A stretch of DNA of 63,398 bases, filler included, from Salisapilia sapeloensis CBS 127946 (taxonomy: Eukaryota > Protista > Oomycota): NCBI GenBank assembly GCA_023334545.1. It is 7 parts of 7 records of this genome, joined end to end, with 100 filler letters (N's around TTAATTAATTAA, not from the genome) between each part and the next. Parts side by side here need not be neighbours in the genome. Positions count along the whole stretch, not along the records: positions 25,630 to 43,457 come from JAADVB010000332.1; 6 more parts are not named here. The stretch is one strand, 5' to 3'. The translations under genes and the position numbers were made by a program. This document shows, one piece after another, positions 1-63,398 of this stretch. Under the pieces are notes generated by a model. That model was given only the letters and a program-made list of their open reading frames with translations, ran no database searches and was not told the DNA's origin. The first letter of the stretch is position 1; the number at the start of each line of letters is the position of its first letter.

Positions 1-1723
1 CTGGAGCTCCTCATCTCTTCCCACTGGATGTCAGTGCACGAGGTTTCCATTTCTCTCGAGCCGTCCGAGTCGTACATTGGCTTCCTTTAGCCTTTCAGAA
101 GCATCTTGGTGACAGGACCTGATTGCTATGCACCGTCCATACCCCTATCAAGATTCTGGACATTGGTGATCGCTACTTAGTCTCAAGAAAGTCGTAACGC
201 AATACACGACAAACGAATCATATTAACAATAGTAAGAATCGACGTAAGCGCCACCTTCCAATATATCACTATTCTACAGCTTATATGCAGAACAACTAAT
301 GATGCTACTGGATTATGCACCTAAGAGTCACCGCCCTTGTTTTACTGTTCATACTTATATGCCATCGATAAAATCTTCGCATTAAAGTGGCGATGCGGAC
401 TCTTGCCAGCCATTATACCAAGGCTGTATCTCATATTCTTTTGCACGTCGGTGAATCGCTACAAAAGCCGAGTGCAAAGACTGTGTTGTCTAACTTGATC
501 GCCTTATAAGGCGTAAACAACCATGGGCTTCTGCAACCATATTCTAGCTCATCAAGGTCTGATAGGCCAGAAAAAGGTATGGCAGTATATGCAGATTGAT
601 CTTTCTGCTCCATACCTTCCATAAGTATGTGGCTTATCTGGTTTTGCATCGAAGTGACGAACGGGAGCGTAGCGAGGCGCTTCATGCTAATAGTTGGCTT
701 GAAGTCAGCACCAGATTTTACGCCTTTTGAAGATACACAGTCAATTTAAAATAAAAGGATGTGACTGTCACACGACAGACGGTGAGCTTTCGGTGCGCAC
801 TCACACAGCATGGTCATGCACTCTTCATGTTCTTCGCATGCGTTCCACGATCGACGACAGAAGTTGAGCTGATACACATGTCTATTTGAGTAAACTTGAA
901 AAATGTGCGTGTCACCGCTTGTAGTATACACCAGCTGACTGATGAATATGGCTTCTTCGAGTCTTGGTGGCGACTCTTGTACACTATAATGCTTCGATGC
1001 TTGATAAGAGTATGCTTCCGATTCCGACAGATTTTTGCTACGTGCACTAGAACATCGGAGTGATACTGATAAGTGGAATGTAACATTAAAACCCACCGAA
1101 CAGATCGTGCGTGCTTCCTTAAATTACTAGTGACTAAAACTTATAAACGATGGACAATGCTAGACTTGCAGTCTAGAAACATTTTTTGTTTGTTTTATGT
1201 CATATGTATCTTTTTCTTGAAGCGTAGGATTGTCAATGTCATCCATGTGCTCTATGGTGACTTCAGGTTATCTTCCAACAGAAACTTTGAACCACGAGTT
1301 TGACATTAAAGATACTTTTCAAACTGAGTACTGATCGATCAAAAGAATGCTTGTTAAAAGTAGAAGCCAAGGTCGTTAATGTCTTTCATTTCGTGTCTCC
1401 TTAAATACAAAGGTAGGAGTGGCAAACACGGAACACTTCTGAGAAGAAAGCTACAGTAGGCATTTTCCGAAGAGAACATCCTAAAGAGCCTATCTAAACA
1501 CAGTACATGCTTCATTCTGCCTTCCTAACACTCTAGCTAATGTAGAAAAGCAAAATGATCTACGACTTCCCGTACCATTTATTAGATCCTAAGTATTAAA
1601 TACTATCCCTATTGTTCAAGACTAGCACTCTCGCCCGACGAAGACGTACCTGCAAGTTAAAGAACACGTACACCTTATACGCGAAAGCTAGATGCATGTT
1701 CACTTTCTCTTAGCTATGATGTG

Positions 1724-4339
1724 TTATGATGTTTGCGTCGAGTTATTCCTTCCTCGTTCATTGTTTATCTCTGCTTCCTGTTTCCTAGCTGCCTCTACAC
1801 ACCGATGCGCTATCCGAGCGGAATTAAAACGAGGAGTATGCTTCGCTGACCGTACAGATCGCGCATTGCTCGAATTGGAAAATGTGGACATCCCGCTCGT
1901 AACGCTCATCGTATCTGAACTCTTACTGCTCCGTGCACTCGCCCGGCTCACGCCAGTCTTCAGATCCCCGATACTCTGCTGACGACGAAGCTTCTTCCGT
2001 TCCTGCAAGAATGCAGTATAGAGTTTGCCAGTCAACGTGTTGTCTGTGTATTCGCTTGCCTCGGAGGCATCGTCGTAGCTGTCTTCTGACACTCTGTCTT
2101 CCAACTGTCCTGCCGACCTGGAGGTCGACAGTCGGTTCAATCTAGGACTGGTGATAGCGCAATGCCGCGCCTTCGAACTAGGGGTGGATGGGCACTGCAT
2201 CTTCGTATTGTCTGCAGTATCAACTAGCCTAGAAGTCGAGGGTCTCGCAGAGCTTGGCCTGACAGAAGGTGGATGACTGACGCTCACCTTTGTAATAGCC
2301 TCTGCGACAGAGCCCGACACCGCAATTGGGTCGTTTTCCTTGACCTCGGAGGCAGGAATGAGACCGTTCTTGGTGCCGTGCACGAGATCCAGAATCTTTT
2401 GCTCCCTACGCTTCTTCAGTCGATCTGAATGAGACCAAACATCGCCGTCACCAGTGTAATCCGGCGGCAAGATACGACTACAGAACTCTTGCAAGTCGAT
2501 TTCACCGCTGTTGTCCATGTCGTACCTCTTGAAAAGACCTGTGCACTGAGCTGGAGTCAGTCGAAAGCCAAGTGCCAGCAACCGATCTCGTAAGTTGTCC
2601 ATGGTAATGTGGTTGGTCTTCTTGAATATCTTGTAAGCTTGGCGAAAAACGTCCGACGACTTGGACGTCGACTGCTGGATCTTGTCCCTCAGCCGCCGCT
2701 CAATGTCGTCCAGCGTCCAGTTCTCCATCTCGATATCTGTCATAAACTTATCTGGATTCTGCAGCAGATCCAGTTTCTTCTGATGCTCCACCATGGCGTG
2801 CATCTCGTCTGCGGCAGCGACCCACGTCGCCCCAACGTAGTCTGGCGGGAGAACTCGATGGATAAACTCGGTTAGGTCAATACCACCACTGCCGTCACTG
2901 TCAAAGCGTTGGAACAACTCTTCCGCTTGCGCCGTGTCCAACTCAATGCCGATGCCTTCTAGCGCAGTGCGAAAGTCAGCTGGACTGATGTTGTTCACCT
3001 TTTTGAAGATGCGCAATGCCTGCCGGAAGCAGTCAGTGGATTTCGATGTCCGCTGCTCGATCTTCTCCCGGACCATGCGCTCAATATCGTCCATTGTCCA
3101 CGTACGCTGGACACTCAGTGCTGCCATGTACTTGTTTCGGGCCAGCTCATCAGCCTTTCGAGCTCGATCTTTTTCTGTCGGCCATGCTTCCATGGATGAG
3201 TCGTCCAGCATAACGCCCTGGACGAACTCATTCAAGTGGAGGTCGCCACTCTTGTCAAAGTCGCACAGCTCGAAGAGACCGGACAATTGATCAGAGGACA
3301 GCGTCAAGCCAACCGTGGATACTGCCTTCCGAAGCTCGTCCTGCGTGATACCCGACTGCTTTCCAAACAACTTGTACGCTTGGCGGAAGAAGTCGACACC
3401 TTCTGGCGTCGGCTGCGACAGTCGCGTACGGAGACGCTCGGTTATCTGTGCCATCGTCAGACTTCTCACGACCGGTTCATTCGATTCGTGGGACGCGTAG
3501 GACCGAATGCTCTGGTTGGAAGTTATATTTCCATGTCCAGCACCGGGTCTTCGAATCGCCTTATCAGGTTCGTATTCGAGTATCGTCCGCATGAACTCGG
3601 CGAGGTCGATGACTCCGTTGTGATCTTGGTCACAGTGATGGAAGAGCTGTTCACAAGTAGAAGGTGACAAGTTCATTTCCAATGCTGCCATGCCTCGACT
3701 GAACGCATCAAAGTCGATGCCGTTGGTCTTTGTGAAGAACCGAAAAGATCGACGCAAACGGTCGTTACCCCGTGTGCCTTTCATTTCTAGCTTTTGACCG
3801 ATCGAACGACAAATGTCTTTCAAGGACCGAGCGGGTTGATGACCAGGTAATGTGGCGCTTTCGGTGGGAGTGGGTACGGTCTCTCTTGGTGTCTGTCGAG
3901 CCAACTCTCGAAAGTAGCTCGCTGGTAAAAAGACGCGGTGGGCGAATGTAGCATAGTCAATCTCACCCAAATCCTCCTGGTCGATGCGGCCAAAAAGCTC
4001 TGCGCATACGCTCCGTGTGGTGCGTAGACCTAATCGAATGATACGATGGTGAAAGGCCTCGGGTGTGATCCAGTTGGTCGTAGTGAAAAAGCGAAAGGCT
4101 TGCTGTGTTAAATTATCATGGGGAGAAGCGGATTTGAGCTCCGGATCAACCGTGTGGAAGATCGCGTGTAGCTTTTGCCGAAGTTCATTCATAAGCACTT
4201 GAGCTGTTAGAATCATCGGGGGAGGTTTATATTCGTTTGCATCTCGATACGTGTGTGGTCTTGGTGGCAGTGCTTGAGATCTTCGCCGCCGGTCGGAAAG
4301 CGGCATACGAGCGCTGTGTACCGCCAACTTTTGCCTCAT
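1724..4339 (-). CDS. Multi-EF-hand calcium-binding protein (871 aa): five repeated EF-hand-pair modules plus a Ser/Arg-rich disordered tail
   Basis: Long single ORF with five EF loops (DQEDLGEIDYATF, DQDHNGVIDLAEF, DFDKSGDLHLNEF, DSDGSGGIDLTEF, DMDNSGEIDLQEF), each preceded by an 'FRQA(Y/L/F)xxF' helix. Confidence 0.9.
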   Translation of the reverse strand: MRQKLAVHSARMPLSDRRRRSQALPPRPHTYRDANEYKPPPMILTAQVLMNELRQKLHAIFHTVDPELKSASPHDNLTQQAFRFFTTTNWITPEAFHHRIIRLGLRTTRSVCAELFGRIDQEDLGEIDYATFAHRVFLPASYFRELARQTPRETVPTPTESATLPGHQPARSLKDICRSIGQKLEMKGTRGNDRLRRSFRFFTKTNGIDFDAFSRGMAALEMNLSPSTCEQLFHHCDQDHNGVIDLAEFMRTILEYEPDKAIRRPGAGHGNITSNQSIRSYASHESNEPVVRSLTMAQITERLRTRLSQPTPEGVDFFRQAYKLFGKQSGITQDELRKAVSTVGLTLSSDQLSGLFELCDFDKSGDLHLNEFVQGVMLDDSSMEAWPTEKDRARKADELARNKYMAALSVQRTWTMDDIERMVREKIEQRTSKSTDCFRQALRIFKKVNNISPADFRTALEGIGIELDTAQAEELFQRFDSDGSGGIDLTEFIHRVLPPDYVGATWVAAADEMHAMVEHQKKLDLLQNPDKFMTDIEMENWTLDDIERRLRDKIQQSTSKSSDVFRQAYKIFKKTNHITMDNLRDRLLALGFRLTPAQCTGLFKRYDMDNSGEIDLQEFCSRILPPDYTGDGDVWSHSDRLKKRREQKILDLVHGTKNGLIPASEVKENDPIAVSGSVAEAITKVSVSHPPSVRPSSARPSTSRLVDTADNTKMQCPSTPSSKARHCAITSPRLNRLSTSRSAGQLEDRVSEDSYDDASEASEYTDNTLTGKLYTAFLQERKKLRRQQSIGDLKTGVSRASARSSKSSDTMSVTSGMSTFSNSSNARSVRSAKHTPRFNSARIAHRCVEAARKQEAEINNERGRNNSTQTS

Positions 4340-4623
4340 TAGTTTTCAAATGTGTTTGCTTCTTGATAGAGACCACGGACGAGATGTTACTTTAGAGAGA
4401 GGGTTGCATAAAAAATGGAGGACGAGGGTCCAAATTTGGATTTGCCAGACTTGGATAACAAAAGTGATGCACTCGGCTTCGACTCGCATGGCTAAAAATA
4501 CTCGTGGAGGAGCATAAGACCGTCGTGGAGGACTCGTGGTCACCTGGAAATACAGTTCTTTATGCAATGCCACAAATGTAGCCATCCCTGACGCATTGCG
4601 CACGTCCGGTCACTGGAACCTCC

Positions 4624-5544
4624 ATGAGCTCCTTTACGTTCAATTTCGCCCTGGATGGCAGCGATGGTGATAGAGCCAATGAGACGAATGCATTCCAGCC
4701 TGTGGTAGCTACAGGCACACCAATGCGCAAAGGCGAGGAGGTGGGAGTTCCGCCAGGGGTCCAGGCGACGCAAGGCGGCTTTATGTCCATCCAGCTTGGA
4801 GATGGCTCGACCATGGATATCGTCGACACTGCTTCAGAACAGTTCCAGCAGAGGACTGGAGAACTAGCACAGATCGTCCAGACGTCGGACATCGAGTCTG
4901 GCGTGTACGAAGGCGGGCTAAAGGTGTGGGAAGCGTCGTTGGATCTGGTACGTTACATGAAGCAGCAAGGAATGGCCATGCCAGAGCATGTGCTGGAGCT
5001 CGGGTGTGGCCATGGTATCCCTGGGATCTACGCACTACGTCAAGGAGCTCGGTCCGTGACATTCTCGGACTACAATCGAGAAGTATTGGAGCTCGCGACG
5101 ATCCCGAACGTGATGCGCAACTCGAGTGACGCACAAGCGTCGTCCTGTAGGTTCTACGCGGGTGACTGGGGAAGCGTGTCTGCTCTCGGCCAGATTCCGC
5201 CTGCAGAGCTGATCTTGACGGCTGAGACAATCTACACGGAGTCCGTGACGCTGGCATGCTATGAGGTGTGTCTGCAGCCATTATTGACTTGCTAGTTTAC
5301 GTGCTGATTAATTTTGTTGATCGTGTAGGCGATCAAGCGCCATCTGCACCAGAGTCCATCTTCCGTTGCGCTCGTGGCAGCCAAGAAGTACTACTTTGGC
5401 ACGGGCGGGAGCGTCCAGCATTTGCTCCAGGTCGTCCAGCAGGACAATATGTTCAGTGCCGAGATCGTCCACGAGACTGCGGACGGCCGATCCAATATCC
5501 GACAGATAGTGTGCCTACGCTACAAGGAAGCTTTCGTGAATTAA
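4624..5544 (+). CDS. METTL18: Histidine protein methyltransferase 1 homolog (METTL18/Hpm1), 2 exons (4624-5265, 5329-5544)
   Basis: Motifs YEGGLKVWE, VLELGCGHG, FSDYN, ILTAETIY and AAKKYYFGTGG; GT-AG intron 5266-5328 restores the frame. Confidence 0.88.
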
Positions 5545-5579
5545 TTCAGCCTTTCTATTTCTCCTTCTTTCCTAGATGC

Positions 5580-6395
5580 CTACAGCTTGAATCCAGAGTG
5601 CACAGCCACGACGCCGAACGTGTAGTTTGTGTACGATGTCTTGCTGAATCCAGCCGCGTCTAGCATGGCCTGGAACTGTCCTTGCGGAGGGAACTGACGG
5701 ATGCTCTCGACCAAGTACTGGTACGAGTGGCGGTCGTTGGCCACGCGCTGTCCGAGCTCCGGGATTACGTTGAACGAGTACGTGTCGTAGACAGATCGGA
5801 GGAGCGGGTTCTCCACCTGACTGAACTCGAGGCACATGAACCGTCCACCGGGACGAAGGACTCGGTACGCCTCTTCCAGCGCCTTGTCCACATGCGTCAC
5901 GTTTCGAATGCCGAACGCAATCGTGTACACGTCGAACGAGTTGTCCTCGAAAGGAAGACTCTCGGCATTGCCTTCCACCCACGTAAACAGGTCCTTGTCG
6001 ATGGTCGAAGGGACACGCTGCTCGCCGACTTGGAGCATGGAAGAGTTGATGTCGCACACGACGATCTCACTTTCGTCCGTCGCCTGATGCTGTTGCAGAC
6101 GTTCGGCAATGCGAAAGGCAATGTCGCCCGTCCCACCAGCTACATCTAGGGCCTTGAGCGGACCAACCGGGTGGAGTGTATCGACGAACTCGTCTTTCCA
6201 AACACGGTGCATGCCACCGCTCATAAAGTCGTTCATGACGTCATATTGGTCCGCGACCGAGTGGAAGACTTCGGCCACGAGAGGCTGCTTGTCCTGCTCG
6301 TTGACTTGCTTGAAGCCAAAGTGCGTTTTGTCGCTGGTCGATAACGCCCGGCACGTCGGCCGGCGCGCAGATCGGAGGCACGAGCGTCGCAGCAT
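5580..6395 (-). CDS. COQ5: Mitochondrial 2-methoxy-6-polyprenyl-1,4-benzoquinol methylase (UbiE/COQ5)
   Basis: [47 protein letters not shown] and [12 protein letters not shown] motifs; Arg-rich presequence from ATG 6395. Confidence 0.96.
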
Positions 6396-6874
6396 TTCCA
6401 AGGCGAATCGTGCGGTTCTGCTTGTCCCAGGTCCCAGTATACATGCTGCACTCAAGTGAGACACGATGTGTGCTTGAAGCCCTGGCCGGCGCGAGGTCTC
6501 TGCGGGGCATGGAGCACCTTTTTTTTTCTTCCTTGCGTGGCCACGACAGCCGCGCTGCTTTTGTTCTTATCCGAGATTAATGCCCCAGCGCTCGTGTTAC
6601 TAGTTGCAGTTGCCCACGTCTTTTTCGCATGAAAATCGGATCTAGAGCTGTCGTTCGAGTCGAGGGGCAGATCTTTCCTCCTCTAAGCGACACAGAGGCG
6701 AGGTTCGACGGGACGACGCGTCTGATCCTCCTCCGCGATTGGACGGCACTAGAGCCGCGTTTTGCCCTACATCCTCGGACCATCAATGTGCGCATGCGCG
6801 TTACTTTCTACACAACCCTACGAAGGACGAACCGACTCTCTGCCGCCGTGCTAAAGTGCCAAGCGGTCTCAAGA

Positions 6875-6893
6875 GCTCATTCCAAAATCTTCC
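6875..6893 (+). promoter_or_regulatory. Oomycete INR/FPR core promoter element upstream of the Ser/Ala-rich gene
   Basis: GCTCATTCCAAAATCTTCC resembles the oomycete GCTCATTYBNNNWTTY consensus, about 60 nt upstream of ATG 6938. Confidence 0.65.
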
Positions 6894-6937
6894 AGCAAAC
6901 CACCAAGCTACTTTCCCAACTACCTCCAACAATCAAC

Positions 6938-7327
6938 ATGCAGGTCTTCGCCCTTCTCGCTGCCTTTGCCTTCGCCGCCGTTAACGCCCAGGACGCTACA
7001 TCCACCGCTGCCTCCACGGCCAGCGCGGCCGAATCCGCTGCTGCCTCCACGGCCAGCGCGGCCGAATCTGCTGCTGCCTCCACGGCCACCGACGCCGCTT
7101 CCGCCACCGAATCTGCTGCTGGCTCTATGGAAGAGACCATGGAGTCGATGGCCTCTGAGGCCGGCTCCACGATGGACTCCATGATGGGCTCTGCGAGCGG
7201 CATGGACTCGGAAGCCGCTGGCTCTGAATCTGGCTCGGTCATTGGCTCTGCCTCGGACTCTGCTGTGTCTGCCACCGCCTCCGCCGCCGTCACGGTCACC
7301 GCCGCCGTCGCCGCCTACTTCTTGTAA
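6938..7327 (+). CDS. Small secreted Ser/Thr/Ala-rich, probably GPI-anchored surface protein (129 aa)
   Basis: Signal peptide MQVFALLAAFAFAAVNA, low-complexity S/T/A body, hydrophobic C-terminus (ASAAVTVTAAVAAYFL); INR upstream. Confidence 0.8.
   Translation: MQVFALLAAFAFAAVNAQDATSTAASTASAAESAAASTASAAESAAASTATDAASATESAAGSMEETMESMASEAGSTMDSMMGSASGMDSEAAGSESGSVIGSASDSAVSATASAAVTVTAAVAAYFL
7007..7088 (+). repeat. 33-bp in-frame tandem repeat (about 2.5 copies) encoding AASTASAAESA
   Basis: gctgcctccacggccagcgcggccgaatc(c/t)gct occurs twice plus a partial third copy. Confidence 0.9.
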
Positions 7328-8085
7328 GAAGTACGTTTTCATTGACGCCTCGATAGACCAAGCAGGATCGAATGCTTTTGTGACGCGCGTTTGACTTTGT
7401 TTCTACTTTCTTCGGACTCTGGCGCGACAATGCACTTCTTGAAATGTACCGACGCACTCAGAATTTTGAAATCCATTTCTTTTGAAGTTTTACTTTTGTT
7501 GTTGAGTACGCGTGGTCTGTCTACTGGTCCATAATTTGATGAGAAAGGATTCGCATACGGATTTGTTCTTTTTTCTCGTTGATATCTCATCTCTAATGGT
7601 GGAACCCGACTGACATATCTTCAGAAATACGAGTAATGTGGCCATCAAATACTTGTCAGGTAGAAGATGTAGGTGACAAGCGTAGTGACTGGATGTCAGC
7701 CTTGTCAGGACCACTTAACGTGACGGGAAGAGTGGAAGCCTCCTTGACATCCTCGCTCCGTATCTTGCGTTTTTCTAGATTAGCATTGCATTTAGTTTTC
7801 CTGTCTAATCTGCGTCTTCCGATAATTTTCTACTTGAAGATGGAAATCCGAGGAAAAGTAGATGATGGAGTCCTAGTGCCAGGTCCCTCTAACAAGTACT
7901 AGATATCTCCGATCGACTTGCAAACCATCGGTCAAAAACCTTCACATGCACTTGTTCAAGTCGCATCGTAATGCCGCGATATAAAAAAGCTGTCGATTGC
8001 ACAAACAGATTGCATACAAATCGCAAGAGAGGTGCTTGGGGCTATCGTAAGTCGGTCCTTTCACGTTCAAATCTTTTTTACCACC

Positions 8086-9977
<1,892 letters not shown>

Positions 9978-11306
9978 ATTTGAAAAGAATCAGCGGGTAC
10001 GAGATTCGTTTCAGCCTCGACGACGCCTCTTTCATTGTCTCGGAATATCACAAAGCAGTTCTTACTTTTTCCAGCTTTTTTGTCTGGCTTGTTGTACATT
10101 GATCCATTACTTTTCGTAAGGAAGAGACCATGGAGGTGAGCAAGGAGCAAAATTGAATGCAAAGGACGCAAACTTCTGATATCTCGAGACATGGGACTGT
10201 CTGTCATGGCCAGAGTAATTAAAGCGAGATGACCGGCTGCCTTCCTTTTGCTATCTTGCATTTTGTGTCAAGTCTAAAGTAGTTGGACATGCGAACGAGG
10301 CGGGAAAGACATATCTCGAGCGTTATGACTTTGTTCATCAGTAAGATGTTGATGTCTCCTAGGTGGACGCTACACGACATGAGATTTTTGGAAAAATTAG
10401 ACTGCCGAGGAAGTGACACCAGAGGCGATTTAGATATTCTTTTGCTCGCCTTTTGAAGTGTTGAATAGCTCCAAGGTTCCACTCTAATCTTGCTTCATTA
10501 TATATTAGTGTATTTAGCACTTGTGAACTAATGAGACGGCGACATGATCGTCAATATGGATAGATGTACGTTTCTGCTGCCCTCACTGTCCCCAAGTTTC
10601 CATGAGGTAAGATACGCGCGCATTTTTCTCGCTTTTAGCTCTGCAATCTCTAGCTAAACAATTGTCGACATCAGGCATGTAAATCCAAGTAAAATAAATG
10701 CCAGTTTTTTGGATTTCAATATCAAAATGATTGCGATGGCATGTACTGCGACATATGAAACATATCTGCTGTCAGAGCACAAGGACTGTTGAGCCTCATC
10801 ACGTGCATGCTAGTTTGGAAATCGAGCGACGTATATGAATAGGTAAGTAGAGTAATAACCCAGCGGACCGTAGTTTAGCACATAGATGAATAACCTGACA
10901 GGCATAAAGACTCAAGTACGCAATATCATTTACTCGTGCATAGCGCGTTGACGAAGAAAATGACTTCAGCGACTGCAGACCATCACAAGGACCATCGGAA
11001 AAGTGCCTTGTCGCTAGTGGAGTGCAGACCAAATTCCAAGTGGCCCTTAGCATATACCGACGAGGCAAACTATATCGGATAAAGATATTCAAGAGGATTG
11101 GCATTGAAGAGCACATACACCGTGAAGCGGCGCACGAGAGGACAACTGATATTGTATCCACATGTTTAACTTGCATTGCAGAAATAGACATTTCTTCTAC
11201 AATATGGCTACTGAAATGTATACCCGATCGGAGAGGAACGGTCGCAAGCACTCGATACAAGTCCGACTCTCGGCTGCATTTCCACTAAGACCCAGTTGAC
11301 CTCGAG

Positions 11307-12446
11307 ATGGCCTCCGTATACGACGTTGAGTGGCAAGAAGGCCCGGCGCTGGATTTAGAGTTCACGCCCAACGATGACCAGAAGCCTGTGGTAGCGCAAA
11401 TTCCAAGTTCTGTCCCGACTTGTATCCTCAACTCACCGATTGCCGTCGGAGACATCCTACTGTCCTTCTCATCACCACATGAAGGTACTTCCGGGAAGCT
11501 GGACAAGAAGCAGAGCTTTGCAACAATGCTGGAGGAGCTGCAGAAAGCATCGCCACCTTTGACACTTACCTTTTTGTCTCGTGAGAATGCCACTCCGGAT
11601 GCCGTCACGAGCACTCACCTGGAGACCAAGTACTCATTCGCGTGGCAACCTGACCAGTCGCTCGGCGTCGCTTTGGCGATGGACCCTTGTTCCCTGCACA
11701 CCGTCATCACAAAGGTACATTCGGATCGTATTGCTCCAGAGCTCTCTGCTCATGGACCGCAGGTCGGCGATCTTATGCTTGCCATCCAAGACACCAGTCG
11801 CGATGTGTGGGTTGACCTGAGCGTCATGCGTTTTGAAAGAGTGATCGAAACGGTGAAGAGCATGTCAAAACCGTGCAAACTAGCGTTTGGTCGCTTAAAG
11901 ACGGGTGGGTCGAGCGGAGAAGAAGAGGGAGGACAAGAGGTGAAGGACAAGTCCAAGATTACGGACTGGAGTCATATGAGTGGACAACACCATAGCCGAC
12001 ATCGAAGACTTACGAATAAGCTCAGTCGTCAGCCGATTGCCAAGCGGATGAGCTTCCGCGTCGGCCAGCAGCCGGAGAGTCAGACGACGGAGCCTCAGCG
12101 ACCGAGAAGTAAGAGCAGTGCCAGACGCAACGGCTTCTACACCGTCACATTCGACGGAAGGCCTGTCGGACTCGAGCTCAAGGACATTACGAAGGAGACG
12201 AAGAGTACGAACGGCTATTGCGTGAGCATCAGAACTGTGAAAGATCCAGAACTGAAGCAGAACGCGCGCGAGGGCGATCTGCTCATGGGCGTTGGAAACA
12301 CAGACTTCCAACATCGGTCGTACAGTGACGTTCAAAAGGTGCTGAGCCAAATCCGTGGGGAGACGCAGCTCTTGTTCAAGCACAGGAAGGAAAAGCAAGT
12401 CAAGGGCGGGTCGCTGGCCGACGCGCTGCTTCTCTTTTTCATCTAG
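11307..12446 (+). CDS. Protein with about three divergent PDZ-like domains
   Basis: Repeated 'Y.V.W/F..g..LGL.L ... VGD.L(L/M).I/V' units (YDVEWQEGPALDLEF, YSFAWQPDQSLGVAL, YTVTFDGRPVGLEL); 379-aa ORF. Confidence 0.65.
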   Translation: MASVYDVEWQEGPALDLEFTPNDDQKPVVAQIPSSVPTCILNSPIAVGDILLSFSSPHEGTSGKLDKKQSFATMLEELQKASPPLTLTFLSRENATPDAVTSTHLETKYSFAWQPDQSLGVALAMDPCSLHTVITKVHSDRIAPELSAHGPQVGDLMLAIQDTSRDVWVDLSVMRFERVIETVKSMSKPCKLAFGRLKTGGSSGEEEGGQEVKDKSKITDWSHMSGQHHSRHRRLTNKLSRQPIAKRMSFRVGQQPESQTTEPQRPRSKSSARRNGFYTVTFDGRPVGLELKDITKETKSTNGYCVSIRTVKDPELKQNAREGDLLMGVGNTDFQHRSYSDVQKVLSQIRGETQLLFKHRKEKQVKGGSLADALLLFFI

Positions 12447-12562
12447 CTATGCTTTGAACGTAAATACAACTCCTTCCATACTCTTGAATCTAGTCTGAGT
12501 AGGCGCAAAGGAAAGAAAGGCAAACATGATTATCCATACATACGAATAGTACTGATGCGGAT

Positions 12563-13538
12563 CTATGCTGCGTCCAACATGTCCTCCTGGGTCCGAGGTC
12601 GGTCCTCCGCTGCGTCCTCAAAGATGGAATTGCGACACGTAGGGCAGGTCGAATTCACGAGCAGCCATTCGTCCACGCAGTCTTTGTGGAAGTGGTGCTG
12701 GCACGGAAGCATGCGCAGCTCCTGCTCTTCCTCGTACTCGTTCAAACAGATGCAGCAGCTGCAGTCGTCCGACGCAAACATGTTGTCATGGAATTTGCGA
12801 AGAGGTAGTTGGTTGATTACCTATATAGAAATAAGTTAAATAGGTAGAGTAAGATACAGTAGGAAAGAGTACTTCTTGCGTCGCGCCTTTGCCTTGCATC
12901 GGATCCATCAGTCGACTCAGCAGTCGGATGACACACGGAAGGCAGAAGCAGATCACTGGAAGTAGCGCCAATAACAATAGGCAGGGCAGGAAGATCTTGG
13001 CGTAGGAGATGACGATCATCCACAAGGCCAAGTGGTACATGGTACTTCCGTCGTCGCACCTCGCGCCGTCGCTGATGACCCACATGTTGCCCACTAGAAA
13101 CCAGAACAAGCCTGCCAAATCCAGCCCGTACTTCATCTGACTAAGATAGACCATGTAATGCTCTCGAATACGACTCGTCCGGTCACTCACGTCGCCGTTC
13201 AAGAGGTAGACTGTCCATTCCAGTCCGAGCGTCAGTGACAATTGGACAGTGTGGAGCAGCACCCAGACTTGGATGCGGTAACAAGCAGAGCTGGCTGTCC
13301 AGTACATTCCCATGATGATGACGGCTGCTAGGATCTGCGGAAGGTTGACGAGCGTCAGGACGCCCATAATCAAACGTCCGCTCCGAGCTTCTCGAGCCTC
13401 TTGGACGCTGCTGTTCAAGATATTCAGTCGCACTGCCTGCACGTCCTCGGCCACATCTCTCTGGAGTAACCTAGCTCTAGACTCACTGTGTCGAGGCGCA
13501 CGTGCAGGTGGTACGGCCGCCGCATCATTCGGATCCAT
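12563..13538 (-). CDS. Membrane-anchored RING-H2 E3 ubiquitin ligase, 2 exons
   Basis: About four hydrophobic segments followed by CCICLNEY...LPCQHHFHKDCVDEWL...CPTCR; short GT-AG intron (approx. 12821-12872) joins GATQE to VINQLP. Confidence 0.92.
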
Positions 13539-13683
13539 CCTAGCGTTCTTCCTGCTGCCGGCTCAGGTGGAAGTGTCTCGATATATAGACTCGTCTTGAG
13601 GGTCATCGACGCACTAGTTTTCTAGACCAGCCGTCATCAGGTCCGAATCCTACCATCGCCGTCGCGCCGAGGACGATATACAC

Positions 13684-16600
13684 ATGCGTGCGGCTCGGGC
13701 GCTCGCACTCGCCAGCAGTGACATTGGAACCGTTAACAGAGCCACACTGGCGCTGTGGCACCTGCGACAACTGCTGCCTAGACTTTTGCACGCTGATGGG
13801 GGCTCGCCGCTGGATGCCGAGTTGGACCAGCTCGTCGAAGAGCTCGGCAGCGAGCATAATTATGACAGCGACGAAGGGAGCGAAGACGATAAGGGAGACG
13901 GAATGGACCTCGGGTATGGGATGCGAGTGGCAGCAGTTGTCTGGGATGACGATGATGCCACCGAGAGCGAAGACTCGAGGAAGGAGGAGGAACGGAAGAA
14001 TGGGAATAGCACGACACAGATCACGCCTGCGACACAAGTATCGGTCGTCTACGACAAATACAGGTGTGTGATATGCCTAGACGCCTCTCGCTCGTCCTTG
14101 TCGATCGACCCTGCCACCGGAAGACTGTTTCTCGACTTGCTCTATGAATCTGTCGAGCTGTATCTTCGAGGTCTTCTCCGTCCAATGTGCATTGGGAACA
14201 TTACCTTCTTCCCAGAGATCCATCTATCGGTCATGGCGCAGGGCTCCAGGGTAGAGTCTCTTTGTATGTTGACGCAAGATTTTGTCGTCACGCCAGCCAA
14301 CGTTGCTGTCTTATTGCAGCTACTGCGTGACCGTATTCATTGGCTCGAAGATGACTGGTCGTCTCGCGTGCCTGAGAATGTGCAGGAAGATGAAAAAGTG
14401 GGCGAGCCGGAACGCTCGAGCTTGGGCTGGATGCTCCACAACGCCATGTTTGCGCTGCACTCGCTGCCTGCCACGGCCGCCCCTAGCGTCGTCCTGGTTT
14501 CAGACGGCGTACTAGACTTCTTCCGCACCTCTGCATATGACAGTCTTCTCATGCAGCTACGCAGACATGACATGGAGTGCCACTTCGTTCGGGTCGGTGG
14601 CTCTTGTGCCGATCCGTCATCGGCATTTGGCTTTGTTCCTGATCCAGAGCTACTTCGTTTTGTCGCAGACTCAACTGACGGGCGACTCTTTGACTTTATG
14701 GCACTCCAGCAAGCATGCTTTTCGTCCACGATGGAAGAGGACGTTCCGAAGCAAGATAAGCAATTGTACGACATGACTTCTTTCCAAAAGGCATACTTTG
14801 TGCGTTACTCCAGCGTCCACACAATTGCGGAACCTGTGCTTCGGATTGAGGACTGGTGTGTCCCATCCTCGGACGGTTCCAGTCTGCTTCCGCTTCGACC
14901 CTACGAGATGTATCGAGAAAAAGTCCATGAGTACAGGATCCAGGCAGATGTGGAGCGCATCGTTGAGGCAAGAGTGCGAGAGGGCTTCCGTCTGCATGCG
15001 ATTGAGACCCAGCGGGATGGAGAAGTCGAGTTGGAGTCCATGTACCATGCTCCGTCTACCGTCGCTGACTCGGACTCGGGCTCGGAAGGCGGAGGAGAGT
15101 CTTATCGCCTGCACTTTGTCTTCTTGTTGGAATGGAAGCAGAACGTCTGGGTGGAGTACGTTGTGTCTTGTAACGCGTCCGATCCGTTGCAGACGCCCAA
15201 TGGACAAGAGCTCACATCGAGTGACTTGTATGTGAAGATGAACATCCTCTCCAACGTTGCCTTCCTCCGGGCGTACGAAGACACCATGTACTACAGGTCG
15301 CAGTCCCAGACGCCCATGACAGGTGCTGGGACCCCGTTGGCTCTTCGTGACTTTATCGGAAGCATCCAGAACGTCGACCGAGTGCTTTTGCACTTGATGA
15401 CTGCCACCGCTTCCGTCAATGCGTCGGTGGACGCCAGCGCTCAGTTTTCCTTTGCGTCCAAGACGAATGCGTCGAGCACTGCTTTGTCAGCTCAAGCCCA
15501 GGCATCGCATCCGGTATTTAATATCATAGGGGAGCTGACGCCTGTGGTGTGGCATCGGTGGTTCTTCGTCGAGCGCTTTGAGCTGCTTGCAGTCGCGAAC
15601 CACGCGAGCTCCGTCGATGCCTTCTACCGCCCTGCGAATGACAACGAGGCCAACCGCAGCAATAACTTTTCATCCATGTCCACAACAAGAGCGACGAATG
15701 CAAACCGACGTAACGGTGGACAGAGTCTGGAAGCACCCTTTGGCATCGCCCAAGTCATGGACATGCTCACCCCTGTGCTGTCAGAGTGGAGCTCTCAGAC
15801 GTTGTCAAAAGACTTGTATTTAAAGTTTCTAGCGCCAGTGAATGACAGAAAGGTATTGCGTCATGACAGGTCTCACTCTGGTAGTCGCAGGCGACCTCGA
15901 AGATCCGCATCGAGTGGCAAGCTGCTGGAAGAGAGCTCGGCATCTACTGCGCCAAGGGATGGTGTCAGTAAATCCTCCTTGTGTTTCATTCGTGTAGAGG
16001 TGAAGAACAAGACGATCTGTGCCATCCACGTTGCGTTCTTTGCCACTGGAGGTGCCGCGAGAGAGCAGGAAATGGAGGATCTGAAGGAAAAGCTCGTCGT
16101 AGGCATCAATGAGGCCGTGGCAGCTTCCTCGACCGTACCAGACATGGACGCGTCTCCGTCCAAATCCGTCGTCCAGAGCGACCGACTCATCAATAGATTG
16201 TTGGTGACGAATTACACACTGCAGCAGTTCGATACAACGCCATCGGAACGACAGGAACAACCTGTTCAGGCAGCTGTGACGGAAGGCGCGTGGTGCTGTG
16301 GAGGCAGTGAGCTCCAGCTTCGAAGTATCTTTGGTGCCTACATGTGGCACTCGAACTGGATGTGGGAGGTTGCGAGCGTCGATTCTCTCGTTAGTGCCAT
16401 GCGGAGGCTGCACGAGTCTAGACTCCAAAGTGGGTTCTGGATCCTCGACTGGACCATGGATGAAGACTCGAACGGCCACGCTCGGACACGAAGCGTTATC
16501 TTTGGTCGAGAGCTTCTCATGGAAGACCAGAATGGACATTTGAAGACGTCTCTGGTTCAGTACGCACTCCGCCGCGTGTCAGATACGTGTTTGATGACGT

Positions 16601-19600
16601 CCTTTTGGATGGAACCTCAGCATGGATTCGTCAAGGCTCGACTGTCACCAAAAGCAGACACTAGCGACTCTTTCCACTGGGGTCTTCGGCACGTAGTGGG
16701 ACACGACATCCCGGTGGACGATATGTACCGGCACGACTACCATCCGGACTATCCGGATGCAGAGGCCTGTCCGTCTGCAGCAGACTGCAACCCTGAGGAA
16801 GCAGAGAGGCGGTCGATGGAGAAGGAGGATGAGCGTCTCGGAGGTAGCTGCAACATGTATTTGAGCGAAAACGACCTCTTGAGACTCATCCAGAGCTACT
16901 TGTATCGGAGTGACCGCCACCTCCTGTCATGCCTGTATACGTTTGACTGTGTTATGAACTTGCGCGAACGAATTGAACTGCTGTCACAACTGAGTAAGGA
17001 CATTGAGGGCACGGTCGGAGCGTCGTGGAAGGAGGAAGAAGAGATAGCCGCTAGGAACGGACTCCTTTTACCACCCTTTAGTACTGCGCGACTACTTGGG
17101 ACAGCAAGGCGGTCGACGGAGCGCTTCCTCATGTACCTCCAACACGATAGTGCCGAGGGAGAGGTGGGCGAGAAGAAGGAAGAGCAACCGATGGCATCTC
17201 CTGCCAACTTATATCTTTACTCTATGTTGGAGAAAACGCTCCGTGGACTGAGTGACTGCGAAGTCAGTTGGACCGATTTTGATGGAAATTGTGTCGGAGA
17301 CGATCCAATCGTTTCGGACGTAATCGGTGACGAGACCCAGATGCATGCGACGAGTGAAATGGACAGTATGCCCGTGTGGCTCAAGTGGCACGGTCTCTCG
17401 CCTTCTCTCCAGTCGAAACGGAGCTCTCAGACAATACACAAGGGCAAGTGCTTTGCAAAGCTAGTGGACGACGATGTTGTTGTGTTGGCGTTCTTGCCTT
17501 CACTGGAAACGCTTCAGACGCGTAAACGGCCGAACGAAGGTCCGTTGGAATCTAGCAGTCATCTGTCCAGCGTCATGGAGCAAGCCAAGTCGACCATCGG
17601 CAGCCAGTTTCTAGGTGACTTGCACCGGAACTCGAGAGCACGTAGCAGCAGCAGCAGGCCTGGCCTTCGTGCTGGTATGTCTGCTGACGACATTGTGCTC
17701 TTGCACGAACAGCGACGCAGTTTCCGGGAAGGCTACAAGTCCTGGCGCATGGGTTTCCACCATGGCTCGAGAGATCAAAAGGACGGCAGCGACTATAGTT
17801 CATCTCTTCCTTTCTTGTCGTCGTCTCCAGGAGACACAGAATTTTGTCATGAACTGAGTCGCCAGTCTCCCTTTGGTTGCGACTTCCATGTCCTAATAGA
17901 ACAGCAGAGAGAGGCTCCTCGGACTGGCTTTTTTCAAGTGGCCTTTTACGAGTGCTCAGCGTCCCAGTTGTCGTCCAAGACTCTGGAGGTGGCAGATAAA
18001 GAGAACTCTAATCTGCCGCTCAAGATACTGCAACGATTGTTCTTATCACCAGAAGAGGCAGAGGTAGGTAGCCAAGGAACCTACAAACAGCACGTACGGA
18101 GTAAGAGCTTAGGGTGGACGCATATGCAAGGGACAGAAGTTGTGAGCACTGATGAAGAAGTCTCGCTGTCACTCACTTCAAGACGTTTCCAGAGAAAGGT
18201 CAAGCGAGCGCATGAGCACAACTTTACTAGAGGAGTGTACGTCGCATTGCGAGAAGGTGGAGAATTGCAACGAAGTGACTTGGCACAAGCTATTTCAAGC
18301 TGCGTCGAAGTGCCCATCGACCTCGACATCACGTTGCTATATCGAATGCTTCAGTTGGATGCTAGCAATAGGACAGAGCTGTCGTTCGTGGCGGCGAGTG
18401 ACCGACGCGCTCTGAAGAAAGAGCTGAGCAAGTCACTCGAAGCGATTGTGGCCAAGATCTTCCACCGCGTTTCCGACACAAACTACTTTTACTTTACAGG
18501 CGCCGAGACAACGACGTCCCAGGATGAGTTTTCAGAAGACGAGTACAACCTGCACCTGCTGCTGGAAGATGGGTCGGAGGACATTGAGTCCATTTCGCAG
18601 ACGAATGAAACGTTTTCAGATAACTCTGCCGATGAGCTCACCGAAGAAGTGGTAAAGAACCAGTCGAGACGGTTGCGGTCTACCCAGACAATGCCGGTAC
18701 GTCGGCGATTATCCCGTCGATCTGGTGGACGACACCAAGAGATGGCAGACGAGCCTTCGACTCCGTCCTCTGACGAAGCGCTAGAGCTGCTGGACCACCA
18801 CCCTGCGGTTGTGGAAGACGCAGAGTTTAACAAGGAGGTCGCTGTCGCTACGTCGACGTTCTCGGCTCCGTTCTTCTTCAGGTTTGAATACCGAGAGCGT
18901 GGCAGTCGTCGGTATCGTGCCAACGAGGAAGGCCAACGACCACACGACTTGCCTCGGGCGAAGCGTACGCAGTCGTTCAACCTCGGCAGTGCACCCGTGG
19001 CGTCATCCATGTCGTCTGGCAATGACGGTCTTGCGCTTCGGATCAAATCCGATGGAAAGGATGTGGCGAGAATAGCAGAATGGTTCACAAAGTCTCCGTC
19101 GTCTCGCACTGTGCTTCGACTTGTGACGTTGACGCTGCCGAATGAACAGCTCTTGGAACGATCGCATGACTACTATCTGCGCCGAGGCGCTCCGTTCGAC
19201 CGCAATGACGTTTATACCAACTCGGAAGCCTCGAAAGCCGAGCTGTTTGCCTCTCTTCCGCTCTTCCAGCGCCAAGTGATTTCAAAGGTGCGAACGGAGA
19301 TCAAGGAGTGGAGCAGTATGCAGATACTGTCCATTCTTCGTCGAGCCAACCAGATTACGCCATCCATTGCGCGACTAGTCCAAAAGCTCTTTGAAGACCT
19401 TCCGTCGTCCGCATGTAGTAAGGCAAAGTACCCACTGGACTTCGTCCCAGGTACTTTTGAAGGCTTCCTGGATCCGATTGATCTATTCCGCCAAGAGCTC
19501 TTAAAAGGAACGTTTCTCCATGTGCATGAAAACGACGGCGTGCTTTTTGTCGTCCATCCGACTGTTGATGGCGCTGCGGCGGACGATAGCCAACCTGCGT

Positions 19601-22600
19601 TTGAAGTACGGTTCTGGGCGTACTTGGTGCTAGGTACGAGGGATGTCACGCTGCATCTGCACCAAGCAGAGAACGACAGCACGTCAGTAAGCCGATTGGA
19701 GACGCTGACTTCTCTGCACATGTCCATTGCCAACGTTTGCAAGCGAGTGAACCAGTATTTGTTACTTTTGCAACTACACGAGACGCGTAGCTGCAACAGC
19801 TATCTGTTGCCGCCGGATGCTAACCAGTCCTCCAGTCCGCAATCTCCAGAGCGAAGTGAATCACCTGACAAGTTGGCTCACGTCCATGATGACGATGGCG
19901 TCAGCGGCCCGTTCTTTTGGCCTGGTCAGTTTGCGTGCGATCGTCAGTACGCTGCTTTCTTCAAGCTGCATGAACGATTGGCACCAAACATTGCCCTCAA
20001 TATGCTCTGCACCTCGGCACTGGAGCAGTTCGAAGTGCACAACCGTCGCCAAACGTTCGTGTACCGCGATCGTGACGGCCATGTGTTTTACATGAAGATC
20101 CGCGTGGCGTCCAGTCTAGATGACGCATCGACAGCCTCTAGCGACATGACAGGTATCCTGCTCGAAGTCTTTGGTGTTTGCAAGGCGGGAGAAGAGATCA
20201 CGCTGGAGCTTTGCCGGTTGCTGGAGCGAAAGTTGGACGAAGCGACGCAACTCATCATGATGAAGCTTTTGGCGCGAAATGCCAAGTTCCAACTGACAGC
20301 GTCAGACGTTGCCTTTGTCTGCCCCTCGAGTGCTAATCCTTCCAAGGTATACGAGTACGAGATCCCGATTGACGCGACACGTGCAAGTGCCTTCCGATAC
20401 TACTTGTGCCAGATGCTATCGATCGCACCGTACATTCGCCACTTGACGAACGCGACGCCAGCGCAGAGAAGAGCTAGTAATGCCGCCAGTGAGGTAAACG
20501 TCAAGTGGAAGAATTGGAAAGAATCCGTGGAAGGAAGAGGTGACGAGCCAGCGTCTAGCTATGTATCCTCATTCGATGGACGAGGCGATAGTATGTATGG
20601 TGCCATGGGCGAACTCGTCGGTGCTGCAGGTGGCAAAGTGCAGGATGAAGTGGTGGACCATGCTTCTTTTGTCCTCAATTTGAACCCAGAGCTTCGTTTG
20701 TCGCCGACATTTCTGTCTTTAGTCGGCAAGGGACTAGGCCTGCTGCACGTGGATTTGTTGGTGCGGACGGGAGATGCGCCAGCAGATGCAACTAAAGTCG
20801 ATTTGAGCAACCTTGATGATGTTTTGTCTAGTATTCGTCGACTTGGAGGAGAGACGGAGACTAGTCAGTCGACAATCATCGTCCGGTGTGAGCTCTTTGT
20901 TCGAGGAGGTATCAATTCGGACGGACTCATGGACTACCTCCACACTGGTGTCAAGGAGACCGTCGTAGATTATGCGATTGAAACCACATTGGAGGACAAC
21001 GCCAAGTCTCCGGAAAACTCAGACTCCTTTGAGCCTTTGATGGGCTCGCAGTCGTTCCTGCCAGCCAAAGTTCCAGAGCTGCTGGGGCTCTTGAAAAAGT
21101 CCACAGAGATGCGTTCGGCCTCTGTCACGCGCCTTTTACACGCGAGTGCCTTTGGTACTTGGGACATGTCCTCGGTTGTATATCAGCTACAGCAAGGCCT
21201 GTCCTGCACACCGGACCACCTCCAAGCTGACGTTTATTACCGAAACACTAGTGGACATTATGAGAAAATCGAAGACCTGACGTCGTGGCAAAGGCACGAG
21301 GGGCAGACAGTGGGAGATCGTTGCTACCGGATCGTCACTCGTCTACAGAACGAAGGTGAGATCAAGCAGCCACATCGAACGCACTCTGCACCGGCGACTT
21401 CGGAGCCGAAAGAGTTAAGCGCAGAGCTGATACACTCTGACTCGGTCCAGTCCGACCTGTCTGAAATTGACCTGGCCACGAGTCGACTATCCCTCTCTCG
21501 TATGTCAACAAACAGCTCCGATGTACTTGGCAATTCAGCCACATCCTTCTCAACCACGCACCATCACCTAAAGGAATTCACCGAAAGCGAGCTCATGCTA
21601 TACCAGCCTAAGACCGGGAAGCCCTTGTCGACGAATCCGCGTGACGAAAGCGTCTCCCGATCCTTTTTCTGCTGTTTGGATATCTCCTCCAAGGACGGCA
21701 TCTCGTTCTACGGATACAATGCTAGCTATGCTTTCCTAGAGGTACTGTTGGTACACTTTTCTCGCGTGTTAACATGGTCTCAGCTGCGAGAGAACTTGTC
21801 GAGGAGTCTGGCTCTGGTCAAGACTGGTGCGAGGGCAGCCGCTCCATCTGGGGCAAAAGTGGTTCACCCACGACACCTTTACGTTAGTGGCGGAGGCAAC
21901 ACGATAAGCAAAGGAGCCTTTCCACTGCCGAAAGACGCTGCAGTCGCCTTTGTTCCGTTCTGGCAAGTGGCTGCCGACATTATTGAAGCGCACAGTCACC
22001 TGCCGAATGCGCTTAAGCAGCACCAGCTGCGTCTGATTGATGGAAGTGCGTTTGGAAAGTATTTGCGAGAAGCCCACGTGATCGCAAGTGACGCAGATGA
22101 CTCCCGTCGATCTCGGTCGAGGAGTAACGCAAGTTTACAAGGCATCAGTACGAATGAAAGTGGTTTGAAAGAACCTTCTAGCGTATCTAGTGAGACTCAA
22201 GCTTCTTCTGGCGAAGTCAGGTCGTCCAAGTCGAGAGGAGATCGTCCACTTGCTTCGCCTACCAAGACTAGTGGCTCTTCGCAGACTAAACTACGTTCTA
22301 ATGCTGGCGCTTCGAACGCACTATTGGCTGCACGCGCCAGAGCACGCGGAGGCCTGCCCCCAGGAAAGTTTGGCGGTCCACCGACGAGTCGTCCGCCGAC
22401 TTCTAGTACCTGTTCAGACGGTGTAGCACCATGGGATCTTCCGATAGCAAACCCCAAAGGACCAAAGCTGGCATCTGCACCTACCTCTGCGACAGATGTC
22501 CCTCCGACGTCTGCCACGTCCACACATTCGACATCATCGACCACGAACGAGAAAGATGGAGACAAAGGTGCTGCCGTGCGCTCTGGAGGGAATGTTTCAT

Positions 22601-25011
22601 TGCATGATTTGTCTTCTAAGCCTCCAACCAGCTCTTCCGTTCGACGGCCAGCTTCTAGATCCAATCGGCGCTACGCGTCTAGTTCTTACAATGGACTCGA
22701 GGCTTCTTCGACGTGGAAAACGCACTTGGAGCGAGCATGGGGTCCGCGTTCGGCACTAGTCGTAAAGCAGTCGACGGTTGATAGCCGAGACAAGCGCCAG
22801 GGATCCGTCTTGCGTTCCATGTTGTCCAACGCGCAGCTTGTCGGAAGAGATCCACTCAAGTCTCTTTATGATGGACTGCAGAGTCGCTGGCATGCATACG
22901 AATCTCAGTCCACTAGCCACTCTATATGTCTCTACCTTTTCCAGCGCCTGAGTTCGTGTAATACACAAGGTGCCGATGAACCAGTGTCTCGTGACATTAT
23001 CCAGACACTGCTGAAGAGTGGCCATGTTGTGCTCCACCGACGATTCCGAGTTGTTTTTGTCGAGCGATTCGAAGTTGCTCCGACAGAAGAGTCCGAAGCG
23101 GCTGCCATTCGACGGGGTGAGCAGAATGAGGAGATAATGACGCGTCTTCAGGCTGCTATGGACCTCGTCAACCTTGTCACGTACAAGCGGACCTTTGTGC
23201 TCTCACCGAAAGACGGCTACGTCGCTCGATTGCACTCGCAGCATACTATCTGGAGCATGTCCCAGTCGCAGCTGGAAGGAGAGGAGCTCCAAACACTCAA
23301 GCAGCAAACGATGCGAAACAGCTTCCGTCGGCGAATGGAACTGGCCCATGAGTTTTTCCATGACTACGCTCGGCATTTGCGGAGGCTCGGCTTCCAGCAT
23401 CTGCGCACCCTCCAGAGGGATGGTCAGGACGCATCAGAAGCCGGGTTGATCGACGTAAATTCCACCATTGACATTCCAGCGCCATCTAGTACTGCCTCCA
23501 GCACATTGTCGGATGTAGGTGCCATCGCCAACGATTCACAGGCGTTCACTGAGTACTTTTACTTTGCTGGTGTTCCTGGTCGCAGCGGAACGAACACTCG
23601 GAGACAGTCTAGTCATCGTCGGACGGCCAGTCTAGGAAATGGGCATGAAACGCCTGTGCTTTTGCTCGAAGTGACTTGTGACCATCACGGAGTTGGCCTC
23701 GAGGGTGTGCTCGTGACGAAGCGTGACTTGGAGCAGCATGCAAATGGTTACCAGGCTCGCCTGTCATCGAACACTCAGAGCAGTCTGATTGGAAAGGATC
23801 ACCCACTGACTGGTGACCTCGTCGCAGTGGCGTCTGCGTGGCTACGAGCGCACTTGCAAGCCAGCGCATGGGTGTATGGCTTTTGTGTTCGCTCTTTCCA
23901 GCGAAGTCTCACGACGTGGGCGACGGACGACCACAATGAGCGGAAGCTGCCAGCAGCATCTCCGTCCAGGTTTAAATCGGAGAGTGGGAGCTATCAGAAC
24001 TTGGTCAAAGGCCTGCAGTACTTCCTTGAACTCTTTCCTACGCCGCCTTCCGTCAACGTGAGCGCTGGACAGAAACCTCAGCGACGAGCGTCTCTGCCAC
24101 AAGACTGTAGCATTCGGTCGGCGGAAATTGTCCTTGAGCCCATTCTGCTGCAATCCAGCGAAGAAAAGATTCCGCTCCATCACTTGCTTCGCTACGTGGC
24201 GTGCCATGCCGGTCGATACGAAGTGATGGATCTCCTTCAATTTGGATCTCCTGATGCTGTCGTCTGTCAGTCGACTTCAGGGAGCTTTTACAACCGACAG
24301 TCCATCTATGGCTCATCTCCGACGAGGTCCCTACCTCGCTCTGGTGTAGGCTATTCGCTCGTGATCACGACACAGAACCAGACTGTGGTAGACCAATTGC
24401 AGTTGCTCCTCCTACGCTGTGCACCATTGTCGCTAAATAGTGCCCAGACTGGAGTCATCCCAATGGAGCGCGCCATCCAGGAAGCTCGCTCATTCGTCAC
24501 GGAACTGTTCCGCGCAGCTGCAGAGCACTATGAACGCGACTTACTATGGTCACGACTGCTGTATGACGATGTAGAAGGCACTGGTGTGCGTGTTGCTGAA
24601 TCGCTTGGTTTAAAGCCTTCTCAGTTCAGTGTTCACATCGGTCAGCAGCAGCTGGAGCAGTGTCTGAAGCTTTCCGAGTGCAGTAGTCTGGCAGCGATTG
24701 ACCCGATGTTGGGTGAAATGCTGACGCTGGAGGATGTGAGCTGGGATGAACTAGCAATGCAGCTGCGAGACCTGTACTCAGACCAGCTGCGAGAGTATCA
24801 ATTCGGCGATGAGGTTCATCTACTGTTGTTGTGCCCTAACACATTCGACTTAATTTTGCACATACAGCTATCTAACGGGAAGATCATTATCGAGGTGTGC
24901 CGCCGAGAAGAGCCTTTGGATCAGAAGTTCACTCCTGCCCAACGGCGAGTGATTTCGGACTTTGTCAATAGCATCGTGCATTGGCAATGGCGGTCGTTGC
25001 TGTACGATTGA
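13684..25011 (+). CDS. SZT2: SZT2 (KICSTOR scaffold) homolog, 3775 aa, intronless
   Basis: N-terminal block LDASRSSLSIDPATGRLFLDLLYESVELYLRGLL...FFPEIHLSV...MLHNAMFALHSLP...VVLVSDGV parallels the recalled SZT2 N-terminus (LDLSPS.G.VD..TGE.LFD...GGLL...QPEIYVT...ALQLLP...IIVITDGV); RVREGF motif; size fits. Confidence 0.82.
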   Translation: MRAARALALASSDIGTVNRATLALWHLRQLLPRLLHADGGSPLDAELDQLVEELGSEHNYDSDEGSEDDKGDGMDLGYGMRVAAVVWDDDDATESEDSRKEEERKNGNSTTQITPATQVSVVYDKYRCVICLDASRSSLSIDPATGRLFLDLLYESVELYLRGLLRPMCIGNITFFPEIHLSVMAQGSRVESLCMLTQDFVVTPANVAVLLQLLRDRIHWLEDDWSSRVPENVQEDEKVGEPERSSLGWMLHNAMFALHSLPATAAPSVVLVSDGVLDFFRTSAYDSLLMQLRRHDMECHFVRVGGSCADPSSAFGFVPDPELLRFVADSTDGRLFDFMALQQACFSSTMEEDVPKQDKQLYDMTSFQKAYFVRYSSVHTIAEPVLRIEDWCVPSSDGSSLLPLRPYEMYREKVHEYRIQADVERIVEARVREGFRLHAIETQRDGEVELESMYHAPSTVADSDSGSEGGGESYRLHFVFLLEWKQNVWVEYVVSCNASDPLQTPNGQELTSSDLYVKMNILSNVAFLRAYEDTMYYRSQSQTPMTGAGTPLALRDFIGSIQNVDRVLLHLMTATASVNASVDASAQFSFASKTNASSTALSAQAQASHPVFNIIGELTPVVWHRWFFVERFELLAVANHASSVDAFYRPANDNEANRSNNFSSMSTTRATNANRRNGGQSLEAPFGIAQVMDMLTPVLSEWSSQTLSKDLYLKFLAPVNDRKVLRHDRSHSGSRRRPRRSASSGKLLEESSASTAPRDGVSKSSLCFIRVEVKNKTICAIHVAFFATGGAAREQEMEDLKEKLVVGINEAVAASSTVPDMDASPSKSVVQSDRLINRLLVTNYTLQQFDTTPSERQEQPVQAAVTEGAWCCGGSELQLRSIFGAYMWHSNWMWEVASVDSLVSAMRRLHESRLQSGFWILDWTMDEDSNGHARTRSVIFGRELLMEDQNGHLKTSLVQYALRRVSDTCLMTSFWMEPQHGFVKARLSPKADTSDSFHWGLRHVVGHDIPVDDMYRHDYHPDYPDAEACPSAADCNPEEAERRSMEKEDERLGGSCNMYLSENDLLRLIQSYLYRSDRHLLSCLYTFDCVMNLRERIELLSQLSKDIEGTVGASWKEEEEIAARNGLLLPPFSTARLLGTARRSTERFLMYLQHDSAEGEVGEKKEEQPMASPANLYLYSMLEKTLRGLSDCEVSWTDFDGNCVGDDPIVSDVIGDETQMHATSEMDSMPVWLKWHGLSPSLQSKRSSQTIHKGKCFAKLVDDDVVVLAFLPSLETLQTRKRPNEGPLESSSHLSSVMEQAKSTIGSQFLGDLHRNSRARSSSSRPGLRAGMSADDIVLLHEQRRSFREGYKSWRMGFHHGSRDQKDGSDYSSSLPFLSSSPGDTEFCHELSRQSPFGCDFHVLIEQQREAPRTGFFQVAFYECSASQLSSKTLEVADKENSNLPLKILQRLFLSPEEAEVGSQGTYKQHVRSKSLGWTHMQGTEVVSTDEEVSLSLTSRRFQRKVKRAHEHNFTRGVYVALREGGELQRSDLAQAISSCVEVPIDLDITLLYRMLQLDASNRTELSFVAASDRRALKKELSKSLEAIVAKIFHRVSDTNYFYFTGAETTTSQDEFSEDEYNLHLLLEDGSEDIESISQTNETFSDNSADELTEEVVKNQSRRLRSTQTMPVRRRLSRRSGGRHQEMADEPSTPSSDEALELLDHHPAVVEDAEFNKEVAVATSTFSAPFFFRFEYRERGSRRYRANEEGQRPHDLPRAKRTQSFNLGSAPVASSMSSGNDGLALRIKSDGKDVARIAEWFTKSPSSRTVLRLVTLTLPNEQLLERSHDYYLRRGAPFDRNDVYTNSEASKAELFASLPLFQRQVISKVRTEIKEWSSMQILSILRRANQITPSIARLVQKLFEDLPSSACSKAKYPLDFVPGTFEGFLDPIDLFRQELLKGTFLHVHENDGVLFVVHPTVDGAAADDSQPAFEVRFWAYLVLGTRDVTLHLHQAENDSTSVSRLETLTSLHMSIANVCKRVNQYLLLLQLHETRSCNSYLLPPDANQSSSPQSPERSESPDKLAHVHDDDGVSGPFFWPGQFACDRQYAAFFKLHERLAPNIALNMLCTSALEQFEVHNRRQTFVYRDRDGHVFYMKIRVASSLDDASTASSDMTGILLEVFGVCKAGEEITLELCRLLERKLDEATQLIMMKLLARNAKFQLTASDVAFVCPSSANPSKVYEYEIPIDATRASAFRYYLCQMLSIAPYIRHLTNATPAQRRASNAASEVNVKWKNWKESVEGRGDEPASSYVSSFDGRGDSMYGAMGELVGAAGGKVQDEVVDHASFVLNLNPELRLSPTFLSLVGKGLGLLHVDLLVRTGDAPADATKVDLSNLDDVLSSIRRLGGETETSQSTIIVRCELFVRGGINSDGLMDYLHTGVKETVVDYAIETTLEDNAKSPENSDSFEPLMGSQSFLPAKVPELLGLLKKSTEMRSASVTRLLHASAFGTWDMSSVVYQLQQGLSCTPDHLQADVYYRNTSGHYEKIEDLTSWQRHEGQTVGDRCYRIVTRLQNEGEIKQPHRTHSAPATSEPKELSAELIHSDSVQSDLSEIDLATSRLSLSRMSTNSSDVLGNSATSFSTTHHHLKEFTESELMLYQPKTGKPLSTNPRDESVSRSFFCCLDISSKDGISFYGYNASYAFLEVLLVHFSRVLTWSQLRENLSRSLALVKTGARAAAPSGAKVVHPRHLYVSGGGNTISKGAFPLPKDAAVAFVPFWQVAADIIEAHSHLPNALKQHQLRLIDGSAFGKYLREAHVIASDADDSRRSRSRSNASLQGISTNESGLKEPSSVSSETQASSGEVRSSKSRGDRPLASPTKTSGSSQTKLRSNAGASNALLAARARARGGLPPGKFGGPPTSRPPTSSTCSDGVAPWDLPIANPKGPKLASAPTSATDVPPTSATSTHSTSSTTNEKDGDKGAAVRSGGNVSLHDLSSKPPTSSSVRRPASRSNRRYASSSYNGLEASSTWKTHLERAWGPRSALVVKQSTVDSRDKRQGSVLRSMLSNAQLVGRDPLKSLYDGLQSRWHAYESQSTSHSICLYLFQRLSSCNTQGADEPVSRDIIQTLLKSGHVVLHRRFRVVFVERFEVAPTEESEAAAIRRGEQNEEIMTRLQAAMDLVNLVTYKRTFVLSPKDGYVARLHSQHTIWSMSQSQLEGEELQTLKQQTMRNSFRRRMELAHEFFHDYARHLRRLGFQHLRTLQRDGQDASEAGLIDVNSTIDIPAPSSTASSTLSDVGAIANDSQAFTEYFYFAGVPGRSGTNTRRQSSHRRTASLGNGHETPVLLLEVTCDHHGVGLEGVLVTKRDLEQHANGYQARLSSNTQSSLIGKDHPLTGDLVAVASAWLRAHLQASAWVYGFCVRSFQRSLTTWATDDHNERKLPAASPSRFKSESGSYQNLVKGLQYFLELFPTPPSVNVSAGQKPQRRASLPQDCSIRSAEIVLEPILLQSSEEKIPLHHLLRYVACHAGRYEVMDLLQFGSPDAVVCQSTSGSFYNRQSIYGSSPTRSLPRSGVGYSLVITTQNQTVVDQLQLLLLRCAPLSLNSAQTGVIPMERAIQEARSFVTELFRAAAEHYERDLLWSRLLYDDVEGTGVRVAESLGLKPSQFSVHIGQQQLEQCLKLSECSSLAAIDPMLGEMLTLEDVSWDELAMQLRDLYSDQLREYQFGDEVHLLLLCPNTFDLILHIQLSNGKIIIEVCRREEPLDQKFTPAQRRVISDFVNSIVHWQWRSLLYD

Positions 25012-25295
25012 AGGAAACCCTTTTATAAGAAGTGAGTAGATGTACGGCGACTGGTTGATCAGGAGTTAAGAGTTGAAGACAGATACAATTACAACTTGTT
25101 TTGAGGGTCTTTTTGAAGTCAGACACTATTCAACTTATTAAAGTGGGAGTGGAATTAACTTTTTCAGAGTAAGGCCTTGCGGAAGGAGCCAAAGTTCAAA
25201 ACTAGTGACCGCTCGGTGCTTTACCGTTATTGAAGTTATGTGGAGTCTGTGATCTCCGAAGGTCGCTTTTTTGACAAAGAGTTTAGGGGGAATAA

Positions 25296-25401
25296 AAAGA
25301 ATGTTACATTTTCAAATTTAAATTAAAAAATGTTACACAATTCGAGAAACTAAAAGAAATGTTACATAATTTCGAGCATAAATGAAAAAAAATGTTACAT
25401 C
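25296..25401. repeat. Four spaced copies of AATGTTACA(N)AATTTC-like units (period 29-33 bp) in AT-rich DNA at the contig end
   Basis: ATGTTACA at 25301, 25330, 25359 and 25392. Confidence 0.75.
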
Positions 25402-25529
25402 AGTTAAAAATACGAAATTATCAAGGAATTATCAACTATTTCTGGTAAAGTTTGGGGTCAATTAGCAGTATGCGATGAGTATCGTGTAGAGCCACTTGAT
25501 CACCCAGATCTATCAGCGATTGTTAAGTC

Positions 25530-25629
25530 NNNNNNNNNNNNNNNNNNNNNNNNNNNNNNNNNNNNNNNNNNNNTTAATTAATTAANNNNNNNNNNNNNNN
25601 NNNNNNNNNNNNNNNNNNNNNNNNNNNNN
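25530..25629. other. Artificial contig spacer (44N-TTAATTAATTAA-44N)
   Basis: Identical 100-nt spacer recurs six times; the core gives stops in all six frames. Confidence 0.98.
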
Positions 25630-26026
25630 CGCCCGTCAAACGTGCCATAGATGTCTGAATCAGTCGATCCAATCTCCGATGCCGTCGCCATTGCGCTAGA
25701 GCTCCGATTCAGCTATGACTCTGCACATCCTTTAGACAAAGTACACTCATTCAGGAGAAAAATCCCATCTTCGTCCGTAATTTATGTTTTGCAACGCAAG
25801 TACGTCAGCAGCTTCTCTTGAAAATTGTATTAATCTGATAATGACCAGTTCTTATTGCATAAATTGAACGGCACAGGTGATTATGTCCACGATTTTCAAG
25901 TGCCTCGTCTGCTAGCTAAAATCAATTGAGCTACAGATACCACTGTTTAGGTTTGTATGGACGACGCGGCAGTGACAGGAGGGACTTGTCATTTTCATAT
26001 CAAGCCGTTGGAAGAGACCAGCTACC

Positions 26027-28536
26027 ATGGCCGCTGCCTCCGTCTTGTTAGCATGCCTTTTAGCATGCAGTCTCCTAGGCATTGACGGAAAGGATAGTAA
26101 TTCCATAGCCACCAAGACACTGCTCATGCAGCCGGATTGTCACGGGAATTGCAAGGGTTATGACGCTTGCGTTATCTACGACATTGACGACGATAATCCG
26201 TGTGATGATGCTGATGACTCGAAAGACAGTGACGACAGTTCACAAAAATCGAGTAAATGCCAGAAGACAGATAAAGACTCGGACTACCAGTACCAATGCT
26301 TTAACATGCTCAAAAAAGGGGGTAAATTTGTTGGTGCCTCCTTTGTCGTTATTTTTGGGAAATCGGCAGACGATGTCGATGACAACAAAGCTCATCTGGA
26401 TGACAAATATCTGGATACTGTCGATCTTCATTTCAATAAGACTGTAACGTCGTGGTAAGACCACATGAAATGTGTCTTGATTTTATTATCTAACTTCATG
26501 AGATAGGATGCTCTGTGGAAACCATTGTTATGTTGACGAACGGAAAGACAAAGCTGCGCAAGTCAAAATTTCTAATGAATCGCTCTCCTTTCCGGAGCGG
26601 GTCGACAAGGTCATGTTTAACAATATCGACTTTTCAGAAGATATGCCATCATTTTACCACTTAAACTCTTCGATAAAAGAGATCGAAATGAAGAATTGTC
26701 GAGTGCATGAAGTACCGGATGTATCGGAAATGGAAGATTTGGAAACATTGTGAGTTCACCCTTAGACATGAACTAGTGACATATTATCTCTTACCTAACT
26801 AACACGTGATTGATAGGACATTAAGCGGCAACTACATTAAAAAGTATCCTGCCAAGATGGCGCTACACAGCCTTAAGAACCTGTACGTATCTTCTTATCG
26901 GATCTCAAAGTCCAGCTGACCGATGCTTTTGATCTATCAACAGTGATTTACATGACAATGAGCTGGAATCTCTTGAAGGCGAATTTACCAACATGCAGTA
27001 CCTGTGGGTTGTTAACTATCGAATGAATTGACAACACGCTAATTTTCTATTTGCAGATATCTAAATAATAATTCCTTAAAGAGGATTCCAGAAACCATTG
27101 CCGACATGCCTATACTCGAGGAACTGTATGCTATCTTATATACTTGGACATAATGACAGAGCCATAACATGAGACGACGTAGATACTTGGGTTACAACAC
27201 ATTTACCGACCTGACGGTGTCTCCAGAGCTTTACGAAATTATAAACAGGACAGTTTTCGACCACAGGAGTGAAGAAATTCAGACAGATATGCTCGATTGT
27301 CCTGATGGAGAGATTCACAACGTTGGATTTACTTCTCTACAGGTTTGCGTCAGTGAGAAAGCTGGCGTAAGTCAAGATGGTAGCAATAGCTCATCATCAT
27401 CATCATCATCTTCCGAAACTACTGAAGCTACTGAAGTTACTGCAGAGGGCGGTATGTCCTCATCGACTGTCGTCTACATCGCGGTTCCCATCGTCGTCGT
27501 GATTTTCATCACTGCCGCCTTACTCTTCTTTTACTTAAAGCGACGAAAGCGAGCCAAATCACTGGACACACGTTCGTGGGGCTATGCTGATGCCAGCTCA
27601 CCGACACTAGCGGCAACGGAAGAGCGGAAGGTGGAAGGCGATAACTCGATTTGGAGCGACCAGCAGCTGATCAACTTCCAGCTAAACGTCCACGACATCC
27701 AAGACATCCGGAAGATTGGTGGAGGTGCTTTTGGTGTCGTGTATTTGGTCCAGTACCATAGCAAGTTCTACGCTTCCAAGCGGATGCGTGAAGAAAGGAA
27801 AGATGCAAACGATATTCAAAGATTCATTTCAGAAATTAAACTCGTGGCGGCACTCGAGCATCCGAATGTCGTGAAACTTGTTGGAGCTGCATGGACCAAG
27901 CGATCTGACTTCCAGGCGCTCTTTGAGTACATGGAGAACGGAGACTTGCGAAGCTACCTTCAAGGCTCTTCCTCTAATCGAGAATGGAGTGATGAAAAGC
28001 TTCACATTGCAAATGACATCATCCAGGCACTCGTGTATGTCCATTCTTTCTCTCCACCGTTGCTTCATCGAGACCTCAAGTCTCTCAACGTCTTGTTGGA
28101 TGAATCTTTTGTGGCCAAGTTGAGTGACTTTGGGACAGCCCGAAAGCATGAGTTGAACACGATGACGGTTGATGGTGTGGGAACAGTGCGATGGATGGCT
28201 CCAGAGATTCTTAGAGGAGAAGGACACTACACGCAGGCTTGCGATATATACTCGTTTGGAGTAATACTGACGGAGCTGTCGACGCATATGCTTCCGTACT
28301 ACGATCTTGTTCGAGATGACAAACGCGAAGGAAGTATGTTGTCTCTTGCAACTCGGGTTTCCACAGGCAGTGTTCGTCCGTCGTTATCAGGGTCGTGTCC
28401 GACTTCGATCCGGTCATTAGCTGAAAGGTGTCTCTCGAGTAACCCCGATGATCGTCCAACTGCTGCACAGATCCAGTACTACTTTCAGAAAATGTTGAAG
28501 ATTGGGTCTTCTAGTGGTAGCATGTCGTTTGAATGA
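26027..28536 (+). CDS. Oomycete LRR receptor-like kinase (TKL group), multi-exon
   Basis: Signal peptide, Cys-rich N-domain, short LRR exons (LSGNYIKKYP, DLHDNELESL, YLNNNSLKRIP), TM segment and kinase with GGGAFG, ASK, HRDLKSLN, DFG and GTVRWMAPE intact. Confidence 0.92.
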
Positions 28537-29909
28537 AAATGAAATGAAGACGTATTTCAAATATCAACATCTTTTATTTGATGCATTTAAAGATAGAGGA
28601 ATGATGTCATAAGCTGCTCTACACAAGATGTGCAAGTGTGCAAACTTACTTTCTACTGCTCATGAGTGCACCCCTCCTCAGTGCGATTAAAATCGATACT
28701 GCTTTGCGGATCAGCCAAGGTTGAGTCTGATGAAGGTCTTGTGCTCAGTTCAGCTCGGCTCTAAATAGCCTAAAGATAGTGCTATCATAACACTATTCGT
28801 GGGAATGTCAACCGGGCGAACGACTTGTCGTTCTTTCACGTTGAAACACAATCAAAAGCTCAGAAAATCATCAAATTTCATCAGATAGCAATCACATGGT
28901 CTTGATCGCGCGTAGATTGAAGATTCTTGAGAGTTAAACCGAGCAGAATCTTATTACTATCGGTCAGAGCGGCTTGGATACAAACGGTAAGAATCTACTC
29001 GATATACTTGCGAACGAATAAAACAATACATTCGGTGGCGGTGGCAACCATATTGACAGGTTTCGTGATTTCAAGTACTTGATCTCTATGGCTCCATTTA
29101 GAAATAAGGTCACCTCCAGCGGTGACAGAGCTAAAACAACTGGGGTTTATCTCAAGACAATCTTCCACACCAGTGCAAACATTTGAAGCAGTGGTCCGGG
29201 TGCATTCTGGGTGTCATAGTATTGAAGCTTATGTGCGTAAAGTCAAGCTAACATCACCTCGAACGAGTAGACGTCGTTCGACTCGATGTAGCCTGTTTTT
29301 TACTCAGCACTTTTGTTACCAGTCACTGCACGAATTATATGCCTTCCACCGTCATCATTGGTATTTCGCTACAGTATCTTCGAGTCTTCTTAGAAATGTA
29401 GAAGCATACCATCAATGCAGATATCTATGCATTGCATCATAAAATAAGCACTGGACCGGGGCAATGGTGCCATTTGCAGCGAACATAGTAGATAGCCTTT
29501 AATCTTGATCCTGCAAAAACTCACCAAAATAGTAATCTAACTTACATGAAAGTCTAGCGAAGAATGTATGTGCGTGTGAATTTATAAGGTATGATGAACA
29601 AGATAGACCATCCGGATTGTGACTTGTATCATATAAAACACAAATACATAAATCCCAATGTACCAATGCGATGAAAGAGTTTGAACTAAGATTAATGTTT
29701 ACGGAACTTGAGTTACCTCACAAAACGCACGGGCAGACAGTCACATGGAGAGTGAATTACATGCTTATGTACTTTATAAAATCATATAGTAACCAATAAG
29801 TAGTAAGTTTACCAAATGGTCAAGTCCAACTTCGGTCTGCTTCCAAGATTTTCGTAGATTGAGCCGATGCTAGCTACACGTCAAAACCTTGCAACAACCA
29901 AGAGGCAGT

Positions 29910-31659
29910 TCAGGTTGTGTCATCTTTGACTGAAGTGGTACAGTCGTCTTCCTGGTTTATTTTGTCGATATCGACGTAGAACTTGTCTAACTCTTGGTCC
30001 AAATCCGCAAACTGGTACTCATCCAGCATCGTGTCAAACTCCTGTAAGCTCACATCGTTGCCAGATCGGCTATCGTTACTGGCAGTACTCATTCGACGTC
30101 TACCTTGAGGCGGACAATACCCAATGTCGTCAAGGTTGAACGCATATATCGAATTGGTAGAATTCTTTCGGCTTGCACGTCCTTCTGCGTTGTAGGCATT
30201 GTCATTCCCAGTAGAACTATCAAAGATGTTGATTCGAGAGCCTTTTCTTGAGCTCTTTCGTTCAAAGCGATAATTATTGCTGCCACTCTTTCGTCGATTA
30301 CTTTCATTGTTATCTTCGTTCCCGTCTTTACCTCCACTACTGCTCACATGACAGTCTTCTTCTTCTGGATTAGAGTCTTGTGAATCAATGTTTGCTTGCT
30401 CAAAGAATTTGCTCAAGGCTTGTTGATCAGCACTATCTGCACGTACATGTCGTTGGGATTTCGTTCGCTCGATCGGATCTGAAAGATATTCAGAACCTCC
30501 TCGAGATGATAGCTCTGAATCATTCACTTTCTCATTAAAGAAAGTTGCAGGAACTTCGTTATATTTGCCAGTGGCAACACTAACGGTAGGTATATCTGTC
30601 CACTTGGGAGTCGGAATGTCCATAAAGGTATCAGCGAACTGATTGGGGCTCATTAGATCAAGGTCCGGTCCCCACAGCTTGTTACTTTCAGGGCTTAAAC
30701 GTGATGGTGTCCAGCCATCATCGAATCCATCAGGTATAACAGCGTCCGTGCCATCGAGACTAGTAAAAGCACCTTTACCAGAATTTAACTTGCGACGGGG
30801 AGTACTTGGGCGAGGTTGGGTGCATGAGGCCAAGTCGAATGGAAGGGCGTTATTAGTACGTTTTCGGACTTGAGGCTTGGTGCTGGTTTTGGACGACGTC
30901 ATAGGGTAGTTGAAGAGGTTACTATCGTGCGTTCCGATTGAGGCGTTCGTGCCGTTATAGTCAATTCGAGGAGAAATTCGGTTTAAGCATGGAGATTGGA
31001 GCTCGAAGAAGCCAAGCTCATTGAAAAATAATGTAGTTGTTGGGCTCGTAAGAGACTACATACACCTTTATTAGTAAAATATGAAACATATAATGGTATG
31101 CTTAAAGCAATTGACGCAAATAGGTAGTAGCGGATGGGTAATTTTGTTTGCTTACAGGAGCGTTTTTCTTCACTCGTGTTCCACTTGATCGGCTTCCACC
31201 CTTCGACCGGGCTTTGTTTGCTCCTTGACGACTTTGTCCAGACGAATTCTTGCCAGTGTTTGGTACTGCAGACAAACTCGATTTCTTTGGAGTCGAATTT
31301 GCCGATTTAGATTTTTCTTCTTGCGCACCGGTAGGCTCGATCGTGCAACTTGCCAAGCCAGTGGGTGCACCAGCCAACTGTCTTCTTTTCAGGTTAGCAA
31401 CCCATTGATCTCGCACAGAGTTTCGACTCGAACCATCATCTTGACCGTCATGCATTTCCGTCTATGTCACATAGGCGTTTCATGTGAGTCATGGTAGCTT
31501 CTAAGCATGGGTTTCTCGCTACTAATGATCATGCCTAGAAGAAAATGGGCTTACCTGGTGGGCGATAGATATCGGTGATAGCATGACTGGAGGCACTCCG
31601 TCAGCAGTTTGAATTGGTGCCGGGTAGTGCTTCGAAACCTCAATAGTGTCAGTCATCAT
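29910..31659 (-). CDS. Hypothetical low-complexity (Ser/Asn/Asp-rich) protein, 3 exons joining ORFs 31102-31455 and 29910-30902
   Basis: Phase-0 GT-AG joins (CAG|GTAAGC...CATAG|ACG and CCT|GTAAGC...TGTAG|TCT) keep one open frame from ATG 31659. Confidence 0.6.
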
Positions 31660-32976
31660 ACAGTCAAGTATGGCGCTAAAAGTTCGTTTTGATTAATAAA
31701 GCGTGCGCATAGCAGGTTTGAATACGCGTAGTTAACGGTTGGTTAGCTTACCTGAGAATCAATTGCTTGGGTATGTGGTGCAATGAGGAGGAAGCAAAGT
31801 GAGACTTGATGGGGTTACGAAAGCGAGTATATAGCTACTCCGTTTCAATCGAAAGATACTTGAGCAAGAATTTGATGGTTCTGAAACCCCCGACGATAGC
31901 CTTTATCGTTGTTGCTACGGTGAAGCTTATATCAACTAGTGGAAGCAATGCGCAAATGCTAAAGCTCGATCTAATTCGCTCTTCGGTGATGTTTTAGACT
32001 TCGAACCAAGGAAAATATGTACTGTCGTTTCAAAACCCTCCTACGCTACTCTATCGAGCCGTTAGCTACTAGCACTTCGCATCTACCGGACATGTTAGTG
32101 TGAAGAAGATCCAAGACTATACCCATCCGTATCCGAGATATGAGACGTGAAGAAGTACATATTAGATTAGTTTGTGGCAGTATTAGAACTCATTGATGTG
32201 AGAACTAGGTACATTTGGCTTGATCCACTTCAATGCTGATACAAAGTCCTGGATTCTGACGTACCAGTCGCTCAACGGCTATTGCTTGAGATCATGTAGC
32301 AAAGGTTGTTAGGTAAACTAAACATGTTGGTAACCTAGGAAAATGCTTCATTATTTGCTCTACACTTTATACTACTTTCAGCTTCGAAGCTTATCATCTC
32401 TTATTTCTTGACTACATGATATGTGCCAACGTTGATGTAGTAGAACGATTGCTACTTGAAAGCACAAGTTTGGGATGGGGGTGACTCGAACAGTCACCAT
32501 CGTGGTGAGAGCATAGTCCGATTCGCAAATTCAATGTTGTCCTTACCAATCGACGCACTGATAGCACAGGACAAACCATAATCACATTGCTAGCTTGGCT
32601 CGACACGCCAAATGAACTTCCACAACGAGGCAAAACTGCTGATCAAAGTGACCTGAAACGGCTCACTTCAACATGAAAATCGTGGTAACTAAGAGCTACT
32701 TAAAATCATGTATTTTGAACTAGTTTTCACTCTATAAGCTCTATTCTATTCAAACTTTTGTTCATGCCAGACTCTGCCAGCCTGCTTCTCAGTTTCTTCA
32801 TGACGGGATAAGTTGATGGCGATAGCGCACGTCTTCGTGGTAGAAGGGGTGCCATATGATATCAATAGACACTTTAACCAAGTCAAGCATACAAAAATAG
32901 TGTCAACTATACTGTATTCAAGATGATTGTATCCATCGACACTTGAACTCGTCGATGCGTCATTTTGATAGCAACG

Positions 32977-33849
32977 ATGGGCTTATCATCAGAGCAGCTC
33001 GCTTCGTTCGAGGAAGACGGCTACCTCCATATTAAAGGAGCCCTCTCCCCTGAAACTTGCGACAAACTCCGGGAGAAAGCAGCCCACTACGTTGCGCAAT
33101 GTGACCCAAAGGAGCACACGTCGGTGTTCACAACGGACGATCAAACGCGAAAGATGAATGACGAATACTTTCTTTCTTCTGGCGACAATATCTCCTACTT
33201 TTTCGAAGAACATGCTTTTGATGAGAAGAATGTGTTGCAAGTGCCATTGAACCAGGCGATCAATAAGATTGGTCACAACCTTCATAACCTGGATCCGGAT
33301 TTCAAAGACGTGAGCTACTCGGATAGCGTCAAGGACATTGTCAAGTCTCTTGGGTACAGGAAACCCATGGCAGTGCAATCCATGTACATCTTTAAGCAAC
33401 CTCGTATCGGCGGAAAGGTTAGTCCGCACCAAGACGGCACGTTTCTATACACCCGTCCGCAATCCGTGGTAGGTCTTTGGTGGGCATTAGAGGACTGTAC
33501 ACCAGAAAATGGCTGCCTGTACGGTGTCCCAGGGTCGCACAAGGGACCAGTGAAGCAACATTTCCGACGCACGACGGAAGAAGAGCAGAAGGAATCTGGG
33601 CAATTACTTCTGAAAGAGCCTGAAAACGTTGAATTGGACATTGAAGGAAGCAAACCGATTTTAACCAAAAAAGGAGACTTGGTGTTATTGCACAGCTCTT
33701 TGGTTCACTACAGTAATGCCAATACGTCAGATCACTCGCGTCATGCCTACTCGATCCATGTCGTTGAAAGTGATCAAGTCGAGTATCCAAGGGAGAATTG
33801 GCTACAGACGTCGGATGGAAGTGACTTTAAGCAGCTTTATGACGAGTAG
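32977..33849 (+). CDS. PHYHD1: Phytanoyl-CoA dioxygenase domain-containing protein (Fe/2-oxoglutarate dioxygenase)
   Basis: INKIGHNLH, QSMYIFKQPRIGGKVSPHQDGTFLYT, NGCL...PGSH, H...H.S..N.S..SR.AY motifs; HxD...H facial triad intact. Confidence 0.93.
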   Translation: MGLSSEQLASFEEDGYLHIKGALSPETCDKLREKAAHYVAQCDPKEHTSVFTTDDQTRKMNDEYFLSSGDNISYFFEEHAFDEKNVLQVPLNQAINKIGHNLHNLDPDFKDVSYSDSVKDIVKSLGYRKPMAVQSMYIFKQPRIGGKVSPHQDGTFLYTRPQSVVGLWWALEDCTPENGCLYGVPGSHKGPVKQHFRRTTEEEQKESGQLLLKEPENVELDIEGSKPILTKKGDLVLLHSSLVHYSNANTSDHSRHAYSIHVVESDQVEYPRENWLQTSDGSDFKQLYDE

Positions 33850-34019
33850 CTCGACTAAGCATGTACAATGCTGTTGGTAGCAAAACGCTTGAAAAGTAGT
33901 TTTGTCGTTTCCATGCCCATTGTTCCGTTTTATTGTATTTAAAATATTTGTCTTTAACTTGTAAGGAAATGCTACTTGTTGGTGAGATGATTGACAAAAC
34001 GAGTAACACGATCGGTCAA

Positions 34020-34813
34020 ATGGTGATGGATATGCTTCCAGTGCTCTTCCTGGCTGCATTCCTCATCGTTGTGTACTATGCGTATCGTGTACTATTGCCA
34101 AACCGACTCAGAGTATCTCTGCACGAATATCATGCTTCATACTCTTTTCTTGGTGAAGCAAAAGGTAGTGAACGAGTCCGGGTATTGGTCGTGCTCGGCT
34201 CTGGCGGCCATACTACCGAGATTTTAACACTTATGAAAAAACTGGATACTTCTGTGTACTCTCCGACGCTGTATGTGGTTGCAGCAACAGACAAGACAAG
34301 TGAAGAGAAAGCTAGGAACGAACGCAAGATAGAGTCCAAGGACAGCTTTGTCTACATCCCTCGCAGTCGAGAAGTAATATCTGTCTTATGATCACCTTTA
34401 TCGAGTGTATTCAACAGTATCAATAGGTTGGACAATCGTGGAGCTCCTCTGTGTGGACGACCCTTGTTTCCTTTTGGAGTTGCCTACGATACGTCTACGA
34501 CTACAATCCAGACCTAATTCTATGCAATGGGCCAGGTACAGTCCCCATTCCAAATACTCGCTACAAGCGCATATTAAATCACCGTGCAACGTTAGGTACA
34601 TGTGTCCCCATCTGCTTCTCCATCTTGCTTTTCCGATTGCTTCGGTTACCACAAGGCGACTGTCGCATCATCTTTAGCGAAAGTTTTGCTAGGGTCCGAA
34701 CGTTGTCGCTTTCTGGCAAGATACTATACTATTTCGCCGATGAGTTTCTCATCCACTGGCAACAACTCCAACAAGCATACCCTCGCACGAGGTATCTTGG
34801 TGTGATCTGCTAA
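34020..34813 (+). CDS. ALG14: UDP-N-acetylglucosamine transferase subunit ALG14, 3 exons
   Basis: VLVVLGSGGHTTE, IPRSRE|VGQSW, PDLILCNGPG|TCVP and ESFARV..LSLSGKILY motifs across two GT-AG introns. Confidence 0.93.
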
Positions 34814-35311
34814 TGACGACATGGTCTCGTGGCATGTTCAAATGGTACATTTATGGTACCCTAATCCTGAGTACACTGGTCGAAATCGATCGGACGGCAG
34901 ACATGCTTCATACAAAAATAGAGATTTGTCGTTTTCCTACTCCAATCGCAGCGTTAGTATCTCTCTCTCTTCGACTTGCTGACGGACCTCGTAACAATCG
35001 GACGGCCGGGAAGACAGTTTTCGACGGGAAACCCCAGTATTTGACATCCAAGGTGATGATACAACAACGCTCCTTAGGTGGTGGAAGCCAATCCTCCATG
35101 TCGACACAGACGCTCGTGCAAAATAGAGCGAATGCAGCCGGAGTTGATAGGGTACATCCACCACAAGCAGCCATTCCTTCTATATTCTAGACAAATATGA
35201 TTGCTCGGATGCAATATCGGTGCCATGTACCACTGATGTTGACATCACGAGTCGATCTGTTCCCACCTCTTTATCGATACGATGGCTCATGCAGCATGTT
35301 GCTTCAAATAG

Positions 35312-36381
35312 ATGGTGACCGTGGCAGCGACACAGATGAACGCTAGTAACCAGGAGGACAATATCAAGAAAGCCGAGTCCCTTGTCCGCATCGCATCCTC
35401 TCGTGGTGCTCAAATTATCGTTCTGCAGGTACACTATCCGTACATCTAGATGGAAGTAGTCGATTCATGTCTTCTGTAGGAGTTATTCCAATTTTCCTAC
35501 TTTCCAGTGGAAGCCAATCCGAACAACTTTCGAATGGCAGATACGTTGGAAGAATCTGCTTTGGTGCAAGGCATGGCATTACTAGCCAAAGAACTTCGTG
35601 TCGTGCTTCTCATCAGTTTCTTCGAGCGACATCTCAATTCGTACTACAATTCATGTGCTGTCATTGATGCCGATGGTTCAGTCCTTGGTGCCGTTCGAAA
35701 GATGCATGTTGGAGGTATCCATTTCTTACGTAACCTCTACCAAATGAGTGGAAACTTAGAATTATATCGACAGATCGATTGGGGTACAACGAAAGCTACT
35801 ACTTTACACCATCCAATCACCCTTTCCAAGTCTGGAATACCGTATGGAATCTACTTTTTATTATAAATGAACACAAGCTAAGATGGGTGTAGCGATATGG
35901 TCGACTTGGTGTCGCCGTCGGATCCGACCAATGGTTCCCGGAAGTTGCTCGAGGTCTTGTGCTCAAGGGAGCAGAGATGCTAGTCTTCCCAAGTGCCTTA
36001 GGCTCCAACCTAAACGATCCATCGGTGGATTCTCGAGACCAATGGCAGCGTGCGATGCAAGGTCATGCTGCATCTAACATGGTGCCAGTCGTTGCGTCCA
36101 ATCGTGTAGGAAGTGAAGTTGTGGACGGTCGTCAAATCACATTCTGTGGTAGCTCCTTCATCGCTGGTCAAACAGGCGAGATGGTATACACTATCCTTCA
36201 TATCCTCTCGGCATGATTTTTAACATGACAGTAGTTGAAAGTCGCGGATCGAGAGTCGGAAGGTGTTTTGGTTGAAAGCTTTGATTTGGATAAACTCCAC
36301 GTCCGTCGTGCATCCAGTGGACTTTTGCGTAATCGACGTCCGGATATGTACCAGTCGATCTTGACACGCGACGGAAATTAG
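35312..36381 (+). CDS. N-carbamoylputrescine amidase-like (nitrilase superfamily) protein, 5 exons, catalytic Cys replaced by Gly
   Basis: Spliced product has LQ|ELF (Glu), RKMH (Lys), GVAVGSDQWFPE (canonical GVAICWDQWFPE), MQGHAASNMVPVVASNRVG and RNRRPDMY; an upstream exon cannot be excluded. Confidence 0.85.
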
Positions 36382-36417
36382 AAAAATAAGCGTAATCGAA
36401 TGGAAATGCAGAATGGT

Positions 36418-37602
36418 CTATTCGTTTTGAAAGCTACTTTGAACGAGCGAAGCTATTTCTAAGCAATCCTGTAGCGTGAGTCTCGTTTCGTCATGGATTT
36501 GGAGATCTCTGATTAAGGTGTTAAAGTCGTCCGTATCAATATCGCTCACGTTCGCATCGGCATAGAGCTGGTGGAGTGATCTACCGAAAATATAGTCTTC
36601 GTCATCTAAATTGCGATCACCTTGAATCGTTTCAGCTTTTTCAATAAATGCAGTGATAATCGACGAGATGGTTGAGTCATCAAGAGGTAGCTCGGAAGAT
36701 GAAGAGGAGGACCGATTGAATCGAATACGAGCGATGCTTTCACGTATAACGTGCTCAGGATCTTGGAGTTCAAGCTAGTACGGAAGCAAGATTAGGTAGG
36801 TCGCAACGTATCCTGAAGGTGTACGTACGAATGGTAAGGAAGACGCTTCAATTTCTGCTGGTAGGTCAGAAGACAATGCTTTGTATGGAGAATCATCCGT
36901 GATAGATGCGTAGCTTCCACAGTAAGGCGTGTCATTGGCCCATTCGCCTTCATATAATTTGTTTGTTGAGGCGTAAAAGTGCCGACCTGGTCCCTCCTTT
37001 TTGTCTTCTGACCAGTAGCCTTCATACACGTCTCCATTTGCTATCTCCAGACGCTTACTCAATGGTAGATTAGTCGAAAGTAGTAGTCACATACCCATAC
37101 GATAGACACCAAAGCCGGATCGTTCATTTGACTCCCAATCTCCATCGTATACACTGTCGTCTTCATAGAACATTTTTCCTTTACCCTGCTTTTTTCCTCG
37201 CCTCCATTCTCCGTAATATTTCCGACCAATGCCTTCATAGCTTTCCCCCAGGCCGTCTCGCTTCCCAAGTTGCCACTCGCCGCAATATTCTTTACGCAGC
37301 TTCGGCTTTTTACCTTTACCGACTGGTATGTACAACGTTCCTTCACCGTCTCTCCTATCCTCTTTCCAATAACCTTCATATTTGCTACCATCCGAGTACT
37401 CATACACTCCGTAGCCATGTTTCATTCCATCAACCCAATGGCCAGTGTACTTCCCCGTTACAGTGTAAGATTTAGACTGTTTAGTTACTTGATTGGAACT
37501 GTCTGGGTCTGGATCTCCCTTGCGTACCCAATAGACCGACTTGCGTGGACCATTTCGAGCAGCTAGTCGGTCACGAAGTTGGCTTGGTGTTAGCGTATCC
37601 AT
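36418..37602 (-). CDS. MORN-repeat protein (MORN3-like), 3 exons
   Basis: Multiple YxGxWxxGxxxGxG repeats; introns at approx. 37033-37084 and 36777-36830; last exon starts LELQDPEHVI, as in MORN3-type proteins. Confidence 0.85.
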
Positions 37603-38558
37603 GAATTTAAAGCACCTTTATCGTACGAATAGTTGACTGAGCGAAGACTCTAATACCGTCTACCAAACCAATAGAGCGTGCTATCGAAAAAATGGCCTGA
37701 GGAGATAGAATGGAGCGAAACTAAAAATAGAGAAGTCCAAATAGATTCATAGACACGAATTTGGAGATCATACCGCAAAACAGTGCCGACCCGTAGATAT
37801 GCCTGCACGGTATGTGTTCACTACGGCGGTAATGAGATAAGTCTGGCTTCTGACTACTTACAACAGCTCTTTGATTAATCTCATAGCTTAAACTAATAGC
37901 TCTACTTCTAGCTGAAAGAGATAATATGAAGATACAAACAATTCGGATGCGTGCTATATATTGGTGCCATCTTTAAAAACACCAACTGATGATCTCTTAA
38001 ATGTTGCACAAAGTGGATGGGAATGAGTACTGTGCCAACCATTGTGAAAAGAAAGTCAATTGAAAAATATATAAATCCCGCAGAAGCTCAAACGAAAGAA
38101 GAACGCACAATGTGCGGGCAATGCTCTTTGGATAAAATGTACGCTGATCTATTTTCAGTGATGGAATGAGTTGACATTGAGGTCCAATTGACGACTGGTA
38201 TCAATCAAATCCCGCAGGACACTACCTTTTCTTACAAGACTCTTTCTATATAGAAGCAAAAAACATGTTTTTTGCAGCTATAAGAATGCGTCTATGTTCG
38301 AATAGAACTGAGAGATAGGTATTATTTCATCTGTACGGTTCATTCAGTAGAGTAGGCGACGTAATGATAGCTTTTACATCGATTGTGAATCCAACGCAGA
38401 TGTATCTATAATCGAGTCGTTGGGTAATCTAAGGTCAGCTTCGACAAAGCGTTGTTATCCTATGTTATGCCTTCATTTTCAAGCTAGCCACGTAACTCCC
38501 AAACAATCGATCAAGTTTCGTCCAAGTTTCCAGCCTAGTAGCACGTTTGATTTACGAA

Positions 38559-39056
38559 ATGACGCGTTTCCACCGGCTTTACCTTCTACTCGTCGCAGCT
38601 TTCTTCGTCATTAGCATATCGACTTGCATCGCCAGCCAATCTAAAAAGGGATGGGAAAAAGAGGCATTTATGACGCGCAGTGAAGTTAACGATATTCGAA
38701 GTGCGCACAATGAGTTTGCACTAAGCGAGGACGACAGTCATAGTGCTATCGCAAAAGACGTGTTGGCTGATGTAATTAAAGAGAATAAACTAGGCGCTGC
38801 ATCTAAAAACCTTCGCCAGCGCTTGCGCGATTATGATCTGGTCTGCGAGGTGGCGTACGTGCAGAAGATCCGTGTTGCGTGCTTTGGAGATCCAGCTCCT
38901 GTCGAAAGAGGTCAATGTCGAGATAGAGCTATGGAGTTTGTGAAGAAGAAGAAGAAGATTTTCGAGGATAGCTTATTCGATTACATTGGTGTTGCATTCC
39001 AACCGAAGAATCGTTGGAATTACTACGCAATTCTCATTACCGGAGGTTGCTACTGA
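38559..39056 (+). CDS. Small secreted protein, possible divergent CAP/SCP domain
   Basis: Signal peptide; EVNDIRSAHNEFALSED and IFEDSLFDYIGVAF..YY resemble the first helix and last strands of CAP/SCP domains. Confidence 0.6.
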   Translation: MTRFHRLYLLLVAAFFVISISTCIASQSKKGWEKEAFMTRSEVNDIRSAHNEFALSEDDSHSAIAKDVLADVIKENKLGAASKNLRQRLRDYDLVCEVAYVQKIRVACFGDPAPVERGQCRDRAMEFVKKKKKIFEDSLFDYIGVAFQPKNRWNYYAILITGGCY

Positions 39057-39561
39057 ACGGAACTTGTCGATATGAAGCAGACAAGATAGTGAACTTCAGA
39101 ACTACCTTTAAGCCAAACAGCTTCATCTAATCTTTCGTTATCTTGTAGCATTTCGAATTGACAAGTTGACAATATAACTGAGCTTTATATCTCTTTAGCT
39201 CCTTGTTGTACTATATAAAAAATTATAAATACTTCTTAGCACTACTCAACATTTGCTATCGGTCTCATTGTGTTTAATTATCCTGTTGTATAGTGAATAT
39301 ACACGTTGGAACCTGGAGCGTAGTCCCATAGATGATGTTCACAGGAATCAACGTCCCAATCAGAAGCATTGCTAAGACCTGAATACATTCAGATATTTCC
39401 AAAGTAAACTGAAAGCCTGTATGAAAACGATAGATAACCGAGGTTTAGAAAAAAAAGCATGCGTCAATCGGATGAATTGGCAGAGGGCACAAGTCGTAAA
39501 GGCGAAAGGTAAGGAAGAAAGAAATATACAAGAATAGTTAAAAGATGCGTAAAATTTTTTG

Positions 39562-40952
39562 TTATTTTGGCAATGGAGCAGAGAGATCGTTGTCCAATGC
39601 ATTGCTTCCATCTTGACTTTCCTTTTGCTTACGACTCTTTCGTTTATGTCGATGGAAGATGAATGCAGCAACGACGAGGACGACAATTGCAGCGATGATT
39701 CCACCTGACAATTCGCCCTCTTCTACGACGCATACTTGGTAGGAAGTACCCTCAATCGTCTTAACTTCACCGTCCTCGCAGTCGGATATATCACTCGACC
39801 GATCTACTGGAAGTGATACATTCGCTTTATTGAAAACTTCGAGCATTTCCTGTGTCACTGTTCGATCATTGTGGAGGGTATCCGTGATATTCCTATACAT
39901 TCGGTTTGCATGTTAGTCATGTTACTTTCCATGAGCACATTGATAATACTTAGAGTGTCTCAAGATTTTTTGCTGTTGCAAGAGCTCGCGGGACTTCATG
40001 AGCGCCATTATACATGATTCTATGGTAACCCAGTTAAAATACCACTTTTATGTAGTATATGTATATCTATAGTTACATGGTCCGAGCGTTTTCAAGGTTG
40101 AGGTCATCTGGGAGAGCGAGATGAATATTTTGACTCCGGTCTCTGGTGTTCATAGCAAAATCGGTAAGATGAAGTTTCCTACATTATCGCATGATATAGA
40201 AAAAATTACATGTATTCAGCTGTACTCAAGTAGTCTTCTCCCGGCATCGTGCGTGCGAAGTTGTTGTTCATGATAAAGGTTTTAATGTCCAAATCTTTAA
40301 AAGCTTCATCCCAGTCCGGCATGTTATTTTCAATCTCCGAATACTGGTCGTCATAAAAGCTAAAACGATCGAACTAAATCGCTTTGAGACCCTTTCCAGA
40401 GGAGAAGGTTTCGTCCGTAATATGAATCTTGAGTTGATCTGGTGCCGATCCTTTCCACTCATAAACAAATTTACTACAGAACCCATCATTAGCAAAGTTT
40501 ACAGAGAATAGCTTCAATAATGGAGCGGCAAGCACATAGAGCGTCTCAATTTGGTCAGGGATCCGGACATCTATTTCCCTAATGTAGTCCTTAAAGAACC
40601 ATGGTGCAGAGGGTTTACCTGCCCCGGTATAATTGCCGTCGATAACAGTCAAGTTAAAACTGGAGCTATCATCGTCGTAGAGATGGAAGCACTGGTAGAC
40701 ACAATCAGAATCGTCCGTAGGTTCGCACTCTCCAGAGGTGTAGGATACGTTTCCGATATCGCTTTTATCGCTCTGTTTGCATCCATTGCTAAAACCTAGT
40801 GTGTTTACCTTGTAAGCTACGCATGCATCATAGCCATCGCAATGGTCATCGCACTCGGTGGTAAGTCTATTGCTTTCAGTATTGCAACCAGAGGTGACAA
40901 TAGCAAATAGACAGTGACTAGCCAAAGTAGTCCATCGTTTGTTTAAAACCAT
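39562..40952 (-). pseudogene. Decayed LRR receptor-like protein (paralog of the 26027 kinase ectodomain, no kinase domain)
   Basis: Shares C..YDACV.Y...YQCF and DC.DGE...QVCV motifs with the 26027 gene; in-frame TAG at 40374-40376; two expected donors read CT instead of GT; stop 30 aa after the TM. Confidence 0.65.
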
Positions 40953-41499
40953 CCTGCTTAGGCTGTAGTCGTCAAATTTGAAAGTAAGTGACTGATGATA
41001 TGTCCATGGATATAATCTTTGGTAGTGATGGGTTGCTTCACTAATTGACTAGCACGGATTTTTAGATGTGCACCTAAAAAGGTATCGACGACGAGGTTTC
41101 ATAGAGTCCACAGCGATATTTACAAAGTTATAAAATTTAAATGGATAGCGTTGAGCTGTAAAGGTGATATGTTTCTACCCGTCAGCTGACTCGCAATATG
41201 GGCTGTTCGGATGGTAGCAAGGCATCAGCTTTGTTTTAAAAACCACACATACTACTTTAACGCTTGTTCGTGGACTGTTTGGCCAGACAGTATCATTCAC
41301 TTTTGGCTAGATCACACTTTCATGGCTTAGGAACTGCAAGCAAGGGGGTATTCATTCCGTTTTTACAGCACTACGTCTATCAAACAAACTCTATTTCACT
41401 ACCGCAGTTGTATGCAGACGAAGTCGACTACTTTATCATTGAAGTTGTAATGGGTGCAGTATCTTTTAAAGGGCTCGGTTTGACACAGAAAGTTGTCCT

Positions 41500-42150
41500 A
41501 CACTTCGCAGACGAATCCTGGCCACAAATTCAAGGTGTTAAAACGTCAACATATTGTGGCTGCAAATTGACGGACAAACTATCGATGCGTTGCTTTTGCA
41601 ACGGCAAAACAGACTTTCAACTTCTTACTATTAGATGTCCAGCCTTGGTGCCTATGCTCGGTGCTCAGTCATTCCAAAAATAATACTCTAACTGTTCGGT
41701 TTCGACTGAATTATTAGTACACGAACGCTTGATGAATTAGAAATTAATGCTTCTTTCATTCCTGGCAGACTATCATACATCAGGCACGTGTACACGCTGT
41801 GCTTTGATAGCTACGCCCAAATGCTGGAGGTAGGTTAATATGACCCACAATGCCTACGATGCATGGTACATACTTGTAAAATAGAACTTTATTTGCCGTA
41901 AATGTGCCGAGCAAAGACCGGCGATAGTACTGTCATCCTGCGACAACTACGTCGGGGGCTGCCACCTAAAACCAAACATCTACAGCGTTGGTATCGACCA
42001 AATCGATATCTTTCTTGCTGCGTCAATGTCTTTTCGTACACCCATCATCCACGAGCTTTTAACAAAACGGCACATCTAGCCGCTAATATTGCAATGGATG
42101 CACAGAAAAGGTTCCAAACTCACACACCGGACCACACCCAGCGTTTTCTC
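41500..42150 (+). mobile_element. Degenerate retroelement fragment with archaeal/plant-type RNase H (probably oomycete L1-like)
   Basis: YTLCFD..., GDSTVILRQL...PPKTKHLQRWY...HHPRAFNKTAHLAANIAMD; broken by stops and frameshifts. Confidence 0.6.
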
Positions 42151-43457
42151 ACATTCAATGATGACTGCCAAACGACATCCGTCAGTGATATCATTGTGCG
42201 CTTCTCAGCAATCCAACCTTCGATACAGGCTTCACCCAAGACCCTCATCAGCTATTCTCGTTCACTTCGATAGAGTAATATTGTCTAGGTACGGAATAAC
42301 AAAATAGATGATCGGTTTAACCTAAAAATAGATGGACGTGTACTTTTTCGATTCCATCCGTAATGGCACCATAGCCGATTGACGGTAATTTTCACAAAGC
42401 TACTTGACCGATTTATATCCATGGTATAAATTAATTTTGACAGTTATATCACATCCTACAGCTCTCCAAAGGTGAAGTTGTGGAAATTGCCAGTTGCAAA
42501 CTAGTTGTGGCTAATTGAGCAAAGATTTTTAATATTAGGCCAGCGGCACACTTCCGCTATGGTAAAATAGCTAGGCCGTGTTCACGCAGGATACCGACTC
42601 GGCATGATTGGGATCCACCATTTGAAACTATTCTTGATAATCGAATCGGACAGCTCTGCTTTCGTTGCGAATAGTCGAATTTGCTTTGCCACTTGCCATT
42701 GAAAACCCAATGTAGCCCTTTAATACAACTTTCCCCACTAAATCCAATGCATAAGCGAGTCTTCTGTACTGCCAATGGAGATGCGAATTCATATCCTTGC
42801 TTTATGTCTTGGTCTTTCACCGAATCAGGAGGAAACCATCTTCGAGAAGACTTCAAGTCACGCCTGGTGCTCGACATGTGCAAATTTGAAAAAGTGCGCG
42901 AAACAGTCGCTTCGTTTGACGAGCTCTTCGATTTACTTTCGCTATTAAGCCTTTCGCTATTACTTCGGACAAAACATAGTATGGTGGTGGACAGAAATAT
43001 TGACCGATAATTGTAACGTGCACTGCACTCCGTTCAACTGAATTAGCGAAGAGCTCAATAGCCCAAGTAAATCGAATGAAAGTTCAACCTGAAGGACTTC
43101 CGGCGATCAACCAGGATACGCTCAACGCCATTCTCGCCAAAGCATGATAGAGGGAAGGCCAATGTACGCGGATAGGGATGTATAGCTGTAATACCAAACT
43201 TGATATCGATCTCAAAGTAAGCAACTTGGTATAACTATTTGGCATCATCTTTGGCCTTTGAGTACAATTACACCGATTATTTGCTACGATTAACTCTTCA
43301 TAGATTCAACAAGACTATAAAAGAGGAAGAAGAAATGATGAAAAACAAAGTTTCTTGTAGTATTTGAGCATTACAGATAAACTAGACTAGTAGCTTAGCT
43401 GCTGTATGCATGAAGATAAAGTCGATTAAGCGTACGCTGGTAAAGTGTCGGGTGGAC

Positions 43458-43557
43458 NNNNNNNNNNNNNNNNNNNNNNNNNNNNNNNNNNNNNNNNNNN
43501 NTTAATTAATTAANNNNNNNNNNNNNNNNNNNNNNNNNNNNNNNNNNNNNNNNNNNN
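43458..43557. other. Artificial contig spacer
   Basis: 44N-TTAATTAATTAA-44N. Confidence 0.98.
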
Positions 43558-43863
43558 ACTCCCGAAACACGCCAGTCTCGTCCCTCGTCCTCTCTTCCGG
43601 AAGAGCAGCGTTGCCACCGTCAAGCACGTGAAGACGATCGGCAGGTCCAGGACCGACGTGTACACCTCTTTCGCAGTGCAGAACACTACCCACACGGCCG
43701 CATTGCACACCACAACAGGCGCAATCGCAGGCAACGTGAGCAGGCTGCCGACGACGTACCAGACCGCGAGGAAAATCGACACGAACGGGGACAGTAGGAG
43801 CAGACCGATGCTAAGTCGTCTGGATCGGAACGACGGTCGTGGCGGCTTATAAACTCTAATCAA
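43558..43863 (-). CDS. 5' fragment of a hydrophobic membrane protein truncated by the contig end
   Basis: ATG at 43863, two to three hydrophobic segments, frame open into the gap. Confidence 0.45.
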
Positions 43864-55525: not shown

Positions 55526-55829
55526 CGTATGGTTTGTATGGCAAGAATGAAAGATGCGTAAGGTAGCAGCCTTACAAATTCACATATAAAAGATTGTTGG
55601 ATATACAATTTTCTAGTGTCGCTTACATAGAAAATACGACAACGAGATGCAAAATGAACTCATAATGCAATGCCCTTATTTTAATCTCAAGAATTTTATT
55701 GGTCAAAAATATCTCTATGATGACTTTATTTTCATGTATAATCGAATTAGAGCGATATAAACGATCGAAATGATGCGAGTGGAAGCGCACCAGCTCCTCT
55801 TCACCTCTTGATAAAGCTACATTAAGAAG

Positions 55830-57650
55830 CATGTGCATATCTAAATCTACACAGCGTGGATATGATTCATGTATTAGGGGTATATGCAAATGAATTCGTG
55901 GAAACGAGAAAACAGCAACCAATTCTTTGACAGTAACGGAGACATCGATCTCGGCGTATTTAAGGCAGAACATTTTGAAGACTTTATACTTTATCGTGTA
56001 AATGATGATCGCTCACCCATTAAAGCTGGGACGCTAGGGATTTATAGAAGTGCTGTAAAGACTTTGTACCGTCAACAGAAACGGGATGTGCCAATAGAAT
56101 ATGGTACAGAATTGAAGACTTTATTCTCAGCATTAAAACGAAAGGAAGCTCAAGATCTACAAACTGAAACCGCACGTGACTCCGGAAAATTGCCTTTTCC
56201 TTACTCTGTATACAAGTCTATCTGTGTGTCTACTCTGTCCTTTACAGATTCTGGCTTTCTCATCTATTCCTTGTGACACAAAGGAACCTTATGTGCCGTT
56301 CTGCTAGTGTTCATGATTTACATGTATCTCATCTGAGTGCCGAGGATGATAGCATAGGATGTACTTTACACAAATCAAAAACGAATCAAGAAGGAAGTGG
56401 TCCTAAAGACCCACGTCACATATGTGCGAATCCTTACAGTCCAGAAACTTGCTGGGCTCTAGCTCTCGGGATATATTTAGCATGCAATATGCAGCTATCT
56501 ACTGGATATCTCTTTCCACGTTTCAATCAAAAGAATAGGTTTTGCAAGGTACTCGCAGGATGCTTAAACAAAAAACAAAAGTCTCAAAAGCTATCGAACT
56601 CATTTTATTAGAAAAGGAGTGACTACTTATGCATGTAGAAGTACGGGAGGCCCGTCTATAGTCAGCGTTTGTATCAGGTGTGGTTGCTCTCTTGTGAACG
56701 TTCAAGATCGATATTTTAGGTACGAATCGGCAGGCGATCGATACTTAGGTCGTGTAGTGGCTAGTTTACCGCTAAACAATTCACACTTTGCTGTCCTTCT
56801 ACCCCACTTCCCGGAGCAGAACGATGAATATGTATACGAGTGCGTATATGCAACGTTTCCGACCTTCATAAATGAACTACAGTTAAGGCAGGTTCTGCAT
56901 TTTTGTGCTGCATCACTTGACTATCACGATGACTTTCTCCAAAGAACACTTTCAGTGTAACATTCTCTTCTTTCTGCATACCTACTTACAAACAAGCAAG
57001 TTATGACAGAACTGTATCAAAAAGCTACTGTAGAGAAATCACCTTGCACAAGAAAGTCCGGTACACCTCCACACATAGAGATGTACAGGCAACTAGGTGA
57101 TACGCTTAGTGCTATAGAAAAGAATTCCGGGCACTGTTATTGATGGTATAGCAGAAACAATAGAACAGAAAGGTATCGCGGCAGGAAATATTACCAGGAA
57201 AGTACAGGAAGAGACCATTCAAAGCCCTTTAGGCAGATTCAATATACTGGAGGCAACGCAGTCCAATGATAGCATAGCAACGAATGAATTTGAAAAAACA
57301 ATTTACAATTGGGGAAGAAATTACATTTTTTTAATCAGAAACATTTGAATTTCCAAGCGTCGATGCCCTCACAGCGTCGAAGTTATGGTGAGTCGGCATT
57401 CAATCGCAGAGGCTAACTGCATTCAGAGCCATCAATACATCAGATCTTTTTACTCGAAAGAAGAGAAATACGTACTCTGAATGGAGCATAATGATGAGCC
57501 GCATCATATTCGAAGCAGAGAAGAAGATTGAACAAATCATATCTGACGAGATGATGGAGTCGAGCTTTAGAACTCTTTTAAACGGACATGCCCAACTTAA
57601 ACATGAGACCGTCACATAATAGTCGGCGTAAAGATCAGTAGATATTTACC
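55830..57650 (+). mobile_element. Degenerate Crypton (tyrosine-recombinase DNA transposon)
   Basis: Fragments MCRSAS (Arg), KSKTNQEG (Lys), RHICANP, RKGVTTYA, RCG.S...VQDRYFRY (Tyr), AGDRYLGRVVASLP and a C-terminal FEFPSVD...KLW*VG...YSEW domain; several stops and frameshifts. Confidence 0.8.
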
Positions 57651-58752
57651 ACATTGTTGAGACTCGTCCGCGAAGCTCGTTAAGGCTCTCACACGCGCCG
57701 CCTCGAGTACAAAAAGCGTCGATCTGCTCTTTCGTAAATGGCCCCAAAAGTTGTGATTTGAATTTCAAATTTGTAAGAAACTTATTTTTATAAATGAAGC
57801 ATTTCTACCAATCAGTTCGAGTACTCGGCCAGCCTTACGAAATACAGACACAATTGAAATATGCCCACAGTTCATGAACCAAGGAGCAACGCCTTAACAA
57901 ATGCGACAGAGTGACAGGTGTAGGCGTGTACTGCGCATGAGAATTACAGGCAGAATGAGGACAAGTGGGTACCGTAGAGTCTGAGGACCCTTAGAGATCC
58001 AATAGAGCTTAATGCGGTAGAAAAAACGCCGATCGGTAGCTATTAACCCCGTTATACTATGAAGGTCACGCCATGAGATTTGACGTAAGGCATCTCTGAT
58101 CGACCATTTTTAGTTTTCCAGCGTGAAATTACCTTATTTCACAGTTGAATTCCTGCATCGTAAGCCATACACGATATCGCCTTGCGCGTTTGACGACGAG
58201 GTTCTGGTATGCGATTGCGATGGTACCGTAGAGAAAGTAGTCGTGTAAGGAGAGGATGAGGAGCAAATATCATTGTTGGATGATAATTGTGGTGATGTGC
58301 GAGCAAATTTGCGATGAGAATCAGTGTTGCCGTTACCAACTGGTATACCGCTATCGGCCGATTTCCACTGTTACCAGTGATGGTGCCAGCAAGGGTATGC
58401 AACGATTTACGATAAGGCCAAGTGGTTACGTCAGACTAGGCAGAGCGGGCTGGTTTACGTAGGATACATGTAGTAACGCGAGCTCAGATGTGATGCTGTG
58501 GCAGCGCTCCTCACAGATGATACAATATCGTTGAACTGAGAAGCGACGGCCATCAGCCGATCAGAAGGAGCTTCGAAAGAACGAAGGAATTTTGACCAAT
58601 CCAGTGCCCATGGGCCTAGGTCCCACTTCGGGAGCTGGGCCTCAGGGGGTCTGGGTCCGGACTGGACCCGAGCCCCAGACCGGGACCGAACCGGAGCGCC
58701 AAAGACTGAAGCTGATGAGTGAAGCAAGGTACCCAGTGTCGAGAGGGACCGT

Positions 58753-59005
58753 AAGAAAACGGAGAAAAGGGATGTGAACGTAAGACCTGGACCCAGAGCC
58801 CTCGGGGTCTAGCTCTGACTAGGATGAGAGTCAATGCGTGGACGACGATGGTACAACAGTGTGGTGGATGACACATGATATGAGAAAGCACAACAGGCGG
58901 TTAAACAAGAAGGTATAGCCAGCAATTGAGATTTGTATAAGCAGAATACAGAAGAGAATTTGCACTTGACTTACTAAGCACACGTGTGGTGTAACAGAAT
59001 TCACA
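58753..59005 (+). mobile_element. Polypurine tract plus 233-bp 3' LTR of an LTR retrotransposon
   Basis: AAGAAAACGGAGAAAAGGGA (58753-58772) immediately followed by TGTGAA...TTCACA (58773-59005), a perfect 6-bp terminal inverted repeat. Confidence 0.65.
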
Positions 59006-59141
59006 ACGATAGCCCTTTCAACGTAAGGGAAGCGTAAAACGCGGAGTATGAAACTCTTGTACTAAAAGTACGGAAGATGTGTTATACACTTATGCTTTAG
59101 AAAGCAAAGTGAGAACTGATTGTATTGAGGCTTAATCCGAA

Positions 59142-59241
59142 NNNNNNNNNNNNNNNNNNNNNNNNNNNNNNNNNNNNNNNNNNNNTTAATTAATTAANNN
59201 NNNNNNNNNNNNNNNNNNNNNNNNNNNNNNNNNNNNNNNNN
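59142..59241. other. Artificial contig spacer
   Basis: 44N-TTAATTAATTAA-44N. Confidence 0.98.
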
Positions 59242-60426
59242 AGATGTTCCGTAGAAATCGAGGGCATGAGGCTTTCATGAACAGTACTTCCCATTGAAGG
59301 GAAAGTGCACCTTTGTGGCCATCCATATCTAGTGGTATCGCATTGAAGATTTTTCCGTCTTCTTGTGAATAAAAGTAACTGATCAGGTGGGAGACGTCTG
59401 TAAACCTGTCTGCATTCATGAGACGGATGCTGTACAGTTGTGGATTTCTCAAATCTTCCACTCCACCGCCTTGTGTTTGTCGTCACCAGGTTAGCTCAGG
59501 AGGGAGTGCTGCTTCCTTCGGGTCGTGAGCATTCACTAACTCGATCTGGTGATGCTAGAGCAGTGTTTTAAACCCTGTCCATGCTACCGCATTCTTTCGT
59601 TCCGGGAAGATGAAATGAAGTTGATGCGTTCCTTTATTGTAAGTTATTTGCTTTACATCCAGGAAAAGTTCTTCCACATCCACTACGGACCATCCTTTTG
59701 ATAATCTGGAGTTGCGCAATAAAGCCTGTAGTCGTTCCGTTTGCTGATGACCTTTGTATACCTTGACCTTCTGTGGTAAGGGGGCAATCAACTCACCTTC
59801 CACTTGCATTTGGATCGTTGCTCGATATTTTCTTATGAACTGATAATCTCCAATTATTTTGAAGAATTGTGGCAACGCCGTTGCCACTATCTCTCCCGTC
59901 ATCAATCCCAGCATTGTTTCTTCCCCCATCTCTGTAGGCTTACGCAACTCCTTTGGATATGCATACTTTTTTGGCAATGTTTTATGATTTTTTCTTTTTT
60001 TTCTGGGGTATAGGATGTAGAGGTGTGAAATGTAAAACGTTGTGATTTTTGTTGAGAAGGAGAAGGGGATAGTTCATGCAGTAGCGGCTTCGTCCAGGCC
60101 GACGGAATATGTTTCTTCGGTTCCAATTTATGTAAGGCTGTTTGTAGGATTTTTGTCGGTGGCCAGCTGGACTTTTGTATCATTCGCATTAAGCTTGATC
60201 CAAAGGTCCACCATCTATCCGCATCGTAGGATCGCTTACTAACTATAATGTGATACATCTCTTGGAGTGCTAATAAAGCCGGGGTATCCAATTCTGGTTT
60301 CTCTTTGCGATGCGCCTGGACAGATGGTTTGGTCCTGATCCACAAACGGTTATACATCTGTTGCGTATTAGCGAGGAGGGTTGTAGCTGGTGACATCAGC
60401 AGGTTTGTTTGTCGGAAGTAGTCCAT
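59242..60426 (-). mobile_element. Frameshifted ORF1-like fragment of an oomycete L1-type non-LTR retrotransposon
   Basis: Overlapping ORF pieces 60426-59902, 59977-59555 and 59461-59242 form one frameshifted protein; YSIRLMNADRFTDVSHLISYF...W.V.F....CP.FL recalls oomycete L1 ORF1. Confidence 0.5.
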
Positions 60427-60461
60427 GTAGAAGTTAGAGCCCGTTGCTGTTTCCGGCGTGA

Positions 60462-60561
60462 NNNNNNNNNNNNNNNNNNNNNNNNNNNNNNNNNNNNNNN
60501 NNNNNTTAATTAATTAANNNNNNNNNNNNNNNNNNNNNNNNNNNNNNNNNNNNNNNNNNNN
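60462..60561. other. Artificial contig spacer
   Basis: 44N-TTAATTAATTAA-44N. Confidence 0.98.
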
Positions 60562-61704
60562 TGGCTGTGCAAAGTAAATTGATAGACAAAAGGACTAGGA
60601 TGGATGTGGTAATCTAGAAAATAAGTAGGGCTCGTTAGAGGGCCATTGGTGATTTAGCGGCTCATGAGGATATGCATGCATTTATAGCTTAGTAGGACAC
60701 TAGAATTGGCAGTTATGGCACTATAACGTCGGCTGGTTCTGGCGAGCAAGGCTGTTGTGATGAGGTAAATATTTCAGTGTTGTAACCAGATCTGATCCTC
60801 GGTTTTAACATAGCTGTGTGCACGCTGAAGTGGCAGCTATTGAGGGTAGTAAGTTCATTCATCAGGCACTTGAGACCTCTTGAATGGTGATTATACTCTT
60901 AAACTCGCGTCTAGGCGTGTAGCGCAAACAGCACATAACAGGACTAGGACAGAATGTAAATTCGAGTCTTACCGCTTCCACAAGAACCGAAGTCGTACAA
61001 TTATGTCGAATGACCACAGATTGTCCTGTAGCATATCACCACTACCTCTTTTGGCTACTGCATATGACAAGGAAAAGCAAACGAATCTATCAACAGCAAC
61101 ATAGCGAGGATTGAGCGAATATACAAAATGTCTGAAAGTAGGTTACCACAAACGCCTAGACAAAGTTTAGCGTGTATGCGATGAACTAGCTCGTTTGTCT
61201 ATGACGTCTTTAGAATAATATTCATTACGATTGACTTCTTGGGGCAGCAAATGTGATGACCAAGTTGCGCATGTCTTCAGATAGTCCGCAATAAGCTTTG
61301 TAGCCCAGAGATCAAACAATCAAAAGAGATCGTAACGATATGAACATCGAGAGAAAGGTGTGCTACTAAATAGTGTGAGATTAGATGAAATATCCTGAGC
61401 CGTCTAATTCAGTTTAGGAAGTTGACCACCACCGATTTTATTCGACACTTCCAGCAAAAGGCACTCTTGCCAGCACAATTTAAGTCGGTAAGAAAGAGTC
61501 TACAAGCTAACTTGTCGATAGTCGCCACAAGGTATAAATTCTACGTCGAAGCCACCGTGGAATGCAACACTATTAGAGTCTCACCAACTCTGCGCCACAC
61601 GAGCGTCACAACATCACCAATGGCCCTCTAACGAGCCCTACTTATTTTCTAGATTACCACATCCATCCTAGTCCTTTTGTCTATCAATTTACTTTGCACA
61701 GCCA
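60562..61704. repeat. Perfect 92-bp inverted repeat pair (60562-60653 and 61613-61704)
   Basis: The first 92 nt of the contig are the exact reverse complement of 61613-61704. Confidence 0.95.
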
Positions 61705-61753
61705 TCTTGCTCACCGCCGTCCTTTGCAGCACACCCAAAGCCCTCATTTCGAA

Positions 61754-61853
61754 NNNNNNNNNNNNNNNNNNNNNNNNNNNNNNNNNNNNNNNNNNNNTTA
61801 ATTAATTAANNNNNNNNNNNNNNNNNNNNNNNNNNNNNNNNNNNNNNNNNNNN
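61754..61853. other. Artificial contig spacer
   Basis: 44N-TTAATTAATTAA-44N. Confidence 0.98.
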
Positions 61854-62388
61854 AAAAGGAAATACAAGGCACCGTGGAACTCGACCTATCTGTCGAACAG
61901 ACGACGAAGAACGTCTTGTGCTTTACAAACATCAAAATGAGTTTCGCGACAATGTGTGAGCCTGGCACATTATCCGTCGAGGCTGCCTTCAAAATAAAGA
62001 AAACGCGAGTGAAAATGACTTTCAAAGCTCCCATGGTCGAATGCGCAAAGCCGAGTGGCGATTGCAACTGACTATCAGTAAATAAACTCGTTTCCACTGT
62101 CGTCTCCAATGAGCTCGATGATATCTACAAGGATATCGGCAAACACATGAAAAGGTTGGTAATCAGCGAGGCGGCCTTCGACTTTGACAAGATTAAGCAA
62201 CTTGAATAAAGTCTAAAACTCGGAAAAGATGATGAAAAGTCTTTTTCGTGAGTTGAACAAGCTCGCAGCAGACACTCTGAATAAGACAAGTGGTACGACA
62301 TTGTAATGAAAAATTGAATGATGAGGTCACGAAACAGTCTAATAATGCCATCAAGAACAAATTCAAAAATGCTATTCAAGGCAGATAC
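61854..62388 (+). pseudogene. Probable pseudogene fragment of an unidentified protein
   Basis: Protein-like frame (KEIQGTVELDL...DCN*LSVNKLVSTVVSNELDDIYKDIGK...) interrupted by several in-frame stops and a frameshift. Confidence 0.35.
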
Positions 62389-62450
62389 AAGTGACATTCA
62401 GCAAGCAACACTAATACTATCTCATCGTACCCGGCTTCCCACTTTTTTAA

Positions 62451-63398
62451 TTACCAGGACTGCTGCTTTAAGATTGTTCGTAGCTTGTATGCAATTTCTG
62501 GCGCATGTGGACGCTCACTGGCGTGGAAGGATAGACATTGCATGGCCAGGTCTCGAATGGAAGGTGGGCAATCGTCGTTAAAGCTCGGTTTGATCGTACC
62601 TTCAGCAACACGATTCAATAACGCGACATTTGCCAATTCCCGACCGGTTTCTGTCCGAGCATCAAAGTAAGGTAGTTCGTGTGTGTCCAATTCAGAGAGG
62701 ACAACTCCAAATGAGTAGCAGTCGGAACTCTCATTGTACGTTCCATCTCCCGTAATAACCTCCGGCGCAAGCCACTTGGCTGTGCCGACGCCAGTGGTAT
62801 TCGTCCCGACTTCACTTGAGTACCGACTGGCGCCAAAGTCAGTCACCTTGGCTACATTCGTGTCGGATAGAAGGATGTTGGGCGACTTGAGGTCTCGGTG
62901 GAGAAGAGGTGGCAAAAACGAATGCACATAAACCAAGGCTTCTGCGACCTCAATGGCGATCGACAACTTCTCTTCCGTCCATTCCCGTGGTGTCCTTTTA
63001 TTCACCAAGTATGAGCGCAAATTTCCATTCGGCATATACTCAAACAGTCCTTGCAGATTCGCTTCATTTGTCCATGCAGCCCCCACCAACGCCACAATGT
63101 TAGGATGCTCCAAACTGGACGCCAGTTTGATCTCTTCCACCAAGTTTTTCGTCGCGTCAGGTCCTTTGTTCGCCAGTGCAACACGTTTAGACGCATAGTA
63201 ACTAGCCTTGCGATATTTCACGAGCCACACTTCGCCGTAAGCACCGCCCCCGATGCGTCGCACATCCTTCACGTCTTCAAAATTCATCTGCAAGGACAGC
63301 ATGGTCTCGTCTGTCCATAGAGAATACTTGCTCCCGGCAGCGGCGTTGCTTAAATCCGCGGTATTTGCGTTAGTAGAGTTGGCATCTTTTGCGTTATG
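62451..63398 (-). CDS. 3' part (juxtamembrane + kinase) of a receptor-like TKL kinase, runs off the window end
   Basis: GGGAYG, ASK, HRDLKSPN, DFG and GTAKWLAPE; LWTDETML juxtamembrane motif parallels IWSDQQLI in the 26027 kinase; frame open to 63398. Confidence 0.92.
   Translation of the reverse strand, partial: HNAKDANSTNANTADLSNAAAGSKYSLWTDETMLSLQMNFEDVKDVRRIGGGAYGEVWLVKYRKASYYASKRVALANKGPDATKNLVEEIKLASSLEHPNIVALVGAAWTNEANLQGLFEYMPNGNLRSYLVNKRTPREWTEEKLSIAIEVAEALVYVHSFLPPLLHRDLKSPNILLSDTNVAKVTDFGASRYSSEVGTNTTGVGTAKWLAPEVITGDGTYNESSDCYSFGVVLSELDTHELPYFDARTETGRELANVALLNRVAEGTIKPSFNDDCPPSIRDLAMQCLSFHASERPHAPEIAYKLRTILKQQSW

What the first reader, a model, noticed from the sequence alone, without database searches (positions are those of the whole stretch)
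35312..36381. N-carbamoylputrescine amidase homolog lacking the catalytic cysteine (pseudo-amidase)
The nitrilase-family triad is Glu-Lys-Cys. Glu (LQELF) and Lys (RKMH) are kept, but ICWDQWFPE reads VGSDQWFPE (Gly codon 35920-35922, followed by Ser instead of Trp), and QEKFYF reads NESYYF. All four introns are canonical and the C-terminal oligomerisation motif (RNRRPDMY) is intact, so it does not look decayed. It could be a non-catalytic subunit or metabolite sensor in polyamine synthesis. Precedent for dead paralogs regulating this pathway: trypanosomatid AdoMetDC prozyme. A Ser-based chemistry is a less likely alternative.
Basis: partly seen in the sequence, partly recalled or inferred. Interest (0 to 1): 0.72.

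Follow-up and report, generated by a model that had tools for sequence, protein, structure and literature searches.

The report
Cysteine-less carbamoylputrescine amidase homolog, oomycete-wide
This intact five-exon gene encodes a relative of the putrescine-making enzyme N-carbamoylputrescine amidase that has glycine where the essential catalytic cysteine should be; every sampled oomycete shares this change under strong purifying selection, so the protein has kept a function that is almost certainly not the annotated one.

Summary
Window 35312-36381 (+) is a five-exon, 285-codon gene with four GT..AG introns of 51-59 nt. Exon 4 aligns end to end with Medicago CPA (PDB 5H8I), and GGA (35920-35922) sits on the nucleophile Cys158, followed by Ser in place of Trp159. 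This is neither an error nor a private decay. All 18 full-length orthologs compared, from Peronosporales, Pythiales, Albugo and Saprolegniales, carry Gly at this position, followed by Ser (16), Ala (1) or Thr (1). dN/dS is 0.03-0.10 for the pairs that are not saturated.

Glu48, Lys121, Glu132, Gln161 and Trp162 are kept. The diamine anchor Glu187 is Asn or Ser, and Gly127-Pro128 has become Arg-Leu. Orthologs score below NCBIfam's cut-off for the aguB equivalog.

My best reading is a conserved, non-hydrolytic protein derived from CPA, with a pocket retuned away from N-carbamoylputrescine. A prozyme-like partner role is not supported, because no canonical oomycete CPA surfaced. Ser-based chemistry is weakened by the Ala in Pythium insidiosum.

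The window's copy also has seven substitutions at sites that are invariant in all the other sequences, which hints at relaxed constraint in this lineage.

The parts
35312..35428 (+). Exon 1 (39 codons, MVTVAATQM...IIVLQ). The ATG at 35312 is the likely start. An in-frame TAG lies at 35309-35311.
   Evidence: CN_hydrolase profile positions 1-39; 63-82% identity to oomycete orthologs.
35429..35479 (+). Intron 1, 51 nt, GT..AG, with an in-frame stop. It is absent from the Bremia, Peronospora and Albugo orthologs.
   Evidence: the ORF stops at 35449 if unspliced; exon maps of the orthologs.
35480..35714 (+). Exon 2. It holds Glu48 (GAG 35480-35482), Tyr54 and Lys121 (AAG 35699-35701), and ends in phase 1 after Gly (the position of MtCPA Pro125).
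   Evidence: aligned to 5H8I chain positions 51-127.
35715..35773 (+). Intron 2, 59 nt, GT..AG. Its position is shared with Bremia and Peronospora.
35774..35841 (+). Exon 3 (D-RLGYNESYYFTPSNHPFQVWNT). Arg-Leu replaces Gly127-Pro128, Glu132 is kept (GAA 35791-35793), and Lys133 is Ser (AGC 35794-35796).
35842..35892 (+). Intron 3, 51 nt, GT..AG. Its position is shared with Bremia, Peronospora and Albugo.
35893..36183 (+). Exon 4 (97 codons), the core of the domain, with the nucleophile elbow.
35920..35925 (+). GGA TCC = Gly-Ser at the positions of catalytic Cys158 and Trp159.
36007..36009 (+). AAC = Asn at the position of Glu187, the residue that anchors the substrate's distal amine in MtCPA.
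   Evidence: residue role from PMC4812014.
36184..36234 (+). Intron 4, 51 nt, GT..AG. Its position is shared with Bremia and Peronospora.
36235..36381 (+). Exon 5 (48 codons plus TAG), the C-terminal arm. Trp277 is Ser (AGT 36316-36318), and RDRRP reads RNRRP.
33933..34813 (+). Upstream Alg14-like gene. Its head-to-tail neighbourhood with the CPA-like gene is conserved in Bremia, Peronospora, Phytophthora kernoviae and Albugo. This is context and shows orthology.

Best explanation
The gene encodes a 285-aa protein of the carbon-nitrogen hydrolase fold. It is the ortholog of a clade found in all sampled oomycetes. The clade descends from N-carbamoylputrescine amidase (CPA) but lost the nucleophilic cysteine before the Saprolegniales and the peronosporalean lineages split. 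Without Cys158 the thioacyl-enzyme intermediate of the nitrilase superfamily cannot form, so the protein is not a CPA by the known mechanism. It is nevertheless a working protein. The fold, the Glu48-Lys121-Glu132 network, the water niche (Gln161, Trp162) and most of the channel wall are held by strong purifying selection. A fixed set of pocket changes has turned the site away from a cationic diamine tail: Cys158Gly, Trp159Ser, Pro125Gly/Ser, Gly127Arg, Pro128Leu and Glu187Asn. The most likely mode of action is non-hydrolytic: binding of a small amide or ureido ligand, or a scaffolding role, within a homo-oligomer. It probably does not activate a canonical CPA. What is shown here is the sequence features, the clade-wide conservation, the dN/dS values, the intact fold and the sub-threshold family score. 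What is inferred is the lack of catalysis, the ligand-binding role and the altered ligand charge preference. In this window's lineage the copy is intact but carries extra substitutions at universally conserved sites, so constraint may be partly relaxed here.
For: Gly sits on Cys158 in the alignment with 5H8I. 115 of the top representative hits have Cys-Trp, while the closest three (P0001 from Bremia, P0002 and P0095) have Gly-Ser. Named orthologs from Bremia, Peronospora, Hyaloperonospora, Phytophthora, Pythium, Peronosclerospora, Albugo, Saprolegnia, Achlya and Aphanomyces all have Gly: 18 of 18 in the scripted count, and the two partial models P0158 and P0164 also do by eye. Orthology is supported by the Alg14 neighbour and by shared intron positions. 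dN/dS is 0.08 for Peronospora effusa vs destructor (dS 0.36), 0.034 for Saprolegnia vs Achlya (dS 0.95), and 0.10 for the Aphanomyces stellatus tandem paralogs. 137 of 283 columns are invariant among the 18 oomycetes. Glu48, Tyr54, Lys121, Tyr130, Asp160, Gln161, Trp162, Ala183 and Asp190 are each 18/18. Arg127, Leu128 and Asn131 are new and also 18/18. Glu187 is Asn in 16 and Ser in 2. Residue roles come from the MtCPA structures, where the C158S mutant does not form the adduct (PMC4812014). An AlphaFold model of the Pythium brassicae ortholog has pLDDT 85.8 and pTM 0.87 and matches 5H8I/5H8K at TM 0.90. On TIGR03381 (aguB) the orthologs score 366-375 bits against a cut-off of 410.25, while a bacterial CPA scores 487. 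A 1,162-nt Logan contig (L009) carries an ortholog as one uninterrupted ORF across all the intron positions, which is consistent with a spliced transcript.
Against: No biochemical data exist for any member. Retention of the full Glu-Lys-Glu set for so long is unusual for a dead enzyme and could mean that chemistry survives. No ligand or partner is known. The presence or absence of ADC, agmatine deiminase or a canonical CPA in this or other oomycete genomes was not established. The charge-switch inference (Glu187Asn, Gly127Arg) rests on sequence mapping to MtCPA, not on a modelled pocket.
Confidence: 0.58

Rival explanations
1. The protein is still an enzyme, working either by a cysteine-independent mechanism (water activated by the retained Glu-Lys-Glu set in the space opened by Cys-to-Gly and Trp-to-Ser) or on a different, more labile substrate or reaction.
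For: Glu48, Lys121, Glu/Asp132, Gln161 and Trp162 are invariant or nearly so across oomycetes. The new pocket residues Arg127, Leu128, Asn131 and Gly158 are also fixed, which looks like retuning rather than drift. dN/dS of 0.03-0.10 is as low as for a housekeeping enzyme.
Against: To my knowledge, every characterised member of the nitrilase superfamily needs the Cys. MtCPA C158S does not form the covalent adduct (PMC4812014). The adjacent Ser cannot be a general substitute nucleophile, since it is Ala in Pythium insidiosum and Thr in one ortholog. No other Cys is invariant in the clade, and the conserved Cys of YFC is also lost, to Pro.
Confidence: 0.16
2. In this particular genome the gene is a relic on its way to becoming a pseudogene: an intact reading frame, but with relaxed constraint.
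For: The window copy has 7 substitutions at sites that are invariant in the 18 other oomycete and 8 bacterial sequences: two conservative Leu changes, Pro to Leu in VVLPISFFE, Lys133Ser, Asp to Asn in PSD, Trp277Ser, and Asp to Asn in RDRRP. Other single lineages have 0-2, and the most divergent Aphanomyces paralog, counted over the whole Saprolegniales stem, has at most 6. The Ser-rich N-terminal extension of the orthologs is missing, and an in-frame TAG directly precedes the ATG.
Against: All five exons are open, all four introns are GT..AG, and each restores a conserved motif exactly. Identity to orthologs is 63-78%, higher than the 65% of the neighbouring PhyH gene to Bremia. Root-to-tip length (0.47) is in the range of Albugo and Aphanomyces. 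The lineage is a long unsampled branch, so some excess of changes is expected.
Confidence: 0.12
3. It is a prozyme-like regulatory subunit: a dead paralog that hetero-oligomerises with, and controls, a canonical CPA in polyamine synthesis.
For: CPA enzymes are obligate oligomers with active sites walled by neighbouring subunits, and AtCPA shows cooperativity (PMC4812014). The C-terminal swapped arm is conserved in the clade. There is a precedent in the trypanosomatid AdoMetDC prozyme (PMC6221367, listed).
Against: No Cys-bearing oomycete CPA appeared among the named hits, and right after the Cys-less oomycete proteins (at least 69% identity) the list passes to bacterial CPAs at about 59%. Duplicates in Aphanomyces are both Cys-less. 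There is no second copy and no agmatine deiminase in the 18-kb piece or in eight ortholog loci. The diamine anchor Glu187 is lost.
Confidence: 0.06
4. It is a sequencing or assembly error, or a mis-drawn exon, at the Cys codon.
For: No read-level check was possible.
Against: The same Gly is present in 18 orthologs from independent assemblies. The codon lies in the middle of a 291-nt exon that aligns without gaps to 5H8I.
Confidence: 0.01

Closest known systems
Plant N-carbamoylputrescine amidohydrolase (MtCPA, PDB 5H8I-5H8L; Arabidopsis NLP1/CPA)
   Same: The fold is the same: the model of an oomycete ortholog has TM 0.90 and 50% identity to 5H8I. Window exon 4 matches at E 2e-33. Glu48, Lys121, Glu132, Gln161, Trp162, Tyr54, Tyr130, Ala183 and Asp190 are kept, as is the C-terminal arm.
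   Different: Cys158 is Gly, Trp159 is Ser, Pro125 is Gly, Gly127-Pro128 is Arg-Leu, and Glu187 is Asn. In this window Lys133 and Trp277 are also Ser. It therefore has no nucleophile and no anchor for the diamine tail.
Bacterial AguB (NCBIfam TIGR03381, N-carbamoylputrescine amidase equivalog)
   Same: It is the best-scoring family for every exon and for the orthologs, with 51-56% identity.
   Different: Orthologs score 366-375 bits, below the curated 410.25 cut-off, while a genuine bacterial AguB scores 487. There are six fixed differences from the eight bacterial sequences, including the nucleophile.
MtCPA C158S engineered mutant (PDB 5H8K/5H8L)
   Same: It is a CPA scaffold without the thiol that still folds, oligomerises and binds putrescine non-covalently (PMC4812014). 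This serves as a laboratory model of what a Cys-less CPA can still do.
   Different: It is an artificial single change with Glu187 and Trp159 intact. The oomycete clade has a natural, multi-residue remodelling of the pocket.
Trypanosomatid AdoMetDC prozyme (dead paralog activating a polyamine enzyme)
   Same: It is a catalytically impaired homolog of a polyamine-pathway enzyme that is kept by selection.
   Different: The prozyme coexists with, and binds, an active paralog. No active CPA partner was found for the oomycete protein, and its substrate anchor is gone.

Membership tests
Carbon-nitrogen hydrolase (nitrilase) superfamily, PF00795 | The alpha-beta-beta-alpha CN_hydrolase domain is detectable by profile and by fold. 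| tested here: met
   Pfam hits for exons 1, 2 and 4 (E 5e-4, 2e-9, 1e-13). The ortholog model matches 5H8I at TM 0.90.
Carbon-nitrogen hydrolase (nitrilase) superfamily, PF00795 | A Glu-Lys-Cys catalytic triad. | tested here: not met
   Glu48 and Lys121 are present. Cys158 is Gly (GGA 35920-35922), as in 18 of 18 oomycete orthologs.
N-carbamoylputrescine amidase (EC 3.5.1.53; TIGR03381 aguB) | A whole-protein score at or above the curated equivalog cut-off of 410.25 bits. | tested here: not met
   Orthologs P0156, P0162 and P0160 (part) score 375, 369 and 366 bits, and bacterial P0173 scores 487. The window was scored exon by exon only (77.9, 138 and 34.3 bits for exons 2, 4 and 5). The joined model was not scored.
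N-carbamoylputrescine amidase (EC 3.5.1.53; TIGR03381 aguB) | Glu187 anchoring the distal amine of the substrate, the specificity determinant in MtCPA. | tested here: not met
   It is Asn in the window (36007-36009), and Asn in 16 and Ser in 2 oomycetes, against Glu in 8 of 8 bacteria. The residue's role is from PMC4812014.
N-carbamoylputrescine amidase (EC 3.5.1.53; TIGR03381 aguB) | A narrow hydrophobic channel made of Tyr54, Pro125, Tyr130, Trp159, Trp162, Ala183, Ile184 and Trp277*. | tested here: inconclusive
   Tyr54, Tyr130, Trp162 and Ala183 are kept, and Ile184 is Leu. Pro125 is Gly, Trp159 is Ser and, in the window only, Trp277 is Ser. The geometry of the pocket was not modelled.
N-carbamoylputrescine amidase (EC 3.5.1.53; TIGR03381 aguB) | Pathway context: arginine decarboxylase and agmatine deiminase in the same genome. 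| not testable with these tools
   Only an 18-kb piece is available. There is no PF04371-like sequence in it or in eight ortholog loci. No searchable paper describes the pathway in oomycetes.
N-carbamoylputrescine amidase (EC 3.5.1.53; TIGR03381 aguB) | Hydrolysis of N-carbamoylputrescine to putrescine, CO2 and NH3. | not testable with these tools
   This needs an enzyme assay.
Prozyme-type pseudoenzyme (dead paralog regulating an active paralog) | An active, Cys-bearing paralog co-occurs in the same genome. | tested here: inconclusive
   None appears among the 120 best hits to the Bremia ortholog; every named oomycete protein there that I aligned (19 of 20) is Cys-less. Both Aphanomyces copies are Cys-less.
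Prozyme-type pseudoenzyme (dead paralog regulating an active paralog) | A hetero-oligomer with the active enzyme that changes its activity. | not testable with these tools
   This needs biochemistry.

The most novel reading that the evidence does not exclude
The oomycete clade is a functional enzyme that performs amide or ureido chemistry on the nitrilase fold without any cysteine, using the conserved Glu-Lys-Glu set and a water molecule in the cavity opened by Cys158Gly and Trp159Ser. This would be the first cysteine-independent catalytic mechanism in the nitrilase superfamily, acting on a substrate whose tail is neutral or acidic rather than a diamine.
Probability: 0.12. Interest if true: 0.85.

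Novelty: new variant of a known kind. Interest (0 to 1): 0.6.

Why it matters
Public databases name several members of this clade 'N-carbamoylputrescine amidase' (Phytophthora nicotianae, Achlya, Aphanomyces, Albugo laibachii). Metabolic reconstructions of oomycete plant and animal pathogens that use those names would therefore include an agmatine route to putrescine. The evidence here says this step cannot run by the known mechanism in any sampled oomycete.

What exists instead is an old, strongly constrained, cysteine-less descendant of the enzyme. It has a coherent set of pocket substitutions and an unknown role. It offers a clean natural case for asking what a nitrilase-fold protein does once the nucleophile is gone. 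It is also lineage-specific, which makes it a possible marker or target candidate in oomycetes.

I found no description of it in the searchable literature.

Tried and rejected
- **Identifying the organism.** Exact look-ups of three neighbouring ORFs found nothing in the collection. It is an oomycete on a long branch, sister to Peronosporales plus Pythiales.
- **Exon 3 against PDB.** The peptide is too short, and it gave only a chance match to a repeat in a large toxin. This was ignored.
- **First codon mapping.** Gapped tblastn read through the short introns. I replaced it with ungapped mapping.
- **dN/dS for the window.** Synonymous sites are saturated in most inter-order comparisons among the orthologs (pS above 0.75), and the window is at least as distant from every fetched ortholog (63-78% amino-acid identity). 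No window dN/dS was therefore computed and no branch-specific omega could be obtained.
- **Literature.** Searches for oomycete agmatine deiminase or ADC, and for nitrilase-superfamily pseudoenzymes, gave nothing relevant.
- **N-terminal exon.** I looked upstream for the exon that orthologs have and found none.
- **RNA genes.** The tRNA and Rfam scans of the piece were empty.
- **Rejected: sequencing error.** The Gly is conserved in the orthologs.
- **Rejected: Ser159 as a general nucleophile.** Variants with Ala and Thr exist at this position.

Full report
**Observation**

Reading the window and translating the exons by reference gives a five-exon gene on the + strand.
- Exons: 35312-35428, 35480-35714, 35774-35841, 35893-36183 and 36235-36381. 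The stop is TAG at 36379-36381, and the total is 858 nt, or 285 aa.
- Introns: four, of 51, 59, 51 and 51 nt. All are GT..AG, and each restores a conserved motif exactly. Left unspliced, intron 1 gives an in-frame stop at 35447-35449.
- Domain: Pfam CN_hydrolase covers exons 1, 2 and 4.

phmmer against PDB aligns exon 4 (97 aa) to Medicago truncatula CPA at E 2e-33. GGA at 35920-35922 falls on the nucleophile Cys158, and TCC falls on Trp159. Exon 2 carries Glu48 and Lys121. Exon 3 keeps Glu132 but has Ser for Lys133. Exon 5 aligns to the C-terminal arm, with Trp277 changed to Ser and RDRRP changed to RNRRP. The one qualification is that the C-terminal motif is not fully canonical.

**Limits on the work**

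I did not build or submit a joined protein, so no whole-protein score or fold exists for the window's own product.

**Is it private to this genome?**

It is not.
- An HMMER search of exon 4 against 1.84 billion representatives found 1,202 relatives. Of those top-150 hits that cover the site, 115 have Cys-Trp. The three closest have Gly-Ser.
- The best hit, P0001, is a Bremia lactucae protein. Its locus has the same Alg14 gene immediately upstream as the window does.
- Searching with P0001 returned named orthologs from Peronospora (three species), Hyaloperonospora, Phytophthora kernoviae and P. nicotianae, Pythium insidiosum, 'Pythium' brassicae, Peronosclerospora, Albugo candida and A. laibachii, Saprolegnia, Achlya and four Aphanomyces species. 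After these the list passes straight to bacterial CPAs at about 59% identity.
- In the alignment every oomycete sequence has Gly at position 158. The next residue is Ser in 16, Ala in Pythium insidiosum and Thr in one Logan ortholog.
- The Alg14 neighbourhood recurs in Peronospora, P. kernoviae and Albugo. Three of the window's four intron positions are shared with Bremia and Peronospora.

The Cys loss therefore predates the split between Saprolegniales and the peronosporalean lineages.

**Selection**

I took codon alignments from the fetched loci and computed dN/dS by the Nei-Gojobori method.

| Pair | dN/dS | dS |
|---|---|---|
| Peronospora effusa vs P. destructor | 0.08 | 0.36 |
| Saprolegnia vs Achlya | 0.034 | 0.95 |
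| Aphanomyces stellatus tandem paralogs | 0.10 | 0.89 |

Most deeper pairs are saturated at synonymous sites. Among the 18 oomycete sequences, 137 of 283 columns are invariant. An AlphaFold model of the closest named ortholog (pLDDT 85.8, pTM 0.87) superposes on 5H8I/5H8K with TM 0.90. A 1,162-nt Logan contig carries an ortholog as one open frame across all the intron positions, which is consistent with a spliced mRNA, although the run type was not checked. This is a maintained protein and not a pseudogene family.

**What changed and what did not**

I used the residue roles from the MtCPA structures (PMC4812014) and the exon-to-5H8I alignments to tabulate the pocket.
- **Kept in all oomycetes:** Glu48, Tyr54, Lys121, Tyr130, Asp160, Gln161, Trp162, Ala183 and Asp190. 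Glu132 is Glu or Asp.
- **Changed and then fixed:** Cys158 to Gly; Trp159 to Ser (Ala, Thr); Pro125 to Gly, Ser or Cys; Gly127 to Arg; Pro128 to Leu; residue 131 to Asn; Ile184 to Met or Leu; Glu187 to Asn (Ser in Albugo).

Glu187 is the residue that hydrogen-bonds the distal amine and sets substrate length and charge in MtCPA. Losing it, together with a new Arg near the entrance, argues that the pocket no longer selects a cationic diamine tail. This last point is inference from sequence. By NCBIfam's own standard the clade fails the aguB equivalog: 366-375 bits against a cut-off of 410.25, while a bacterial CPA scores 487.

**Interpretation**

Without the thiol, the thioacyl intermediate that defines catalysis in this superfamily cannot form. 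I therefore read the protein as a conserved, non-hydrolytic derivative of CPA, acting through its retained and retuned pocket or through its oligomeric scaffold (confidence about 0.58). The rivals are as follows.
- **Cysteine-independent or altered chemistry (about 0.16).** This is suggested by the unusual retention of Glu-Lys-Glu. Against it, the neighbouring Ser is not conserved and no other Cys is invariant.
- **Relaxed constraint in this lineage (about 0.12).** The window copy has seven substitutions at sites invariant in the 18 other oomycete and 8 bacterial sequences. Other single lineages have 0-2. It also lacks the Ser-rich N-terminal extension that the orthologs have, and an in-frame TAG sits just before its ATG. 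Against this, its frame and splice sites are perfect. Its root-to-tip length resembles that of Albugo and Aphanomyces. It is more conserved than the neighbouring PhyH gene.
No canonical oomycete CPA surfaced, both Aphanomyces copies are Cys-less, and the polyamine anchor is gone.
- **Sequencing error.** This is effectively excluded.

**Comparison with what is known, and novelty**

The fold and ancestry are those of CPA/AguB, but membership in that enzyme family fails on three tested defining features: the nucleophile, the Glu187 anchor and the equivalog score. The nearest functional analogy is the engineered MtCPA C158S, which folds and binds putrescine but does not form the covalent adduct.

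I found no paper that describes a Cys-less oomycete CPA clade or any natural Cys-less nitrilase-superfamily protein with an assigned role. Several members are annotated as 'N-carbamoylputrescine amidase', which is probably wrong as a statement about activity. I rate the finding as a new variant of a known kind, with interest 0.6.

Noticed in passing
P0270 (700 aa, Logan) and P0115; seen: A fusion of agmatine deiminase (PF04371) with a CN_hydrolase domain that has Gly-Trp where Cys-Trp should stand. A Cys-less CPA-like domain is thus physically linked to the preceding pathway enzyme, and it arose independently of the oomycete clade.
   Followed up: partly
P0024 (590 aa, Logan) and P0020 (304 aa, JGI); These are two further independent Cys-less CPA-like proteins. 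P0024 is otherwise canonical (it keeps HIPDGPGYQEK and GSEP) but has Ser-Ser for Cys-Trp and a long low-complexity C-terminal tail. P0020 has lost both Lys121 (to Gln) and Cys158 (to Gly).
   Followed up: partly
L008 6379-7584 and 8001-9102 (Aphanomyces stellatus); The Cys-less gene is tandemly duplicated. Both copies keep Gly-Ser, with dN/dS 0.10 between them. A. euteiches also has two copies.
   Followed up: partly
P0160 (Albugo candida, L004 6001-7767) and P0164 (Peronospora belbahrii); The public gene models fuse Alg14 and the CN_hydrolase into one protein. Elsewhere the two are separate head-to-tail neighbours about 250-500 bp apart, so these are probably merged annotations, though read-through transcripts were not excluded.
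   Followed up: no
window 35284-35311: A nine-codon open frame (MAHAACCFK) ends with TAG directly before the main ATG, in the same frame. Its start resembles the MHAS... start of the orthologs' N-terminal extension, which suggests that the extension was lost in this lineage.
   Followed up: partly
window 27169-28536 (+), 32977-33849 (+), 37090-37602 (-): The neighbouring genes are a protein kinase with a possible membrane-spanning N-terminal part, a PhyH-family dioxygenase (65% identical to the Bremia gene near the ortholog), and a MORN-repeat protein. A MORN gene also lies near the ortholog in Saprolegniales.
   Followed up: no
L009 (Logan SRR31412040 contig, 1162 nt): An intron-free copy of an oomycete ortholog (with Gly-Thr at the site), carrying about 190 nt of 5' flank and 50 nt of 3' flank, looks like an assembled transcript. 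The species and the run type are unknown.
   Followed up: partly
model m11556e416fb0, residues 123-129 (NEKYYFT loop): The loop that carries the second glutamate (Glu132) is the only internal segment with pLDDT below 50 in the monomer model. It may be ordered only in the oligomer.
   Followed up: no
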